Assembly (NCBI GenBank): GCA_040797845.1
Contig: JBFNFA010000002.1
Span: forward strand, 9,809 to 73,808
DNA from: Clostridiaceae bacterium
GTDB lineage: Bacteria > Bacillota > Clostridia > Clostridiales > Clostridiaceae
Length of the DNA: 64,000 nt
Reading direction: 5' to 3'
Part shown: piece by piece, positions 1 through 64,000 of the stretch
How the letters are laid out: each line of letters opens with the position of its first letter
Position numbering within the stretch: position 1 is the stretch's first letter
Notes under the pieces: generated by a model
What the model was told of the DNA's origin: nothing
Databases searched by the model: none
Seen by the model: only the letters and a program-made list of their open reading frames with translations
Position numbers and translations under genes: made by a program

Positions 1-1611
1 AGCTTTTTCATAATTATCCTTTACCGTTTTCTTTGTATATTCATCCGTATCATTTGTAAGCGCCTTAACCGCTGCTTGTAAATTATAAACCCCTCTTTGA
101 ATATCTGCGGGGACAGTTATATAATAACATCCTGCATTGTTTAAGGTTAATGGGTCGTTTTTGTCTGCTTCGTAGGCAAACCTTATTTCTTTTATAGCCT
201 CTTCATTTTTGCCGTTAAGATAATATATGGTACCTAATGTCCTGTGATATTTAGGAACATCATTCTTAAGTTTTATGGTTTCATTCAATATATTTATGGC
301 TTTATCATCTTCTTTTTTTGATAGATGAATAATGGCCATATTATATTTAATCTCTGCATCTTCTGGTTTTACTATCTCAGCAAACTTAAAATATTCTAAT
401 GCCTTGTCATCGTTATCTGCATTCCAGTAATGATTAGCTATGTTAAGCATTATATTATAATTATAAGGTTCTATAAACATAGCCGTCCTAAAATAAGGTT
501 CTATCTCTGAAGTCTTACCTCTCTTCTTTAATATCTGTGGCATTAAAAAAGCATAGTTGTCTGGATAATCTTCATTCTTATATAGAGATTGTTTTGCATA
601 TTCTTCAGCCTTGTCCAAATTATCTTTATTTAAATAGAACCATGCTGCATTGTGTAAAACTCTATAATCTTCCTTATATTTATTTAATAAATCATTTATA
701 ATCTTTTCTGCTTCCTCATCCTTACCTAGGTCTTGTTGTATATTAGCTTCTATTATATACTTTTGAATCTTTCCAATGTCTTCGTCCTTAATTGAATCCA
801 TTATATTAGTGGCTTGTGCTACGGTGTCTTTGCTCATAGAGTATATTTTAGCCATCCACATTTTATAAGCTACATCCTTTGGATTTTTAGTAGAAAGATT
901 GTGTATATCTTCTAGAAGAGTATCTTTATCATTAAGTGCAATTTGCACTAATACATCATATATTTTAGACTCATCTTTATCAATATCCCAGGCCTTTCTA
1001 AGAACTGAAAATCCTTTTTCTTTATCACCAGTGAGCATTAACATTCTGCTATACTCCGCCATATCATAGGATGATTTTTCATCTACAGGATATGAGGATA
1101 AAATTTCTTTAGCCTTATCATAATTGTCATTTGCCATATAAACTGCAAACATTATTTTTATAAGCTGCTTATCATTTGGGTTGTTTTTTAAGGCCTTTTC
1201 ACCATCTTCTAATGCCTTTTTAAAATCCTTGTTCATATATTCAGTGAAAACAACGAGATTAATTACATCTTCAGAGTTTTTCTTAAGTTCTTCTATTTTT
1301 ATTTCTTCTAAATATTTTCTAGATTTTTCTAAATCTCCTGTAACTGAATAAATTTGCGCTATTTTAGCTTTCCATAGAGGAGACTGATCCTTTTCATAAA
1401 GTTTATTAAACTCTTGTATAGCTTTATCAAATTCTGCGTTATAATAATATTGTTCAGCTTTATTAGTAGCTATACTAAATTTAGCCTTTTCAGTTTTTTG
1501 ATAATATATAAACGCAGAAATTATTAAAATAGCCGACAAAATTCCCGCTAGAATTTTTTTATTATTTTTGGCTAAATCAACCCAATCTTTAGAGGTAGCA
1601 GTATTGTTCAT
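1..1611 (-). CDS. Membrane-anchored TPR protein (3' end runs off the window)
   Basis: Not in the ORF track; read by hand. GGGAGG SD, ATG at 1611, MNNTATSKDW...KILAGILSAILIISAFIYY (TM), then repeated TPR-like helices (AEQYYYNAEFDKAIQEF, YFKFAEIVKPEDAEIKYNMA); open to position 1. Confidence 0.85.
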   Translation of the reverse strand, partial: MNNTATSKDWVDLAKNNKKILAGILSAILIISAFIYYQKTEKAKFSIATNKAEQYYYNAEFDKAIQEFNKLYEKDQSPLWKAKIAQIYSVTGDLEKSRKYLEEIKIEELKKNSEDVINLVVFTEYMNKDFKKALEDGEKALKNNPNDKQLIKIMFAVYMANDNYDKAKEILSSYPVDEKSSYDMAEYSRMLMLTGDKEKGFSVLRKAWDIDKDESKIYDVLVQIALNDKDTLLEDIHNLSTKNPKDVAYKMWMAKIYSMSKDTVAQATNIMDSIKDEDIGKIQKYIIEANIQQDLGKDEEAEKIINDLLNKYKEDYRVLHNAAWFYLNKDNLDKAEEYAKQSLYKNEDYPDNYAFLMPQILKKRGKTSEIEPYFRTAMFIEPYNYNIMLNIANHYWNADNDDKALEYFKFAEIVKPEDAEIKYNMAIIHLSKKEDDKAINILNETIKLKNDVPKYHRTLGTIYYLNGKNEEAIKEIRFAYEADKNDPLTLNNAGCYYITVPADIQRGVYNLQAAVKALTNDTDEYTKKTVKDNYEKA

Positions 1612-1775
1612 ATTAATCCTCCCATTATAAACTAACATTTTTACTTACGTTTATATAGATTTTATCAAATATACTCAAAAAATGCCATAGGATTATAATG
1701 TATTTTATAGTGACAGAGATATAAAAATATCTTATTATTTTATTTAGTAGAATATTTAAATTTACAGGAGGTTTT

Positions 1776-2930
1776 ATGAGTAAAAAGAAAACTTCAAATT
1801 TAGTTGTTGCATTTTTAATATTTGGATTGCTTATTTTAACAGGAACTATTTCCTATGTAATATACTATTCTAAAAATATTACTCAAATCCAAAATACTAA
1901 AGAAAAAGATACGGAAGTTTCCGCATCGAAAAATGATGAGAAAGAAACAAAAGAAGTGCCCAAGAAAGATGTTTTCTCTGAAGTTCTATTAAGCTTTGCA
2001 GGGGATTCAACTATCGGTCATGATAGTAATTTCGCTTTTGCTAATAGTCTTCCTTACGTGCTTAATAAGAACAATAATGATTTTTCTTACTTCTTTAAAA
2101 ATGTAGCTCCAATATTTAAAGAAGATGATATCTCAATTGTAAACTTAGAAACTACCTTTACTACATCTGATACTAGAGAGTCGAAGCAATTTAACTTTAA
2201 AGCGGATCCTTCTTATGCAAAATCTCTAGCTTTAGGTCATATTGAAGGTGTAAATATTTCAAATAACCATATTTATGATTATAAACAACAGGGATTTAAC
2301 GACACTATGAAGGCTTTGAAGGATAATAATATAAACTATTTTGGTGAAAATAACGTTTGGACTACTGAAGTAAATGGAGCTAAGTTCGGATTTTTAGGAT
2401 ATATGGGCTTTAACGATTACCCTGAATTTAGAACTAAATTAGAAAAGGATATAAAAAAATTAAAGGATGAGGGTCGTATTGTTATAATTAACTTCCATTG
2501 GGGGGTGGAGAATAGCTATTACCCTGTGGGTTCTCAAGAAACCTTAGCTCGCTTTGCTATAGATGTGGGAGCTGACCTAATTGTAGGACACCATCCTCAT
2601 GTAATTCAAGGTATAGAACAATACAAGGGTAAAATTATAGCTTATAGTTTAGGTAATTTCTGCTTTGGTGGAAACTTTAATCCTAGAGATAAAGATACTT
2701 TTATACTGCAGGTTAAGTATAAATTAAAAAATGGTGTTCCTCAGTCATATGCTGTGAGAGCTATACCAACTAGTATTTCTTCCGTGGATTATATTAACGA
2801 TTATTGTCCTACTCCAATGGAAGGCGATAATAAGGCAAGACTCTTGAAGAAACTAAATAACCTCTCTAAAAATGCTGGTTTTACCGTATCAGACGAGTTT
2901 TATGAAATAAGTTATAATGGGAAAAATTGA
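1776..2930 (+). CDS. CapA/PGA_cap family metallophosphoesterase with N-terminal TM
   Basis: Motifs FAGD, NLET, SNNH, HWG, GHHPHV, YSLGNF. Confidence 0.9.
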   Translation: MSKKKTSNLVVAFLIFGLLILTGTISYVIYYSKNITQIQNTKEKDTEVSASKNDEKETKEVPKKDVFSEVLLSFAGDSTIGHDSNFAFANSLPYVLNKNNNDFSYFFKNVAPIFKEDDISIVNLETTFTTSDTRESKQFNFKADPSYAKSLALGHIEGVNISNNHIYDYKQQGFNDTMKALKDNNINYFGENNVWTTEVNGAKFGFLGYMGFNDYPEFRTKLEKDIKKLKDEGRIVIINFHWGVENSYYPVGSQETLARFAIDVGADLIVGHHPHVIQGIEQYKGKIIAYSLGNFCFGGNFNPRDKDTFILQVKYKLKNGVPQSYAVRAIPTSISSVDYINDYCPTPMEGDNKARLLKKLNNLSKNAGFTVSDEFYEISYNGKN

Positions 2931-2992
2931 TGTTATGTATTATAATATACTAATGTGAGATTGCGTGATATCCTAAATTTCAAATAAAGGGT

Positions 2993-4354
2993 GTGTTTAA
3001 AATTAATATTAAATTTTACATAAGCGTAATAGTTTCAAAAATAGTTATGAAACTTTCAAAAACCTTCTTTAAAGGGGGATCAAATTTCCCAGGAAAAGTA
3101 GCTTTAAAATTAGATGGAAGTATATTAAAAACTTTAGGTAAGGATTATAAGGTAATACTTATCACTGGAACCAATGGTAAAACAACCACCACTAGCATGA
3201 TTTATAACATGCTTAAGGATAGTTCAAGAAAAGTTATAACCAACCACACTGGTGCTAATATGCTCCCTGGCATAGTATCCTGCTTTGTAGAAAACTTTAA
3301 ATTTAATGATAATTATACAGGGGAAAAATATGCTGTAATTGAAATAGATGAGGCAAATGTAAAGTTTGTTACTGAATTCATAACTCCTGAAATAATAACT
3401 ATTACAAATTTATTCAGAGACCAATTAGATAGATATGGAGAAGTGTACACAACTCTTTTAAAGATATTAGAAGGCGTTGAAAAATCTCCTTTTTCCACTT
3501 TACTTTTAAATGGAGATGAATCTTTATTAGGAGATTTGCCAGTACCTAATGAAAGAGTGTATTATGGGCTAAATTTCCCTCTACAGGATTCTGAAAACCT
3601 AGATAATAATGCTGACTCAAAGTTTTGCAAAAAATGCAAAAATCCTTACACATATAATTTTATAACCTATAATCATTTAGGTGATTATCTGTGCGAAAGT
3701 TGTGGATATAAAAGACCACCTCTAAAATACAAGGTGGATGATATAAAAGAGCTTTCTAGAGAAGGGTCAGTAGTTACCATTGGTGAAAAAGAAATTTACA
3801 TTAATCAACCTGGTATCTACAATATATACAATGCCCTTTGTGCATATTCTATAGGTAGAGAATTAGGTTTAGATAAGGATATAATATCAGCTACTCTTAA
3901 AAATCAGAAAAGCAGTTTTGGAAGGCAAGAAGAGATTAAGATAGATGATAAAGAGGTTAAAATAATACTGGTTAAAAATCCAGCTGGCTATGATCAAGCC
4001 ATAAATACAGTGTCCTTAGATGATAGAAAGATCAATTTAGTTACAATGTTAAATGATAATTACGCTGATGGAAGGGACATATCTTGGATATGGGATGTAA
4101 AGTTTGAAAATCTTTCTTCCTTAGATGTAGAGAAAATTATGATCTCTGGGGAAAGGCTCTACGACATGGCTATAAGACTTAAAATTGCTGGATTGCCAGA
4201 AGAAGGTTTCTCTTTATGTGAAAACTACGATAATTTATTAGATGAAATTAAAGGTTGTGAAAGTAACGTAGTATATGTATTAGCTACATACACTGCCATG
4301 ATTAATTTTAGAAAATATCTTCACAGTAAAAATTATATAGATAAACTTTGGTAG
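2993..4354 (+). CDS. murT: Lipid II isoglutaminyl synthase subunit MurT (Mur ligase + DUF1727)
   Basis: ITGTNGKTTT P-loop, GANM, EIDEA, NLFRDQLDRYGE, CxxC...CxxC, LVKNPAG, DGRDISWIWD; followed by gatD. Confidence 0.93.
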   Translation: MFKINIKFYISVIVSKIVMKLSKTFFKGGSNFPGKVALKLDGSILKTLGKDYKVILITGTNGKTTTTSMIYNMLKDSSRKVITNHTGANMLPGIVSCFVENFKFNDNYTGEKYAVIEIDEANVKFVTEFITPEIITITNLFRDQLDRYGEVYTTLLKILEGVEKSPFSTLLLNGDESLLGDLPVPNERVYYGLNFPLQDSENLDNNADSKFCKKCKNPYTYNFITYNHLGDYLCESCGYKRPPLKYKVDDIKELSREGSVVTIGEKEIYINQPGIYNIYNALCAYSIGRELGLDKDIISATLKNQKSSFGRQEEIKIDDKEVKIILVKNPAGYDQAINTVSLDDRKINLVTMLNDNYADGRDISWIWDVKFENLSSLDVEKIMISGERLYDMAIRLKIAGLPEEGFSLCENYDNLLDEIKGCESNVVYVLATYTAMINFRKYLHSKNYIDKLW

Positions 4355-4370
4355 TAAGGGAGGAAAATTT

Positions 4371-5093
4371 ATGGAATTAAATATTTGTCATCTATATCCT
4401 GACCTCCTTAATGTTTACGGTGATATTGGAAACGTTCATATACTGAAATACAGAGGAGAAAAAAGAGGTATCAAAGTAAACATAATAAACTTGTCAGTTA
4501 ATGAAGAGTTTAAAGGTGATGACTACGATATAGTGTTCTTCGGTGGAGGACAGGATTATGAACAATCCATAGTTTCTAAGGACTTAATGGAGACTAAAAA
4601 AGAGGCTATAAAGGAATATATAGAAAAAGAAAAAGTAATGCTCTCAATATGTGGTGGGTATCAATTGCTTGGTAAATATTATACCACTGTAGAGGGTGAA
4701 AAATTAGATGGATTGGATATCTTACCAATATATACAGATAGCGGCAAGGGACGTTTTATAGGAAATACCGTAATAATTAATGAGGATTTTTCCGAAACTT
4801 ATGTAGGCTTTGAAAATCATTCTGGCAGAACCTACATTGGAGATTTAAAGCCTTTAGGCAGGGTAATAAGAGGTTTTGGCAACAATGGTGAGGACGGTTT
4901 TGAGGGATGCATTTATAAAAATACCTTTGGCACTTACTTCCACGGGTCTTTATTATCTAAAAACCCTGAGCTTGCTGATAGGCTATTAAAAATTGCCCTT
5001 GAGAATAAATATGGTGAAGAAGTTGAGCTATCACCTCTTGATGACACTTTAGAGATGAAGGCTAAAGACTATATAATAAATAAAAAAGATTAG
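4371..5093 (+). CDS. gatD: GatD type-3 glutamine amidotransferase (CobQ/CobB-like)
   Basis: HLYPDLLNVYGDIGN, GGGQD, ICGGYQLLG, GFENHSG, TYFHG; directly after murT. Confidence 0.93.
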   Translation: MELNICHLYPDLLNVYGDIGNVHILKYRGEKRGIKVNIINLSVNEEFKGDDYDIVFFGGGQDYEQSIVSKDLMETKKEAIKEYIEKEKVMLSICGGYQLLGKYYTTVEGEKLDGLDILPIYTDSGKGRFIGNTVIINEDFSETYVGFENHSGRTYIGDLKPLGRVIRGFGNNGEDGFEGCIYKNTFGTYFHGSLLSKNPELADRLLKIALENKYGEEVELSPLDDTLEMKAKDYIINKKD

Positions 5094-5127
5094 TGAAAAT
5101 TAAAGACTATATAGCGAATACAAAAAT

Positions 5128-5324
5128 ATTTATCCCATGACTACCATCCGTAATACTCCCATTTTCTACAAGTGGGAGATATTAAAACTCTTGAGCTTCA
5201 GCGATTTAGAGTTCTTATGCTGTGCATAACGGATGCTACGTCCCTGGATAAGTTCTTCTAAGCTTCAGTTGGAGTAAGTATTCCTTTTAAACAAACCCCA
5301 TCTGAAGCTAAGAATCACTTGATA
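5128..5324. repeat. ~200-bp interspersed double-hairpin repeat (family X, copy 1), MITE-like
   Basis: Shares long identical blocks with 53835-54035 (ATGACTACCATCCGTAATACTCCCAT, ATAACGGATGCTACGTCCCTGGATAAGTTCTTCTAA, TAAGAATCACTTGATA); no ORF. Confidence 0.85.
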
Positions 5325-5423
5325 AAGACTAAAAGCTATATAACGAATACAAAAGTGGAGGGTCAGAAGTTAGTTCTGATCCTCTAATAAGTTTAAGGTA
5401 ACATTGGAAAGGATTTTAAATAA

Positions 5424-7277
5424 ATGAAGTTAGTTGTAAATAATTCATACACACCATCTCCAGTTAGAAATTATGTTAATAAAGCTATTCTCATATTTAA
5501 TGAAAATCGTATTTTTTTTCTTACCATATTATTTTTATTAATGAAATCCATATTGTTTCTTGGTTTTATCGCTTCTTCTTCTGGAAACTACATTGCACTT
5601 TTTAAACTACCTATATATTTAGTTAATTTTATACTATATATAAGCCTTATAACTATTTTTCTATCCGTTGGATATTTATTTAAAGGTTTAGGTCAAGCTT
5701 TAGCCTTTGTAACTATAAATCTTTTACTATCTTTATTTATGATAGCAGATCTTATATATTATAGAGGATTTCAAAGTTTTATTTCTATATATAGTTTATC
5801 TCAGGGAGGAAATTTAGATAACCTTGGTGAGACGATAATTTCAATGCTAAGATCACAGGACATATTATTTATTATTGATATTATAATATTTCTAGTTATA
5901 ATTCTAAGACAAAAGACTATTTATAGACAAGCTAAGAGGAAAGTTTCTTTGTTTTTCATTTTATTGATAGCAAGTAGTTCCCTATCTTTTTACTATCACT
6001 ACCGCTATGATATACTAGAAGATGGCAAAAACAAAAGATATTTTCATATATATTGGTCTCCTCTTTATAGTATGGGGAGCATGTCCCCTATAGGATATCA
6101 TATATACGATAGTTACCTATATTTTAAAAACTCAAAACAATTAGAGTTAACAGAAAAAGATCATGAGGAAATAAAAGCCTGGTATGAAAATAAGGAAAAG
6201 AATATTGAAGATAATTCCTATAAAGGAGCTTTAAAGGGGAAAAATTTAATATTTATGCAAATAGAATCATTAGAAAGTTTCTTAATAGGAGCAAAAGTGG
6301 ATGGAGAAGAGATAACTCCTAATTTAAATAAGCTATTAAAAAATTCCCTTCACTTTTCAGAAATATATGAACAGGTTAGCGGTGGAAATAGTTCAGATGG
6401 AGATCTAATGGCTAATACTTCCATGCATCCAGTAAAGAACGGCTCTACTTTTTTCCGTTTTCCAAAGAATAAATATAATTCTTTGCCTAGGCTCATGAAA
6501 AAGCTAGGTTATTATACCTCTGCTTTTCATCCAGATGGCGGTGGATATTGGAATTGGATGCCTGCTTTGCAATCTATGGAATTTGATAAATGCACTGATG
6601 TTACAGGATTTAAATTAGATGAGAGCATTGGCCTAGGACTTAGCGATGGAAGCTACTTAAAACAGCTGAGCGAAAAAATAATTTCTCAACCTAGACCTTT
6701 TTATTCTTTCTTCGTTACCTTAACAAGTCATATGCCTTTTGATCTACCAAAAGAATACAGGCATATGAAACTACCTGCTGAAATGGATAGCAATGTATTA
6801 GGTGACTATTTCCAGAGTATACACTATACAGACAAGCACTTAGGAAAATTTATAGATTCTTTAGAAGAAAGTGATTTATTAAAAGATACTGTACTAGTTA
6901 TTTACGGTGATCACACTGGTGTTCATAAATATTATAAGGATAAACTGGAGGCTATAAATCCAAAAGAAGATTGGTGGTATAAGGACAGCTTTAAAGTCCC
7001 TCTTATAATATATTCAAAGGATTTAGAAGGAAAAAGCTTCAAAACTATCGGTGGACAAGTGGATATAATGCCAACAGTAGCTTATCTTATGGGGGTACCT
7101 GAAGAAGAATTTATCAATACTGCTATGGGAAGAAATTTACTAAAAACCCGTAGAAATTTCACAATATTAAGCAACGGCGTATATATAGGTGACTATAAAA
7201 CTGAAGAAGAAAAACGTCACGCCGTAGAAGCTCTAAATATATCAGATAAACTTATCCGAAGCGGATATTTTAAATAA
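5424..7277 (+). CDS. LTA synthase family protein (sulfatase fold)
   Basis: N-terminal TM bundle; NLIFMQIESLE, EITPNLN, GGNSSDG, TLTSHMPF, YGDH. Confidence 0.9.
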   Translation: MKLVVNNSYTPSPVRNYVNKAILIFNENRIFFLTILFLLMKSILFLGFIASSSGNYIALFKLPIYLVNFILYISLITIFLSVGYLFKGLGQALAFVTINLLLSLFMIADLIYYRGFQSFISIYSLSQGGNLDNLGETIISMLRSQDILFIIDIIIFLVIILRQKTIYRQAKRKVSLFFILLIASSSLSFYYHYRYDILEDGKNKRYFHIYWSPLYSMGSMSPIGYHIYDSYLYFKNSKQLELTEKDHEEIKAWYENKEKNIEDNSYKGALKGKNLIFMQIESLESFLIGAKVDGEEITPNLNKLLKNSLHFSEIYEQVSGGNSSDGDLMANTSMHPVKNGSTFFRFPKNKYNSLPRLMKKLGYYTSAFHPDGGGYWNWMPALQSMEFDKCTDVTGFKLDESIGLGLSDGSYLKQLSEKIISQPRPFYSFFVTLTSHMPFDLPKEYRHMKLPAEMDSNVLGDYFQSIHYTDKHLGKFIDSLEESDLLKDTVLVIYGDHTGVHKYYKDKLEAINPKEDWWYKDSFKVPLIIYSKDLEGKSFKTIGGQVDIMPTVAYLMGVPEEEFINTAMGRNLLKTRRNFTILSNGVYIGDYKTEEEKRHAVEALNISDKLIRSGYFK

Positions 7278-7281
7278 AGTG

Positions 7282-7336
7282 GGGACGGGTCGTGAAAAAT
7301 AGGCATTAATTATGCCTATTTTTCATGACCCGTCCC
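7282..7336. repeat. Inverted pair of REP-like cores forming a long hairpin between convergent genes
   Basis: GGGACGGGTCGTGAAAAATAGGCA pairs with TGCCTATTTTTCATGACCCGTCCC across a short AT loop; starts 4 nt after the LTA synthase stop. Confidence 0.85.
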
Positions 7337-7396
7337 TATTGTTTTTAACCAAATAATATAAATAATTCCTATTTATGTATGATGATTTACAACATA

Positions 7397-7425
7397 ATAC
7401 CCCGTAGATTATATCTACGAGGTAT
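7397..7425. terminator. Intrinsic terminator-like hairpin downstream of the MCP gene
   Basis: ATACCCCGTAGAT-TAT-ATCTACGAGGTAT. Confidence 0.55.
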
Positions 7426-7444
7426 GGTTTACTTTTTATATATC

Positions 7445-9151
7445 TTATATCTTAAATTTAACTACTAATTCTCTTAATTCTTCAGAAATTTTTGCTTGAT
7501 ATTCTGCAGTAGTTTTTACTTTATCCATGTTTTCTGTTGTCTGCTCTACATTGGCTAAAATCTCTCCAGTAAAGGAAGCATTGCTTTGTGCACTACTAGC
7601 TATTTCATTTATTGCTGAACTTATTTGTTCTACTGTAGCGTTTATTTCCTCAGTCATAGAAGCTAAATCTTGAGACATATTATTTAAATAATCAGCGTCA
7701 TCACTGTACTGATTTCCTATTTTTATAAAGAACTCGAATTTTTCTTTTACTTGATTTTGAATAAAATCTAATATTTGTTGACTACTTTGTGATAAATTAG
7801 TGAAAGCTTCCTGTACTCTTCCTATGGTGATATGTATTGTAGCAACAGCTTCACTTGATTGTTCAGCAAGTTTTCTTACTTCCTCAGCTACTACAGAGAA
7901 TCCCTTTCCATGCTCTCCTGCCCTAGCAGCCTCAATTGCTGCATTAAGCGCCAGTAAGTTGGTCTGTTCAGAAATATTAGCTATAGTATTTGCCATAACT
8001 TTTATTTCTTCTACCACTTTTCCTTCCTCAATTGCTTTTAGAATATCTTTTTCATTTTCAGAATACATTTTATGAGTTTCATCATAGGCACTTTGTCCAT
8101 TTTTTTCGGCTTCTACTGCCCTCTCTTTTATCTCAATGGCATAACCACTTCCATTAACTGCTCTTTTTGATAATTCTTCCACACTTGAATCAACCTGGGT
8201 CATGGAAGCAGACATTTCTTCTGTAGTTGCACTCCACTCCTGAACTCCTTTATTTATCTCAATAGTTGAAGCGTTGATATCATTCATGCTTTCTGTCAAG
8301 TCTTCAACGGTAGCAAAAAGTTCTTCACTTGATTCAGATACATAATTGGAATCTTTAATTATTTTTTTAATTAATTTTTGCATATTATCTTTTGCATTAT
8401 TTAAAGATAGGGCGGTTATTCCAAACTCATCTTTTCTTTTAATTTGAATATCAGAGGAGAAATCATATTGAGAAAGTCTCTTAGCAAAATCTTGGATTCT
8501 ATTTAAAGGTTTTATAATATCAATACTCATAAGCACAATGAATATTATAGAAATTACTCCCCCTAGAACTGTAGCAATATTTATTAAATTTCTAGCTGCT
8601 AAATATATAGTTTCATTATTTTCATATTGCTTTAATGCCTCTAAATCATTTACTTCTACAACTTTATTTACACTATTAAAAGCATCTTCTCTTAATTTTA
8701 TCATCTCCGAATTATACAAATTAAGAGCTTCTTCATATTTATTTTCTTCCATAAGTTTTACTAACTGATTCTTATAATCTACATACACTTCATATTTATT
8801 TTTAAATTCTTCATAGAGCAACTTCTCATCTTCATTCATGTGAATTTTTTCATAAATTTTTAGTTGTTCTCCAATTTCTTCTTCTATATTTTTTAGTTGT
8901 TCACTACTTTCTGCTGTATTTTTTTCTAAAATTAAATATATTATATTTGCTCTCATATCATTAAAGCTTCCTTTTATATTTTCTAAGGATTTTATACTCT
9001 TTAAATTATTAGAATACATATTTTGAGCATTTTTATTAATGATATCTGTTCCTCTAATTCCCAAAAATCCTGTTACTATGACTAAAGCCGCAATAAGAGC
9101 AAAGCTAAGCAATAATTTGATTTTTACGCTAATATTTTTCCAAAAATTCAT
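7445..9151 (-). CDS. Methyl-accepting chemotaxis protein (4HB sensor, HAMP, MCP signal)
   Basis: Two TMs, [50 protein letters not shown]. Confidence 0.95.
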
Positions 9152-9190
9152 GTATAACCATTCCTTCCTTTGTAATTGTCTAATATCTTG

Positions 9191-10018
9191 TTAAATTATC
9201 AGTTGTTTTAAATCCTCTTTATTTATGGGTTTGCTAAAGTAATATCCTTGTACTTCATCACAATTAAATTCTCTTAAAATTTGTAGTTCTTCCAAGGATT
9301 CAACTCCTTCTCCTATAACTTTTAATCCCAAAGAATGAGCCATTTCAATAATTTTTGATACAATTATTTGTTGCTTCCTATCTACTTGAATTTTATCAAT
9401 AAAATGCTTGTCTATTTTTATAATATCTATAGGTAATATATTTAAATATTTAAAAGAGGAGTATCCTGTGCCAAAATCATCTAAAGCAATTCTAATTCCC
9501 ATTTTTTTTATCTCATTTAAAAGTTTTACCGTCCAATCAATATTTTTTACAGCAGTGGTTTCTGTTATCTCTATTTTTAGTCTCTCTGCACTTAGCCCAG
9601 TTTCATTGAGTATTCCGCTGATCCATGAGACAAAATTTAAATTTTCAAATTCTCTACTAGATATATTCACTGCTAAATTTAGATCCATTGACTCAATATC
9701 CAAAAATTCATTAGCTTCATAGCAAGCTTTTTTCATAATGTAATTGCTTATTTCAAATATTAAACTTGATCTTTCAGCTAAGCCTATTATTTTGTTTGGA
9801 GGTATATTTTTAAAATTAGAATTCCCCCATCTTAACAGGGCCTCAATGCCAACTATTTTTTTGCTTTTTAGTTCTATTTGAGGTTGATAATATACTTGAA
9901 ATTCTTCTTTTATCAGCCCTATTTCTATATTTTTTATTATATTTTTTTCCCAATTCTCTTCTAAGAATTTATCTTGTTGAACTTTAGTATAATTATCCTT
10001 TTGTAAACAAATTGCCAA
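9191..10018 (-). CDS. Stand-alone EAL c-di-GMP phosphodiesterase
   Basis: YQPQ, EALLRW, AVNIS, EITE, DDFGTGYSS, KIDK, EGVE, QGYYFSKP; AGAGGTG SD before TTG. Confidence 0.92.
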   Translation of the reverse strand: MAICLQKDNYTKVQQDKFLEENWEKNIIKNIEIGLIKEEFQVYYQPQIELKSKKIVGIEALLRWGNSNFKNIPPNKIIGLAERSSLIFEISNYIMKKACYEANEFLDIESMDLNLAVNISSREFENLNFVSWISGILNETGLSAERLKIEITETTAVKNIDWTVKLLNEIKKMGIRIALDDFGTGYSSFKYLNILPIDIIKIDKHFIDKIQVDRKQQIIVSKIIEMAHSLGLKVIGEGVESLEELQILREFNCDEVQGYYFSKPINKEDLKQLII

Positions 10019-10205
10019 TTAAATGTCACCTCTTTTCATCAAACATAAATTTATACCTACTATTGGTAACTACTATATGCTATTATTTTCAATTTATTAA
10101 AATAATTGTAAATAATAAATGAGCCCGTACAAAGTAATAATTACACTTGCACCGGCTCACTTCTGGACAAAGTTTTTCATTTTTACCCCTCCATTAGCTT
10201 AACCA

Positions 10206-10547
10206 TTATATAATTTTTAGTATTATCTCCATATAGTCTTCATGAATGTTTTCATCATTAAAAGCTATGTATACTTCCTTAGATAAAATTTGAGATATTT
10301 CCTGTTCTATCTCCTCTGTTAGTATGGGAGTTAGTCCTTGTCGAAAGAATTTTACTCTTTCATAATTTTTTTCTCTTTGTAGAGCAGTTTTTTCAATCTG
10401 TGAAAGTATTCCTTTAATGTAGATATTAATATTATTCTCTTTAATATCTACTCTAGTCTTCTCTGGTCCCTTTCCTACGACCTTCTTAATTATACCAGAA
10501 ATACAACTTTCTACAATGTAATTTATCTCTTTTCTTGCAGCAAACAA
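10206..10547 (-). CDS. DUF2294 / MpsC-family small protein
   Basis: KKVVGKGPEKTRVDI..IYIKGILSQIEK pattern; AGGAGGTG SD 6 nt before TTG at 10547 (track start 10556). Confidence 0.65.
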   Translation of the reverse strand: MFAARKEINYIVESCISGIIKKVVGKGPEKTRVDIKENNINIYIKGILSQIEKTALQREKNYERVKFFRQGLTPILTEEIEQEISQILSKEVYIAFNDENIHEDYMEIILKII

Positions 10548-10877
10548 TATTATCACCTCCTTTCCATGTAATCAACGCCTCCTTTTTTCTTATATCTCTT
10601 ATATTTTTTATATTACCTATAATAATACATAAAATTATATTTTATTATTATTTATTTGAATATATAGTATTAAATTCATATATTTGGTATATATTTGGCA
10701 TATTATTTCCAATATATTAATTATATTGTATATCCCCTTAATTGTTTTTTCAATATTTCTCATATTATTGCAAATATATTCATAAAGTTACATTTGCCTA
10801 TGAAAGTGCAATAAAATAGGTCTAAATTATAATTTTTTATAACTTAGACCTAGATTAGACCTATATTTAGGTTATAC

Positions 10878-11630
10878 CTATCTTCTATTTATAACCCTCA
10901 TTTTTATCAAATTATTTCTTTCATTGGGTGTCATTTCATTTATTTTTTTAAACTTATATCCATGGGCTTTTAAATGCTTAATAGTGCTATCTAAAGATTC
11001 TACTGTGGTAGTTTTATAATAACTATCATGCATTAATATTACAGCTAAATTTAAATCTGCGCATTGGTATTTTATATTATTATTTAAAATATTAACTGCA
11101 ACTACTCCACCTTCTGCATCCCCTGAACTAACATTCCAATCTATATAGTCAATACCCTTTGCATTTAATTTATTTCTTATAGTTCTCAACACTTCCGAGT
11201 TAGATACAAGATTATCAGACCCACCTGGCAATCTTGTATAGTTAATTACATCTTCCCCTGTTATGTTTTTTATAGAACTAATACATTTGTTAAGATCATT
11301 AAAATAGCTTTCTGAATTGTTATATATAGTTCCGTAGCTATGTGAATAAGTATGAGGGAGTATGCACATTCCTTCTTTATATAATTTTTTTGCTATATGA
11401 GGATAGCTTTCTACGGAAGTTCCGATTACAAAAAAAGTTGCTTTTACATCATTATCTTTTAGTATTTTTAGTATTTCAGGAGTATTGTTTGGCGAAGGTC
11501 CATCATCAAAAGTTAAAAAAACTACTTTTTCTTTGGTAATATTATGGGCCATTACTTTATTACTACCTATAGTTGAATAGATACTCATTAAAATTAATAC
11601 ACAAATAAGGAAATATTGATTCTTTTTCAC
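10878..11630 (-). CDS. Polysaccharide deacetylase (NodB homology), secreted
   Basis: LTFDDGP, ATFFV, HTYSH, RLPGG, DWNV, ILMHD. Confidence 0.92.
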   Translation of the reverse strand: MKKNQYFLICVLILMSIYSTIGSNKVMAHNITKEKVVFLTFDDGPSPNNTPEILKILKDNDVKATFFVIGTSVESYPHIAKKLYKEGMCILPHTYSHSYGTIYNNSESYFNDLNKCISSIKNITGEDVINYTRLPGGSDNLVSNSEVLRTIRNKLNAKGIDYIDWNVSSGDAEGGVVAVNILNNNIKYQCADLNLAVILMHDSYYKTTTVESLDSTIKHLKAHGYKFKKINEMTPNERNNLIKMRVINRR

Positions 11631-11720
11631 ACTAGCACCTTCTTAAAATATAATCTACCTTTTAATAATAGATTAACCTCTATTTCCTCATTCATGCTTA
11701 GTAATTGAAGGAAATTATTA

Positions 11721-14321
11721 TTATATTCTTTCTATTATAATATTTTCTCCTTTGACATCTACTCCTATTGCATCTCCTGGGATTATATCTCCTTTAATTA
11801 TCTCCTTTGCAATTTGGGTTTCCAAAGTATTTTCAATATATCTTTTTAAAGGTCTTGCCCCATAAATAGAATCATATCCTTCTTCTGCCATAATCTTTTT
11901 AGCTTCATCCGTAACCTTTAAGCTTATATTTCTCTCCTTTAATCTATCTTCTATATTCTCCAAGAATATATCTATAATTTTTGTAATTTCACTATTGGTT
12001 AAAGGCTTAAACATTATTATATCATCAAGTCTATTTAAAAATTCTGGCTTAAATCTATTTCTAAGCTCATTCATAACTCTATTTCTAATAGGTTCTTCTA
12101 TACCTGAATTGCTTTTATTTTCAAGAAGATAGCTGCTTCCAATGTTAGATGTCATTATTATTATACAGTTTTTAAAATCCACTGTTTTTCCTTTATTATC
12201 TGTAAGTCTTCCATCATCTAATATTTGAAGGAATACATTAAATACATCTTCATGAGCTTTTTCAATTTCATCAAATAGAATTACTGAATATGGCTTTCTT
12301 CTTACCGCCTCAGTTAACTGTCCACCTTCTTCATATCCTACATATCCTGGAGGAGCACCAATAAGTCTTGATACAGAGTATTTTTCCATGTACTCAGACA
12401 TATCAATTCTAATTATACTTTCTTCGCTATCAAATAAATTTCTTGCTAAAGTTTTAGCGAGTTCTGTTTTACCTACCCCTGTTGGTCCTAAGAAAATAAA
12501 TGAACCTATTGGTCTTTTCGGATCCTTCATCCCCGCTCTAGCTCTTATTACTGCATTAGATACTGTTCTAACCGCTTCCTCCTGTCCTATTACCCTTTTA
12601 CTTAACTCATCTTCCAGTCTTAATAATTTTTGTTTTTCTCCTTCCATTAGCTTTGATACAGGTATTCCAGTCCATTTTGAAATTATCTGAGTTATTTCAT
12701 TTTCAGTAACTTCTTCTTTTAACATATTTCCTTCTTGATTTTCATTGATTATAGCTTCTTTTTCCTTTATTTCTCTTTCTATTCCAGGTATTACTCCATA
12801 TTTTAATTCAGCCACTTTATTTAAGTCATAGGTTCTTTCCGCTTTTTCTAACTCTCCTCTTACATTATCCATCTTCTCTTTTAAATTTCTTACTGAAGTA
12901 ATTTGTTCTTTTTCTTTTTCATATTTTGCTGTCATTTCTTTATCTTTTTCTTTTAAGTTGCTTAATTCTTTTTCCAATGCATTAAATCTTTCTTGTGAAC
13001 GATGGTCCTTTTCTTTAGATAGGGCTTCTTTTTCTATCTCTAGTTGAAATATTCTTCTTTTTATAATATCTAGTTCTGTTGGAAGACTATCTATTTCTGT
13101 TCTTATCATAGCTCCTGCTTCATCAATTAGGTCTATAGCTTTGTCTGGAAGAAATCTATCTGTAATATATCTTTGAGAAAGCTTTGCAGCCGCTACAATT
13201 GCTGAATCATGAATTCTTATACCATGATGAATTTCAAATCTTTCCTTTAACCCTCTAAGTATAGATATACTGTCTTCTACTGTAGGCTCCTCAACAATAA
13301 CTGGTTGAAATCTCCTCTCTAAAGCTTTGTCTTTTTCAATATACTTTCTATACTCATCAAAGGTAGTTGCACCAATACAATGTAGTTCTCCTCTAGCTAA
13401 CATTGGTTTTATAAGATTCCCAGCATCCATAGCTCCCTCTGTTTTTCCTGCTCCTACTATGGTGTGTATCTCGTCTATAAATAATATTATCTTTCCTTCA
13501 CTGCTTTGAACTTCTTTTAATACTGCCTTTAGTCTTTCTTCAAATTCCCCCCTATATTTAGCTCCTGCAATTAGCGCTCCCATATCTAGTGAGAATATAG
13601 TCTTATTCTTAAGCCCTTCTGGCACGTCTCCTTTTACTATTCTTAATGCTAATCCTTCTACTATGGCAGTTTTACCTACTCCTGCCTCTCCAATAAGTAC
13701 TGGGTTATTTTTTGTTCTTCTAGATAATATCCTAACAACCCTTCTTATTTCCTCATCTCTACCTATGATTGGATCTATTTTATGATTTTTAGCGTCCTCT
13801 GTTAAGTTTCTTCCGTATTTTACTAAAGCTTCATAGGTTCCTTCTGGATCCTGAGTATCAACTCTTTGGTTTCCTCTTACCTGAGATAAGGCGTTTAAAA
13901 AGTCATCTTTATTTATATTAAATTTCTTTAATATTCCTCCCACTATTCCATTTTTGTCAATCTCCATAATAGCAAGGGTAACATGCTCTACGCTAGTGTA
14001 TGAATCCCCAAATTTTTTAGCTATTTCTTCGCCCTTTATAAAAACTTCTTCAAATCTCCTTGTGGCATATACACCACCACTTTGAGCACCTTCACCTAAT
14101 ACCTTAGGCATCTTGTCTAATTCTATATTTATTTCTTCCCTTAGCACTTTGATGTTTACGCCCATTTTTGCAAAAATATTAGGGATAAGTCCATCATCTT
14201 CAGAGTTTAAAGCTGCAAAAAGATGAATTATATCAATCTGTTGATGATTATGTTTTATAGCAATTGATTGTGAATCATTTATAGCCTGCTGGACCTTTAA
14301 TGTTAATTTTTCAATATCCAA
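11721..14321 (-). CDS. clpB: ATP-dependent chaperone ClpB
   Basis: Clp N-domain, GEAGVGKT and GPTGVGKT Walker A, coiled-coil M domain, GARPL; GGAGGTG SD gives TTG start at 14321 (track start 14348). Confidence 0.96.
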
Positions 14322-14400
14322 AATAAGCACCTCCATTTTATATTGCATATTTTTTATTTTATATTTTTATTTTGCGACCTTTAAGTTTTAACTGGATTAA

Positions 14401-14562
14401 TCAGGGACGGGTCATGAATTTTCACTAACTATTTAATTATTATTTTGCTCATTTATTTAATTTACTCACTTATATTTTATTGATTTTTTATTAGTTTTCA
14501 TGTCAATTTTCATGACCCGTCCCTGAAATATACTTATATATTCATGACCCGTCCCTGAATAT
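14401..14562. repeat. Cluster of three REP-like copies in the clpB upstream region
   Basis: TCAGGGACGGGTCATGAA (14401-14418) and its exact reverse complement at 14509-14526 and 14541-14558. Confidence 0.9.
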
Positions 14563-14601
14563 TTTCATGTTTTAAACATCTCTATTTTTTTATATAACAT
14601 T

Positions 14602-14618
14602 GGTCAAAGAAAGTCAAA
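14602..14618. promoter_or_regulatory. CtsR operator overlapping a probable sigma-A promoter of clpB
   Basis: GGTCAAA-GAA-AGTCAAA is an exact RGTCAAA-NAN-RGTCAAA match; on the minus strand TTGACT-17-TATAAA overlaps it. Confidence 0.88.
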
Positions 14619-14633
14619 GTCTAATTTACCCTG

Positions 14634-14680
14634 AAAAAATAGAAAACCCTTGCATTTTATAGCATAGGTTTTCTATTTTT
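14634..14680 (-). terminator. Terminator after the XRE-TPR genes
   Basis: AAAAAATAGAAAACC...GGTTTTCTATTTTT inverted repeat with A/T tails. Confidence 0.6.
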
Positions 14681-14713
14681 AGAGTTTTTTATTAATTGCT
14701 TCAAATTTCTCTA

Positions 14714-15964
14714 TTATATAGTTTTACTAATATTTAATGCTAAACTAAAATATTTTATAGACTCATTTATGTTTTTCATTTTATAGTACATATGCCCCAT
14801 TTCCATGTATCTTTCATATACCTGCCTTTTTGCTCCATACTTCATTAAGGCATCTAATGATAAATTCATATACATTTCTTTTGAAGAAAGATCGCCTTTC
14901 TTGCCTAATATAAGAGCTTTTAAGTGATAAGCTTTTTCTATATATCTCATATCTTTTAAATTTATAGCATAGTTTATTGCCTCATCACTTATTTTTTCCG
15001 CTTCTTCAATTATATTGTTATCTATAAGCTCTTCTATACATTTAAGCATATATTTAACTAAAATTTCCTCTTCTTCACTTGGACAATAGGTTAAACCTTT
15101 TCTAATATATTCAACTGCTTTATCCTTTAAATTTAGAGTAAACATAGCTTGAGCATAGTTAAATACAGCGTTAGCTATATTTATCTTATTTTCACCATAT
15201 AATTCATAAGCTTTGTTCTCGTAGTGCTGAAAATCATCTTTATTATTAATTAAAGTTAAGAGTGCCATCATATGAAAGCTTTCTGCTCTCTTTAAGTCAT
15301 CATTAAAAAAAGTTATTAAATCCATAAGTCCTTTAGCTACTTCATAAGCTATGTCATATTGCTTTGCCATTATATAACAATGGCATTCGTTAAATGTTGC
15401 TCTTGTTATAAATTCATTATCCTTTCTTTTTTTAGCCTCTTCTTTCACTGTGTTGTAATACCCTGCTGCCTGCATATATTCCTCGGAACAATAAAAATAT
15501 TTCGCTATATCCATATAGTATATCAATTGATTTTCATCGGATTTTGATTTTAAACAAGTATCGTAATACTTAGACATTAAAACTTGGAGTTTCTCATATC
15601 TTTTCATTTTGATATTGTAAACAAACATCAAATGCATAATTTCAAAGGCTTCTTTATAATATCCATACTCTTCTGCGTAAGATAAATTGTATATAAGTTG
15701 TTCTTGATAGTCGTTTCTATCTAATTTTTTTAGTCTCTCTAAGTTTTTATTAATTTGACTTCTCACATCATCCTTTAAATAATCTATATCTAGATCTAAC
15801 TTCTTTGACAAAAACTTCAATATCCATTCCTCTGGCACAACCTTATCATTTTCTATACAGCTCATTTTGGATACGGAAATTTTATCTTCACATATATATT
15901 TCAGGGTATATCCTTTATATATCCTAGCTCTTCGGATCTTTTCACCAGTAGAAAGTATCTCCAT
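14714..15964 (-). CDS. XRE-HTH + TPR transcriptional regulator (RRNPP-like architecture)
   Basis: GEKIRRARIYKGYTLKYI..ISVSKMSCIEND HTH followed by helical TPR-like repeats. Confidence 0.85.
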   Translation of the reverse strand: MEILSTGEKIRRARIYKGYTLKYICEDKISVSKMSCIENDKVVPEEWILKFLSKKLDLDIDYLKDDVRSQINKNLERLKKLDRNDYQEQLIYNLSYAEEYGYYKEAFEIMHLMFVYNIKMKRYEKLQVLMSKYYDTCLKSKSDENQLIYYMDIAKYFYCSEEYMQAAGYYNTVKEEAKKRKDNEFITRATFNECHCYIMAKQYDIAYEVAKGLMDLITFFNDDLKRAESFHMMALLTLINNKDDFQHYENKAYELYGENKINIANAVFNYAQAMFTLNLKDKAVEYIRKGLTYCPSEEEEILVKYMLKCIEELIDNNIIEEAEKISDEAINYAINLKDMRYIEKAYHLKALILGKKGDLSSKEMYMNLSLDALMKYGAKRQVYERYMEMGHMYYKMKNINESIKYFSLALNISKTI

Positions 15965-15982
15965 AATTCTTCACCTATCCAT

Positions 15983-17287
15983 TTAACACTCTTTTATTAT
16001 TCCTAACTTTTTAAAGACTTCAACTCCATAATTTAAATATTGTACAGCCTCACTTTCTTTACCATAATCTATATAAAATTTTCCTATCATAATTGATATC
16101 TCTGCCGCTTCTTTTAAATAATTTATATTTTTAACAAAGTTTAAAGCCATTAGTAGGGAACTCTCAGCTTCCTTTAAGTCTCCTTGCAACATATGAACTC
16201 TATATTTTAATAAATAGTATTGTATTAATGCACTATTATCTCCATCTTTCATACTTTCTATAATCTCATCTAGGGTTGTCTTAGCATTTTTTACATCTTT
16301 TAGTTTAATGTAATTTTCACATATATTAACTAAAGTTTCAATAAGCTTTGAATCCTTTATATTTCTTCTTATTTCTTTTGCCTTATTTAAATGAATAAAC
16401 GATTCTTCTATATTATCAAATTGATAGAATAACTTTCCTAAATTATTTTCAATTTGAGCAACATAAACTTCATCATTTATTTCTTTATATAAAGCTAGCG
16501 TTTTTTTAGAATATTTTATGGCATTATCTATATCGCCCTTTTTATTATATTGTTCTGATATCATTAATAACGTACTTGCATAAGATTTTTTATCATCAAT
16601 CTGTTTGAACTTTTCCTTTGCTAGAAATGAATAATCTATGGCTTTTCCAACGTTTTCTAAAGCATATTGAACATTTGCCATGCTATAATAAATTTCTCCT
16701 AACAAAAAGTCGTTACCTATATTATTATCAGTATAAACCTTTTCAGCCTGTTGAAAATAGCTTGCTGAAGAGTGATATGCTTTTAGTTTTAAAGTTATCT
16801 TACCTAAATTTACAAAGGTATTTATTATTTCTTCATACCTATTTTCTTTTATAAAAATTACATTAGCAGATAAGAAAAATTGTTGAGCTATGGTCATTTC
16901 ACCTTTATTCATGTATATTGATGCTCTTAGATAAGAGATTCTAGCCTTTCTATAATCTAAATTATATTTTTCCGCGTAAAAAAAGGCCTGTTCAATATAT
17001 TGTTCTCCTAAGCAAAAATCCTTATTTAATATGTGTGATTCAGCTATGTTCTCATAATAGGTGCATATTTTTTCTGCTTGCGTCTCTTCAGATTCCATTA
17101 AATACTCTACTGTAGTATTTAAGGCCACAGCTAAATACTCTAGTAAATCCATACTAGGATTAGATTTACCTGATTCTACAAGACTTATTTGGCCCGGAGT
17201 AATCCTATCACCTGCTAAATCTTTTAAAGTCATATTCAGTTCTTTTCTTGTTCTTTTAATTTTTTCACCTAGTGACAATATTTCCAT
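15983..17287 (-). CDS. XRE-HTH + TPR transcriptional regulator (RRNPP-like architecture)
   Basis: GEKIKRTRKELNMTLKDLA..ITPGQISLVESGKSNPS HTH plus TPR repeats. Confidence 0.88.
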   Translation of the reverse strand: MEILSLGEKIKRTRKELNMTLKDLAGDRITPGQISLVESGKSNPSMDLLEYLAVALNTTVEYLMESEETQAEKICTYYENIAESHILNKDFCLGEQYIEQAFFYAEKYNLDYRKARISYLRASIYMNKGEMTIAQQFFLSANVIFIKENRYEEIINTFVNLGKITLKLKAYHSSASYFQQAEKVYTDNNIGNDFLLGEIYYSMANVQYALENVGKAIDYSFLAKEKFKQIDDKKSYASTLLMISEQYNKKGDIDNAIKYSKKTLALYKEINDEVYVAQIENNLGKLFYQFDNIEESFIHLNKAKEIRRNIKDSKLIETLVNICENYIKLKDVKNAKTTLDEIIESMKDGDNSALIQYYLLKYRVHMLQGDLKEAESSLLMALNFVKNINYLKEAAEISIMIGKFYIDYGKESEAVQYLNYGVEVFKKLGIIKEC

Positions 17288-17497
17288 AGTCCACTCTTCC
17301 TTTACTTGAAAATTTATATTAATTACATTTAATCTATTACAAATACTAGTATATTATAACATATTTTAACGATGTATAATTGAAATAAATGAAAATTATA
17401 AGAAAATTATATAAATACATATAACTTTCTTACTTTTTTTATTGTTATTGTCATTATAAAACAAATTTATGATTTTTATGTAAAAATAAAGAACACT

Positions 17498-17529
17498 AAA
17501 AAGGGAAGTAATTTCTTCACTTCCCTTTT
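17498..17529 (-). terminator. Terminator after the small YtxH-like ORF
   Basis: AAAAGGGAAGT...ACTTCCCTTTT. Confidence 0.6.
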
Positions 17530-17535
17530 AATACG

Positions 17536-17700
17536 TTATTTCATCCATCTCATCATTCCTGCATAAGCTTCTTCTGCACTGTTTCTTATATATCTATTAG
17601 CCCTTCTCATTTTTCTTTTTGTGTTTCTGTCCATATCGGGCATTAATAGCATTGTCGCAGCTGCTCCAAGTACCATTCCTGTTATAATTCTATTACGCAT
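17536..17700 (-). CDS. 54-aa YtxH-like small protein (absent from the ORF track)
   Basis: AGGAGAGGTG SD; MRNRIITGMVLGAAATMLLMPDMDRNTKRKMRRANRYIRNSAEEAYAGMMRWMK; hydrophobic GxxLGAA segment then basic helix; own terminator. Confidence 0.75.
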   Translation of the reverse strand: MRNRIITGMVLGAAATMLLMPDMDRNTKRKMRRANRYIRNSAEEAYAGMMRWMK

Positions 17701-17795
17701 AATCCATCACCTCTCCTATATAGAATACAATAATAGATTATGCAATTTATAATTTTTTAATCTATTAATTTGATGGAATTTATTTCATATAAAAT

Positions 17796-18254
17796 TTAAA
17801 TTTCGTTTTTTAACATTTCATCCATGGCTTCATTAGCCAGTTTATCGCATCTATTGTTATACTCATTATCAGAGTGACCTTTCACTTTAATAAACTTTAC
17901 ATGGTGATAGTCCAATAATTCTATTAACTTCTCCCATAATTCTCTATTTTTTACGGGTTCTTTTGAAGAAGTCCTCCATCCATTTTTAAGCCAAGAATCA
18001 ATCCACTTATTATTTATCGCATTTACCACATAAGCAGAATCGCTATAAAGCTGGACTTCACAAGGCTCTTTAAGCATATTTAGAGCTTCTATAACAGCCG
18101 TTAATTCCATAATATTATTTGTAGTATTTTTTACTGCCTTTTTTACCTCTCTTTTATGCTCATTGTACATAAGAACTATGCCATATGCACCGATAGTGTT
18201 CTCTTTTCCGTTACCTCTACAAGCCCCATCAGTGTATATCGTAATTTTTTTCAT
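17796..18254 (-). CDS. rnhA: Ribonuclease HI
   Basis: [42 protein letters not shown]. Confidence 0.96.
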
Positions 18255-18310
18255 TAAAACTTTTTCCTCCCTTTAGCTATCTATTTACTTAATACCCTAA
18301 AAGCATATTT

Positions 18311-19300
18311 TTATACACTTAAATTTTCTTTAACTTCTTCTTGTTCTACTTCTCTTGAATTCATTTTGCTGATATCTTTATTAAATCCCTTCACTGTACC
18401 TATTAATCTTGTTACATTATCAGTGCCCACCAAAGCAGATATATATTTAGTACCTTCTTTTATAGTTATTATTATATCTTTATCTCCTTGCCAATTCTGA
18501 AGAATAATTTCTTCTGGTATATCATTTAGTAGAGAATTCAGACCATAAAAAGCTATTGCTATATCATCTATTTTACCTATTAATGGTATAAAGTCCGGTA
18601 AAATATCAAATGGTAATGCTAAATATGAAATAGTTCCAGCAACTTTAGCCTTGGTGACAGTGCTAACTCTTTTGTCCCTTAACAATCTCCAAAGTAGTGC
18701 TACAATATCAGGTATAATCATTCCATATTCTATAATTTTCTCATACTTATCTGGAATCCTTTGTTCAACTTCGTTTCTAATTTCAGTATAGCAATCATCT
18801 TGAGGAATATAATCCTCATTTTCTTCTTTTTTTTCAAATTTTAAAGTTTCTTTATCTTGAGTGTACACTATATTCTCTATTTCTGCTTCTAGAGAACCCT
18901 CAAACAAAGTTACAGATTTTAAATCGAAATTAATATATGGCACTAGTTTTGCTATTGTATTAATATCTACTGATAAAGTTTCTTTTCCCGCTTTAACTCC
19001 ATACTCTTCAAAATCTTTTAATACCTTGTTTAACGCAAAGTTTTTAATCCCATTTATTATGCCTATCTTAGCTACCTTTACTTTTAATATGCTTACATTC
19101 AGTAAATTATCTTTTATACTTCCAATAGCTAAATTTGCTGAAAAGGGAATATTAACTACCTTTTTATAGCTTCCTTCTACAGTTATAAATTCATTTATTG
19201 ATACTTTATTAAACTCTAATCCTTCAACCTTAATAAATTCTTTTAATGCTCCTAAAATATCTTCTTCTTTTATTAAAGCTTTTACTGATGAAATTTTCAT
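18311..19300 (-). CDS. DUF1232 (YkvA) domain protein with N-terminal extension
   Basis: C-terminal YLALPFDILPDFIPLIGKIDD. Confidence 0.8.
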   Translation of the reverse strand: MKISSVKALIKEEDILGALKEFIKVEGLEFNKVSINEFITVEGSYKKVVNIPFSANLAIGSIKDNLLNVSILKVKVAKIGIINGIKNFALNKVLKDFEEYGVKAGKETLSVDINTIAKLVPYINFDLKSVTLFEGSLEAEIENIVYTQDKETLKFEKKEENEDYIPQDDCYTEIRNEVEQRIPDKYEKIIEYGMIIPDIVALLWRLLRDKRVSTVTKAKVAGTISYLALPFDILPDFIPLIGKIDDIAIAFYGLNSLLNDIPEEIILQNWQGDKDIIITIKEGTKYISALVGTDNVTRLIGTVKGFNKDISKMNSREVEQEEVKENLSV

Positions 19301-19539
19301 ATTATCCCCCCGCTTTTAAATATAAGGGGTGTTCCCCCTAGCTTTATTTACATATTATTCAATAGTATTTATATATTAAAGTATACAGCAAAAATTAATT
19401 TCTGCAATAATATACATAATTTACTATAGAAAATTTTATGATTTTCATTGGACTATTATATAAAAATATTATAATATATTGCTGAAATGAGGATTATGTC
19501 GAATTTCGCTATATATTTTTATCTAAAGGAGGTATATAG

Positions 19540-21294
19540 ATGAGCAAAATTAAGCAAAAGCATATATATATTCCTATAATTACAGCGGTTATATCCTTAA
19601 TGTTATTAGTAGGAGTAAACTTCATTTTTAAATCTACAGGTAATAAAAGTTATACAGAATTTTTAGCAGATCTATCAAATAAAAAAGTATCTACAGTATA
19701 TCTTACAAATACACCTACCATTAAAATTAAGCTAACAGATGGTAAAATATATGAAACAGATAATCCTAGAATGGATAACTTTAAGGAAACTATGTTAAAG
19801 TCAGGAGTGAAGGTTTCGGAAAACGCACCTTCAAACACTGTTAATATTGTTTTTACGTCAGCCTTTATGATTTCAATAATTTCATTGATAGTTGGATTGG
19901 TTAAATCATCAAATATAGCTTCACGAGGAATGCTATCCGTAGATTCTCTAGACACTTCTGCTACAGAAGATATACCTTTTAATTTTAATAATGTAGCTGG
20001 TAATGAAGAGGCGAAAGAAAGTGTTATGGATGTAGTAGATTTTATAAAAAACCCCGAAAAATATAGTTCCTATGGTGCAAGAATGCCTAGAGGGGTCATA
20101 TTATATGGCGAACCTGGTACTGGAAAAACTCTTTTAGCTAAAGCTGTAGCTGGTGAAGCTAATGTTCCTTTCTATGCCATGTCAGGTTCAGATTTCGTAC
20201 AAGTTTATGTAGGGGTTGGTGCTAGTAGAATAAGACAGCTATTTAAAAAGGCAAGAGGTCACGGAAAAGCTGTTATCTTTATAGATGAAATTGATGCCAT
20301 AGGTAAAAAAAGAGATAATTCAAAAAATGGTGGATCTGATGAGAGAGATCAAACTTTAAATGCCCTATTAACTGAAATGTCAGGTTTTAATGAAAAAGAA
20401 GGGATAATAATTATGGCAGCAACGAATAGATTAGACATGCTAGATGAAGCCTTATTAAGACCAGGTAGATTTGATAGACATATTGAAGTGTCACTGCCAG
20501 ACTTAAGTGCTAGAAAAAAGATTTTATCACTTCATTTAAAAAATAAACCAACAAATAATATAGATATTGAAAACTGGTCACATAAAACTGCTTATTTCTC
20601 AGGTGCTAAACTAGAGAGTCTTGTAAATGAAGCTGCTATAATTGCTTGTAAAGAAAATAGTTCCTTTATTGAAAATTCACATTTAGATAAAGCTTATTCA
20701 ATAGTTATGGCAGGATATGAGAAACAAAATAGGGATTATATAAAGGAAAAAGATAGAGAGATAACAGCTTATCATGAAGCGGGACATGCCTTGGTATCAC
20801 TTAAAGCTCTTCCTAATGAAAGAGTTGATAAAGTAACAATTATTCCAAGTACTAAAGGAGCAGGTGGGTACACTATAAGTATACCTGAAGATAGCATGTA
20901 CCAAAGCAAAGACTATTTAGAAAAAAGAATTATGGTACTGCTAGGTGGAAGAGCTGCCGAAGATTTGAAGTTTGGACAAAACTCAATAACTACTGGTGCG
21001 CATAGTGACTTAAAACAATGTACTAATATAGCCTTCCACATGGTAACACAATACGGAATGGGAGAAACTTTAGGTTTACTAAATATGCAACAGCTAATGG
21101 ATCTTAATATAAATCAAGATAAAATAATACTTGAATGCAAAAATCTTGTAGACAGGTTATATGAAGAAACAAAAGAGCTTTTAGCTAAAGAAATATCCTC
21201 TCTAGAAGAAATATCTACAAAACTTCTAGACAAAGAAACCCTACACCATGATGAATTAATGAGGATAGTTCACACATTTTCACCTCTAAACTAA
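19540..21294 (+). CDS. FtsH-family ATP-dependent zinc metalloprotease (paralogue)
   Basis: Two TMs, [26 protein letters not shown]. Confidence 0.92.
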
Positions 21295-21316
21295 TGAAAT
21301 ATACGAGGAAGTATGC

Positions 21317-21402
21317 GGGGACAGTTCACTCATTTTTAACTAAGTTCAATAAAATAAACAGAGAAAAAACAGGGGATTTGAATGAACCGTCCCCTGTTTT
21401 TT
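21317..21402. repeat. Two REP-like cores; the second sits in a bidirectional terminator-like hairpin
   Basis: GGGGACAGTTCA (21317-21328); AAAAAACAGGGGA...TGAACCGTCCCCTGTTTTTT (about 21364-21402) between convergent ftsH and rhomboid. Confidence 0.8.
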
Positions 21403-22462
21403 ACTTTTCTATGCTTCCTATAAATATAAATGATATGATTAAACCACCAATTAGCCCGCCAATGTGGCCTAAGTTATCTACATTTGCTATTGAAAATCCA
21501 ATAATTAAGTTTATAAATATAACTGACATTATATTGTTTATAAACCCTCTACCAATCCTATCTTTATACTTCAATGCCATTACAGCGCAAGCTCCAAGCA
21601 ATCCAAAAATTGAACCTGATGCTCCAATTGATATACTTGGTGAAAACATATACGAAAAAGTAGATGAAACTATACCTGACACTAGATATATGAATGCATA
21701 TTTCCATTTACCGTACACTTTCTCTACAAAGGGCCCTATTGAATACAAAGCATACATATTAAATCCTAAATGCACTATTCCCCCATGAAGAAAAGTACAT
21801 GTCAGTAATCTATAGTACTGCCCTCTATCAATTAAAGGATTGAACTTTGCACCTAAAAATACTAACACATTAACATTGCTATCTATTAAATTTCCTGATA
21901 AAAAAGCTGTTATTATATACATAAATATGTTAATTCCTATAAATATATATGTGATTGTAGCTTTTTCTAAACCTCTTTTTCTATTCACATTATTGCTGCT
22001 ATTATTTGCTTTAACATTTATATAATATGATATTAGATTAATGAGCTCTTCATTATCTCTTGTATAATAAAATATTCTATCTGCATTTTCATTTAATATA
22101 ACACAAGATTTATCTATATTATAAGAATTATATGTTGAACTATACTGAGAAGATTCATTATTAATCTGGTTAATATAGTTTTCAACCCATTGATAATCGT
22201 CGGTAAAGAATATTTTAGTCATAGTTACATTACTAATATTTAAATTATCCTGTAAATCCCTTATGATCCATTGATCATTTTTATTATCATAGTATTCATA
22301 ACATAATAAAATAACTTTATGATTATATTCATCTATTTCTTTTACTAATATCCATTTACTCATAATTCCTGAGTAATCTATATTTAGTTCTTGTATAGAG
22401 TAGCCTAGATTTTTTACACATCCCTCTAATACAAGATTTATAAATTTATCTCTATCCTTCAT
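21401..22462 (-). CDS. Rhomboid intramembrane serine protease
   Basis: YRLLTCTFLHGG..HL.FN, GASG, NLGHIGGLIGG. Confidence 0.92.
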   Translation of the reverse strand: MKDRDKFINLVLEGCVKNLGYSIQELNIDYSGIMSKWILVKEIDEYNHKVILLCYEYYDNKNDQWIIRDLQDNLNISNVTMTKIFFTDDYQWVENYINQINNESSQYSSTYNSYNIDKSCVILNENADRIFYYTRDNEELINLISYYINVKANNSSNNVNRKRGLEKATITYIFIGINIFMYIITAFLSGNLIDSNVNVLVFLGAKFNPLIDRGQYYRLLTCTFLHGGIVHLGFNMYALYSIGPFVEKVYGKWKYAFIYLVSGIVSSTFSYMFSPSISIGASGSIFGLLGACAVMALKYKDRIGRGFINNIMSVIFINLIIGFSIANVDNLGHIGGLIGGLIISFIFIGSIEK

Positions 22463-22573
22463 TTCTATTAATCTCCCTTTTCAAACAGTAGTGTTGATAA
22501 AACTAATATATACTATTATATATTAATTTTATCAACATTACCTTTATAAACTGAAAATTTATTTTAGTTGAAT

Positions 22574-22589
22574 TTCATGACCCGTCCCC
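22574..22589. repeat. Single REP-like copy
   Basis: TTCATGACCCGTCCCC followed by AACTTC, the same flank as the copy at 33389-33410. Confidence 0.8.
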
Positions 22590-22609
22590 AACTTCCATCT
22601 ATATATTTT

Positions 22610-22658
22610 AAAGAGCTGTCAACTTGCTTATATAATTAATAGTCGACAGCTCTCTTTT
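22610..22658 (-). terminator. Terminator after the HD-GYP gene
   Basis: AGAGCTGTC...GACAGCTCT with A/T tails. Confidence 0.55.
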
Positions 22659-22667
22659 ATTCTTATT

Positions 22668-23726
22668 TCAAACTAAAGATAAAATTACAACACTTGGATT
22701 TAATATTAAGTCTATTTCATAAAATGGTATTGGTGATTTTGTTTTACTATCATATAATACCCTTACCACTGGTCTATCTGGGAAACCTTTATTTTGCCTT
22801 ACTACATACCCTTCTTCACCAGTTGAAAGGCTTACACAGCTACCTAATGGATAAATTGCAAAGGTTTCTTTAAAGTTCATTACAAGTTTTTCATCAAATA
22901 TTGCACCAGAACCTGCTAGAATTAACTCATAAGCATCATTAGGACTAAATTTTTTTCTATAACATCTATCATTACTTATTGCATCAAATACGTCACAAAT
23001 ACATACTACTTTAGCAAATTTAGAAATATTATTGTTTACTAGTCCATAAGGATATCCTCTACCATCAACTCTCTCATGATGCTGCTCAACAATATCAATT
23101 ATATCACCAGATATTGAATAGTTTTTTCTTAATATTTCCCCGCCATAAATCGTGTGTTTTTTTATTTCATTAAATTCTTCTTCGCTTAACTTATCCTCTT
23201 TATTTAAAATGGTTATAGGCACCTTAGTTTTACCTACATCATGAAGAACAGCTCCAATTCCTAAGTCTTTTATCTCTTTTTCTTTAAATCCAGCTGAAAG
23301 TCCCAGAAAAGAAGACATTATGCACGTATCCAAAGAATGAATATATGTATAATTATCATAAGTTTTGATATCATATATACTTTTGTTTACATCTCCCATT
23401 TCAATTATGTATTGCACAAGGTCCTCTACAACGTTTAAAGTCTGGCGTAATTCTTTGCCATTACAACTATGAATATTTTTAATTATTTGAGACATGCTTT
23501 GCATTGTAAATTGTTTTAATTCTACTAGTTGCTCATCTTCAAGGACTACATCTTCAAGTCTTTTATCTTCAATATAAACATAATATACGCCTATTTCTTT
23601 TAGTTTCTTTATATAGCTATTTGAAAGCTTAACTCCTGCTTTCAAGAGTATTTTCCCATCACTAGTTAAGATACTTTTTCCCAGTACCTCATTATTCTTT
23701 ACACGATTAATAAACTCAAGTCTCAT
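22668..23726 (-). CDS. HD-GYP domain phosphodiesterase
   Basis: YTYIHS, LHDVGK, HHERVDGRGYPYG; AAGGAG SD supports start at 23726. Confidence 0.92.
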   Translation of the reverse strand: MRLEFINRVKNNEVLGKSILTSDGKILLKAGVKLSNSYIKKLKEIGVYYVYIEDKRLEDVVLEDEQLVELKQFTMQSMSQIIKNIHSCNGKELRQTLNVVEDLVQYIIEMGDVNKSIYDIKTYDNYTYIHSLDTCIMSSFLGLSAGFKEKEIKDLGIGAVLHDVGKTKVPITILNKEDKLSEEEFNEIKKHTIYGGEILRKNYSISGDIIDIVEQHHERVDGRGYPYGLVNNNISKFAKVVCICDVFDAISNDRCYRKKFSPNDAYELILAGSGAIFDEKLVMNFKETFAIYPLGSCVSLSTGEEGYVVRQNKGFPDRPVVRVLYDSKTKSPIPFYEIDLILNPSVVILSLV

Positions 23727-23894
23727 GATTATTCTCCTTAAAAATAACATTTACATAAAAACAAGCATACTAATACTGGTTTAGTCATCTAACTATGATA
23801 ATAACATAGTGCATTCATGAAATAAATACAAAATTAGAATAATTTTGTCAAAAATATTGTTCAATTGGCAAAATAATTATAGGTAATACACACA

Positions 23895-24287
23895 TTATAA
23901 ATATTCATCTTTTTTCAACTTAATTTCTTCAAAAACTCTATTAATTTCATTTTTAATCAAATAGCAAATTTCGCTTAATTTATTTTCCAATTCTTCGATA
24001 TCTTCTATATAGTCAAACTTAATTAACCATGTTGGGTTATATTCATCATCTATATATTCTATATAATAGCCCTTATCCTTAAATATTTCCTCATTAAAAC
24101 AATCATAAATAGCAGTATATTCCCATTCCTCAACATCATCCTTTGTATCGAAGTATAAATTTATATTTTCTCCATCGTAGAAAAATTGAGTTATATATTC
24201 TGCTCCTTCATCAACCTTATAACTACCTAACTCTTTTACAAAAATGTTATTTTCTTTTTCCATTAAAATAAGTGATGAAAATTCCAT
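23895..24287 (-). CDS. Acidic hypothetical protein (Clostridial type)
   Basis: 130-aa ORF with GGGAGG SD; no motif securely recognised. Confidence 0.7.
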   Translation of the reverse strand: MEFSSLILMEKENNIFVKELGSYKVDEGAEYITQFFYDGENINLYFDTKDDVEEWEYTAIYDCFNEEIFKDKGYYIEYIDDEYNPTWLIKFDYIEDIEELENKLSEICYLIKNEINRVFEEIKLKKDEYL

Positions 24288-24453
24288 TTAAACTCCTCCC
24301 TTCTATAAATAATTTACTTTTTACCATTTTTTGTATATAATGTAATTGTATATTTATAATAAATATTATATATGTAATTAAACACAATTTATTTATCGTA
24401 GTAAATAGAAATTTATTAAATACTTGCAAATATTTTATCACGAGGTGACTTCA

Positions 24454-24807
24454 ATGAAAATAAAGAAAATGAAGAAAATCAAGAATAAACACAAGTATAA
24501 TTTAATTATATTTATAGTAATTTTACTGATTTTAGCTTTCATAAGAATAAGAATTATACGAATAAACAGCAGAGAAATAACTTATTCGGTAGAGAGATAT
24601 GTAACAAGTGGCATATTTAATCGTAATAAACTGAATCATGTGAACAACTTTCACATAACATTTTCTGATGGAAAAATTGCTGTTGTACAAGTTATTGGAC
24701 CACAAAAAAAGTCTCCTTACAAAAAGATAAAATATGATGTTCTAGTTGAGAAAAACTCAAAAGGAATTTGGAAAGTAAAAAAACTATACCAAATTCCTGA
24801 AAGTTAA
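24454..24807 (+). CDS. Hypothetical membrane-anchored protein
   Basis: GAGGTG SD before ATG 24454; basic N-terminus plus one TM. Confidence 0.65.
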   Translation: MKIKKMKKIKNKHKYNLIIFIVILLILAFIRIRIIRINSREITYSVERYVTSGIFNRNKLNHVNNFHITFSDGKIAVVQVIGPQKKSPYKKIKYDVLVEKNSKGIWKVKKLYQIPES

Positions 24808-24810
24808 TAG

Positions 24811-25230
24811 TTATTCTTTAACTAGGCAATCTTTGCAGACTCCTTTGAACTTTACATTAACCTCTTGTTCAGCTAGGGTAAATCCTGTTTTATTTTTAAT
24901 AATTTGTTCTAATTGTTGAATTGGGCAATCAATTTCAACTTCTTTATGACAAATAGTACATTCTAACAGATGGGTATGTTTATTATGATTTATTATATAA
25001 TTATATTTACCATCTCCAATATCAAATTTATCCACAATACCTTTGTTGTTCAACAATTCTAGATTTCTATAAACCGTAGATAAATCAATATTACATCCAT
25101 TATTCTTACACTTATCATGAATGTACTCAGCTGTTACCCCAACACTGCAATCTTTTAATACTTCAACTATTTTTATTCTTCCTTTTGTTATCTTAATATT
25201 ATTTAATCTTAGAAACTTATCTATGCTCAT
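24811..25230 (-). CDS. Fur-family transcriptional regulator
   Basis: KITKGR, LSTVYRNL, HTHLLECTIC, GVCKDC. Metal specificity cannot be assigned. Confidence 0.9.
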   Translation of the reverse strand: MSIDKFLRLNNIKITKGRIKIVEVLKDCSVGVTAEYIHDKCKNNGCNIDLSTVYRNLELLNNKGIVDKFDIGDGKYNYIINHNKHTHLLECTICHKEVEIDCPIQQLEQIIKNKTGFTLAEQEVNVKFKGVCKDCLVKE

Positions 25231-25292
25231 ATTATCACCTTATACTTATAATAAATTATTATATCATAAATATACTATATTAATCCTAATTT

Positions 25293-25844
25293 TTAAAAAA
25301 ACATCATTCTAATACCAAATAAAACCAAAATTATTCCTCCAATATAGTCCGCATACTTGCCAATCAATTCAATTCTCCTTAAATATTTAGTTATAAAAAA
25401 TGCCAATATTGTATTTACTAAAGTAATTAGGCCAATAATCAAAGTGCTGTTTAGCATTGTAATCTTATTACTAATATTATTTAATGCGGTAAATCCAACA
25501 ACTAAAGCGTCAATACTTACAGAAATCCCAAGAACTACCCACATCCCTGGTTTTACAAGGGTACACTCATCTTTATTATCCATTCCTTCTTTTATCATAA
25601 GAACACCCACTATGGATATTACAATTCCACCAATTATTTGTGGCATTGATACAATGTATTTATTGAAAAGAAAACCTGCATATGCTCCTATAAAAGAAAA
25701 GAAAAACTGAAAAAAACTAAAAGATAAAGAGCATAATATTTTGTATCTAATATTTACATTTTTATTTAAGCCAACACACAAGGCCACGCCAAAAGCATCT
25801 AATGATAGAGCTAATCCAATTAAAAATATTGAATAAAAAGTCAT
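25293..25844 (-). CDS. mntP: Manganese efflux pump MntP family
   Basis: LALSLDAFGVAL and GISVSIDALVVG duplicated motifs, six TMs. Confidence 0.82.
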   Translation of the reverse strand: MTFYSIFLIGLALSLDAFGVALCVGLNKNVNIRYKILCSLSFSFFQFFFSFIGAYAGFLFNKYIVSMPQIIGGIVISIVGVLMIKEGMDNKDECTLVKPGMWVVLGISVSIDALVVGFTALNNISNKITMLNSTLIIGLITLVNTILAFFITKYLRRIELIGKYADYIGGIILVLFGIRMMFF

Positions 25845-25865
25845 GACAAACCTCCATATGTAAGT

Positions 25866-27186
25866 TAGGGACGGTTCACACCAATTCCCTATTTTTTATC
25901 CTTTATATTTTACCACTTTTAATATATTGTTTAAATATATTCATTATGTCTATAATTATTAATGTCAATTTAAAATAAAATATACTTTAAATAAATAGAA
26001 AGGATGAAATAATTTGCCTAGAATTCCTAGAGTAAAGGTAGATAATGGAATATACCATGTTATAATGCGTGGACCTAAGGAAATAAATCTATTTAGAACT
26101 AAAAATGATAAGGATAAATTCCTTACTATATTAAGAAAATATAAAAATATATTCTTATTCGACGTACTTGCTTACTGTTTAATGGATACTCATATTCATC
26201 TATTGATTGATCCTAAAAATGCCGATATTAGTATGTTTATGAAATCAATTAATCAAAGTTATGCTCAATATTACAATAGAATATATGATAGATGTGGTCA
26301 TGTATTCATCGACAGATTTAAAAGTTTTGTAGCTTTAAAAGAAGAACAGATAGTTTCAATGTCAGCATATATACATAATAACCCTAAAGACATAAAAGGG
26401 TACAATAAGAGTGTTGAAAACTATGGCTATTCTAGCTTTGGAATATATATTGGCAAAACTAAGGATGAACACCAAATTATTAACTGCAGATTTTTATTAA
26501 ATTATTATTGTAAAGACCCAATTCAAGCTGCACAGCAATATTACTCCTATGTTAAAAATAGATGTACCGATAGAGATCAGTATATTCAAGATATCCTTGT
26601 AAATTTAAATGATAAGCTAAATTTAAAGTACAATTTATCTAACGATATCTCTTGTTATTATAGTGGAATAAAACCTCTGATTAAAGATATAACACCTGAA
26701 GAAGTTCTCAATTTCTTTTTTAAAGAATGCAACTTAGACAATACTCTCTTTAATATTAAATACAATAGAAAAATATCTAACTATAGAGCAATTATTGTTT
26801 TAGTACTGAGATCTTTTTGCAACTATACCTTTCAACAAATTTCTAATATAATAAATAATTTCACCCATTCATCTTTATCGCGGTTATGTACTAAGGGATA
26901 TTTCCTCATATCAAATGACAAATATTATAAAAATATAATAGATACCTTCTTAGAAAAATATTCTATTAATTATGATTATAAATATAGTTAATTTTTAAGA
27001 TTATGTTGTCAAAATATATACAAATAAATCATTATTGTACAACCTATAAAAATCTATAAAAACTATAAATATAAAATAAAGTTAAACTATTGGAGCATAA
27101 TAAAAAACAACTCATAAATTAAACTTGATTAGTCTAATTTATAAGCTGTCATTTATTAACTTTTTATAATTTATGAACCGTCCCTA
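25866..27186 (+). mobile_element. RAYT-REP module: HUH Y1 transposase gene bounded by a perfect 13-bp inverted repeat
   Basis: TAGGGACGGTTCA (25866-25878) and TGAACCGTCCCTA (27174-27186) flank the Y1 transposase gene. Confidence 0.75.
26014..26991 (+). CDS. REP-associated tyrosine transposase (RAYT, Y1_Tnp/HUH) with C-terminal helical DnaA_C-like domain
   Basis: MPRIPR, YHVIMRG, AYCLMDTHIHLL (HUH), YAQYYN, GHVF.DRFKS, YIHNNP (catalytic Tyr), YSS; extra ~120-aa C-terminal region. Confidence 0.9.
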   Translation: MPRIPRVKVDNGIYHVIMRGPKEINLFRTKNDKDKFLTILRKYKNIFLFDVLAYCLMDTHIHLLIDPKNADISMFMKSINQSYAQYYNRIYDRCGHVFIDRFKSFVALKEEQIVSMSAYIHNNPKDIKGYNKSVENYGYSSFGIYIGKTKDEHQIINCRFLLNYYCKDPIQAAQQYYSYVKNRCTDRDQYIQDILVNLNDKLNLKYNLSNDISCYYSGIKPLIKDITPEEVLNFFFKECNLDNTLFNIKYNRKISNYRAIIVLVLRSFCNYTFQQISNIINNFTHSSLSRLCTKGYFLISNDKYYKNIIDTFLEKYSINYDYKYS

Positions 27187-27190
27187 ATTC

Positions 27191-28033
27191 TTAATTAGCA
27201 GTAAACGTTACTTTACAAGCTGATAACTCAAATTCTTCCTCTTGTAACAAATCCTTTTTGAATACTAAACTTAGAACTCTTGCCTTATTTCCATTAACTT
27301 CAAAATCTTCTAACTCAAAGGATCCTGAGAGAATTGTTTTTCCCTCTGCAGTCGATATAGTTACTGGAAGTTTTTCTAATTTTACAGACTTATTAACTCC
27401 ATTTCTAACTATTAAAGTCATCAATAAATCATCATTTTGATATTGTGTTATAGTAAATACTGAAACACTAACTTGATTACGTTCTAATTTAGGCAAAGTT
27501 TTTATAAACTCTCTAAAAGTATTCGCTTCCTTCTCATCTAATCCTTCTGGAAGTTCTTCCAATTCAACATTTACATAGCTTACAGCTTTAATATTATCAT
27601 CAAAAACAATTTTCCAATCGTCTTGTGAGATTTCATCTACAGATACATTTTTCTTATCAAAATATATCTTCCAAGGTCTAGCTGAATAAGAAGGTATATC
27701 TCCCATTGCATTTAAATCAAAGATTTGATATGCCAATTGCTCTCCCTTAGAATTAACTATACAAAGAGGAACTTTATCTAAGTTTATTGCCTTTTTTAGA
27801 CCATTTACTATGTATATTTTTGCTTCAAATTTATCTCCATCATCAAAAATGTATACACCTGATACATTAACCTGTCCATCTTCTATTTGAGGTATTACTT
27901 CATTCATTTCATCTTCAAGATAATTTTTTTGAACATCAGATATCTTATCAAGAGTATCTTGATTTAATGAAAGCTGGATTTTTAATGGATCCATCTTGTT
28001 CATTTTTTGTGACCCGTCCCCATTATTACTCAT
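27191..28033 (-). CDS. SLAP-domain protein (S-layer assembly type, two repeats)
   Basis: Two similar halves (NGLKKAINLDKVPL..LA...FDL / NGVNKSVKLEKLPV..IL...FEL), YSARPW; GGAGG SD at ATG 28033. Confidence 0.75.
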   Translation of the reverse strand: MSNNGDGSQKMNKMDPLKIQLSLNQDTLDKISDVQKNYLEDEMNEVIPQIEDGQVNVSGVYIFDDGDKFEAKIYIVNGLKKAINLDKVPLCIVNSKGEQLAYQIFDLNAMGDIPSYSARPWKIYFDKKNVSVDEISQDDWKIVFDDNIKAVSYVNVELEELPEGLDEKEANTFREFIKTLPKLERNQVSVSVFTITQYQNDDLLMTLIVRNGVNKSVKLEKLPVTISTAEGKTILSGSFELEDFEVNGNKARVLSLVFKKDLLQEEEFELSACKVTFTAN

Positions 28034-28076
28034 TATTTGTCCTCCAATTCTATTACTACTATTCTATCTACATTCA

Positions 28077-29138
28077 CTAGTCTATACTAATTATTTCTAA
28101 ATCTTCTTCAGACGCTTCTTCTGCTATCTTATTTAATCTTGTTTCAACATTTTGTGATAACACACCAGTTTGTCCTATTAAAACTATATTTGAGCTCTTA
28201 TTTATATTGTTTTTTATAAACATTTCATATGAAAGCATATCTTCTTGAGCAGCTATGTTTCCACTTAAAACTAAAGGAGAACCGTCCTTAGCTGCTGCTG
28301 CTGAAGCTACTAATGCATCTGCAAAGTTCTTAACTCTATCATTACCGCCAGATGCTACATAAACCTTATCAAAAGAAATATCCTTTTTAAAATATTCTAG
28401 AACGCTTAAATTAGTTTTAAATCTATCCTTACCTTGAGCTATTCTATTACCATTAACTGAATTTATTATTGAATCTGGTAATATTCCGCTTCCACCAACG
28501 GCCATTACCTGTAATTTGTTATCATCAATTACTTTTTTAACTGCCGGATTTAATTTCTTTGAGTCAGATATTAATACTGGTACTCCTAATTTTGCTGCAA
28601 TTGACGCAACACTTAGAGCATCTGAATATCCATCTTGTCCATTAACTAATATAGCTTTATTAGCTCCAGTTAACTTTATTAATTCAGCTGCTACAACCGC
28701 ATTAGTATCGAATCTATTACCACCAGCTTTATGATGACGAACTACATTAAGATTATTTGATTTTAATGTAGAAAATATTGAGGCGCTAACAACTCCTTCG
28801 CCACCAACTATGTAAACATTTTTAGCTCCTATCTTTTTAATCGTCTCTAAAACACCATTAGGTAATTTATCTTTCTTAGTTAACAATATAGGCGCATTTA
28901 ATTGTTTTGCAAGTGGAGTAGCGCTAACAGCATCTGCATATCCTTCTCCATTTACTAAAACTACATTCTCACTGCTGCTAAACATGCTTTCAGCAACGCT
29001 TATTGCCGTTGTAAATCTATCTTGTCCACCAATTCTATTTACTGAAGCCGCAAATACACTAGTGGAGTTTAATACAGTTGATAAAATTAGCCCCATTGCA
29101 GCAATCTTTGCCATTTTGCCATATTTCTTTTGTATCAT
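28077..29138 (-). CDS. Cell-wall-binding repeat 2 (CWB2) protein
   Basis: Signal peptide; RIGGQDRFTTA, YADAVSA, PILLT, three repeats; AGGAGG SD puts the start at 29138. Confidence 0.9.
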   Translation of the reverse strand: MIQKKYGKMAKIAAMGLILSTVLNSTSVFAASVNRIGGQDRFTTAISVAESMFSSSENVVLVNGEGYADAVSATPLAKQLNAPILLTKKDKLPNGVLETIKKIGAKNVYIVGGEGVVSASIFSTLKSNNLNVVRHHKAGGNRFDTNAVVAAELIKLTGANKAILVNGQDGYSDALSVASIAAKLGVPVLISDSKKLNPAVKKVIDDNKLQVMAVGGSGILPDSIINSVNGNRIAQGKDRFKTNLSVLEYFKKDISFDKVYVASGGNDRVKNFADALVASAAAAKDGSPLVLSGNIAAQEDMLSYEMFIKNNINKSSNIVLIGQTGVLSQNVETRLNKIAEEASEEDLEIISID

Positions 29139-29269
29139 AATTCTCCTCCTAACATCAATTTTCATATTATCCATTATATTATAACATAGGAATTTATATA
29201 GACAAAGTTTCATAATAGAATATATTAATAGTTAATTAATGAATATGAGTAATATTTTTACACTTTTTA

Positions 29270-29998
29270 TTAGTATGAAGTAATATTTAGCGGTACATCG
29301 TAAGAATTATTTGATATATTTAATGTTGTTCTGCCTATTATTCTAGCTCCATCAATGCCATAAAAATATATCTGAACACTTGTCTTATCATTAATTACAT
29401 TTAATGATGGTTCACCTATATCAAATAAATGGTCATTTCCTTCTACCTTATACTTTCTTATATCATTTCTAGTAGTAGCTGTTATATTTATCGCCTTAAA
29501 AATATCCAATACTGGTGATACTTCTACCCTTGCCATAGCTGTATTCTCGCTTTGAATAGAAAATCTCATAATATTGTCTTTAGTTAAAAACTTTCCATCT
29601 TTTCCTTGAGCACCTTTTCTAACAGTTATTTGATATGTCTGTCCTTTTTTATAGCCACCTTTTGGCGGAATTATTTTTACAGACATATTATCATTTTGCT
29701 CAATACCTACTGGAACAGAACTACCTAAAATATTGTTATTAACTTCGTTTACTTGAATTCTATCTTTTACAGAATAAAATTCTACCGATGAATTAAATTT
29801 AATAGTCCAAACTTTATTCGTATCTGTTGTAGCTTTATTAAGCACCTCTTTTACTGTCTCTTCGTTGTTCGCTGCATAAACTACTCCTGATTTTTTATTT
29901 ATTAATCCATTAGGTAAATTAATCTGAACCGTCCCTAATATTAATACGAATAAAAATAAGACAAGTTTTTTATATTTCATATTTTTTTTCAAATTCAT
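29270..29998 (-). CDS. Secreted Ig-like domain protein (SbsA/Big_5-like)
   Basis: Signal peptide; NKVWTIKFNSSV, IIPPKGGYKKGQTYQITV. Confidence 0.75.
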   Translation of the reverse strand: MNLKKNMKYKKLVLFLFVLILGTVQINLPNGLINKKSGVVYAANNEETVKEVLNKATTDTNKVWTIKFNSSVEFYSVKDRIQVNEVNNNILGSSVPVGIEQNDNMSVKIIPPKGGYKKGQTYQITVRKGAQGKDGKFLTKDNIMRFSIQSENTAMARVEVSPVLDIFKAINITATTRNDIRKYKVEGNDHLFDIGEPSLNVINDKTSVQIYFYGIDGARIIGRTTLNISNNSYDVPLNITSY

Positions 29999-30021
29999 GC
30001 TTCCCTCTCCTTTCTATGTAT

Positions 30022-30141
30022 AATTAACAGAAGGAAAGTTCGCGAACTGTCCCTGACTTTTCTAAACTTTCCTCTGTTAATTCTTCAATTAATTATCACA
30101 AATTCATGAACCGTCCCTAAATTTACATGAACCGTCCCTGA
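30022..30141. repeat. REP-like cluster with an enclosing 18-19-bp hairpin
   Basis: Cores at 30044-30056, 30103-30118, 30126-30141; arms 30022-30040 and 30065-30082 enclose the first core. Confidence 0.85.
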
Positions 30142-30251
30142 ATTTATGAACTCACTAAGCTTTGAACTTTGCAACAATAATTATAACATTCATTTAAAAA
30201 TATGAATACTATATTTGTTTAATAAATAATAATGATGTTTGTACATATTTA

Positions 30252-33176
30252 TTAACGATAATTTACATAGCCAGCTTTAAATGCTTTACCATTATAAGTG
30301 TTAACAACATATACAATGTCTCCACTAGTTAAATTTTGACCTTTAATTCTAGGATTATCTTTATCTATAGTTGTCCATCCATCTGATACGCTTGCTCCTA
30401 ATACTGGCAGTCTTTCTTCTGGTATCTCATCGCTTCCAACTCCGCCTTTTACAACTTTATATTTGTACTCATATTCTGGACTTATAAACGGATTTAATCC
30501 TTCTGCTATTACAGTTAAATCATTTGGATCTCCTATAACATCCAATCCTTCTAATGGTAATGCTATACCTTGTGGTATTTCTATACCATTAGAATCTTTA
30601 CTTTCTGCAAGTTGAGTACTTCTAGTAATATATAATCTTCCATCGCTACTATTTGCTAAACTTTGAGCAGAAAGGTCTATAGTTGCCTCGCATTTTATGT
30701 CAGCCCATATATCAGAATCATATACCGGCGTACCTATTCCATATCCTATTCTTTCATATCTTTGATTATTATCTTTGATATAAACATTTACCATATCTCC
30801 AGCCTTTAAAGTAGTATTTGGCATGATCTTAACCTTACTATTTACTGTGTAGCCGTCTTGCATTATACCATATTTAATTATTTTAATTAAGCTCTTGTCT
30901 ATACCATCAGGTACTCCAACTAAATCATCTTCAGGTTTTATCGTGCATACTGTTGGTGCACTTTCTATCATATTTTGAGAAGTTCTAGTTACATATACAG
31001 CTGTTGCATCATCTGGCAATGTCTTATCTTTTCTAAGTATTATTGTAACATTTAATTTATCATCAATTGACGGGAATACAACTTCTTGTCCAAGTAGCTG
31101 AGTCATATTCTTATCTCTATATACCTTTATAACATCTCCTATTTGTAAGTTAGCTTGTATAGGTGTACGTGTTCCGTCTTTTTCTATATTTACAAATATC
31201 TTATCCTCCGCTAAGCCAGCATTATTTACAACCCTTACAGATTCTGAAGGAATAGACTCACTTGCCATAGATAACACCAATGTAACTTTTGCACCATATC
31301 CAACAATAACACCAGTGTAGCTAGCTGCCCCACCTTTACCATTATTTTTAGGATTTAAATCCCAGTTAACCAAAAGTTCTCTTACACTGTTATCACTCAT
31401 TACAGCTGTAACTTTATCTGGTAAATATTCTTCTAAGTTATTTATATCCGCTCCTATTGCATCCTTCTTTGGAGTAGCAACCTTATCATAAGATATTATT
31501 TTTAAATCTCTCTTAGGTTTTACTAAAGGAGTAGATGAATATGTATATATGGCTCTTCCATAAGGATCTCTATTTGGAGAAATCTGTGGCTCATTAGCAA
31601 TTGACATATTATTTCCTTTAGTGTAATAAATTTTATCATCCACTATGTTTATAAAGTTAGCATAGTCATTTGAATATTTTTCTCCAGTAACTTTTAAATA
31701 ATTCGTTAATGGTGCTCTATATATTTTATTTCCATCTGAAGCATCTGTATAATAGATGTAGTTGTTACTACTACTGCTTGCTTCCGACACATTCATAGTT
31801 GTTATAATAGCGTTTTTACCAGTAGTACCGTTAGTTACTGAAATATCAGCTACATTAGATCCACTTTTATTCATAGCCTTTAACTGTCCAGAATCTGTTA
31901 TGTAATAAATTTTATCATTTCTTTCTGAAAGTGTTATAAACTTTGCTCTATCGCTAGAGATTTTACTTCTATAAGTTCCATCTGTATGAACTGAATATAT
32001 AGAATTTCCTTCGCTCTTATTTACAAAGTAAATTATATCCCCACTTATAGTTAAATATTCAGCCTCGTCATTTGTTATATTAATACCTGTTGATTTATTG
32101 GCATTTTTGCTAACCTTTTTAATATTTCCAACGCCTCTTCCTGAGTGATAAGTATAATAAATATACTCTCCTGAAACTGTTAAATAAGAAGCCTGGTCTG
32201 TACTTACTATTCTTCTTCCTGTACCATCTTTTTTAATCTTATAAATTTTTTGGCCATCTGAGTAGTTAACGTAATAAATATAATCTCCAACAACATTTAT
32301 AAATTTAGCATTATCTTCACAGATTTTTTCGCTAATAACATCATTAGTCTTGTAAATTCCGCCTCCGTCTGCTGAATGACTATAGTATTTCCAACCCCCA
32401 TCTTGAGCTATTAATCCGTTATTATTTAGATTTCCTAATCCATTTCCATTTTTTCCATTATATGCATTTTCCGGATTAGAATTTTCTAAATTGAAAAATT
32501 GTACTGTTGTAATTCCCTCTTTTAATTCAACAATTTCTGTAGTTGCTATAGGTGACTTATCCGAAGTTAATATTTGAATTTTTATCTTTGGATCTGTAGT
32601 CAATAAGTTAATTGTATAATCGTCTTCTTGTCCCTGCGGAATCTTACCTATTTTTTTAACTAAATCACTATTGTTCTTATTTATAACTTTAAAATACTCT
32701 CCCTTTAAACTGCTTGGAGATAAATCCATCTTATCCTTATCTGGTATAGTTATACTCATCAGCATTAAACCACTATTTCCAAGTTTGGTCACCTTACTGC
32801 TTATCTCTAGCTTTACTGTCAGATTACTATCTGCCAAATAATCTCCATTTGATTGTTTTTTATATGGTACTTGTTTTCCGTTTGATACATAATGAGTTAT
32901 AATATCCTCACTTACATATCCTGAATCTCCTGGCTTTAAGTCACCGCCTTTAAACAGTGAAGTTATTGTCCCTGAACTATCTTTTACATAATAAAGATCC
33001 TTATAGGATGAATTGTTTAAAATATCATTAAATTGTTTCGCATTATTAGTTATATATTCTACGCTATATGATTTATTTCCAATAACTATAGCACCATAAG
33101 GTAGTGCTGCTGAAACAGAAGATGACAACATTGTAGCTAAAACTATGGAAGCCACAAAAACCTTTGTTTTTTTCAT
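30252..33176 (-). CDS. Large secreted DUF5050 beta-propeller protein with Big_4-like domain
   Basis: Repeats DNAKFINVVGDYIYYVNYSDGQKIYKIKKDGT; LPDKVTAVMSDNSVRELLVNW; start MKKTK at 33176. Confidence 0.85.
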   Translation of the reverse strand: MKKTKVFVASIVLATMLSSSVSAALPYGAIVIGNKSYSVEYITNNAKQFNDILNNSSYKDLYYVKDSSGTITSLFKGGDLKPGDSGYVSEDIITHYVSNGKQVPYKKQSNGDYLADSNLTVKLEISSKVTKLGNSGLMLMSITIPDKDKMDLSPSSLKGEYFKVINKNNSDLVKKIGKIPQGQEDDYTINLLTTDPKIKIQILTSDKSPIATTEIVELKEGITTVQFFNLENSNPENAYNGKNGNGLGNLNNNGLIAQDGGWKYYSHSADGGGIYKTNDVISEKICEDNAKFINVVGDYIYYVNYSDGQKIYKIKKDGTGRRIVSTDQASYLTVSGEYIYYTYHSGRGVGNIKKVSKNANKSTGINITNDEAEYLTISGDIIYFVNKSEGNSIYSVHTDGTYRSKISSDRAKFITLSERNDKIYYITDSGQLKAMNKSGSNVADISVTNGTTGKNAIITTMNVSEASSSSNNYIYYTDASDGNKIYRAPLTNYLKVTGEKYSNDYANFINIVDDKIYYTKGNNMSIANEPQISPNRDPYGRAIYTYSSTPLVKPKRDLKIISYDKVATPKKDAIGADINNLEEYLPDKVTAVMSDNSVRELLVNWDLNPKNNGKGGAASYTGVIVGYGAKVTLVLSMASESIPSESVRVVNNAGLAEDKIFVNIEKDGTRTPIQANLQIGDVIKVYRDKNMTQLLGQEVVFPSIDDKLNVTIILRKDKTLPDDATAVYVTRTSQNMIESAPTVCTIKPEDDLVGVPDGIDKSLIKIIKYGIMQDGYTVNSKVKIMPNTTLKAGDMVNVYIKDNNQRYERIGYGIGTPVYDSDIWADIKCEATIDLSAQSLANSSDGRLYITRSTQLAESKDSNGIEIPQGIALPLEGLDVIGDPNDLTVIAEGLNPFISPEYEYKYKVVKGGVGSDEIPEERLPVLGASVSDGWTTIDKDNPRIKGQNLTSGDIVYVVNTYNGKAFKAGYVNYR

Positions 33177-33300
33177 TTGAATCCACCTTTCCAAATATTC
33201 ATATTTATATATTTTAAAATTGAAATTTATGAATTGCCCTAATTTCCACTAATCTTTCTTAATTTTAATTCCTTATTAATACCCAAATTTTCACGAAATC

Positions 33301-33404
33301 TTCACGAACTGTCCCTGATTTCTCCCTAATCTTTTTAAACTTTTTTAAAAGACGGTTCATGATTCTTACCACAGACTTTTTATCAATTTTCATGAACCGT
33401 CCCC
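33301..33404. repeat. REP-like cluster between surface-protein genes
   Basis: TTCACGAACTGTCCCTGA (33301-33318), GACGGTTCATGA (33351-33362), TTCATGAACCGTCCCC (33389-33404). Confidence 0.85.
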
Positions 33405-33433
33405 AACTTCAACTTACTTATATTGCATAATTT

Positions 33434-35293
33434 TTAGTTTGATACTACTTCAAGTACTAATAACACCGGCTTGCCATAATGTTTAACTCTACCCTTAATA
33501 TAGTAAGTTTGTGGTGTTCCCATATCAATGAAAGGATTGTCCCAAGTGACATCAACCCAAATGCTTCTATCATCTGATGTAGTTGCTAATATTTGATTTG
33601 GCAGATAATAATACTCTCCCTGTACTTTTCTTACACGTATTTCTGGAATATCCTTAATTTTCGGAAGAACTATTAATGTCATATAAGCCTTGTATGGAGA
33701 ATCTTTCACCGTACCCACAAGTTTTACTATACCTGTTTTACTTGTATCAATACTTCTAGTGTTCCAAGTTACTGGCATGTTTTTATTAGTAACTTTATCA
33801 AGCACAGTTTTAGGAAGTTTGTAAGGTTCACCTTGGACTATTTCCATTGTTGTATCATCAAATATATTTGAAGGATATCCTCCACCAGTATCTGTTATCT
33901 GTAAAGTTAATTTAACTTTCTTATTGTATCTATCTACAGTACCGTTAAACACATATAAACCTGGAGAATTTTTCTGCTGTGTTCCATAATCCCAAACTAC
34001 TGGAAGTTCGGCAGAAGTACCATCGCTCATTGTTGCTAGTACTTTCTCTGGTAACACAAAATCATATCTACTATAGGAAGTTTTGTAAACATCCGGTATC
34101 TTTACGGGTATTGGATTTACAACTAAATTTAATGCTATTCTTCTATAATATCCCTCTATATCACCATAAAAAGTAAATAATCCTGGCTTAGAAGTATTAA
34201 CTTTTTTAAGGTTCCAATTAACCTCTACTTCCACCTTCGACCCATCTGACGCCTTAGCGATAAGAGACTTAGGAGGAGTATAATTATCATTTTGATATAT
34301 AGTATCATACACATCTGATACATATGAAACTGCCTTAGGTAAATACTTAGCAGCACTCTCTAGGTCATAACCTATAATCGAAGGACCTCCAAGTATAGTT
34401 AAATTATTTACTACTTCAGAGGATAAAAATTTGGTAGTAGAGCTAGGTAATGGACTGTCTCCTAATAAAATAAATCCATTATCTAAAGCTGCTAATGTAG
34501 ATCCAGCCAAAGCATCAGCATAGGATCTACCTGAAGCTAAAAATAAGTTGTCCATATTCATTTCATTTCTAAAGTAATTTATAATATCAATGTTTCTTTG
34601 ATATTTGTCTCCACTACCAATTCTCTTAGCATTAGGTATGCTATTAAAAACCTTCCTGCTTATAATGTCTTCTCCACCAATTACATATATTTGTTCTGCT
34701 TTCTTGTTGGAATTAATGTAACTCATTACTTTACTGTCTACACTATCTTTCCCCACCATTAAAATTGGCATTTCCTTTATAGCTGCTATAGGTGCCATAG
34801 ATACAGCATCTTCAAAATAGCCTCCATTTACGATAGCAATTTGCTTTGGCTTACCAAGCTTTTTAGCTACTTCTAGTGAAGTTTCGTATCTATCCTTTCC
34901 ACCAATTCTAGTAGTTTTAATTCCCATGGCTTTTAAACCATCTTCTACATTCTGAGAAATAACTCCTTTTTGTCCTACTAAAAATACATTTTTAACTCCC
35001 AATCTTTTAAGTTCTACTGATGTATACATATTTAAAGAATTTTTGTTTGTTAAAAGTATAGGAGCATTATACTTTTTAGCTAGTGGAGCAGCAGATACCG
35101 CATCTGGAAAATTCTCTCCAGAAACAACTACGGCATAATTGCTTTTACCTTTCCATCCGGTATTACAAACTTTTGCAGCAGTCTCATACCTATCATCTCC
35201 ATAAATACGAGTAGTTTTTGGAGCAGCTAACACCTTACTACTAATGAGACATAATATTAAGGTCGCTATTACTATAAATCTTCTCTTTGTCAT
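33434..35293 (-). CDS. CWB2 protein with C-terminal Big_4 Ig-like repeats
   Basis: RIYGDDRYETA, FPDAVSAAP, three CWB2 repeats; LPEKVLATMSDG..LPVVW repeats. Confidence 0.9.
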   Translation of the reverse strand: MTKRRFIVIATLILCLISSKVLAAPKTTRIYGDDRYETAAKVCNTGWKGKSNYAVVVSGENFPDAVSAAPLAKKYNAPILLTNKNSLNMYTSVELKRLGVKNVFLVGQKGVISQNVEDGLKAMGIKTTRIGGKDRYETSLEVAKKLGKPKQIAIVNGGYFEDAVSMAPIAAIKEMPILMVGKDSVDSKVMSYINSNKKAEQIYVIGGEDIISRKVFNSIPNAKRIGSGDKYQRNIDIINYFRNEMNMDNLFLASGRSYADALAGSTLAALDNGFILLGDSPLPSSTTKFLSSEVVNNLTILGGPSIIGYDLESAAKYLPKAVSYVSDVYDTIYQNDNYTPPKSLIAKASDGSKVEVEVNWNLKKVNTSKPGLFTFYGDIEGYYRRIALNLVVNPIPVKIPDVYKTSYSRYDFVLPEKVLATMSDGTSAELPVVWDYGTQQKNSPGLYVFNGTVDRYNKKVKLTLQITDTGGGYPSNIFDDTTMEIVQGEPYKLPKTVLDKVTNKNMPVTWNTRSIDTSKTGIVKLVGTVKDSPYKAYMTLIVLPKIKDIPEIRVRKVQGEYYYLPNQILATTSDDRSIWVDVTWDNPFIDMGTPQTYYIKGRVKHYGKPVLLVLEVVSN

Positions 35294-35865
35294 TAAACAT
35301 CACCTTTTGATTATTTTATATTACATTAATTATCGTTTAATAATTTAAAAAATTAATAAATTATTGCTCTTTTTTTGAAATTATAACCTTTTATTCTACA
35401 TTTATAAACCTATTTTAACCTAAATTACCATGTAAGTAAAATTAATCTACAAATTATCTTAATTTTTTATTGATATTATGTTATATTAATTATATAATTT
35501 AAATTATAATAATATTAAATTTTTTTTAATACTTTTATTTAGACATTATTTTTTTACAATATATAACAAGAGGTGATATTTTGTGCAACAATTAAGCCCC
35601 ATTGAAGCAAGAAAGAAACATATAAAAAAATTAACTTGGACATTATCAATTCTTGCAGTAATCTTCGTAGTAGGTATAACAATGTTAATATCTTATATTT
35701 AAAAGAATCCACAGAAGGGTTCTTTTTATTTATTTGTTTATTTATGTAGATCAATGGGAATCCAAATCTCTAATTATTTAATATTAAAAGGGTTTTATGG
35801 AATTTCATAGAATAATTTATTCTAGATATACATTTAGAAAGAATACTTTAGAGAGGATGAATTAT

Positions 35866-36729
35866 ATGAGAGTAAAAAAAGCAGTAATACCTGCAGCAGG
35901 CTTAGGAACCAGATTTTTACCTGCTACTAAAGCGCAACCAAAGGAAATGCTTCCTATCGTTGATAAACCAACAATACAGTACATAATTGAAGAAGCTGTA
36001 GCTTCAGGCATTGAGGAAATCCTTATAATCACAGGAAGAAATAAACGCGCTATTGAAGACCATTTTGATAAATCCGTGGAGTTAGAAAAAGAATTAGAAG
36101 ATCATAATAAAGAAGAATTATTGTCCATGGTTAAAGATATATCTAATATGGTTAATATATATTACATAAGACAAAAGGAGCCAAGAGGTTTAGGCCATGC
36201 TATAAGTTGTGCTAAAACCTTCGTTGGTGATGAGCCCTTTGCAGTTATGCTAGGTGATGACATAGTAGACAGTACCACTCCTTGCTTAAAGCAACTAATC
36301 GATTGTTATGACGAATATAAAACTACAATACTTGGAGTGCAAGAAGTTCCTCAAGAAGACGTTTCTAAATACGGAATAGTCAAAGGATTACATATAGAAG
36401 ATAGAGTTCACAAAGTTAAGGATTTAGTTGAAAAGCCAAATATGGAAGAAGCTCCATCCAGCATTGCTATACTTGGGAGATACATAATAACTCCAAAAAT
36501 ATTTAATATATTAGAAAATACAAAACCAGGTAAAAACGGGGAAATCCAACTTACAGATGCTCTTAAAACTTTAATAAAAGACGAAGCTATGTATGCATAT
36601 ATATTTGAAGGCAAAAGATATGATGTAGGAGATAAATTAGGTTTTTTACAAGCTACTGTAGAATTCGCTTTAAAAAGAGAAGATTTAAGAGATGGCTTTA
36701 TGAATTATTTAACTCAAGTCATTAAATAA
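35866..36729 (+). CDS. galU: UTP--glucose-1-phosphate uridylyltransferase
   Basis: KAVIPAAGLGTRFLPATKAQPKEML, GLGHA, LGDD, VEKP, GEIQLTD; start at 35866. Confidence 0.96.
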   Translation: MRVKKAVIPAAGLGTRFLPATKAQPKEMLPIVDKPTIQYIIEEAVASGIEEILIITGRNKRAIEDHFDKSVELEKELEDHNKEELLSMVKDISNMVNIYYIRQKEPRGLGHAISCAKTFVGDEPFAVMLGDDIVDSTTPCLKQLIDCYDEYKTTILGVQEVPQEDVSKYGIVKGLHIEDRVHKVKDLVEKPNMEEAPSSIAILGRYIITPKIFNILENTKPGKNGEIQLTDALKTLIKDEAMYAYIFEGKRYDVGDKLGFLQATVEFALKREDLRDGFMNYLTQVIK

Positions 36730-36733
36730 AAAT

Positions 36734-36776
36734 AGAGCATACATAAATTTAATTTATACAAATCTATGTATGCTCT
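36734..36776. terminator. Hairpin between convergent galU and vanZ
   Basis: AGAGCATACATA...TATGTATGCTCT. Confidence 0.6.
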
Positions 36777-36789
36777 CAATATATATTCG

Positions 36790-37266
36790 TTAACTTATTT
36801 CCTCTTCCTTTAGTCTTATATAATACAATAACAAAGAGAACAACGCTCCACTAGTGTCTATTAACACATCAGTAAATTTCCCACTCCTACCCGGTACAAA
36901 GGTTTGATGATATTCATCACTACAAGCATATAAAAATGAAATACCTAAGGCCAGTTTAAAACTTTTTCTTAATTCATAGTCCTGCTTTAAGGCATTTATC
37001 AGCAATAAATTCAATATAAAATACTCAGTAAAGTGCCCTAGCTTTCTCACTATGAAACTGGTGAATTCTCCAAAAATACTATTCATATTTATACCTATTG
37101 AAGTTAATACTTCAATTACAAATCCACTTTTACCATCAGATATATCTGCAGGGTCTGAGGAAAATTTATAGATTACTATCATCCAAGCAATCACTAAAAA
37201 ATATTTTAAAATTTTTTTATAACTTATTTTATTCATTCTATACTCCAATAAATCATCTAATATCAT
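36790..37266 (-). CDS. VanZ-like membrane protein
   Basis: RKLGHFTEY, YACSDEYHQTFVPGRSG, DVLIDTSG. Confidence 0.9.
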   Translation of the reverse strand: MILDDLLEYRMNKISYKKILKYFLVIAWMIVIYKFSSDPADISDGKSGFVIEVLTSIGINMNSIFGEFTSFIVRKLGHFTEYFILNLLLINALKQDYELRKSFKLALGISFLYACSDEYHQTFVPGRSGKFTDVLIDTSGALFSLLLYYIRLKEEEIS

Positions 37267-37414
37267 ATAAACAAATCCAACTCTTTTAATTATATCATAT
37301 GCAACGTAAAATTCACTTAGTTTAACATATTAATATCATAAATAAAAAAATAGAGTATTTTTTAAATATACTCTATGATCTATAATCTATAAATTATGAT
37401 TTATACCCTATACT

Positions 37415-38356
37415 TTATTCTCTATCATTATTTTCTTTATAATTATCTGTACAAATTCTGTTTCTTCCACTTTTCTTAGCCATATAAAGAGCTTTGTCTG
37501 CACAGTTTATCATATCATCTAAAGACATACTATAATCTTCTTCTATTGAGCATATTCCAAAACTAGCAGTAACCTTTATTTTAATATCTTTATAAATAAA
37601 CTCACTGTTTTCTAACTCTTTTTTTATTTTACTGCATATGGTAAGGGCATCCCTTTCCTCTGAATTTTTTAGTACTAATATAAATTCATCCCCACCATAT
37701 CTTCCAACCCAATAGGCCCTTTCCCCTATAGATTCTTTAACTAAATTTCCAAACTTCTTTAATATATGGTCTCCTACAATATGACCGTAATTATCATTTA
37801 TACTTTTAAAATAATCTATATCAATCATAACTATACACACAGGAAAGTTCTTAAAAGAATTATTATTTGCTATAATAGCCAGCTGTTCCATAATATATCT
37901 TCTATTAAAAGCACCTGTTAGTGAATCTTTTATAGCAGACTGATTTAACTTAAAAATTAGATTGCCTATATTGTGCATAAACTTTTTATCTGAATGGGTA
38001 TCAATGCCTTTATCCGTAACATCTTTTATTAATTCCACTATATGTGTGGCATTGCCTATATTTACTGGTGAAGCGGTTACAATAAATATTTTTCCACCTC
38101 TTTCTTCAATCTTCACAAAAGTATCATTCTCAAACATAGCTCTAAGAGAAATGCAATTACTACAACTTTCACCCTTCTCCCAAAATTTATAGCAGGAATG
38201 GTTTAGCAAGTTCATATTATCTTCTTTAGAATTTACATTAATAACCTTCTTTTTTATTGGATCAATTACTCTTATAGCATCGTAAAAATTTTTAAATACC
38301 GAGAGTCTATCTTCAATTTCAGTTAATATATCCATATATCCACATCCATTTCCCAC
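37415..38356 (-). CDS. Diguanylate cyclase (PAS-like N-terminus + GGDEF)
   Basis: DSLTGAFNR, DIDYFKSINDNYGH, RYGGDEF, ADKALY.AK.SGRN. Confidence 0.92.
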   Translation of the reverse strand: MGNGCGYMDILTEIEDRLSVFKNFYDAIRVIDPIKKKVINVNSKEDNMNLLNHSCYKFWEKGESCSNCISLRAMFENDTFVKIEERGGKIFIVTASPVNIGNATHIVELIKDVTDKGIDTHSDKKFMHNIGNLIFKLNQSAIKDSLTGAFNRRYIMEQLAIIANNNSFKNFPVCIVMIDIDYFKSINDNYGHIVGDHILKKFGNLVKESIGERAYWVGRYGGDEFILVLKNSEERDALTICSKIKKELENSEFIYKDIKIKVTASFGICSIEEDYSMSLDDMINCADKALYMAKKSGRNRICTDNYKENNDRE

Positions 38357-38543
38357 ATTATAAAATATAACTATATTTCATATGTATTATATAAATATTT
38401 AACAATCTTTACAATTAATATATTAAATCTTTTATAAGTCTCACTTTCATCTTCAGCGAAATGACATCAACTAATTATATTTAAAATATCCATATATAAA
38501 TATAATTGTAGTTTACTTTTATTATATCCATTTTTAAAACAAT

Positions 38544-38586
38544 AAAAAAAGATGGATATAAACTCTCTTTACCATCCATCCTTTTT
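38544..38586 (-). terminator. Terminator after the radical SAM gene
   Basis: AAAAAAAGATGGAT...ATCCATCCTTTTT. Confidence 0.5.
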
Positions 38587-38620
38587 AATTTTATGCTATT
38601 TTTTTAACTAATTATATTGA

Positions 38621-40000
38621 TTAACCCTTTGACATTTCATAGTTGCCCGTTGAATTAAACTCTTCCTTCCAAGCTTTCTCTGCATAAGGTTTAAATTCTT
38701 CAGCTAGTTTATCTAAATTTTTCTTAAACTCCTCATCATGTATCATCATCTCTGCCCCTTTGTCTGTAGGCTTAGCACCAGTCTTTTTCACTAAATCTCT
38801 TATGGTTTCTGGATTATCAATCATCATACAAGGCAGCAATAAATTATCGTTATACGGTTGCATTTTTCTTAGCTCCTTAAAGAAAGGACCTTTAAATACA
38901 TCTAATAAAGGCTTGCCTTTTACATTGTCTGTAGCGAAGTGTGAAAATATACACGGTTCTACATCTCCATGAGAATTTATGTGACAATAATATTTTCCTG
39001 CAATGCATCCTCCAACATAAGGCGCATCATTAAAAAAATCTATAGCAAAATAAGATTTAGTCGTCCTAATTTTTCTTACCCTTTCTCCTAGCATTAGCCT
39101 TTGTTCTGGAGTTAACATAAGATTGAAATCTGGCTTATCTCCAACAGGCATGAATATAAAATACCAACTCATCTTCGCACCCTTTTTTATTAGCATATCT
39201 ATAAACTCATCTGAAGTTACTGTGTCTACATTATGTCTACCAGTGGCTGAAGATACTCCAAATAAAACTCCTCTTTCTCTTAAAAGATCCATTCCATGCA
39301 TTACTTTTTTAAATACGCCTTTTCCTCTTCTCTCATCGGTTTCTTCTTCAAATCCTTCTAGTGAAAACATAGGTAGAACGTTTCCTAGATCCCTTATTTT
39401 ATCTGCTAATTTTTCGTCAAATAAAGTTCCATTAGTGAAAGGAGTAAATATTACATCATTGTATTTCTCATATATATCCAGCATATATTCATTGAAGAAT
39501 GGCTCTCCTCCAAGTATAACAAAGTAATATATTCCAATGTCTCTAGCTTCCTTAACTATCCTATCTACTTCTTCATAAGGTATATCGTCCTCTTTACTAT
39601 AACTTGCTGCATAACATCCAGTGCACCTAAGGTTGCATCTCATTGAAGGGCTTAATAATATAACAAAAGGAGTTTTTATATCCTCTTCCTCTAGTAATTT
39701 AGACCTCTTAGGCATTCCGTACCAAACAGCATTGGCAAAAAAATTTGTAAATAGTTTTTTTAGGCAATTCTTATCTGTAGTTTTTAATATGTTCTGTACA
39801 TATTCATTCACTGAAGGCATTTCTTTATAGTACTTTTCCACATTATAAACTCTCTTTAAGTTCTCCTCATCCTTTACGGCCCTTTTAATAATGTCAAACA
39901 CCTTGTCAACATTTTTCTCCGGGTCTTTGCTGAGCAATTCTGCACCTTTTTTTACGAGCACATCCTTTGCTGCTTTTTCCATGGATTCCATAACTCTCAT
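38621..40000 (-). CDS. Radical SAM protein with SPASM/twitch-like C-terminus
   Basis: CNLRCTGC, GGEPF, FTNGT, GGCIAG..HINSHGDVEPC. Confidence 0.9.
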   Translation of the reverse strand: MRVMESMEKAAKDVLVKKGAELLSKDPEKNVDKVFDIIKRAVKDEENLKRVYNVEKYYKEMPSVNEYVQNILKTTDKNCLKKLFTNFFANAVWYGMPKRSKLLEEEDIKTPFVILLSPSMRCNLRCTGCYAASYSKEDDIPYEEVDRIVKEARDIGIYYFVILGGEPFFNEYMLDIYEKYNDVIFTPFTNGTLFDEKLADKIRDLGNVLPMFSLEGFEEETDERRGKGVFKKVMHGMDLLRERGVLFGVSSATGRHNVDTVTSDEFIDMLIKKGAKMSWYFIFMPVGDKPDFNLMLTPEQRLMLGERVRKIRTTKSYFAIDFFNDAPYVGGCIAGKYYCHINSHGDVEPCIFSHFATDNVKGKPLLDVFKGPFFKELRKMQPYNDNLLLPCMMIDNPETIRDLVKKTGAKPTDKGAEMMIHDEEFKKNLDKLAEEFKPYAEKAWKEEFNSTGNYEMSKG

Positions 40001-40375
40001 TTATGATTCCCCCCGACATAAAAATGATTTTTAATTGCCCTTCCAATAAGAACTGACTAATCGTCTAGTATTATTATATTCCTGTCATTTCCAAAAGCAA
40101 CATATTCCATATACAATTCACAAACTATTCATAATATATACATATTTTTTCAACCGTATATTTTAACTTTAATTTAATAAAACATATACCTCTCATAATC
40201 CATATACTGTCTGCCTGCAAAACAGATAATAAGTTTTATAATTTTATGCAAAATTAAACTTATATTTATAAAATGCAGGTTTTACTTTATAAATCCTATG
40301 TGATATATTTAAAATAATTTACTTTACATATATATAATGGTAACTATAACATTTCCAATTTTAGGAGGGACATCA

Positions 40376-41629
40376 ATGATTGACTTTTTTGAATTTCTAT
40401 TTAACTTGTCATTAGTACAAGTAATATTTATGAACATAGGTATAATATTTATAAATATTTTACTATCATTGTTTATAAGATCAGCTACAAAGAAAAAATA
40501 TAAGAAAACTAATTCAGTGGAAGAAACTCTGTATTTTCAACAAATGTTAAGTAAATACCTTCAGTTTATTTCCATTCTTATAACAGCTTTTCTTTTAACT
40601 TTATCTATAATGCCCCATTTAGAATGGATGAGTAATTTAAAGCTATTAGGAGCATTGATTTTTGTATATTTTAATTTGTTTATAATATTGATTTTAAACT
40701 CACTTATACTACATGATTTAAATAAATCCTTAAGAAAAACTACTTCAACGAAATGGGAAGATATCAAACTCCTTTTAAGAGTTTTAATATTCTCCGTAAT
40801 ACCTATGATAATAATGTTAGTTATAATAGATACTCAGCCCTTTAAAAACTTAGGCGGCGCTAAGATGCAAAAATATATAAAAATACTAACACCAATGATA
40901 ATCTACATTTTATTATCATTTATAATGCCTCTTTTCACTAAATACATGTTAAAAGGAAAACCTTTTGAAGAAGGGGAACTAAAAGATGACTTTACAGCCT
41001 TCGTAAAAAAATCTGGTGTTAAAAAATTTAAATTATATCTATGGGCTACAAAAGATAACAAACATGCCAATGCTTTAGTTTCTGGACTTTTAACCAAAGA
41101 AATATTTATGTCAGACTATCTTTTAGAAAATTTCTCAACAGAAGAAGCAAAAGGTATTTTAGCCCATGAAATAGGCCACATAAAAAAATATCATTTATGG
41201 ATAAGAACAGCTCTTATTTTAGGTTTATTTATTTTAGGTCCTGTATTAGGAAATTTAATGGAGCTTTTTGAAGATAATTTTTATGAAATACCATTTTGGC
41301 TTGGTCTACTTATAATAGCAGTAGTTATGATTGGATATTTAGTATTCTTAAAATACTTCATAAGCAGAACTCAAGAAAGACAAGCAGATGCCTTTGCTTT
41401 AGAAATGGGAGTTGAACCAATTGTATATGCCAGTGCTCTTTATAAGCTTGCAAAACTCAACAATTCCGTAATGAAATTTAATAAATTAGATGAAAAACTG
41501 CAAACCCACCCATCTATAGCTAGAAGGATAAAATATATATTAGAAAAAAACAATTTAAATATAGATGAAGTTATGGATAAGATTATATATGACTTTGAAA
41601 ATCCAATATCTAAAGATGTTAATTGTTAG
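40376..41629 (+). CDS. M48 family zinc metalloprotease (Ste24/HtpX-like)
   Basis: Multiple TMs, NALVSG, HEIGH, ERQAD, THPS; AGGAGG SD before ATG 40376. Confidence 0.9.
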   Translation: MIDFFEFLFNLSLVQVIFMNIGIIFINILLSLFIRSATKKKYKKTNSVEETLYFQQMLSKYLQFISILITAFLLTLSIMPHLEWMSNLKLLGALIFVYFNLFIILILNSLILHDLNKSLRKTTSTKWEDIKLLLRVLIFSVIPMIIMLVIIDTQPFKNLGGAKMQKYIKILTPMIIYILLSFIMPLFTKYMLKGKPFEEGELKDDFTAFVKKSGVKKFKLYLWATKDNKHANALVSGLLTKEIFMSDYLLENFSTEEAKGILAHEIGHIKKYHLWIRTALILGLFILGPVLGNLMELFEDNFYEIPFWLGLLIIAVVMIGYLVFLKYFISRTQERQADAFALEMGVEPIVYASALYKLAKLNNSVMKFNKLDEKLQTHPSIARRIKYILEKNNLNIDEVMDKIIYDFENPISKDVNC

Positions 41630-41680
41630 TCACCATATCAATTAAATAGCATCTATACACAACTTAAATAAAGTTAAACT

Positions 41681-41728
41681 AAAAGCGCAGAGCATAAAAA
41701 GTGTCATACCTCTTTATGCTCTGCTTTT
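41681..41728. terminator. Bidirectional terminator between M48 and pgm
   Basis: AAAAGCGCAGAGCATAAA...TTTATGCTCTGCTTTT. Confidence 0.65.
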
Positions 41729-41812
41729 GTGCTTTTATAAACATCCTTTGTAAATAGACTTTAATTTATATAGATTTTACCTTTTACTAACATTTTGCTA
41801 AATATTTATGGT

Positions 41813-43540
41813 CTATTTATTCACATAATTAACAACCCAATTACATAATGAACTTAATCTATTATTAGAATCCTTAAAGGAATCCCCCTTAACCCCAAAA
41901 TAGAATTTTATCTTAGGTTCTGTTCCTGAAGGACGTATTGCTATCCAAGATTCATCTTCCAAAGTAAAGTATAGTACATCAGATTCAGGAAGGTGGATTT
42001 TATCCTTAGTGCCATTTAACATATTTATGATTTCCCCAGTTTTATAATCTCTAAACTCTACTACTTTTTTTCCATTAAAGCTATTAGGAGTATTCTCTCT
42101 AAAGTCTTTTAATATGCTATTTATTTTTTCTAAACCTTCTTTTCCTTTTAAAGTTAAAGAATATAGGCTTTCTTCATAATAACCGTATTTTTCATAGAGA
42201 TTTACCAATGCTTCATATAAAGTTAATCCATTTGACTTGTAGTATGCAGCCATTTCTCCAATCATCATACAAGCATTTACTGCATCCTTATCCCTTACAT
42301 AACCTCCTTTTAAAGAACCATAGCTTTCTTCAAATCCAAAAATATACTTATAGCTATTATCTTTCTCAAACTGAAGAATCATCTCTCCAATATATTTAAA
42401 TCCAGTCAATACATCAATAACTTTAACACCATAATTGTCCCCTATAACATTTGCCATAGGTGATGTAACTATAGTCTTAATAATAGCAGCATTTTCAGGT
42501 AGAATTCCTTTCTTTTCACTTGATAATAAAATGTACTCTGTAAGGAGACATCCTATTTGGTTTCCATTTAAGATTATATATTCTCCTTCATTGTTTTTTA
42601 CCACTACCCCAACTCTATCAGAATCAGGGTCCGTCCCCATAATTATGTCGGCATTTTCTTTCTTGGCTAATTCTATGGCTAATTCAAAAACTTCTTTTTC
42701 TTCAGGATTAGGATATTTTACTGTAGGGAAATTGGGGTCTGGAAGCTCTTGTTCTTTAACCACTAAAACATTTTTAAATCCTATTTCAGTTAGTACCCTC
42801 CTTACAGGAATATTTCCTGTTCCATGAATAGGGGTGTAAACAATTTTAAAGTCATCCCCCACTTTTTCTATTGCCTCTTTATTAATAACCTCTTCCTTTA
42901 ACCTATTAATATAGAGATCATCCATTTCTTCTCCTAAGATTTCAATTAAACCTAAACTCTTTCCCTCTTCAAAGTTTGCTATTTTAATATCCTCAAAATT
43001 ATCAATTTCCTTCACTTCTTTTATAATTTTATTTGCATGGGATACTATTTGTCCACCATCTTCCCAATAAACCTTATATCCATTATACTCAGGCGGATTA
43101 TGACTAGCTGTGATTACAACCCCTGCAATACATTTTCTTTCTCGTACGGCAAAAGATAGCTCTGGAGTAGGGCGCAAGGATTTAAATAAATACACCTTAA
43201 TTCCATTACCAGCTATAACCTTAGCTGACTCCTCTGCAAATTTCCTAGATTTAAACCTAGAGTCGTAAGCAATAGCAACACCCTTATCCTTTCCTTCTTT
43301 CCCATAATTTAATATATAATTGCATAGTCCTTGAGTAGCACGACGAACAGTATATATATTTATTCTATTAGTACCAGCTCCAATAATTCCCCTAAGTCCT
43401 CCAGTGCCAAATTCTAAATCTTTGTAAAATCTATCTTCTATTTCTTTTTCATCCCCTGAAATATTTTTCAACTCTTCTCTAGTTTCATCGTCAAAATAGT
43501 TGTTGTTTAACCATTGAAAATATTTATCTTTATAAATCAC
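41813..43540 (-). CDS. pgm: Phosphoglucomutase/phosphomannomutase
   Basis: FGTGGLRG, TASHNP, DPDSDR, FEESYG, RPSGTEPKIKFY. Confidence 0.93.
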   Translation of the reverse strand: MIYKDKYFQWLNNNYFDDETREELKNISGDEKEIEDRFYKDLEFGTGGLRGIIGAGTNRINIYTVRRATQGLCNYILNYGKEGKDKGVAIAYDSRFKSRKFAEESAKVIAGNGIKVYLFKSLRPTPELSFAVRERKCIAGVVITASHNPPEYNGYKVYWEDGGQIVSHANKIIKEVKEIDNFEDIKIANFEEGKSLGLIEILGEEMDDLYINRLKEEVINKEAIEKVGDDFKIVYTPIHGTGNIPVRRVLTEIGFKNVLVVKEQELPDPNFPTVKYPNPEEKEVFELAIELAKKENADIIMGTDPDSDRVGVVVKNNEGEYIILNGNQIGCLLTEYILLSSEKKGILPENAAIIKTIVTSPMANVIGDNYGVKVIDVLTGFKYIGEMILQFEKDNSYKYIFGFEESYGSLKGGYVRDKDAVNACMMIGEMAAYYKSNGLTLYEALVNLYEKYGYYEESLYSLTLKGKEGLEKINSILKDFRENTPNSFNGKKVVEFRDYKTGEIINMLNGTKDKIHLPESDVLYFTLEDESWIAIRPSGTEPKIKFYFGVKGDSFKDSNNRLSSLCNWVVNYVNK

Positions 43541-43788
43541 TACAATCCCTCCAAAGAATTTAATTTCACATTGTGTATATTTCTATGTAAATTATTCCAT
43601 AATTATAAATATAAATCAATATTGTCACTTTACAATAATATATACTTATAATCATTAAATGGTTATATTTTGTCTCTATAAACTTCCTATAAAATAAAAA
43701 TTTTACTATTAATACCAATGTTTTCTTACTTTTTGTTGACAAAAACTAGATTTAACGCTATTATTTCCATATACGTCTATGAAAGGGG

Positions 43789-44808
43789 ATGAAGGTTATA
43801 ATTAACTCTAAAAAACCTTTGATGCAAAATAAAATAAAAACATATGCACCAGAATTTATTATGGTTGCAATAAGCTTTATTTTAGTCATCTTTCTATATT
43901 CAACAGGAAAAAACATTACAGTAGTTATAGATGGTGAAGAAAAAAAATTTACTACTTATCAAAGTACTTTTGATGAAGCTTTAAAAAATGCAAATATAGA
44001 AATACATAAGAAGGATAAAATAGATAAGGATTTAAACTCAAAGATAGCTAAAAATGATAAGATAAACATAAAAAGAGCAGTAAACCTTAAAGTTATTGTA
44101 GATAACAAAGAACTAGATGTAAAATCTGCTGAGGATAACATAGGTTCAATGTTAAATGCAGAGAAGATAGCTTTAAAATCTGAGGATAAGGTTTTACCTG
44201 GAGTGGAATCAGAATTATCCGAAGGAATGAAGGTAGAAGTAGTAAGAGTTGAGACTAAAGTAGTTACATCATCAGCTCCTATTAATTTTAAAACTACCGT
44301 TAAAAAGGATAATAATTTATTAAAATCTAAAACTAAAGTTTTACAGCCAGGAGAAAATGGAGAAAAACAAATTACTACAAATATAGTTTATGAAAATGGT
44401 AAAGAAGTATCAAGAAAGGTTGTTAAAGAAGTTGTTACTAAAAAGCCTAAGGATAAAGTTGTAGCACAAGGTACTTTATCACCTATGTATGCTTCTAGAG
44501 GAAATGGCTCACAAGGGAACTCCTTTAGAGTAAAGGCTACTGCCTATTGGGCAGTTCATGGGGTAGGAACTACTTATACTGCATCTGGTAGAAAAGCAGT
44601 AAGGAACCCCGATGGATATAGTACCATAGCCGTAGATCCAAGGGTTATTCCTTTAGGAACAAAACTCTATGTTGAAGGTTATGGCCATGCTATAGCAGCA
44701 GATACAGGTACCGCAGTAAAAGGAAATTTTATAGATGTTTTCTTTGATACATATAAAGAGGCTTGTGACTGGGGATTAAAATACGTAAATGTACATATAG
44801 TTCAATAA
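43789..44808 (+). CDS. DUF348 + G5 + 3D domain cell-wall protein (YabE-like)
   Basis: Ubiquitin-like repeats, G5 (GENGEK), 3D (IAVDPRVIPLGT, AADTG, IDVF). Confidence 0.9.
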   Translation: MKVIINSKKPLMQNKIKTYAPEFIMVAISFILVIFLYSTGKNITVVIDGEEKKFTTYQSTFDEALKNANIEIHKKDKIDKDLNSKIAKNDKINIKRAVNLKVIVDNKELDVKSAEDNIGSMLNAEKIALKSEDKVLPGVESELSEGMKVEVVRVETKVVTSSAPINFKTTVKKDNNLLKSKTKVLQPGENGEKQITTNIVYENGKEVSRKVVKEVVTKKPKDKVVAQGTLSPMYASRGNGSQGNSFRVKATAYWAVHGVGTTYTASGRKAVRNPDGYSTIAVDPRVIPLGTKLYVEGYGHAIAADTGTAVKGNFIDVFFDTYKEACDWGLKYVNVHIVQ

Positions 44809-44810
44809 TA

Positions 44811-44849
44811 AAATAAACATCTGGTTTTTCATATTCCAGATGTTTATTT
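44811..44849. terminator. Bidirectional terminator
   Basis: AAATAAACATCTGG...CCAGATGTTTATTT between convergent stops. Confidence 0.7.
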
Positions 44850-44852
44850 CAT

Positions 44853-45782
44853 TTAATTTACATTGTCTCTTATATAATTTAGCATTAATTTATAGAAGTC
44901 AGCTTTAAAATGTATTCCATCTGGTTCATAAAGATTTTTATTACTATCGTTTATTAAAGATCCTATATTAAGAAAATTTATATTCTCCTCTTTTGCCATA
45001 TCTATAAGCATGCTATTATATTCATTTATCTTCTTATTATTAACACCTGTTTTGCTACTCTCAGCCTTTGGTAAAACCGGTAATATGGATTGTACATATA
45101 TATTGGAATTTGGAAACTTTGCTTTTAAGCTACGAACTAATTCTCTGTATTGATCTATAAACCACTGATTTGATATAGCCCCTAAATCATTAAGTCCATA
45201 TAAAAGATAAATATTTCTTGGATTTTCTGATTCAATTTTATTTAGTTCATTTTTTATAGCATTAATATGACTTCCTTTTTTTGCATAAACATTCTCCTCT
45301 TGTACAAATTCATAATATGATATCCCTTCTGTAACAGAGTCTCCCATGAACACATCTTCTTTAAAAAACTCCTTATAATTAGTAGAATTGTTTGACCTAG
45401 TTGTGTCAGTTTTAGCTGGTGTTTTAGTATTATTATTTTTACTTGAATCATTAACTGCTTTATTAGTTGTGTTATCTTTAGCATTTTCAACTTCGTTATT
45501 TTTACTATCTTTTGATTCATCTGCTTTTGCTTTATCAACTTCTGTTTCATTATCCTTGTCCTTATTGTCACTTTCCTTGTTACTATTTTCTTTTGAACTA
45601 TTGCTTTCAGACTTTTCATGGCTAGCATAAACTAAAGATGTTTTCTTGTTATTACCCTTATTAAAAGCCCCTATTCCCATGCCTACACCTATTATAAATA
45701 CTGCCAATAATCCAACGGTTCTTTTAATTATTTTATTCCTTCTTTTGTTTCTCCTCTTAATTCTTTTTTCCCTTATTTTCAT
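44853..45782 (-). CDS. Membrane-anchored SGNH/GDSL hydrolase with low-complexity linker
   Basis: GDSV, G.NDL, DGIH; K/N/D/S-rich spacer after TM. Confidence 0.85.
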   Translation of the reverse strand: MKIREKRIKRRNKRRNKIIKRTVGLLAVFIIGVGMGIGAFNKGNNKKTSLVYASHEKSESNSSKENSNKESDNKDKDNETEVDKAKADESKDSKNNEVENAKDNTTNKAVNDSSKNNNTKTPAKTDTTRSNNSTNYKEFFKEDVFMGDSVTEGISYYEFVQEENVYAKKGSHINAIKNELNKIESENPRNIYLLYGLNDLGAISNQWFIDQYRELVRSLKAKFPNSNIYVQSILPVLPKAESSKTGVNNKKINEYNSMLIDMAKEENINFLNIGSLINDSNKNLYEPDGIHFKADFYKLMLNYIRDNVN

Positions 45783-46077
45783 ATTAGCTCATCTCCATTG
45801 CCTAAATCTAATCTTTGTCTTTAGCTATATTATAATATTTTCTAATTCTAAATTAATTACATGGATATTACATATAATTTACAAAACTATTACAATTCGA
45901 CATAAAAATTCCCTTCAAAATAGATTTTAGACACATTTTGTTACTTCTATCTTAAAGGGAATACACTTCGATTTATATTATTTTTTATCCTGTTTTCGCA
46001 TTTTCATAAATTTTATATCTTATTGCTTTTATCAGCTTTCGCATTATTTTTTAGCTTCCTAATTAATCAAATATGAA

Positions 46078-46593
46078 TTAATTTAACTTTTTTCTATAAA
46101 AAGAAATATAAAATAAAAAGGTACCAAAAATACTTCCTGTAAAGTCAAGTAAAACATCTCCTACTGCAGAAGTTCTACCTGGAACAAAGCTTTGATAAAA
46201 TTCATCTAATACTGCAGTAAATAAACAGAAAAATATTATGTAAATAAAAGCTCTTTTTCCTTTAATTTTAAATTGATAAAAAGCGTTGCTTATTAATATA
46301 GCTAATATACAGTACTCAAAAGCGTGAGCTCCTCTTCTAACTAAGTAATTTTGAAACGCTTGTCCTCCCTTAGCTTTGTTAGATGCTAAATAAACCTTAT
46401 TATTAAGTTGCGATTTATTACTTTTGTCTTTTTGTATAATTTTTTTTGCATTTCTATAAACAGTTTTTATCATATTTAATGTGTTGTTACTTCGATAATT
46501 TGATTTTACACCATTATTAGAGGAATTATAAAATATAAATCCTATCCATAATACGCACAATGCTACCGCTAAAAATTTTTTCAAATTAATCAC
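46078..46593 (-). CDS. VanZ-like membrane protein
   Basis: RRGAHAFEY, AVLDEFYQSFVPGRTS, DVLLD. Confidence 0.88.
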   Translation of the reverse strand: MINLKKFLAVALCVLWIGFIFYNSSNNGVKSNYRSNNTLNMIKTVYRNAKKIIQKDKSNKSQLNNKVYLASNKAKGGQAFQNYLVRRGAHAFEYCILAILISNAFYQFKIKGKRAFIYIIFFCLFTAVLDEFYQSFVPGRTSAVGDVLLDFTGSIFGTFLFYISFYRKKLN

Positions 46594-46779
46594 CTTTTAT
46601 AATTCAATATATTAAATTATGACATAGCTACCTTATTCTATCAACAATAAATGCAATTCTTAATAATAAGTTAATATTTTTTACTTTGTCTAGAATATAC
46701 TTGTCTTCTATTGATTTTATAGCAAGTTAAATACTTTAGAATATTATATAGTAAGAAAAATACTTTGGAGGTATTTTAA

Positions 46780-47715
46780 GTGAGCTTATCTATTGATACT
46801 CCTATTTATATAAATAAAAATTTAATAGTAGATTTACATTCCATATTAATAAATGGATTTATAGAAAGTAGAGCGGTAAGATTCTTAGAGGATAGAGCTA
46901 CCTTATTAAAACTACAAAAAGGATGCAAAACTAGTGAGGGTAGTGGAAAGAAAAAATCTAAAAATAATAACAAAGAAAAGAATGTATCGAAAGATTCATC
47001 CTTAAACTGTTCCGAAGATTTTTCAGCAATTCTTGATACTAGAAATGCCACTAAGAATGAAGTAAGCATCAAACAAATATTTACTACATTTCAAATATTT
47101 TTTGATTTAAGAAATATTATGTTAGAAAAAGGCGTGCTAAAATCCATAGGAAATAATAGCATAATGAACTATGACACTTCCCCTGGGGAATTTATAGAAT
47201 TTGAAGGACATATTTCTCCCACTTCTCCCTTATCTCAAATAAATACTATGATAGATATCTTCGAATGCTATGACTGCAAAAATTTAGATAAATTATTAAA
47301 AAGCAACGATTCAGAAGAACCTTTAAACAATTATTCTGTTATGTTAAAACAAATGAAAAACTTATCTGCATGTTTAAATAGAAATAATACAGTAAATATG
47401 ATAATGGATTGCAATTCCTTTACTTCTGTATTAAATGTAAATGTTAATAATTTTTCAGATAAAAATGCCTATATGTATGATACTGTTCATTGTCCCTGCA
47501 AGGTTCTATGCAAAGTAATTAAAGTTGTAAATGAAGATAATCATATAGATCTATTATGTAAAACTTGCATGAGTGATTACTATACAGAGCTTTTTAATCA
47601 AGCACAGCCATATTTAGATTTATTAGCTAAAAATAATATTATATTGCCCAAAGAGTTTACTAGTAAAATACAAGGACCTGCCATTCAAGTTATCCCACTT
47701 GCCATGTATGTATAG
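46780..47715 (+). CDS. Hypothetical protein (resembles DUF6414-type proteins)
   Basis: GGAGG SD, GTG start; PIYIN..DL, GEFIEFEG, IQVIPLAMY. Family call from memory only. Confidence 0.6.
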   Translation: MSLSIDTPIYINKNLIVDLHSILINGFIESRAVRFLEDRATLLKLQKGCKTSEGSGKKKSKNNNKEKNVSKDSSLNCSEDFSAILDTRNATKNEVSIKQIFTTFQIFFDLRNIMLEKGVLKSIGNNSIMNYDTSPGEFIEFEGHISPTSPLSQINTMIDIFECYDCKNLDKLLKSNDSEEPLNNYSVMLKQMKNLSACLNRNNTVNMIMDCNSFTSVLNVNVNNFSDKNAYMYDTVHCPCKVLCKVIKVVNEDNHIDLLCKTCMSDYYTELFNQAQPYLDLLAKNNIILPKEFTSKIQGPAIQVIPLAMYV

Positions 47716-47734
47716 TAGTAAACACTTATTTATT

Positions 47735-48150
47735 GTACGCAACTTAAAAATGCTACGTAATGTGCCCTATGCATTTGAGCGAAATCTAGAAATTCTTAAT
47801 TTATTTTAGAGATTTTTATAAAATAAATTTTAGAAATTCTTATTGTAGCGAACTAGCATAAGAAGCATTATATAGCATTTTTTGTTTGTTGTAATACAAA
47901 ATTGTTTTCACATTTATAAGTTTTTACAAAGATAAATAGGTATCCAAAATGGGAACTGAGATACATAATGACGTCACTTCACAAAAGGCGTTCCTCCCAT
48001 TATATACCTCAGTTCCTTTATGTTTTACAGATATATTTTCACAGTTGTAAATTTCTACAGAGATAGTTTGTTGTATTAAATAGAGAGCTAAGCACATAGT
48101 GAAGTTGCTCCAGAAAAAAGTCACTTTTTCACTACATACTTAGCTCTTTT
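47735..48150 (-). repeat. Hairpin-array repeat (family H), locus 1: modules B, A1, A2
   Basis: B arms 47746-47762/47866-47882; A1 about 47952-48016; A2 arms 48084-48103/48128-48147; homologous to 51005-51374 and 58490-59919. Confidence 0.88.
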
Positions 48151-48246
48151 GTTTTTTATATCCATATTTTATTTATGCATTTACTACTATTTTAATGTTC
48201 ACACCTAATAAATGCTATTACAAGAATACTTAAGAATATTAAGATT

Positions 48247-50766
48247 TTACTTATGAAGAAGGTTTATTAAAACTCTATATGCACCAGGCACTAAATTAGG
48301 AACTTGACGATACCAAGCAAGAGATGAGTAGGTGTAAGTTCCCTTTCCATATTCAGTTGTAAGCAATGTGCTGGTAAATTCACTTTCTCCAGGATCACCA
48401 GTGGAGATAAGCTCTACATATTTACTGTCCCATTTAGATGGATTATAAGCAGCTCTATCCTGAATCCAATTCTCCCAATCCTTTTCCGTTATTTTATTAG
48501 GGGAATTGAAAAATTTGTGCTCAGGCTTTAACATTGTAACCTTTGAGTTTTCATCTGTTACACGCCAATTCATAACAGGTGTTCCTATGGTCAATGGATA
48601 TGGGGCTAACTCTGGATTCCAATTGTCTTCGGCTTTATTATATTGTATTACTAAATTTCCACCATTTTTAACATATTCTAAAAGTCTATTGTTGCTCTTT
48701 ACAAGGTCAGGTCGTGCAAGATAGGCTCTAATTGCTACCACAATAGTATCAAACCTAGATAGGTTGCCTGCTTCTAAATCTTCTTTAGTTAGATTTGTTA
48801 CATTCAAACCAACACGACGAAGGAACTCGTCAGTCTCATCAAAACCACTAGATATATATCCTACCTTTAAATTTTTATCGAATTTAACATCAAAGGCTTG
48901 AACCTTTACTTGGGATGGTTGAACAAAATAGGTACGGCCTATGTGTGGATACTCAATAACTTGAATTGATTCCTCACTTACTACGGAACCTCTTAGTGCC
49001 TTAGCTTTAATTTCATGTGTTCCGTCTTCTACTTTAGCAGGAGGTTTTACAGTAAAATCTGCAGATTGAATTTCACCTTTTTTACTAAATTCAACTACTG
49101 TGGACTTAGGTTCTACTGACCAACCCTTGGGTACGTCAAGATATACTGTAGCTTTATTAGAGGAGGAAGTATAATTAGTTAAAGTCACAGTAACAGGAAT
49201 AGGTTTCTCTGGTTCCAGTGTATTTAATATAGCTGCTGATGGATTAAGAGATACTGAGAACTCTGGCAATACTGCAAAAAGCTCTTTAGAACTAACATTT
49301 AAAACAGCTTTTGAACCAAAACTTTCATATTCTACAGTAGCTTTCATAATATTTTCTTCATAAGGATGAAAAGTTTTTGCATTATTAGGTATGGTTACAT
49401 CAAATTCAAATATAGCTGTTTCACCATTTTTTAAAGTATTTTTTATAGGAGACTTTCCATTAACCTTCCAGCCAGCTGGTAAATTTAGCTTTGTCCCTAA
49501 ATTTTTAATATCTAAGTTTCCACCGTTGTACACCTTCACAGTAGTCTTTATAGTCTGCCCTCTAGTTACTTCTGAAGTTTCTGGGATAACTCTTATCACT
49601 ACAGAATTACTAACGCTACTAGCATTATAAAGTTGATCAATTTTCTTATTTAATCGGTGTAAAATATCTACTTTTAATTCTTTATTTAAAGAGGACTCAT
49701 TAACTTTTTTTATTGCAGATTCTACATCTACTATCATCTTGTGTACATTTTTATTAACCTCTTCAAAGTTAGGGAAGGATTTTTCTATATCTTCAGCATC
49801 TCTTTGAAGTTTCAAAATATGATCTACTACACCTTTAGAATTCTTATCTTTTTTTATTTCTTCTGCTAAATCTTTAAATGTAAATGCTATGCCATCAAAA
49901 AAATTTTCCTTTCCTTTTACTTCAGGCTTTAATAATGTGTAATAGCGATAAGATGGACCTTCTTCATAATCCCTTCCCATGCCCTGACACTTATGCATGT
50001 ATCGTGATTCCTCTCCTAATTGAACATAGGATGAAGCATAAACTTTATCATAAGTTCCAACAGGTACAGCTGTAGTGTGTTTATCCTTGCTTCCAGGTTC
50101 ATATAATTTCTTTGCCTTCCAAGGCATTAAACCTACTTTTAGATGTTCCGGGTATTTGGTAGGATCTTGTGCCAACTCATAAGCTTTCTTAGTCAAAATA
50201 TTTATAGCCTGGTGGTGTCCATGAGTACTTTTTACATTTTCAAATGCAGGGAAAATTACATCTGGACGGTGTGTTCTTATGCTCCTTACAAGACGCTCTA
50301 AAACCACATCTTCTCCCCATTTTTTTAAAGTTTCCTCCCAACTTTTAGAGAAACCAAAATCCTTCAAGGGTTCATCAATATCTTTACGAAGAATCTCTAA
50401 ATCTACATCTAATATTTTAGCCGCCTCTTCATACTCTCTAGTTCTTAACACACTTAAGGCATCCTCTAGTTCTGAACCAATCTCATTTTGTCCCCCTTGT
50501 CCTCGAGTTACACTTACTATAGAGGTGTCCACCCCTAAACCAAGAGAAGTATAAGCTAAAAGAGCACTGTGTTCATCATCAGGATGAGCACAAACATTCA
50601 TAACACTTGTTACCGTAGTTAAAGGTTTTATAGCCTTCCAAAGTTCTACAACCCCACGTTCTGCTCTAACCTGCTCCGCTCCAACTTTGTTGGGAACAAC
50701 AATTGATCCCATAATAAAAATTAGTGTAATTATAGAAGCTAAACGTTTAGTAAAAGATTTTGACAT
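48247..50766 (-). CDS. Secreted PIG-L/LmbE family deacetylase with NEW3 and C-terminal GATase-like domains
   Basis: AHPDDE, TRGQGGQN, RTRE, HGHHQA, HKCQGMG; NLPAGWKV; YVKNGGNLVIQY. Confidence 0.88.
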   Translation of the reverse strand: MSKSFTKRLASIITLIFIMGSIVVPNKVGAEQVRAERGVVELWKAIKPLTTVTSVMNVCAHPDDEHSALLAYTSLGLGVDTSIVSVTRGQGGQNEIGSELEDALSVLRTREYEEAAKILDVDLEILRKDIDEPLKDFGFSKSWEETLKKWGEDVVLERLVRSIRTHRPDVIFPAFENVKSTHGHHQAINILTKKAYELAQDPTKYPEHLKVGLMPWKAKKLYEPGSKDKHTTAVPVGTYDKVYASSYVQLGEESRYMHKCQGMGRDYEEGPSYRYYTLLKPEVKGKENFFDGIAFTFKDLAEEIKKDKNSKGVVDHILKLQRDAEDIEKSFPNFEEVNKNVHKMIVDVESAIKKVNESSLNKELKVDILHRLNKKIDQLYNASSVSNSVVIRVIPETSEVTRGQTIKTTVKVYNGGNLDIKNLGTKLNLPAGWKVNGKSPIKNTLKNGETAIFEFDVTIPNNAKTFHPYEENIMKATVEYESFGSKAVLNVSSKELFAVLPEFSVSLNPSAAILNTLEPEKPIPVTVTLTNYTSSSNKATVYLDVPKGWSVEPKSTVVEFSKKGEIQSADFTVKPPAKVEDGTHEIKAKALRGSVVSEESIQVIEYPHIGRTYFVQPSQVKVQAFDVKFDKNLKVGYISSGFDETDEFLRRVGLNVTNLTKEDLEAGNLSRFDTIVVAIRAYLARPDLVKSNNRLLEYVKNGGNLVIQYNKAEDNWNPELAPYPLTIGTPVMNWRVTDENSKVTMLKPEHKFFNSPNKITEKDWENWIQDRAAYNPSKWDSKYVELISTGDPGESEFTSTLLTTEYGKGTYTYSSLAWYRQVPNLVPGAYRVLINLLHK

Positions 50767-51004
50767 AACATACCCTCCTTTTTTTAAATATAATAAATAT
50801 AATTAGTTAATACGATTAACTAATTCTTTATTATTACTTTATATTATTCCACAGATTCCAAATGATTCCTTCATATAACAGAATTTTCAAAAAACTTTTT
50901 TTTAACAATCTCTGCGATTTTATATTGCATAATTCTTATATATCAGTTGATATTTGTAGAACCTTTAGATTGTTTTTTCAAATATGAGTTCCCACAAAAT
51001 TAAC

Positions 51005-51374
51005 TAGGTATCAAAAGGGAACTAAGTACATAATGACGTCACGTCACAAAAGGCGATCCTCCCATTATATACTTAGTTCCTTTATGTTCCACAGATGCAT
51101 TTTCAAATTTATATTGTGCCGAATTGATTTCTAAAATATAAATTTCTACAAAGATAATTTAGTTTTACAAATGAAGAGCTAAATACATAGGTGAAGCGCT
51201 CCAGAAAAAGTCACTATTTCACTACATACTTAGCTCTTTTGTTTTTAGAAATATATTTTTAAATTTATATTATGACAGTTTAATTTGCTAAATATTAATT
51301 TTTATAATTTCATTGGGTAAAACTTAAAAATGCTACGTAATGTGACCTATGCATTTAAGCAAGATCTAGAAATT
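51005..51374 (-). repeat. Hairpin-array repeat (family H), locus 2: A1, A2, C, first half of B
   Basis: A1 51018-51080; A2 51175-51237; C from 51261; B left half 51321-51374, ending at the DUF4358 stop codon. Confidence 0.88.
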
Positions 51375-51843
51375 ATTTAAAATATCCATCGAAAATACTT
51401 TCTATTTTTTCACTATCCTCTGAAATAATAAATAATATATATCTACCGTTGTTCTTTAATGTATAGTTTTTTGCATTTTCATATTGATCTGGCAGATACG
51501 TTTCAAAGGTTTTTTGTACATCACCTGCACGCTTCTTTATTCCTTCAACTACTTCATCAACGTTTTTTTCATCTTTTACTTTAATTATCGCTAATTCATC
51601 TGCTTTTACATTCATTAATGGGATTTGAACAACAAACTCTTCTATAATATCAGGGTTAACGTAGTATTTTTCTTTTACTTCTTCCTCTTTTAGCTCTACC
51701 ATAGGTGAACTTTCTACCTCATCTTTAATTTTTTCCGCTATTTCTCTAACTGACACATTTACTTCTTTCGTAGTTTTGCCACATCCAAATAGTGAAAGTA
51801 AACTTACAATTAAAAGTAAGAATATAAGTACTTTTTTATTCAC
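51373..51843 (-). CDS. DUF4358 family lipoprotein
   Basis: GGAGGAG SD, GTG at 51843, lipobox LFGC, ADELAIIKVKD, FETYLPDQY. Confidence 0.8.
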   Translation of the reverse strand: MNKKVLIFLLLIVSLLSLFGCGKTTKEVNVSVREIAEKIKDEVESSPMVELKEEEVKEKYYVNPDIIEEFVVQIPLMNVKADELAIIKVKDEKNVDEVVEGIKKRAGDVQKTFETYLPDQYENAKNYTLKNNGRYILFIISEDSEKIESIFDGYFK

Positions 51844-52080
51844 GCTATCTCCTCCTCTTGTAATTAAATATTTAGCTTGTCTCAATATTTAATACGCAAA
51901 GGAAATATAAATAGATATATGATTAGAAATTATTTTTGTACCAATTTCATCCTATAATTATCATCCCAAATGCTCCTATTAAAGTGTGTAAAAGTCATTT
52001 ATATCATAGTAATTACTATGAATTCTAAAACTTTAAATAAAAATTATAAATGCAAATTATAAATACAAATTATAAAATAA

Positions 52081-52115
52081 AAAACTAAGCTACCCATATT
52101 GGATAGCTTAGTTTT
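52081..52115 (-). terminator. Terminator after the MATE gene
   Basis: AAAACTAAGCTA-CCCATATTGGA-TAGCTTAGTTTT. Confidence 0.65.
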
Positions 52116-52198
52116 AATTATTAAGATTCTTATCTTATTAACTATTCTCCATTCACTAGATTTATATTTAAATAGTAGAATGTAAAATTCTATGAAAA

Positions 52199-53593
52199 TT
52201 AGACTGTTGCAGCTTTTTTAGGCTGCTCTAAAGTCTCTTCCTGCAGCATCTCCTTTTTTAAGCTCTTGTTTAACCAAATGGACATTATAAGAGTTTCTAT
52301 AAATGCCAATCCATCCGCTGCCGTTTGACAGAATATTACTCCATTTAACCCCATAAACTTTGGTAAAATATACATCAATGGGATATAAAATATTCCCTGT
52401 CTAGATATAGATAATATAAAAGCTCCCACTGCTTTACCTAAGGCTTGGAATAATACTGCATAGGTATTTATATATCCGAAAAGTGGAAATAATAAACTTG
52501 CTGATCTAAAGGCCTTTATTCCTATATCTATAACCTCTCTATCTCTTGTAAATATGAGCATACACTGCTCTCCAAAAGCTATAAATATAATAGATACAAA
52601 TATGGCAGCAATTGTGCTCCATTTAATAGATATTTTTATAGCTTCTTTTAATCTAGTAAAGTTTTTAGCTCCATAATTATATCCTGCAACAGGTTGGAAT
52701 CCTTGTCCGATTCCAAATACTATATAAAATCCTATAGACATAACTCTAAATACTATACCCATGGCAGCCACTGCTGCATCTCCGTAAGGTTTTGCTCCTA
52801 AATTCATAAATCCTAGAGCAAAGCTTGCCAATACTTGAGTTACAAAAATAGGAATACCTATCTTAAGTATTTCAAAAAACATATTAAAAGTTGGTTTTAA
52901 AAGCTTAATGCTTAATTTTATATAGCTTTTCTTAGAATAATAATATCTTAAAAGAAAAATGAAGGATACTAACTGGGATATAACCGTAGCAACTGCGGCA
53001 CCTTTTATACCCATATTAAATGTAAACATAAATATAGGATCTAGTATTATGTTTATAATACCTCCTATACAAGTAGATATCATACTATATTTTGAATTTC
53101 CTTCTGCTCTAATAGTATTGCTCATTATTGCTGTTCCAATAGTAAAAACTGATCCCAATACTATTGAATATCCATATTCTCTTGCATAGGGCATTATGGT
53201 TTCTGTTGCTCCATACATCAATAAAAAATTATCTAAAAATATTGTAGCGATTACAGTAAAAATTAAACTAAATATACATCCAATTATTATAATAGATGTT
53301 AGAGTCTTATCAGCTTCCTCTTTTTTCTTTTCTCCCAACAATCTTGATAGATAAGAAGCACCTCCTGCACCAAACATAACCCCTATAGCTCCAATAAACA
53401 TAAACAGTGGATATACTATAGATACGGCAGCAATAGCACTAGTATTGTTTAACATACCAACAAACATAGTATCAACTATGTTATAAATAGCATTAATTAA
53501 CATAGCTATTATTGCAGGTACTGATAACTTTAAAAGCACCTTGGATATACTCTCTTTCTCCATCATTTCTGCTGTAGATATTGTGTTTTTCAT
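52199..53593 (-). CDS. MATE family efflux transporter
   Basis: LSVPAII, YNIVDTMFVG, RLLGEK, IRAEGN, NIILDPIF, GIKGAAVAT, QPVAGYNYGA. Confidence 0.93.
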   Translation of the reverse strand: MKNTISTAEMMEKESISKVLLKLSVPAIIAMLINAIYNIVDTMFVGMLNNTSAIAAVSIVYPLFMFIGAIGVMFGAGGASYLSRLLGEKKKEEADKTLTSIIIIGCIFSLIFTVIATIFLDNFLLMYGATETIMPYAREYGYSIVLGSVFTIGTAIMSNTIRAEGNSKYSMISTCIGGIINIILDPIFMFTFNMGIKGAAVATVISQLVSFIFLLRYYYSKKSYIKLSIKLLKPTFNMFFEILKIGIPIFVTQVLASFALGFMNLGAKPYGDAAVAAMGIVFRVMSIGFYIVFGIGQGFQPVAGYNYGAKNFTRLKEAIKISIKWSTIAAIFVSIIFIAFGEQCMLIFTRDREVIDIGIKAFRSASLLFPLFGYINTYAVLFQALGKAVGAFILSISRQGIFYIPLMYILPKFMGLNGVIFCQTAADGLAFIETLIMSIWLNKSLKKEMLQEETLEQPKKAATV

Positions 53594-53797
53594 ATTCTTT
53601 TTTGCCTAATGAAAGCCTAGAAAAGCTTAGACATGCCTCCCTTCATAATTTAAATCTTAATTTTTTAATTTTATTATTATAGCGCTAGGCTTTGATTTTA
53701 TTTTTATAGGTCTTGAAATTAAGAACCACTTGCTAATATACCACGTTATTTTGTTCTTGACAAATACAATTTTAATACCCCTAAAAATTAATATATA

Positions 53798-53825
53798 AAG
53801 GCAAAGAGACTCCCTCTTTGCCCTT
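53798..53825 (-). terminator. Terminator-like hairpin downstream of the ABC operon
   Basis: AAGGCAAAGAG-ACTCC-CTCTTTGCCCTT. Confidence 0.55.
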
Positions 53826-53834
53826 ATACGTTAA

Positions 53835-54035
53835 ATTTATCCGATGACTACCATCCGTAATACTCCCATCGCACTCTGTGAAAGCGATTCACATAAAATC
53901 AAAGATTTTAGTTCTCTGCTTTTCTACAAGTGAAATATAACGGATGCTACGTCCCTGGATAAGTTCTTCTAATCTTCAGCTGGAGTAAGTATTCCTTTTA
54001 AGAAAACTCCATCTAAACCTAAGAATCACTTGATA
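53835..54035. repeat. ~200-bp interspersed double-hairpin repeat (family X, copy 2) with a 51-bp nested insert
   Basis: Homologous to 5128-5324; extra block 53870-53920. Confidence 0.85.
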
Positions 54036-54037
54036 TT

Positions 54038-55003
54038 CTATTTTACAATTAAATCTTCAATATTAATCTCTTTTTCTTGTAGTCCATTCTTTAACATAAA
54101 CTCTTGTGTTCTTTTAAGTTCTTCTATGTCTTTATCACTTATATTGCTATCAAAATCATACCAAGAATACATCTCTTTTGTTTCTTCAGGTGTTAATCCA
54201 ACTTCCTTAGCTGTTATCTCCATAGCTTCATCAAGATTATTATTTATATAGTCAATAGTATCTTTATGAACTTTTTTAAATCTATTAACTACTTCTTTGT
54301 TTTCCTCTAAAAACTTTTCACTTACAGCAGTTACTATAGTACCTTCTACTATTCCTTTTCCATTAGCTACAACTTTTCCTCCTGCCTTTATAGCATTTAA
54401 AGCCGCTGGTCCAGCTAAAAGTGCTACATCTACACTTCCATTATTAAGTGCAGCCAAAGCTTCTGGTATTCCCATATTTATAAATTCTATATCATCCTGT
54501 TTTAGTCCATCCTTTTCTAAGGTTCCAAGTAAAAGTTGATGAAGTACTGTTCCTTTAGGTCCCGCTACCTTTTTTCCTAAAAGATCCTTTGAGCTTTTTA
54601 TATCATCATTCTTTGTTATTATCATGAAAGCTTTAGGCGCTCTACTATATACATTAATTATTTTTAAATCTACTCCATTGGATGCAGCTAAAATAGCAGA
54701 AGTTCCTCCAAGAGCATGTACAAATTGTATTTCTCCAGCAGCAAGAGCTTGAGTTTGTTGAGGTCCTGAGGTTATTTCATGCCACTTTACCTCTATTTTG
54801 TCCTTTTCAAATTCTTTCTCAAAGCTTTCTTTGTTCTTTTCAATTATTGATGGTACATTTAAAGGTGCCTTTACATAAGTTATGTTTATTGGTTTATTAT
54901 TCTCCCCTTTAGCTTTCTTTTCTGTACTAGCACACCCAGCTAATACACTTCCCCCTATAGCAACTGTTAGTAATAATGACAATATCTTTTTTCCTTTTAT
55001 CAT
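54038..55003 (-). CDS. ABC substrate-binding lipoprotein, SsuA/NMT1-like
   Basis: Lipobox LAGC, SGPQQTQALAAG, GKKVAGPKGTVLHQLL. Confidence 0.88.
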   Translation of the reverse strand: MIKGKKILSLLLTVAIGGSVLAGCASTEKKAKGENNKPINITYVKAPLNVPSIIEKNKESFEKEFEKDKIEVKWHEITSGPQQTQALAAGEIQFVHALGGTSAILAASNGVDLKIINVYSRAPKAFMIITKNDDIKSSKDLLGKKVAGPKGTVLHQLLLGTLEKDGLKQDDIEFINMGIPEALAALNNGSVDVALLAGPAALNAIKAGGKVVANGKGIVEGTIVTAVSEKFLEENKEVVNRFKKVHKDTIDYINNNLDEAMEITAKEVGLTPEETKEMYSWYDFDSNISDKDIEELKRTQEFMLKNGLQEKEINIEDLIVK

Positions 55004-55031
55004 GTGTATCCCTCCAATTTATTTATACTAA

Positions 55032-55756
55032 TTAATATTCATCTTTAGAAAGGGTTTTTAAAATGTCTTCCTTAATATATATAAGATTATTTAAAGCTAA
55101 ATTTCTTGGGTAACTTTCCTCTATTCTATAATCTTTTATTACCTTTCCTTTATCCAAAATTATAATTCTATGCCCTAGTAAAATTGCCTCATCTACATTA
55201 TGAGTTACAAAAACTATTCCCTTTTTAGTTTCTTCATATAAATTTATAATTTCTCCTTGAAGATTAGATCTTGTGAAGTAATCCAATGCTGCAAAAGGCT
55301 CGTCCATTAACATTATATCTGGCTCATAAGCAAGGGCACGAGCTATGGAGACTCTGTGAGCCATCCCCCTGAAAGCTGGCTAGGATAAGCTTCTGAAAAC
55401 TTCTCTAACTTCATAAGCTTCAAAAGTTTATCTTCTATTTCCCTATTCCCTTTCTTTAAATAGAAAGTTATATTTTCTCTTACTGTAAGCCAAGGCATAA
55501 GTCTGCTCTCTTGAAATACCATTCCTATTTTAGGTTTAACTTCAACCTTATTCCTATAAAATGATATATTCCCTAAAGTAGCATCTTCTAATTTTGCTAA
55601 TAATCTTAATAGAGTTGTTTTTCCACATCCACTTTTGCCAAGTATTATAGTTATCATATTGCTTTCAATATTTAAATTTATACCCTCTAAAACTCTATAA
55701 CTTTTCCCATTTACTATGTAATCTTTACTTAAATCATTTATGCTATATCCTCTCAT
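55032..55756 (-). pseudogene. SsuB-like ABC ATPase split by a single-base frameshift
   Basis: 55343-55756 has GKSGCGKTT and ends LSGG; 55032-55364 continues MAHRVSIARAL..MDEPF..VTH. Junction is a G5 run (C5 at 55365-55369) where six bases restore the frame. Confidence 0.85.
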
Positions 55757-56510
55757 TATCGTCTACCCCTATGTCCCACACATTAATCCTTTTTACTAAA
55801 ATGGAAAATAAATAATCCATTAAACTTCCTAAAATCCCTATACATAAAATACCCACAATTACTACATCTGACCTTGAAAGCTGCTGTCCATCTAAAATAA
55901 GATATCCTAATCCCGATGAAGCCGCTACCATTTCTGCCCCTATTATAGCTCTCCAACTATAGCCTATACCAAGCCTCATTCCAACTAATATGTTAGGGAG
56001 TGCAGAAGGAACTACTATTTTAAAAAATATATCTTTTTTAGGAAGATCAAAAATTTTTCCTACTTCAATTAATTTTTTATCGCAACTTTCTACGCCTTTT
56101 ATGGTATTTAAGAACACTGGAAAAAAGGAGGCTAATATTATAATTATTATTTTAGACTTTTCCCCAATACCGAACCATAATATAAGCATTGGAACTAAAG
56201 CTAAAGGTGGAGTGTGTCTTATAAACTCTAATGCTGGTTTAAAGTAAATATATATTTTCTTATTTACTCCAAATAAAATTCCAATGGGAATTGCTAAAAG
56301 TAGAGTTATAAAAAATCCTATTAAAACTCTTATTAAGCTATATCCTATATGTTTAAATAAAACTCCTGAAGCCATAAGACTGGCCGCACTTTGAACTACG
56401 GATTGTGGTGAAGGAAGTATATAAGAAGTCCAATAGTTATTTATGCTACCTATATACCATAGAAAAACTATGGCTATAATAAGTATATATCCTTTTAACT
56501 TATACCCCAT
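55743..56510 (-). CDS. ABC permease, SsuC-like
   Basis: ILPSPQSV, IRHTPPLAL, EAA-like loop, AEMVAASSGLGY. Confidence 0.9.
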   Translation of the reverse strand: MGYKLKGYILIIAIVFLWYIGSINNYWTSYILPSPQSVVQSAASLMASGVLFKHIGYSLIRVLIGFFITLLLAIPIGILFGVNKKIYIYFKPALEFIRHTPPLALVPMLILWFGIGEKSKIIIIILASFFPVFLNTIKGVESCDKKLIEVGKIFDLPKKDIFFKIVVPSALPNILVGMRLGIGYSWRAIIGAEMVAASSGLGYLILDGQQLSRSDVVIVGILCIGILGSLMDYLFSILVKRINVWDIGVDDNERI

Positions 56511-57147
56511 CTCCCCTATTACATCCTCCTTTACACAACAGCATCTCTATAAGATTAACTTTTTCCTTTGTTTTCTCTATATTTTTTACCTCTTTTAATA
56601 TTTCTTCTTCTCCGCTTACCTCTGAAATATCTAGGTTTAAATCTCTAAAGAAACCAAGTGGGATAGGCGATTCACTACATCTATCTTCCTTTTTTATATG
56701 TAATCTTTCACATATATCATTCCAGGTTTCAAAAACAATCCTCGTCTTTCCTTCTTTTTCAAATATATGATTTCCCATGTCCTTTAGACAATTACAAGGA
56801 GTAGTTATAAAAAGTCTATTATCTTCGTCATTCTTTATGTATAAATCATATAAAGATCTAGCAGTATGAATTAATATTGGCTCTATTTTAGGTATGTGAA
56901 ATTTACTATGATTTATTTTATTTTCTATGTATTCAATAGCTGCAGGACATCTTGTGTCCAATATTATTTTATCTTCTTTTTCACTACATAAGGTTTTAAA
57001 TTTATTTTTCACCACATCTATTTGACTAGGAGGCTCTACCACTTCATAATCTTTTCTTTTTAGCTCTTGTAATAAATTTTCAAATTTAATCCCATACATA
57101 TTCTTAACAACTGGGTTTATCCAAATATAATTCATGATTAATTTCAT
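56500..57147 (-). CDS. Stand-alone [FeFe]-hydrogenase H-domain-like (Nar1-like) Fe-S protein
   Basis: DTRCPAA, ITTPCNCLK and EMLLCKGGCNRGDG match degenerate H-cluster motifs L1, L2 and L3. Confidence 0.72.
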   Translation of the reverse strand: MKLIMNYIWINPVVKNMYGIKFENLLQELKRKDYEVVEPPSQIDVVKNKFKTLCSEKEDKIILDTRCPAAIEYIENKINHSKFHIPKIEPILIHTARSLYDLYIKNDEDNRLFITTPCNCLKDMGNHIFEKEGKTRIVFETWNDICERLHIKKEDRCSESPIPLGFFRDLNLDISEVSGEEEILKEVKNIEKTKEKVNLIEMLLCKGGCNRGDGV

Positions 57148-57201
57148 CCTTTAAATCTTTTATTTTATATAATATAGCAAACAGTTTTATAATGCTAATT
57201 A

Positions 57202-57216
57202 TGATAATGATTATCA
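57202..57216. promoter_or_regulatory. Fur box upstream of the Fe-S protein/ABC operon
   Basis: TGATAATGATTATCA is an exact Firmicute 7-1-7 consensus TGATAATnATTATCA; 17/19 to the classical box (57203-57221); 55 nt upstream of the start. Confidence 0.85.
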
Positions 57217-57484
57217 ATATCATCATCTGTTACATTTTATCAATTCTATAAAAGTAAGTCAATATATGAATACTACATCATTTCCTCTATTTCATATTTT
57301 ATTACTATATTCCTCTTTTTTCCCTATAATCTATTAAATTTTGCTAGTTTTTTATACAAATATAACTTGATAATATAATTTTTAAGAAATTATTAAGAAT
57401 TTGGACAAATTCCTTTAATAAAATCTCTATAAATCTTTGGTATAATTAATAAATATATGAAACTAATACGAGGTAAGTGATGCT

Positions 57485-58399
57485 ATGAGAAAACTAAAAA
57501 GATTATTTAGAACAATATTTTTTATGATATTTATAGTGGCTATGTTTAAAGTCCTACATAATTTTAATTTTAAAAAAGATGTGCTTCCTGCGTCTGCTAT
57601 GAAAATCTATATTAAAGCTTCCGATGAAGTAAGCGAAAACAAACTTCAAGTAAATTGGAAATATGTAGCCGCATTGGATTCCTTGCGTATAAATAATGAC
57701 TTTTCAAAGGCAAATATAGAGGATGCAAAAAAAATAGCTGATGAATTTTTAGAGGTAAATACTTCAGAAAATAAATTTAAGAATTCTAAATATAAATTAT
57801 TGAGTTTTGATGAAGTTATAAACAAATTTTCCTATACCGATAAAGAGAAGGAGAAAATTTATAAATTTTTAGATCAATTAAATGATAAATATTTAGTTCA
57901 AGTAGATGAGAGTAAAAAAGTCTTCATAGAGGAATTAACTCCTACAGCTATAGACATATATAAAAATTATGATATTCTTCCCTCTGTAGCAATTGGACAA
58001 GCTATTATAGAATCTAATTGGGGTAATTCTACCCTTTCTTCTGAACATAATAATTTATTTGGCATAAAGTCTACTAAGTCATGGAAAGGCAAAACTGTAG
58101 ATATGAAGACTTCTGAAAACTATGATGATACCATAGTTGCTACATTTAGAGCCTATGATTCTCAAAAAGATTCCTTAGCTGATTATGCACAATTCCTTAA
58201 AAATAATCAAAGATATAAAGAAAATGGAGTTTTCAATGCCGTTGATTACATAAATCAAGCTAAAGCAATTGATAAAGCTGGATATAGCACAAAAAAGGAT
58301 GAGGATGGGAAAAATATGTATGCAGATCTTCTCATACAAATTATAAAGGAATATAATTTACAGCTTATCGATAGTAAGGTTCAACAAGAATCTTTTTAA
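57485..58399 (+). CDS. GH73 glucosaminidase-domain peptidoglycan hydrolase
   Basis: PSVAIGQAIIESNWG, NNLFGIK, FRAY, AGYST, YADLL; N-terminal TM. Confidence 0.9.
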   Translation: MRKLKRLFRTIFFMIFIVAMFKVLHNFNFKKDVLPASAMKIYIKASDEVSENKLQVNWKYVAALDSLRINNDFSKANIEDAKKIADEFLEVNTSENKFKNSKYKLLSFDEVINKFSYTDKEKEKIYKFLDQLNDKYLVQVDESKKVFIEELTPTAIDIYKNYDILPSVAIGQAIIESNWGNSTLSSEHNNLFGIKSTKSWKGKTVDMKTSENYDDTIVATFRAYDSQKDSLADYAQFLKNNQRYKENGVFNAVDYINQAKAIDKAGYSTKKDEDGKNMYADLLIQIIKEYNLQLIDSKVQQESF

Positions 58400-58489
58400 G
58401 TACATATTTATTGTTCAAAATTAAAGAACTAACCATATAAACATATTTATAAAATGGTTTTTATATTGTTAAGCCTCTACAAAGATACT

Positions 58490-58746
58490 TCAGTATTCAA
58501 AAGGGGAACTAAGTACATAATGACGTCGTTTCAAAAAGGCACTCCTCCCATTATATACTTAGTTCCTTTATATTTTAAAAATGTATTTTCAAATATAAAT
58601 TTCTACAAGAACAATTTAGTTTTACAAATATAGAGCTAAATATGTAGTGAAGCCGCTCCAATAAAAAGTCGCTTTTTCACTACATACTTAGCTCTTTTGT
58701 ATTTTACAAATATATTTTCAGAATTAGGTTATGACAGATTAGTTTT
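58490..58746 (-). repeat. Hairpin-array repeat (family H), locus 3 left part: A1, A2, C
   Basis: A1 58505-58566; A2 arms 58632-58651/58676-58695; C ends with TTATGACAGATTAGTTT at 58729-58745. Confidence 0.88.
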
Positions 58747-58813
58747 CAACTTGTAATTTTTACAAAAAATATTTGAGTATTCAAAACGAGGATTGAAGCA
58801 CATAACAATTCTC

Positions 58814-59032
58814 TTAAAGGTACTTTTTCAATTCATCTAAGCTATCAATATCAAATATATCCGTAGCTATAACATCAATAGTCTCTTCATCTAAAGCCTT
58901 TATCCTTTGTTTATATTCCTCGGGAATAGATTTAAATTTTTTTATAAGTTGTTTTATAAGAATTTCTGCCTTGCCTTCTTTCATTCCTTCTTTTACTCCG
59001 TCTTCCCTCAACATCTTTCCTATTTCAGTCAT
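58814..59032 (-). CDS. Predicted in-frame internal 72-aa protein (RpnS-like)
   Basis: AAGGAG (59042-59047) lies 9 nt before the ATG at 59032: MTEIGKMLREDG...DELKKYL. Confidence 0.6.
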   Translation of the reverse strand: MTEIGKMLREDGVKEGMKEGKAEILIKQLIKKFKSIPEEYKQRIKALDEETIDVIATDIFDIDSLDELKKYL

Positions 59033-59680
59033 GGACACCAACTCCTTAAATTTTATTTTTGATAATTCATCTCCAAACTTATCAAATAAAGCATATAATA
59101 AGCTTAAACATTGCAATTTTTCATTGCCCTCAGGCATTTTACCTGCTAATTCTATACTGTCTAAGGTTCTTTTGCTTCTACTTTCTTTTCCTCTCATCAA
59201 AGGTATAAAACTTAGTGCTACTATATCTTCACCATTTAAAGTTTCTTCTCTTTCTATCTTATTCTTTAAATACTCCAACTTTTCATCTCCATCTAAGTTT
59301 TTCATATAAAAAGCTTCTATTTCATATTTTATAGTTCCTGCATCTATATAGGTTTCAACATCCTCTATATCCGCTGAATAAATTACTATGGTTCTTATTT
59401 TTCTCTTTTCCTTATAAAAAAGTGATGCATCATAATATAAGAATCTCTTAATATCTTCTTTTTTATCCGTAGTTTGAAATTCAAAATGTAGATAGTTTCC
59501 ATCTTCTGTGTAAAAAAGATAGTCAGTATAGTTAGTTTTAATGTCTATGTTCTTTATTTCAGTTTCTGCCGGAGCTACTATTTTAGTGTCTATACCAAAA
59601 AATTTCACCGCATTATCTTTAAAGAATTCCATAGCCTTTTTTAAAACTGCATCTTCTACTTTATTATAATCCATACTCAT
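58814..59680 (-). CDS. Rpn/YhgA-like PD-(D/E)XK nuclease with C-terminal DUF4351
   Basis: TDYLF...LHFEFQ catalytic-type motif, RFLYY, GVKEGMKEGKAEILIKQLIKKF tail. SD spacing may favour the second Met (59674). Confidence 0.82.
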   Translation of the reverse strand: MSMDYNKVEDAVLKKAMEFFKDNAVKFFGIDTKIVAPAETEIKNIDIKTNYTDYLFYTEDGNYLHFEFQTTDKKEDIKRFLYYDASLFYKEKRKIRTIVIYSADIEDVETYIDAGTIKYEIEAFYMKNLDGDEKLEYLKNKIEREETLNGEDIVALSFIPLMRGKESRSKRTLDSIELAGKMPEGNEKLQCLSLLYALFDKFGDELSKIKFKELVSMTEIGKMLREDGVKEGMKEGKAEILIKQLIKKFKSIPEEYKQRIKALDEETIDVIATDIFDIDSLDELKKYL

Positions 59681-59748
59681 CCTCTCTTTCTACTGGTAAT
59701 TAAATATTAGGTATATACCATATTATTTCCAATAGGAAAAGATTTATG

Positions 59749-59762
59749 CGAATGTATGTTCG
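59749..59762. promoter_or_regulatory. LexA (SOS/Cheo) box upstream of the rpn gene
   Basis: CGAATGTATGTTCG matches CGAACRNRYGTTYG at 13/14; about 70 nt upstream of the start. Confidence 0.7.
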
Positions 59763-59919
59763 AAATTTATATTATGACGGATTAGTTTATCAAATATTAG
59801 TTCTTATAATTTATTGTATAAAACTTAAAACTGCTATGTAATGTACTCTATGCAATTGATTAAAATCTAGAAATTCTTATTACAACAAGACAGCATAAGA
59901 GGCATTATGTAACATTTTT
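59763..59919 (-). repeat. Hairpin-array repeat (family H), locus 3 right part: C, B
   Basis: 59763-59878 aligns with 51261-51374; full B hairpin 59821-59919 aligns with 47741-47882. Confidence 0.85.
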
Positions 59920-60090
59920 ATTTTTTGTACTCCTAAGTTGCTTTCTTAAATGTAGATTTTTGCGAATAATAATTATTATTTAATAAATATTTCAAAATCA
60001 TATAGCATAAGCGAAAATTTTGTAGTATAATTTTGTAACAAGTAGAATATGGTGGAATTATATTTGAAAATGACGAGGGAGGATTATTAC

Positions 60091-61782
60091 ATGAAGGATA
60101 TAAATAAGGGTAATATGAAAATTAAAACAAAATTATTTTTAGTGTTAACTTTAGTAACTGCACTTATTTTATCAATGATTGCTACTAATTTTTATACACT
60201 ATCAAAATTAAATGGAGATGCTACTGCTATAAACTTATCGGGCAGTGAAAGAATGAGAAGCTATAAGTTAGCTTATAGCACTAACTCATACATATACGAA
60301 ATAGATTCTACAAAAAAATCTCAACTAAAAGAAGATATATTAAAGGAGATAAATACCTTTGATAAAATATTAATTGGCTTAGAAAAGGGAGATAGTGAAT
60401 TAAATCTAATACCGATAAAGGATGAGTACAGCATTGAAAAACTAAACTCTATCAATAGTGAATGGAGTAAAATGAAAGAAACATATAATTCGATTATCAA
60501 TACAGAAGATATAAATTCACAAAAAAATAATTCTCAATACATAAGTGAAAATGTTAATGATATTGTAGGAGAAATTAATGAATTAGTTAATAATCTTGAT
60601 GATATTTCAGCTAAAAAAGTAACTTTCTCTAAAAACATTAGTATTGTATTTTTCTTAATTGCAGTGGGTATTTTACTATTTATCTTTACATTCATAATAA
60701 ATACTATAATAACGCCAATTGAGAATATAAAAAACAATATGAAAGATATAGCCTCTGGAGAGGGGGACCTAACAAAAAGAATACTTATAAAAAGCAATGA
60801 TGAAATAGGAGAATTGGCCTTAGGGTTTAATTCCTTTGTGGAAAATATTCATAATATAGTGTCTAACGTGGTTATAACTACAAAAAATACAAAGGAAACT
60901 TCAGAGCAAATATCAGCTATAGCTATTCAAAACATGGAAGCTACTGAAACCATCTCATTATCTGCACAAAGTGTTTCCATTGGAAGTAATACGCAAACTA
61001 ATGAGATTGAAAATTTGTTTTCTAAAGTAGAAGAGGTAACAAATGAAATTAAAGAAATAAATACTATAATCAAAAATGTATCAGGTAACTCAAAACAATC
61101 AGAGCAGGAAGCTCTAAATGGAAATAATAAAATTGAAGAGACAAAAGAGCAGCTAGATTTAGTAAGAGAAACTATAAATGAAATGGATGGAAAGATGACA
61201 TTATTGGATACTAACTCAAGGGAGATAAGTAAAATAATTGAGTTAATAACTAACATCTCGAGTCAAACTAATTTACTTGCCCTCAATGCTTCTATAGAGG
61301 CAGCAAGAGCTGGTGAGCTTGGTAAAGGATTTGCTGTAGTAGCTGAAGAAGTAAGAAAACTTGCTGATGAAACAGAGGATGCGGCAAGACAAATAGTACC
61401 TTTTATTAAGGAAGTTCAAGGAAATGTCTATTCTATAAAAAACAACATGGGGGAAGTTACAAAAGAATTAGATAAAGAATTCGCCGTATTAAATGAAACC
61501 ATAAATACTCTACATATTATACTAGAGGGAAGCAAAAACACTGTTTTAGGAATAGATAATGCGAAAGGTATAATGATGAATTTAGATAATAACCTTGAAA
61601 ATATAAAAGAAATCTTTATAGATATAATGAATATAACAAGGGAAAATTCAGCAAATATGCAAAACGTAGCTGCAGCCGCAGAAGAGCAATCTGCATCTTC
61701 AGAGGAAATGTCTTCTTCTATAGACAATTTATTTTCTATGATCTTAGATTTACATAATAAAGTATCTGGTTTTAGGGTGTAA
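60091..61782 (+). CDS. Methyl-accepting chemotaxis protein with PilJ/NarX-like sensor domain
   Basis: [18 protein letters not shown] after TM1; HAMP (SNDEIGEL); [34 protein letters not shown]; GGGAGG SD before ATG 60091. Confidence 0.92.
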
Positions 61783-61811
61783 AAAGAGCTGAGCATTATA
61801 TGCTCAGCTCT
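61783..61811. terminator. Bidirectional terminator
   Basis: AAGAGCTGAGCAT-TAT-ATGCTCAGCTCTT. Confidence 0.75.
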
Positions 61812-61873
61812 TAGTTTTTAAGCTTTTAGATTTTAATTTAATTATCTTTCAAAGCATTATATTTCTTAAGTAT

Positions 61874-62290
61874 TTAAGCAGATTCTACATTTTTATCTTT
61901 ACGTTTATAAAATATTCCTCCTACTGCCGCAAATGCAATCAAAACTCCACCGATTTTAATCCATTTAGAACCTTTATGGTGGTGACTTACTTCTTCTCCT
62001 ACTTTCCACTTAACTTTATGTCCCATCCCATCATCTGCAACAATGTAGACTACACCGGAATCTTTATCGTATTTAAACTGTCCATTTTCATCTAGTTTTC
62101 CTCTTTTAATTTCTTTGTCATTAGCATCGTATAATATTATTTCAGTCTTCTCTGAAAAGCTTCCATCATCATAATGAACCTTTATAATTCCATCTTCTAC
62201 TGACTCTATAGCTAACTTATGGGCATAAACAGGTGTAGTGAATAATAGTAACATAATACTTACAAGAAAAAACATTTTTAAATTCTTCAT
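61874..62290 (-). CDS. Secreted, C-terminally anchored accessory protein of the Co/Ni ECF operon (CbiL/NikL-like)
   Basis: Signal peptide ending A-H, DGMGH, HHH, C-terminal TM; follows cbiQO-like genes. Confidence 0.6.
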   Translation of the reverse strand: MKNLKMFFLVSIMLLLFTTPVYAHKLAIESVEDGIIKVHYDDGSFSEKTEIILYDANDKEIKRGKLDENGQFKYDKDSGVVYIVADDGMGHKVKWKVGEEVSHHHKGSKWIKIGGVLIAFAAVGGIFYKRKDKNVESA

Positions 62291-62339
62291 AATTTAAAAT
62301 TCCTCCTAATTTCTTATGATATAGCACATGCTATACCAA

Positions 62340-63149
62340 TTAATTTTCTTTTTTAAAAAGTTTTGTTAATAGTTCTTTTGCTTTATTTATGTTTTTAGGT
62401 CTCATAGAAGTATTAGAAAAAATTTCGTATAAATTAGGAGTTTTCAATTTTGCTTCCTCCATTAAAACTTCATTCTCTAATATATCTATAGATCCTTGAG
62501 CCAAAACTTTACCCTCTTTTAAAATAATGCATTCATCTGCCCAACTATAGACAATATCTACATCATGGGTAGTAATAATCAGGGTCCGTCCCTTACTATT
62601 TAGCTTTTCTAGAATGTATATAAATTGCTGTAATGAATATGGATCTAGCCCCGAAAAGGGTTCATCAAATATCATAATCTCTGGTTCCATAGCTAAAACT
62701 CCTGCTATAGCAACTTTCTTTTTTTGTCCAAGACTTAGGTTATAGGGTTGACGATGCTTTAAATCTTGAATACCTATTAAGCTTAATGAATTATCAACAG
62801 CTTTTTCTACTTCCTCTTCTTTGTAACCTAAGTTTCTAGGTCCAAAAGCTACATCTTCATATACAGTAGTAGAAAATAATTGATCATCTGGATTATCAAA
62901 CACAATCCCCACAATTTTTCTAATATCATATAGACTTTCTTTGCAAACAGAAATGCCTTTAATTTTAACAGAACCCTTCTGCGGCAGAATCAACCCATTA
63001 AAATGTTGTAATAAAGTAGACTTGCCACTACCATTAGCCCCTAATATAGCTATCTTCCTTTGCTGCTTTATATCTATTGATATATCTTGCAATGCAATAG
63101 TTTCATGGGTGTAAGCATAACTTAAATTTTTGATTTCTACTATCTCCAT
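62340..63149 (-). CDS. cbiO: ECF transporter ATPase (CbiO/NikO-like)
   Basis: GANGSGKST, DNPDDQLF, LSLGQKKKVAIAG, FDEP, TTHD; ATG overlaps the upstream TAA. Confidence 0.85.
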   Translation of the reverse strand: MEIVEIKNLSYAYTHETIALQDISIDIKQQRKIAILGANGSGKSTLLQHFNGLILPQKGSVKIKGISVCKESLYDIRKIVGIVFDNPDDQLFSTTVYEDVAFGPRNLGYKEEEVEKAVDNSLSLIGIQDLKHRQPYNLSLGQKKKVAIAGVLAMEPEIMIFDEPFSGLDPYSLQQFIYILEKLNSKGRTLIITTHDVDIVYSWADECIILKEGKVLAQGSIDILENEVLMEEAKLKTPNLYEIFSNTSMRPKNINKAKELLTKLFKKEN

Positions 63150-63904
63150 TAGAACCACCACTTTTCAATAATATGTAGTAAAATTACGCTGCTTATAAAA
63201 AAAATAGATTTTAATATATCAATTATTGTAATTCTCTTTGGTTTTGATGTAGGCATCTTTCCATTAAATCCTCGTGAAGCCATAGCTCTATATACCTTTT
63301 CTGAAGTATCAATAGATTTCACCAACATTCCTCCCATGATTTCCCCATGAATCTTAAAGGAGTTTTTATGAAATCTCGGTTGAAATAATCTTGATTTTAA
63401 AGACTTATAAAATTGGCTAAGTCTTTCACTGAGTATGAACACATAACGCCAAGATAAAAAAATGATTGTAATAAAAGAGCTAGGCAATTTCATATGAGCC
63501 AAACCATTTAATAGCACTGGTACAGGTTGACTAAAAAACATAATAAACATAATAAATAAAGCATTTAAGCTCTTAAAAATCAATAATAAAGCTAGGGTCC
63601 TTCTCTCCTGAGTTGGTGGAATTCCTCCACCTATCATTATAGGTAAGGACATTAAAAGTAAAAAAGGTAGAAAACATACTACTCTTATGGCAATTTGCTT
63701 AATAGAAACTCCCATGGACAGTACAATTGCTGTTAAAATAGCAAAAGATAATATTAACAATAAAGGTGTTTTTAGAAAAACTAAGCTAAAAACCATTATT
63801 ATACATGAAATAGTCTTTGTTCTTGATTCCCAATGATGAATCCAAGAATCTTTTGCTGTAGTTGGTATAGCGTTTTTTATTGATGGTATAGACTTTAATG
63901 CCAT
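63149..63904 (-). CDS. cbiQ: ECF transporter T component (CbiQ/NikQ-like)
   Basis: TM protein with SWRYVF, AMASRGF. Confidence 0.85.
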   Translation of the reverse strand: MALKSIPSIKNAIPTTAKDSWIHHWESRTKTISCIIMVFSLVFLKTPLLLILSFAILTAIVLSMGVSIKQIAIRVVCFLPFLLLMSLPIMIGGGIPPTQERRTLALLLIFKSLNALFIMFIMFFSQPVPVLLNGLAHMKLPSSFITIIFLSWRYVFILSERLSQFYKSLKSRLFQPRFHKNSFKIHGEIMGGMLVKSIDTSEKVYRAMASRGFNGKMPTSKPKRITIIDILKSIFFISSVILLHIIEKWWF

Positions 63905-63917
63905 AAGAGAACTCCTT

Positions 63918-64000
63918 TTATAAATTTAAATTTTCTACATAGTTTTCTAAAACCTTAGGCCTTACGCGATATATAAAACTTATGGTAATTGCCGTAATAA
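63918..64000 (-). CDS. C-terminal fragment of a probable CbiM/NikM S component
   Basis: Reads ..ITAITISFIYRVRPKVLENYVENLNL* just upstream of cbiQ; only 26 aa are visible. Confidence 0.5.
   Translation of the reverse strand, partial: ITAITISFIYRVRPKVLENYVENLNL

Follow-up and report, generated by a model that had tools for sequence, protein, structure and literature searches.

Operon layout and Fur control

The window, by which we mean the whole 64-kb stretch of DNA analysed here, carries on its minus strand a predicted promoter and an exact Fur box followed by four tightly packed genes. These encode, in order, an H-domain-like protein, a permease, an ATPase and a binding protein, all of them present in the tight arrangement described by the original prediction. 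The sigma-70-type promoter (TTGACT-17-TGnTAAAAT, 57234-57262, minus strand) is predicted by consensus match only; it scores 10/12 with an extended -10 TG and is the top minus-strand match within the intergenic region. The Fur box, TGATAATCATTATCA (57202-57216), is an exact 7-1-7 palindrome located 18 nt downstream of this best promoter match. The first gene is a 215-aa ORF (56500-57147, minus strand) encoding a protein that we call mini-H, identified by Pfam PF02906, its AF2 model, Foldseek matches and cysteine conservation; translation probably begins at the ATG at 57135, which yields a 211-aa protein starting MNYIW, as in its relatives. An 11-nt overlap joins it to the gene of a NitT/TauT-type ABC permease of 255 aa (55743-56510, minus strand; PF00528, E = 4.7e-31), and the permease gene overlaps the ATPase gene by 14 nt. 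After a further 28 nt comes the gene of a 321-aa substrate-binding lipoprotein (SBP; 54038-55003, minus strand) with the lipobox LAGC and an SsuA-like fold, as indicated by TIGR01728, AF2 and Foldseek. A terminator-like hairpin with a 17-bp stem, followed by a T-run (53793-53829, minus strand), lies about 210 nt 3' of the SBP stop codon. No riboswitch-like element was noticed on reading through the leader sequence.

The ATPase gene is present as first noted, but it is not intact, a feature that the original prediction missed. A 1-nt deletion at 55364-55369 splits it into two minus-strand ORFs. The N-terminal part (55756-55343; PF00005, E = 1.6e-19) runs from Walker A to LSGG, whereas the C-terminal part (55364-55032) continues in the +1 frame and was recognised by DNA alignment with three relatives, against which the window lacks a single base. 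The deletion sits inside the codons of the LSGG signature, and the first ORF stops six codons past it. In every related locus checked the frame is intact, and the full protein is called as 241 aa in the genomes of two relatives. Because the ATPase is frameshifted in this assembly, this strain may lack a working system, and the operon may be decaying in it.

Searching for the Fur box consensus TGATAATNATTATCA, we found that TGATAATCATTATCA is the sole exact match in the 64-kb window, bearing out the perfect Fur box of the original prediction. From base composition, exact matches are expected about 0.005 times per 64 kb and about 0.3 times per genome; the 4.06-Mb genome contains five. The four others precede feoB, a DUF2325 gene, a gene for a Peripla_BP_2 siderophore-type lipoprotein, and feoA-feoB, while boxes with one mismatch precede a flavodoxin gene, fur itself, a DUF3793 gene and two further feoB genes. 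The number of boxes with up to two mismatches within the window shows no excess over chance, so weight can be given only to the exact match and to the genes that share it elsewhere in the genome. With a box at the promoter, a fur gene in the genome and the identical box at canonical iron genes, the sequence evidence supports Fur repression of the operon and its membership of this genome's Fur regulon. Upstream of orthologs, boxes with zero to two mismatches occur in 12 of 17 named genomes, in a C. difficile-like genome and in one other. Fur-like boxes are found at most Clostridium loci of the operon, and a convincing one is absent from the inspected upstream regions of several non-Clostridium loci.

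A compact H-domain protein

In its AF2 model (pLDDT 91.4), mini-H is a compact H-domain that stands alone, and the top 50 Foldseek matches in the PDB are all [FeFe] hydrogenases (probability 1.00, query TM-score 0.56-0.68). Pfam PF02906 scores 30.9 bits against a cut-off of 22.1, over residues 170-212 only (the last 43 residues), and the curated hydrogenase models of NCBIfam are not reached by mini-H (TIGR04105, 23 vs 450; TIGR02512, 22.6 vs 406). Four cysteines, C67, C118, C205 and C209, are candidate [4Fe-4S] ligands aligning to the L1, L2 and L3 cysteines of hydrogenases, with L3 taking the form C205-x3-C209. Among 69 family members, C67, C118 and C209 never vary and conservation of C205 is 90% or higher; we infer from this that mini-H carries one [4Fe-4S] cluster on the four residues. 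Motifs and family alignment agree with the original prediction that the four cysteines are kept while L1 reads TRCP and L2 departs from the canonical PCxxKxxE. L1 is DTRCP in mini-H, compared with TSCCP in hydrogenases, and follows the family pattern D-x-R-C-P with an invariant Arg; L2 is TTPCxxLK, compared with MPCxxKxxE, and follows the pattern (T/S)PCxxL with a nearly invariant Leu at +3. Throughout the family, then, the proton-relay Cys is replaced by Arg and the di-iron-anchoring Lys by Leu.

The original prediction had also called the protein Nar1-like, a label that we drop because the N-terminal ferredoxin-type cluster motif is missing. Mini-H, at about 205-215 aa in total, contains no Cys in its first 53 residues, and C67 is the first that is conserved. 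Nar1/NARF identity can be ruled out, given that both the N-terminal ferredoxin-like four-Cys cluster and a full-size H-domain are lacking. The nearest relatives are instead the compact H-domains of sensory-type (group C/D-like) bacterial [FeFe] hydrogenases, to residues ~75-296 of which the mini-H family profile aligns over its full length. Both have the two-lobed fold and four cubane cysteines, and in both mini-H and many sensory enzymes the L1 proton-relay Cys is replaced. Unlike the sensory-type enzymes, mini-H stands alone at about 205 aa, free of ferredoxin or PAS domains, and has Leu for the Lys after the L2 Cys, Arg before the L1 Cys and a C-terminal GDG. It is also linked to an ABC importer and Fur rather than to H2 metabolism.

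Could mini-H nonetheless be a tiny functional [FeFe] hydrogenase, or an H2 sensor, that HydEFG matures? The H-domain fold and the four Cys ligands would fit such a role, as would the mini-H relatives that adjoin HydG and HydE and the occurrence of HydG in 16 of 20 host genomes. However, the family as a whole lacks the relay Cys and the CN-binding Lys, the host already possesses five full hydrogenases, and mini-H, at about 24 kDa, falls far below the smallest active [FeFe] hydrogenase reported, of 33 kDa (PMC11216029). Furthermore, the operon is found in metagenome-assembled genomes (MAGs) without HydG: in a profile search, no HydG above cut-off was detected in four of the 20 host genomes, all of them MAGs (two independent [Eubacterium] saphenum, one Anaerotignum and one small, probably incomplete Faecalimonas). 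We regard this role as scarcely credible, and reject a working hydrogenase on the missing residues and the hosts lacking HydG. The same evidence, along with the low model scores, backs the earlier judgement that hydrogenase activity is unlikely.

The first reading of the sequence overlooked the basal mini-H relatives, which are encoded between HydG and HypC-HydE maturase genes. These maturase-linked members and the transporter-linked members have conserved residues in common.

Importer proteins, distribution and the C. difficile ortholog

The SBP scores 186.6 against the TIGR01728 SsuA_fam model (cut-off 163.5), and its AF2 model (pLDDT 87.4) finds as top fold matches SsuA and TauA of E. coli and X. 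citri, including 2X26 and 3KSX, at a TM of about 0.8. ThiY (3IX1) is only the eighth fold match, at 16% identity, and we therefore rejected an importer of thiamine precursors or riboflavin. The best NCBIfam matches of the permease are SsuC, SaoP and TauC, all of which remain below their equivalog cut-offs; the SsuC and SsuB equivalog cut-offs are not reached by the permease and ATPase. With SsuABC and TauABC of the NitT/TauT family, the window proteins have in common the SBP fold, the type of permease and ATPase, and a predicted main-chain Gly-Gly-Ser/Thr oxyanion site. In pairwise HMM alignment, from which this mapping is taken, the oxyanion-site residues Gly80, Gly99 and Thr152 are kept, whereas the sulfonate-contacting Gln and the Glu of SsuA/TauA become Val44 and Phe126, both invariant in 25 orthologs. 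Because the oxyanion site is kept in this alignment while these two side chains are replaced, the SBP may bind a specific anion, connected to iron supply, rather than taurine or a generic alkanesulfonate. The operon differs from SsuABC and TauABC in three further respects: no SsuD/SsuE-like gene is found in it or in its annotated flanks, the predicted control is by iron instead of sulfur starvation, and it contains an extra candidate Fe-S protein.

SaoP and SaoA of the C. difficile SAO system (SaoX/SaoP/SaoA), a transporter class proposed for metal-containing substrates (Haft, bioRxiv 10.1101/2022.07.06.499078), are among the best NCBIfam matches of the permease and ATPase. The scores are nevertheless far under the cut-offs (167 vs 295 and 91 vs 360), the SBP and permease of the window lack Sec and Cys-Cys motifs, and further Sao genes are missing from the neighbourhood. 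On the scores and the missing Cys/Sec motifs we reject membership of this selenoprotein transporter system.

A gene-neighbourhood survey, which the original prediction had suggested as a check, found the linkage conserved in every locus examined. The order H-like protein, permease, ATPase and SBP is kept in 28 of 28 distinct loci whose sequence extends past the mini-H gene, and the four-gene loci span Clostridium, C. difficile, Lachnospiraceae, Campylobacter concisus and metagenomes. Clostridium sporogenes is among the carriers. In C. concisus, an Nfu-type gene lies 3' of the operon. One C. difficile-like genome (G321) contains the published CD2989 promoter 40-mer with one mismatch and has an operon of identical four-gene order, in which all four proteins are mutual homologs of those in the window (identity 40% for mini-H, 55% for the permease, 42-48% for the ATPase and 63% for the SBP). 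In the tree, locus L054 falls inside the transporter-linked clade with a support of 93/99. This comparison identifies the window operon as orthologous to C. difficile CD2992-CD2989, an already known but uncharacterised operon.

This orthology gives access to published expression data. Berges et al. (PMC6311696) report that the 'iron hydrogenase-like' CD630_29920 and ssuC2B2A2 are more abundant at low iron at both the RNA and the protein level. These authors located no Fur site ahead of the C. difficile operon, call its control indirect and suggest iron-sulfur co-regulation (PMC6311696). In the C. difficile-like genome we see only a Fur-like box with two mismatches, 22 nt before the start codon, which that study did not recognise; the window box, by comparison, is exact. 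Genes, gene order, clade and Fur-like box are common to both operons, although the C. difficile ATPase is 292 aa long with an extra insert of about 50 aa while that of the window is frameshifted. Another study found CD630_29920-CD630_29890 to be up with cysteine (PMC5767170), the opposite of a sulfur-starvation response. The iron-regulated uptake system with a candidate Fe-S accessory protein, as proposed originally, is thus supported by a box within the genome's own Fur regulon, by the conserved linkage and by the reported response of the C. difficile ortholog. The original prediction set this iron control against the usual sulfur response of SsuABC-type systems; it is less surprising than it seemed at first, since an 'Ssu' system that responds to iron had been published before.

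Proposed function and its alternatives

We propose, with a probability of roughly 0.55, that the operon encodes a Fur-repressed importer in which mini-H is a low-potential electron-transfer partner processing an imported iron-linked anion. When iron is plentiful, Fe(II)-Fur would occupy the box just 3' of the promoter and block transcription. When iron is scarce, the cell would make the SsuA-fold lipoprotein receptor, the NitT/TauT-type permease, the ATPase and the cytoplasmic 24-kDa H-domain, which would hold one [4Fe-4S] cluster and have no hydrogenase function. The receptor would bind a specific anionic ligand connected to iron supply. At the transporter exit, mini-H might then act as a dedicated low-potential electron-transfer partner that reduces or otherwise processes the imported compound, for example freeing iron. 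Electron transfer is suggested because the genes of the basal relatives are flanked by those of HydG and HydE, radical-SAM enzymes that require a reductant.

Fe-S proteins induced when iron runs short typically serve iron acquisition, as does FhuF, a Fur-induced protein with a [2Fe-2S] cluster that reduces ferric siderophores to release iron. IrtAB, which likewise couples uptake of an iron chelate to reduction in the cytoplasm, carries an FAD domain. The proposed shared logic would be a redox-cofactor protein under Fur control made together with an importer. The likeness is one of analogy, as neither FhuF nor IrtAB has any sequence or fold relation to mini-H, and those systems use siderophore-type transporters. 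To our knowledge, importers of siderophores and of iron have SBPs and permeases of different classes, which counts against the proposal, as does the lack of Cys in the SBP. So does the oxyanion site of the SsuA fold, which is also compatible with a plain sulfur compound, and the maturase-linked relatives could mean a cofactor carrier rather than electron transfer. The indirect control reported for C. difficile (PMC6311696), the non-Clostridium loci with no convincing box and the frameshifted ATPase weigh against it too.

Several other roles have to be weighed against an electron-transfer partner. Mini-H might be an Fe-S sensor or gate, whose cluster-loaded form binds the ATPase or permease and shuts import, while the apo-form leaves the importer open during starvation. 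Its nearest hydrogenase relatives are the compact H-domains of multi-domain sensory-type enzymes, the ATPase, called as 241 aa in two relatives, lacks a built-in regulatory domain, and the overlap of the mini-H and permease genes suggests stoichiometric co-production. However, feedback from iron is already provided by Fur, the maturase-linked relatives conserve the mini-H motif set although they lack any transporter that could be gated, and we know of no other ABC importer that is regulated by an H-domain; a gate is therefore unlikely. It is also doubtful that the system, in keeping with its 'ssu' annotation, imports organosulfur compounds or sulfonates as a sulfur supply for Fe-S repair, with mini-H as an anaerobic desulfonating or reducing stand-in for the O2-dependent SsuD/E. 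The SBP is above the SsuA_fam cut-off with an SsuA-like fold and a kept oxyanion site, the operon and its annotated flanks lack an ssuD/E-like gene, and iron-sulfur co-regulation has been suggested by Berges et al. (PMC6311696). Yet the Gln and Glu side chains of SsuA/TauA are replaced, the predicted regulator is Fur and not a sulfur regulator, and the C. difficile ortholog is reported to be cysteine-induced, i.e., when sulfur is abundant (PMC5767170).

A further alternative would make mini-H an acceptor of iron or iron fragments, with its di-iron pocket taking an imported Fe-thiolate, FeS(aq) or organo-iron species and the protein passing iron on as a chaperone. This is consistent with basal relatives encoded between HydG and HypC-HydE, builders of Fe(CO)(CN) units, with the residues conserved in both maturase-linked and transporter-linked members, with the Nfu-type gene after the C. 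concisus operon, and with the reported rise of the operon in C. difficile as iron is precipitated by sulfide from cysteine (PMC5767170). Being purely inferential, and with the di-iron-anchoring Lys absent and the SBP sequence having neither Cys nor a His-rich site, an acceptor role is very unlikely. Moreover, no transporter of the NitT/TauT type is known to us to carry iron. We attach a similarly low probability to a broader version covering the maturase and importer branches jointly, in which stand-alone mini-H-domain proteins make up a class of iron-unit carriers that has so far gone unrecognised. In uncultured microbes, mini-H with HydG and a HypC-HydE fusion near [NiFe] hydrogenase genes would possibly be building or ferrying Fe(CO)(CN) units, and in Clostridia and Campylobacter an ABC importer would have taken a derived clade into its service. 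Under iron starvation, the importer would bring in iron-sulfur or iron-thiolate species to be loaded onto mini-H. Greening et al. 2024 noted that a missing non-hydrogenase bacterial relative prevents rooting of the [FeFe] hydrogenase tree. If such carriers exist, the mini-H family would be that relative.

Strict anaerobes are thought to obtain iron mainly via Feo and a few siderophore systems. The operon described here would add a Fur-controlled importer of another class, kept from Clostridium to Campylobacter, whose C. difficile ortholog is reported to be strongly induced under iron starvation (PMC6311696). If its ligand were identified, a new way of acquiring iron or cofactors in the gut and in sediments could come to light. 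As a stand-alone H-domain of 24 kDa, smaller than the smallest reported hydrogenase, mini-H offers a minimal scaffold for the evolution of the H-cluster site, and its maturase-linked cousins hint at unexplored organometallic biochemistry.

Operon layout and iron regulation

The four genes lie on the minus strand of the window behind an intergenic region of 337 nt. The best match to a sigma-70-type promoter in that region, TTGACT-17-TGnTAAAAT (57262-57234, minus; consensus match), is followed 18 nt downstream by the exact Fur-box palindrome TGATAATCATTATCA (57216-57202), about 55-65 nt ahead of the first gene start. That gene encodes a stand-alone compact H-domain protein, here termed mini-H (57147-56500, minus; 215 aa as an ORF). 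A 255-aa permease (56510-55743, minus) overlaps it by 11 nt and is itself overlapped by 14 nt by an ABC ATPase gene starting at 55756 (minus). After a gap of 28 nt comes the 321-aa substrate-binding lipoprotein (SBP; 55003-54038, minus) with a LAGC lipobox, and 3' of it a terminator-like hairpin with a 17-bp stem (53829-53793, minus). The promoter, box and overlapping or close-packed genes confirm the operon as the original prediction described it. The first ATG of the mini-H gene (57147) has no ribosome-binding site 5' of it, while AAAGGA precedes the second (57135); because close homologs begin at MNYIW, the second ATG is probably the start and the protein 211 aa, not 215. A glucosaminidase-domain gene (57485-58399, +) diverges from the operon across the common intergenic region, with an Rpn/DUF4351 gene (58814-59680, -) beyond it.

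At up to two mismatches, the Fur pattern was no commoner in the window than in shuffles. The exact 15-mer occurs five times in the 4.06-Mb genome, the operon's copy included, where base composition (30.4% G+C) predicts about 0.3 copies. The other four copies front FeoB, a DUF2325 gene, a Peripla_BP_2 lipoprotein of the siderophore-binding class, and FeoA-FeoB; copies with a single mismatch precede a flavodoxin gene, DUF3793, two additional feoB genes and fur itself. The perfect box of the original prediction is thus shared with the genome's own iron genes, and the set reads as a textbook Gram-positive Fur regulon to which the operon is predicted to belong. We noticed that exact or one-mismatch boxes precede DUF2325, DUF3793 and Peripla_BP_2 lipoprotein genes at C3:302029, C4:274445 and C8:27501 of this genome, which puts forward the uncharacterised DUF2325 and DUF3793 families as candidates for the clostridial Fur regulon.

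Berges et al. 2018 (PMC6311696) placed CD630_29890-29920, comprising ssuA2, ssuB2, ssuC2 and an 'uncharacterized protein, iron hydrogenase-like', among the C. difficile metal-uptake systems more abundant at low iron; all RNA and protein values are listed as positive, two earlier dipyridyl and fur studies are cited there as giving the same result, and no Fur site was found. Unpublished data mentioned in PMC5767170 have CD2989-2991 rising on cysteine addition, which is the opposite of a sulfur-starvation response and fits iron being trapped as sulfide. In a C. difficile-like genome of 4.1 Mb on a single contig (G321), the published 40-mer from the CD2989 promoter recurs with one mismatch at 2.2 kb from the mini-H gene, and the four proteins encoded there share 40% (mini-H), 55% (permease), 42-48% (ATPase) and 63% (SBP) identity with those of the window, which ties the C. 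difficile operon to the mini-H family at the sequence level. There, a two-mismatch Fur-type box, TGATAATAATATTCA (L054:7727-7741, minus), lies downstream of a TTGACA-17-TAAACT promoter match and 22 nt before the mini-H start codon. From the literature and this tie, the ortholog of this 'Ssu' system was therefore already known to be iron-regulated.

Conserved linkage and the importer

An exhaustive profile search for mini-H returned 183 representative clusters; roughly 100 have full length (197-230 aa), and no fusion to another domain appeared. The family is rare, present in 4/399 genomes sampled from the class. In every checked locus with DNA downstream of the gene, mini-H is followed by permease, ATPase and SBP in that order; the flanks vary between genomes. 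These loci comprise 17 named genomes (including C. mobile, C. tetanomorphum, C. lundense, C. ganghwense, C. sporogenes, C. oceanicum, Haloimpatiens, Faecalimonas, Anaerotignum and [Eubacterium] saphenum), two further genome loci in the class (L055 was not counted, being from the same genome as L011), one Lachnospiraceae lineage, Campylobacter concisus and five metagenome contigs. The Fur-type palindromes differ in strength: a box with 0-2 mismatches stands within 200 nt upstream in 12/17 named genomes, TGAGAATAATTCCCA recurs in the Anaerotignum and saphenum group, and several higher-GC loci showed no convincing Fur-type box upstream. On the C. concisus contig, a 91-aa Nfu/NifU C-terminal-domain gene (L058:9179-9454) lies about 140 nt 3' of the SBP gene and might tie the locus further to the handling of Fe-S clusters.

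The window's ATPase is interrupted: its first frame ends in LSGGWLTESP-stop, and the remainder (MAHRVSIARAL...) is in another frame. DNA alignment against three close relatives, none with the deletion, places one missing base at 55364-55369 (minus), within the LSGG signature codons, dividing the gene into two ORFs. Every related locus checked has an intact ATPase (241 aa as called in two of them), and the break in the window is either an assembly error or a real pseudogene; this frameshift is an addition of the present analysis. In the G321 ATPase (L054:5422-6300, 292 aa), an insert of about 50 aa, low in complexity and found in no other ortholog, lies between Walker A and the signature motif.

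The SBP passes the SsuA_fam subfamily model, and in its predicted structure (pLDDT 87) it most resembles SsuA of E. coli and X. citri, and also TauA (TM about 0.8, 22-24% identity). Transferring published ligand contacts through pairwise alignments, we found that the sulfonate-oxygen contacts are kept (main-chain G80 and G99, and T152), that the ligand-contact Gln side chain is Val44, and that Phe126 takes the place of the hinge Glu found in SsuA and TauA. Val44 and Phe126 are invariant in 25 orthologs only 39-98% identical overall, as are polar residues including N49, Q83, T84, Y119, S120, R121, K144, D192, Y282, D283 and D292. Kept and replaced contacts together point to one specific, conserved ligand, probably anionic.

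The mini-H protein and its relatives

The Pfam match to Fe_hyd_lg_C covers only the last 43 residues of mini-H, and the NCBIfam models for hydrogenases give it about 23 bits, their cut-offs being above 400. A confident AF2 model built on 13 homologs (pLDDT 91.4, pTM 0.86) nevertheless predicts an H-domain fold, and its top 50/50 Foldseek matches in the PDB are [FeFe] hydrogenase H-domains. The full length of the 69-member family profile matches residues about 75-296 of multi-domain hydrogenases of 560-610 aa, which we read as sensory type from their L1 motifs (TACP or SCC) and a PAS-like tail recognised by eye. C67, C118 and C209 are invariant among the 69 members and C205 is at least 90% conserved; all four align with the L1, L2 and L3 cysteines holding the H-cluster cubane. 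No family member keeps two residues that catalysis requires: the proton-relay Cys gives way to a D-x-R-C-P motif whose Arg is invariant, and the position three after the L2 Cys is Leu, not Lys. The original prediction had therefore read the motifs correctly (four Cys kept, L1 and L2 altered). Its 'Nar1-like' label is not apt, because mini-H has no N-terminal cluster motif.

A basal mini-H grade, found only in metagenomes and with no adjoining transporter, shares the motifs NPV, IDSRCP, PILI, SPC, TW, SPVPLGFF and ELLWCxGGCHKGDGL. On six independent contigs (L062:4520-7983, L065, L066, L074, L081:4261-8444, L082:3524-5707), whose mini-H proteins share 33-47% identity, it lies beside radical-SAM genes of the HydG/HydE hydrogenase-maturase kind, one per side where both flanks are present. 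Those of L062, at 562 and 289 bits, exceed the equivalog cut-offs for HydG and HydE, HydE bears an N-terminal HypC domain on two contigs, and [NiFe] hydrogenase genes lie within 5 kb on three; one further basal member has an unrelated gene context. A maturation or carrier system not described before may be encoded on these contigs. Maximum-likelihood analysis with sensory-type H-domains as the root groups the transporter-linked proteins in a single derived clade (support 93/99). Four transporter-type MAGs, including two separate assemblies of a single species, lack HydG; the transporter-linked protein therefore does not depend on this maturase.

Proposed role and alternatives

The analysis shows a promoter with a Fur box, four genes conserved as a module and an H-domain fold that keeps the cubane ligands and lacks the catalytic residues. 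The box, the linkage and the induction of the C. difficile ortholog by iron limitation (PMC6311696) support the iron-regulated uptake originally proposed.

Fe-S proteins are usually cut back under iron shortage, so one that is induced at such times is probably part of the acquisition machinery, by analogy with FhuF, an Fe-S protein induced at iron shortage that belongs to such machinery. We infer that a need for a low-potential one-electron donor is common to the maturase-linked and transporter-linked contexts. Together these considerations lead us to favour mini-H as a dedicated [4Fe-4S] redox partner of the importer, which would reduce or process the imported anionic compound, perhaps releasing iron. 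In rival readings, mini-H would act as a cluster-state gate on the importer or as an acceptor of iron fragments. The operon could also serve anaerobic use of an organosulfur compound, a reading that the SsuA-like fold of the SBP favours and the cysteine response in C. difficile opposes. Least likely is a tiny hydrogenase: the cubane ligands are kept, but the relay Cys and the Lys are missing throughout the family and the host has five full-length hydrogenases besides mini-H, so the original judgement that hydrogenase activity is unlikely holds.

Here, mini-H-domain proteins that stand alone are recognised as a family with a basal branch linked to maturase genes, and the operon is a further member of a known, uncharacterised iron-regulated operon.

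Follow-up and report, generated by a model that had tools for sequence, protein, structure and literature searches.

The question raised by this locus is whether a nuclease-like gene that lies inside an array of hairpin repeats constitutes, together with these repeats, a mobile system of its own, or whether it is cargo that has been moved into and out of the array by other means. The gene, here called rpn, is located in a window of 64,000 nucleotides (positions 9809-73808 of contig C2) that belongs to a 4.06-Mb Clostridium genome with a G+C content of 30%, designated G000. This genome is an assembly from a subsurface metagenome. The repeat modules are collectively termed H, and positions refer to the window unless a contig is given. 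The features on which the argument rests are listed below, with identities given relative to the orthologous array of the sister species G001.

47728-48180, plus strand: third H array of the window
50950-51385, plus strand: paralogous H array with the order A-linker-B-linker-C
58503-58566, plus strand: hairpin of H module A; 18-bp stem, folding energy -17.7 kcal/mol; absent from the orthologous array of G001
58632-58695, plus strand: hairpin of H module B; folding energy -22.3 kcal/mol; 86% identical to G001
58701-58745, plus strand: left linker unit, containing the left 17-mer core (58729-58745)
58746-58810, plus strand: leader of an A module and truncated 5' arm of an A hairpin (58790-58806); 97% identical to G001
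58814-59680, minus strand: rpn-like gene of 288 aa with an N-terminal PD-(D/E)XK-like domain, an x-K-E-G repeat and a C-terminal DUF4351/RpnS domain
58814-59032, minus strand: internal 72-aa open reading frame (M217-L288) with AAGGAG-N9-ATG in front; candidate RpnS-type antitoxin
59681-59762, minus strand: rpn's own upstream region, with the LexA (Cheo) box CGAATGTATGTTCG at its end (59749-59762)
59763-59810, plus strand: right linker unit, containing the right 17-mer core (59772-59788)
59811-59879, plus strand: H module C; 81% identical to G001

The initial annotation had described 17-nt direct repeats on either side of ~1 kb of sequence carrying rpn, and both were recovered. The left copy TTATGACAGATTAGTTT at 58729-58745 and the right copy TTATGACGGATTAGTTT at 59772-59788 are identical at 16 of 17 positions and spaced by 1,043 bp, with one 867-nt open reading frame between them on the minus strand (58814-59680). 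The similarity of the two flanks spans ~70 nt, with a much lower identity outside the 17-mer core, and no inverted repeat was found to bracket the ~1-kb unit. Genome-wide, the 17-mer was present in four exact copies, in eight copies with at most one mismatch and in 25 copies with at most two, 24 of which (at the two-mismatch limit) lay within H loci, where it represents the best-conserved core of the H linker. The two copies beside rpn are the conserved cores of two different, adjacent linker units of one H array, one leading into an A module and the other into a C module. Since the 17-mer is the multi-copy core of a dispersed linker, it is neither a target-site duplication nor the footprint of an insertion. 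Comparison with the canonical linker-to-A junction at C2:139095-139165 of G000 was used to interpret the segment 58746-58810, which is H-derived sequence that moves with the cassette. The cassette is the 1,043-bp stretch 58720-59762 and comprises rpn, its upstream region with the LexA box and a stub of H sequence, the last consisting of the linker core, the leader of an A module and half of one A hairpin arm. The B hairpin at 58632-58695 is positioned directly 3' of the cassette on the sense strand of rpn.

The protein was assigned to a family on the basis of several lines of evidence. DUF4351 (PF14261) was its sole Pfam match (residues 230-288, E 9e-12), and neither Transposase_31 nor PDDEXK_2 nor any NCBIfam model matched the N-terminal domain in searches of Pfam and NCBIfam; a PDB sequence profile search returned nothing. 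Homologues are named 'DUF4351 domain-containing protein' in the databases, and a few JGI records refer to them as 'predicted transposase/invertase (TIGR01784 family)'. In Rpn nucleases, DUF4351 represents the RpnS antitoxin domain, and it also makes up the stand-alone RpnS genes (Zhong et al., PMC10400941). Residues D51, E65 and Q67 were invariant in 26 homologues (D..HFEFQ motif, D...E-x-Q), and hhalign aligned YLHFEFQT..R.LYY of rpn with YVLMEFQS..R.LFY of a Transposase_31 protein from the same genome, at a probability of only 35%. The best PDB matches of the AF2 model (pLDDT 78) were PD-(D/E)XK nucleases, all below significance; in Foldseek, these were EndoMS/NucS (probability 1.00, E 0.04), Cap4, Kpn2I and McrC, none of them significant. 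The x-K-E-G repeat coincides with a low-pLDDT stretch (221-233) and varies in length, reading VKEG-MKEG-KAE in G000 (288 aa) versus VKEG-LKEG-IKKG-KEEG-KSE in the orthologue from the sister species G003 (297 aa). The sequence AAGGAG-N9-ATG is found upstream of M217, before the last 72 codons, and the open reading frame M217-L288 is a candidate antitoxin of the RpnS type, following the concept of PMC10400941. In view of the DUF4351 domain, the motif, the fold, the x-K-E-G repeat and the internal SD-ATG, the gene was therefore accepted as a divergent member of the RpnL/RpnS-type family, with matches to the catalytic domain that are weak or below significance. It may have a toxin/antitoxin or defence role.

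The repeats were characterized with the modules of the array at 50950-51385 as queries. A BLAST search of the whole genome yielded 106 merged H loci covering 22 kb, with ~40 copies of hairpin A, ~80 of hairpin B, ~40 of module C and 27-67 of the two linker types. Only 4 of 3,734 ORF-genes were overlapped by H, and nearly all of the loci are thus intergenic; 3' ends of genes were their more frequent neighbours (86 genes, compared with 52 for 5' ends), and regions between divergent genes were avoided. The modules are ordered but variable in number, with module insertions and deletions between species. For the array beside rpn, the folding energies of the A and B hairpins are -18 to -22 kcal/mol; genome-wide, folding as RNA favours the minus strand of the module by 5-6 kcal/mol, in 33 of 38 copies of A and 63 of 73 of B. 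An Rfam scan of 47-60.2 kb gave no family covering the modules. Among 60 relatives scored, H was restricted to the genus of the window; it is abundant in G001 and G003, is represented by ~4 modules in a further species, G002, and was absent from the other 56 relatives except for one marginal match. H is a family of modular intergenic repeats of the BOX/BIME-like kind, restricted to one genus and present at ~100 loci per genome.

Filled and empty forms of the locus had been postulated, with an array 8 kb away regarded as the empty site. The modules of that array do run unbroken, in the order B-linker-C at 51140-51380, but it is a paralogous array and not an allele. The orthologous empty site was identified by comparing four species of the genus (G000, G001, G002 and G003), of which G003 is the closest to G000 and G001 is more distant. 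In G003, whose database entry has the isolate-style name Clostridium sp. MSJ-11, an intact B-linker-C-D array with one linker and without rpn was found at C4:56883-57374, between the same glucosaminidase and MCP genes, which are ~490 bp apart; the flanks are 93-94% identical to those of G000. The left flank of the window aligns to this empty site up to position 58765 and the right flank from about 59751-59763. In G001 (flanks ~88-89% identical), by contrast, the cassette is present at the orthologous position and its junctions are the same; module A is missing. The postulate of filled and empty forms was thus borne out at orthologous positions.

The history of the cassette differs from that of its surroundings. 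Between G000 and G001, dS was 0.17 for rpn versus 0.40-0.45 for each of four flanking genes; between G000 and G003, it was 0.27 for the flanks and 0.63 for rpn compared with a relocated copy in G003. Owing to this discordance, the gene tree and the species tree disagree. A block of low divergence, from 58701 to ~59810, showed 46 differences at 1,111 positions between G000 and G001 (~96% identity), whereas 12 differences at 87 positions were counted in the adjoining B hairpin and 14 at 74 in module C. The block ends in the two linker copies; beyond them, identity falls to 81-89% in the adjacent B and C modules and in the flanking genes. As the low divergence is confined to the stretch from linker to linker, the history of this unit must be younger than that of the surrounding array and genes, and the unit appears to have been exchanged between lineages after their split. 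It is more likely that the G003 site was never filled than that it was secondarily emptied. At this site, the 9 nt to the left of the 17-mer are matched by the right-hand copy but differ from the left-hand copy. A crossover exactly within the 17-mer was ruled out on these grounds, because a simple exchange in the core fails to give an empty site in which these 9 nt resemble the right copy. In assembled contigs of the source metagenome, neither a recombination intermediate nor an empty junction within the population was observed; the excision joints that they seemed to contain trace back to paralogous H arrays (85% likeness), carry no information on excision and were discarded.

The gene also occurs in other surroundings. 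The G003 orthologue (83% nucleotide identity) lies between different genes; a B hairpin follows on the 3' side along with a degenerate linker, linker-like sequence abuts the LexA box, and the relocated unit is flanked by an imperfect ~50-nt direct repeat of the H 'leader'; the matching site in G000 (C8:1954-2176) is without rpn. Three further unrelated contexts were provided by L015, by L028/L029 and by L030, and the metagenomic homologues among them (L028-L030, 79-83% identical) account for two of these contexts and have no H module. In G018, a member of another genus, the unit duplicated between two copies consists of the coding sequence and ~100 nt upstream only, and its flanks are not repeated elsewhere in the G018 genome; this unit would correspond to the compact form, rpn proper, deduced for G000. 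Neither H nor another dispersed repeat was found at the flanks of genes of this Rpn subfamily from other species and from other genera, and a hairpin search in the flanks of homologues from other genera revealed ordinary terminator-like stems only. The family is also represented on plasmids of other clostridia and in one phage record. In G028, 15 matches were obtained, many at contig ends; the copies differ by 2-15%, contigs are interrupted within the gene, and the ends of an element could not be defined from them. Exchange at H loci is not limited to rpn: the array at 50950-51385 is conserved in G003 but replaced in G001 by a gene pair encoding a TetR-like protein and a hydrolase, and a two-gene segment in G003 is bounded by ~35-nt direct repeats. 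Intergenic regions bearing H turn over generally, with other cargo as well.

The initial annotation had recommended counting the rpn paralogues embedded in H modules. G000 carries one full copy of rpn and a 43-aa fragment, and its intact genes of the Rpn superfamily are two in number, the focal rpn and a Transposase_31 gene at C2:139434-140471. Both of them, as well as one remnant, adjoin H. A gene was scored as H-flanked if H was present within 150 nt of its stop codon and within 300 nt of its start codon. By this definition, H lies on both sides of 8 of 3,734 ORF-genes, and both intact Rpn genes are among these 8 (hypergeometric probability ~4e-6 genome-wide and ~1.6e-4 within the H-dense 235-kb region C2:55-290 kb, in both cases with thresholds set after viewing the data). 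Many ordinary genes are bracketed by H as well, including those for a secreted deacetylase, a glycosyltransferase, a hydrolase and membrane proteins. A terminator-like stem of its own accompanies the Transposase_31 gene. G001 and G002 have neither this gene nor the H modules that flank it; at its site, G001 has kept only a short linker-B array. The 43-aa DUF4351 open reading frame (C11:29192-29320) adjoins a B hairpin and is what remains of a paralogue whose full-length form G003 has kept intact, its nuclease part having been lost by a clean deletion of 835 bp. In G003, all three Rpn-type genes, including a 39%-identical paralogue and the relocated orthologue, have a B hairpin beside their stop codon. 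G002, with its ~4 H modules, contains only decayed Rpn genes and none that is intact. More than 95% of the H loci are without rpn, and the orientation of H relative to the gene and the positions of the junctions vary between the Rpn loci.

The upstream region of rpn contains a possible regulatory link. CGAATGTATGTTCG (59749-59762) fits the Cheo-type box CGAAC-N4-GTTCG, for which seven sites with at most one mismatch were detected in 4.06 Mb, six of them besides that of rpn. Of the seven, only those of recA and rpn fall within the 200 nt that precede a gene. A palindrome occupies the same upstream position in the G003 copy as well as in L028 and L030, two homologues that lack H. The LexA box suggests that rpn itself may be under SOS control. 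The right linker was considered as a TTGATA-N17-TATAAA promoter for rpn; this candidate was dismissed, as promoter-like sites in a consensus scan exceeded shuffled controls by no more than ~2 sd in this AT-rich DNA.

On balance, rpn is probably mobile cargo, with short-homology recombination at H linkers accounting for both its gain and its loss. Within one genome, recombination from linker to linker would delete the cassette and leave B-linker-C; between lineages, imported DNA would recombine at the same linkers. The gene would then hitch-hike on portable homology instead of acting as a transposase with its own ends, and its nuclease may or may not contribute to the exchanges that this mechanism supposes. 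As the best-supported reading, it fits the published view of rpn as horizontally mobile but non-autonomous, in which the genes move singly, without TIR or TSD and with variable ends, probably via recombination or hitch-hiking (PMC10400941); the gain and loss of single rpn genes without terminal repeats has already been reported in that study. Descent without any mobility was weighed against it, with an ancestral gene at the site that was deleted in G003 by slippage or recombination between neighbouring linkers, the repeats being incidental. Such a history would explain why the filled allele with identical junctions is common to G000 and the more distant G001 and why the G003 site is exactly B-linker-C, and deletion occurs readily between direct repeats of 17-26 nt. 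It is nevertheless quite unlikely: vertical descent is disfavoured because it does not predict a dS for rpn between G000 and G001 (0.17) that is below that of the G000-G003 flanks (0.27), let alone far below that of the G000-G001 flanks (0.40-0.45), and the confinement of the low-divergence block to the linkers and the presence of the gene at other loci in relatives also argue against it. Classical transposition, in which the transposase of a ~1-kb insertion sequence made a 17-bp target-site duplication, owes its appeal to the historical annotation of the family as 'putative transposase', to the JGI name TIGR01784 and to the direct repeats flanking the unit. It is effectively refuted by the lack of detectable terminal inverted repeats, the single copy in the genome (plus the 43-aa fragment) and a supposed duplication that pre-exists as a multi-copy sub-module of the array within ~70 nt of imperfect similarity; moreover, an autonomous PD-(D/E)XK transposase is not known (PMC10400941).

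The possibility closest to the initial annotation, which had combined the H array and rpn into one mobile or recombinogenic unit, is that the Rpn nuclease recognises the H linker core or its hairpin/cruciform and spreads or rearranges H in trans, its own gene lying among these elements. It draws on the presence of both intact Rpn genes among the eight H-flanked ones, the B hairpins beside the DUF4351 remnant and beside the stop codons of all three Rpn-type genes in G003, and the presence/absence of both Rpn loci in sister species, where the empty alleles keep H modules; the lack of an intact Rpn gene in G002, with its few H modules, lends it weak support. Against this stand the wide distribution of the subfamily as opposed to the restriction of H to a single genus in a set of 60 relatives, the absence of H and of any other dispersed repeat from the flanks both of L028-L030 (79-83% identical) and of homologues in other genera, an H family of which more than 95% of loci lack rpn, junctions and H orientations that differ between loci, flanking repeats that are direct and not inverted, and distance thresholds for the enrichment that were picked after viewing the data. 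Published work, in addition, gives Rpn no autonomous mobility (PMC10400941). We consider such a partnership unlikely, and it is rather unlikely that, in a more specific version, SOS-induced Rpn cuts H linkers or extruded hairpins and drives RecA-independent exchange of cassettes at ~100 sites, that of its own gene included. What stands of the earlier proposal is a discrete ~1-kb block that is present or absent and recurs in other contexts; the idea of a dedicated system of H and rpn is not supported, given ~100 H loci without rpn, the restriction of H to one genus and homologues elsewhere without H. Besides the 9 nt beside the 17-mer in G003, two observations sit less comfortably with the reading of rpn as cargo of the linkers. 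If generic homologous recombination were at work, it would be surprising for both crossovers to fall within ~50 nt of the cassette, which hints at a more site-specific process, and the enrichment of Rpn genes among H-flanked genes is unpredicted by pure hitch-hiking, unless H arrays are general hot spots of gene acquisition.

Toxic enzymes with links to defence, Rpn nucleases are widespread. In the published view, their genes move singly with undefined ends, whereas here the boundaries are defined and lie in a multi-copy repeat unit. The locus is an unusually clean case in that it combines a filled/empty pair, boundaries in linkers, incongruent divergence and a LexA box shared with recA only. 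If H only supplies portable homology, the locus documents the hitch-hiking of defence genes and adds a clostridial family to the BOX/BIME-like repeats. If the nuclease did act on H, these repeats would be the missing natural substrate of the Rpn family, and the pair would constitute a PD-(D/E)XK counterpart of RAYT-REP.

Among known repeats, H most closely resembles the pneumococcal BOX elements, modular MITE-like repeats with the structure boxA-boxB(n)-boxC. Like these, it consists of ordered modules (A, B, C and linkers), is intergenic, contains hairpins and occupies ~100 loci per genome. The sequences of the two families are unrelated, however, and the hairpins of H are strongly strand-asymmetric in RNA folding. 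To our knowledge, no mobilising enzyme has been described for either family. REP/BIME repeats, which also form composite arrays, offer a parallel that includes an enzyme: in REPtrons, the RAYT gene is found among copies of an otherwise gene-less intergenic hairpin repeat, as is rpn. RAYT, though, is a HUH Y1 transposase, whereas the enzyme encoded here is predicted to be a PD-(D/E)XK nuclease, and the repeats that flank it are direct instead of inverted. Of the features by which REPtrons are recognized, an enzyme gene flanked by the repeat was found, but co-occurrence across genomes was not, as enzyme and H are found together in one genus only; an action of the enzyme on H is a proposal.

The gene itself compares most closely with the Rpn genes of E. 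coli (RpnA-E, RpnP2; PMC5350276, PMC10400941). These encode a PD-(D/E)XK-type N-terminal domain with E-x-Q, which is predicted for the present gene as well. Like it, they also encode a C-terminal DUF4351/RpnS domain preceded by an internal SD-ATG, differ between orthologues in the number of a 4-residue repeat and are present or absent sporadically as single genes, without TIR or TSD (PMC5350276, PMC10400941). Both groups further share a stand-alone RpnS-like open reading frame elsewhere in the genome and copies on plasmids, in the present family those of other clostridia. The gene described here departs from known Rpn in that it matches neither Transposase_31 nor PDDEXK_2 nor an NCBIfam model, and in its LexA box; LexA is not mentioned in PMC5350276 and PMC10400941, where it is the overexpression of Rpn that induces the SOS response. 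It differs, finally, in that the boundaries of its cassette fall in a defined dispersed repeat, and it is this that is new here: an Rpn cassette with defined boundaries that lie in units of a new BOX/BIME-like family.

In the genome of the window (G000), the LexA/Cheo box CGAATGTATGTTCG was found less than 200 nt upstream of a gene, allowing at most one mismatch, only at recA and at the focal rpn gene.

Window 59749-59762: LexA/Cheo box, upstream of rpn.

A palindrome is retained at the position of this box in rpn homologues located in other contexts. The adjacent right linker of the H repeat family (window 59763-59794), when read on the minus strand, contains the promoter-like sequence TTGATA-N17-TATAAA, whose spacer is exactly the 17-mer forming the conserved linker core and which is directly followed by the LexA box. 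Because promoter-like sites are frequent in this AT-rich DNA, this promoter is regarded as putative.

Intergenic regions carrying H are, in general, hot spots for the turnover of genes. At the site corresponding to the locus-2 H array (window 50950-51385), the more distant sister species G001 carries genes for a TetR-like regulator and an alpha/beta-hydrolase in place of the array, and its segment (C17:16264-18012) contains no H module. Two further Rpn-type loci of G000, both outside the window, adjoin H sequences.

G000 C11:29192-29320: stand-alone DUF4351 ORF of 43 aa.
G000 C2:139434-140471: genuine Transposase_31 Rpn gene, flanked on each side by H arrays.

The short ORF is a remnant of a full-length Rpn paralogue, which is intact in the closest sister species, G003 (C1:734905-735774); a clean 835-bp deletion has removed the nuclease part while leaving the RpnS-like end, which is adjoined by an H module B hairpin. 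The Transposase_31 gene, which includes a run of (I/x)KEG four-residue repeats, is missing from G001 and the sister species G002 together with most of its flanking H sequences, with a short linker-B array alone remaining at the site in G001.

When the minus strand of the module was folded as RNA, hairpins A and B were 5-6 kcal/mol more stable, an advantage observed genome-wide for 33 of the 38 copies of hairpin A and 63 of 73 copies of hairpin B, with no such asymmetry for module C among the H copies of the genome. This strand asymmetry suggests RNA-level selection.

Window 58503-58566 and 58632-58695: examples of H hairpins A and B.

Two other insertion-like segments were noted.

L015 (from G003 C1), bounds at L015 positions 6225-6260 and 7985-8030: two-gene segment adjoining the G003 rpn copy.
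Window 53840-54030: element of ~190 bp.

The two-gene segment is a further cassette-like insertion between short direct repeats, which are ~35 nt long (AAAGATRTTCATTATATAATAAAA..ACAGTTA), not H-derived and represented in G000 by a single copy. The ~190-bp element appears to be a MITE-like element that inserted recently: G001 and G003 both lack it at the orthologous site, dozens of copies with 78-100% identity occur in each of G000, G001 and G003, and the window contains another copy at 5226-5324. Rfam returned only a sub-threshold tpke11 match nearby.

In other genera, the focal Rpn subfamily forms a cluster of five paralogues within 22 kb in one relative (G020 C6:801-823 kb) and many diverged copies (15 matches) on many short contigs in another (G028). 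Both arrangements are similar to published rpn arrays.
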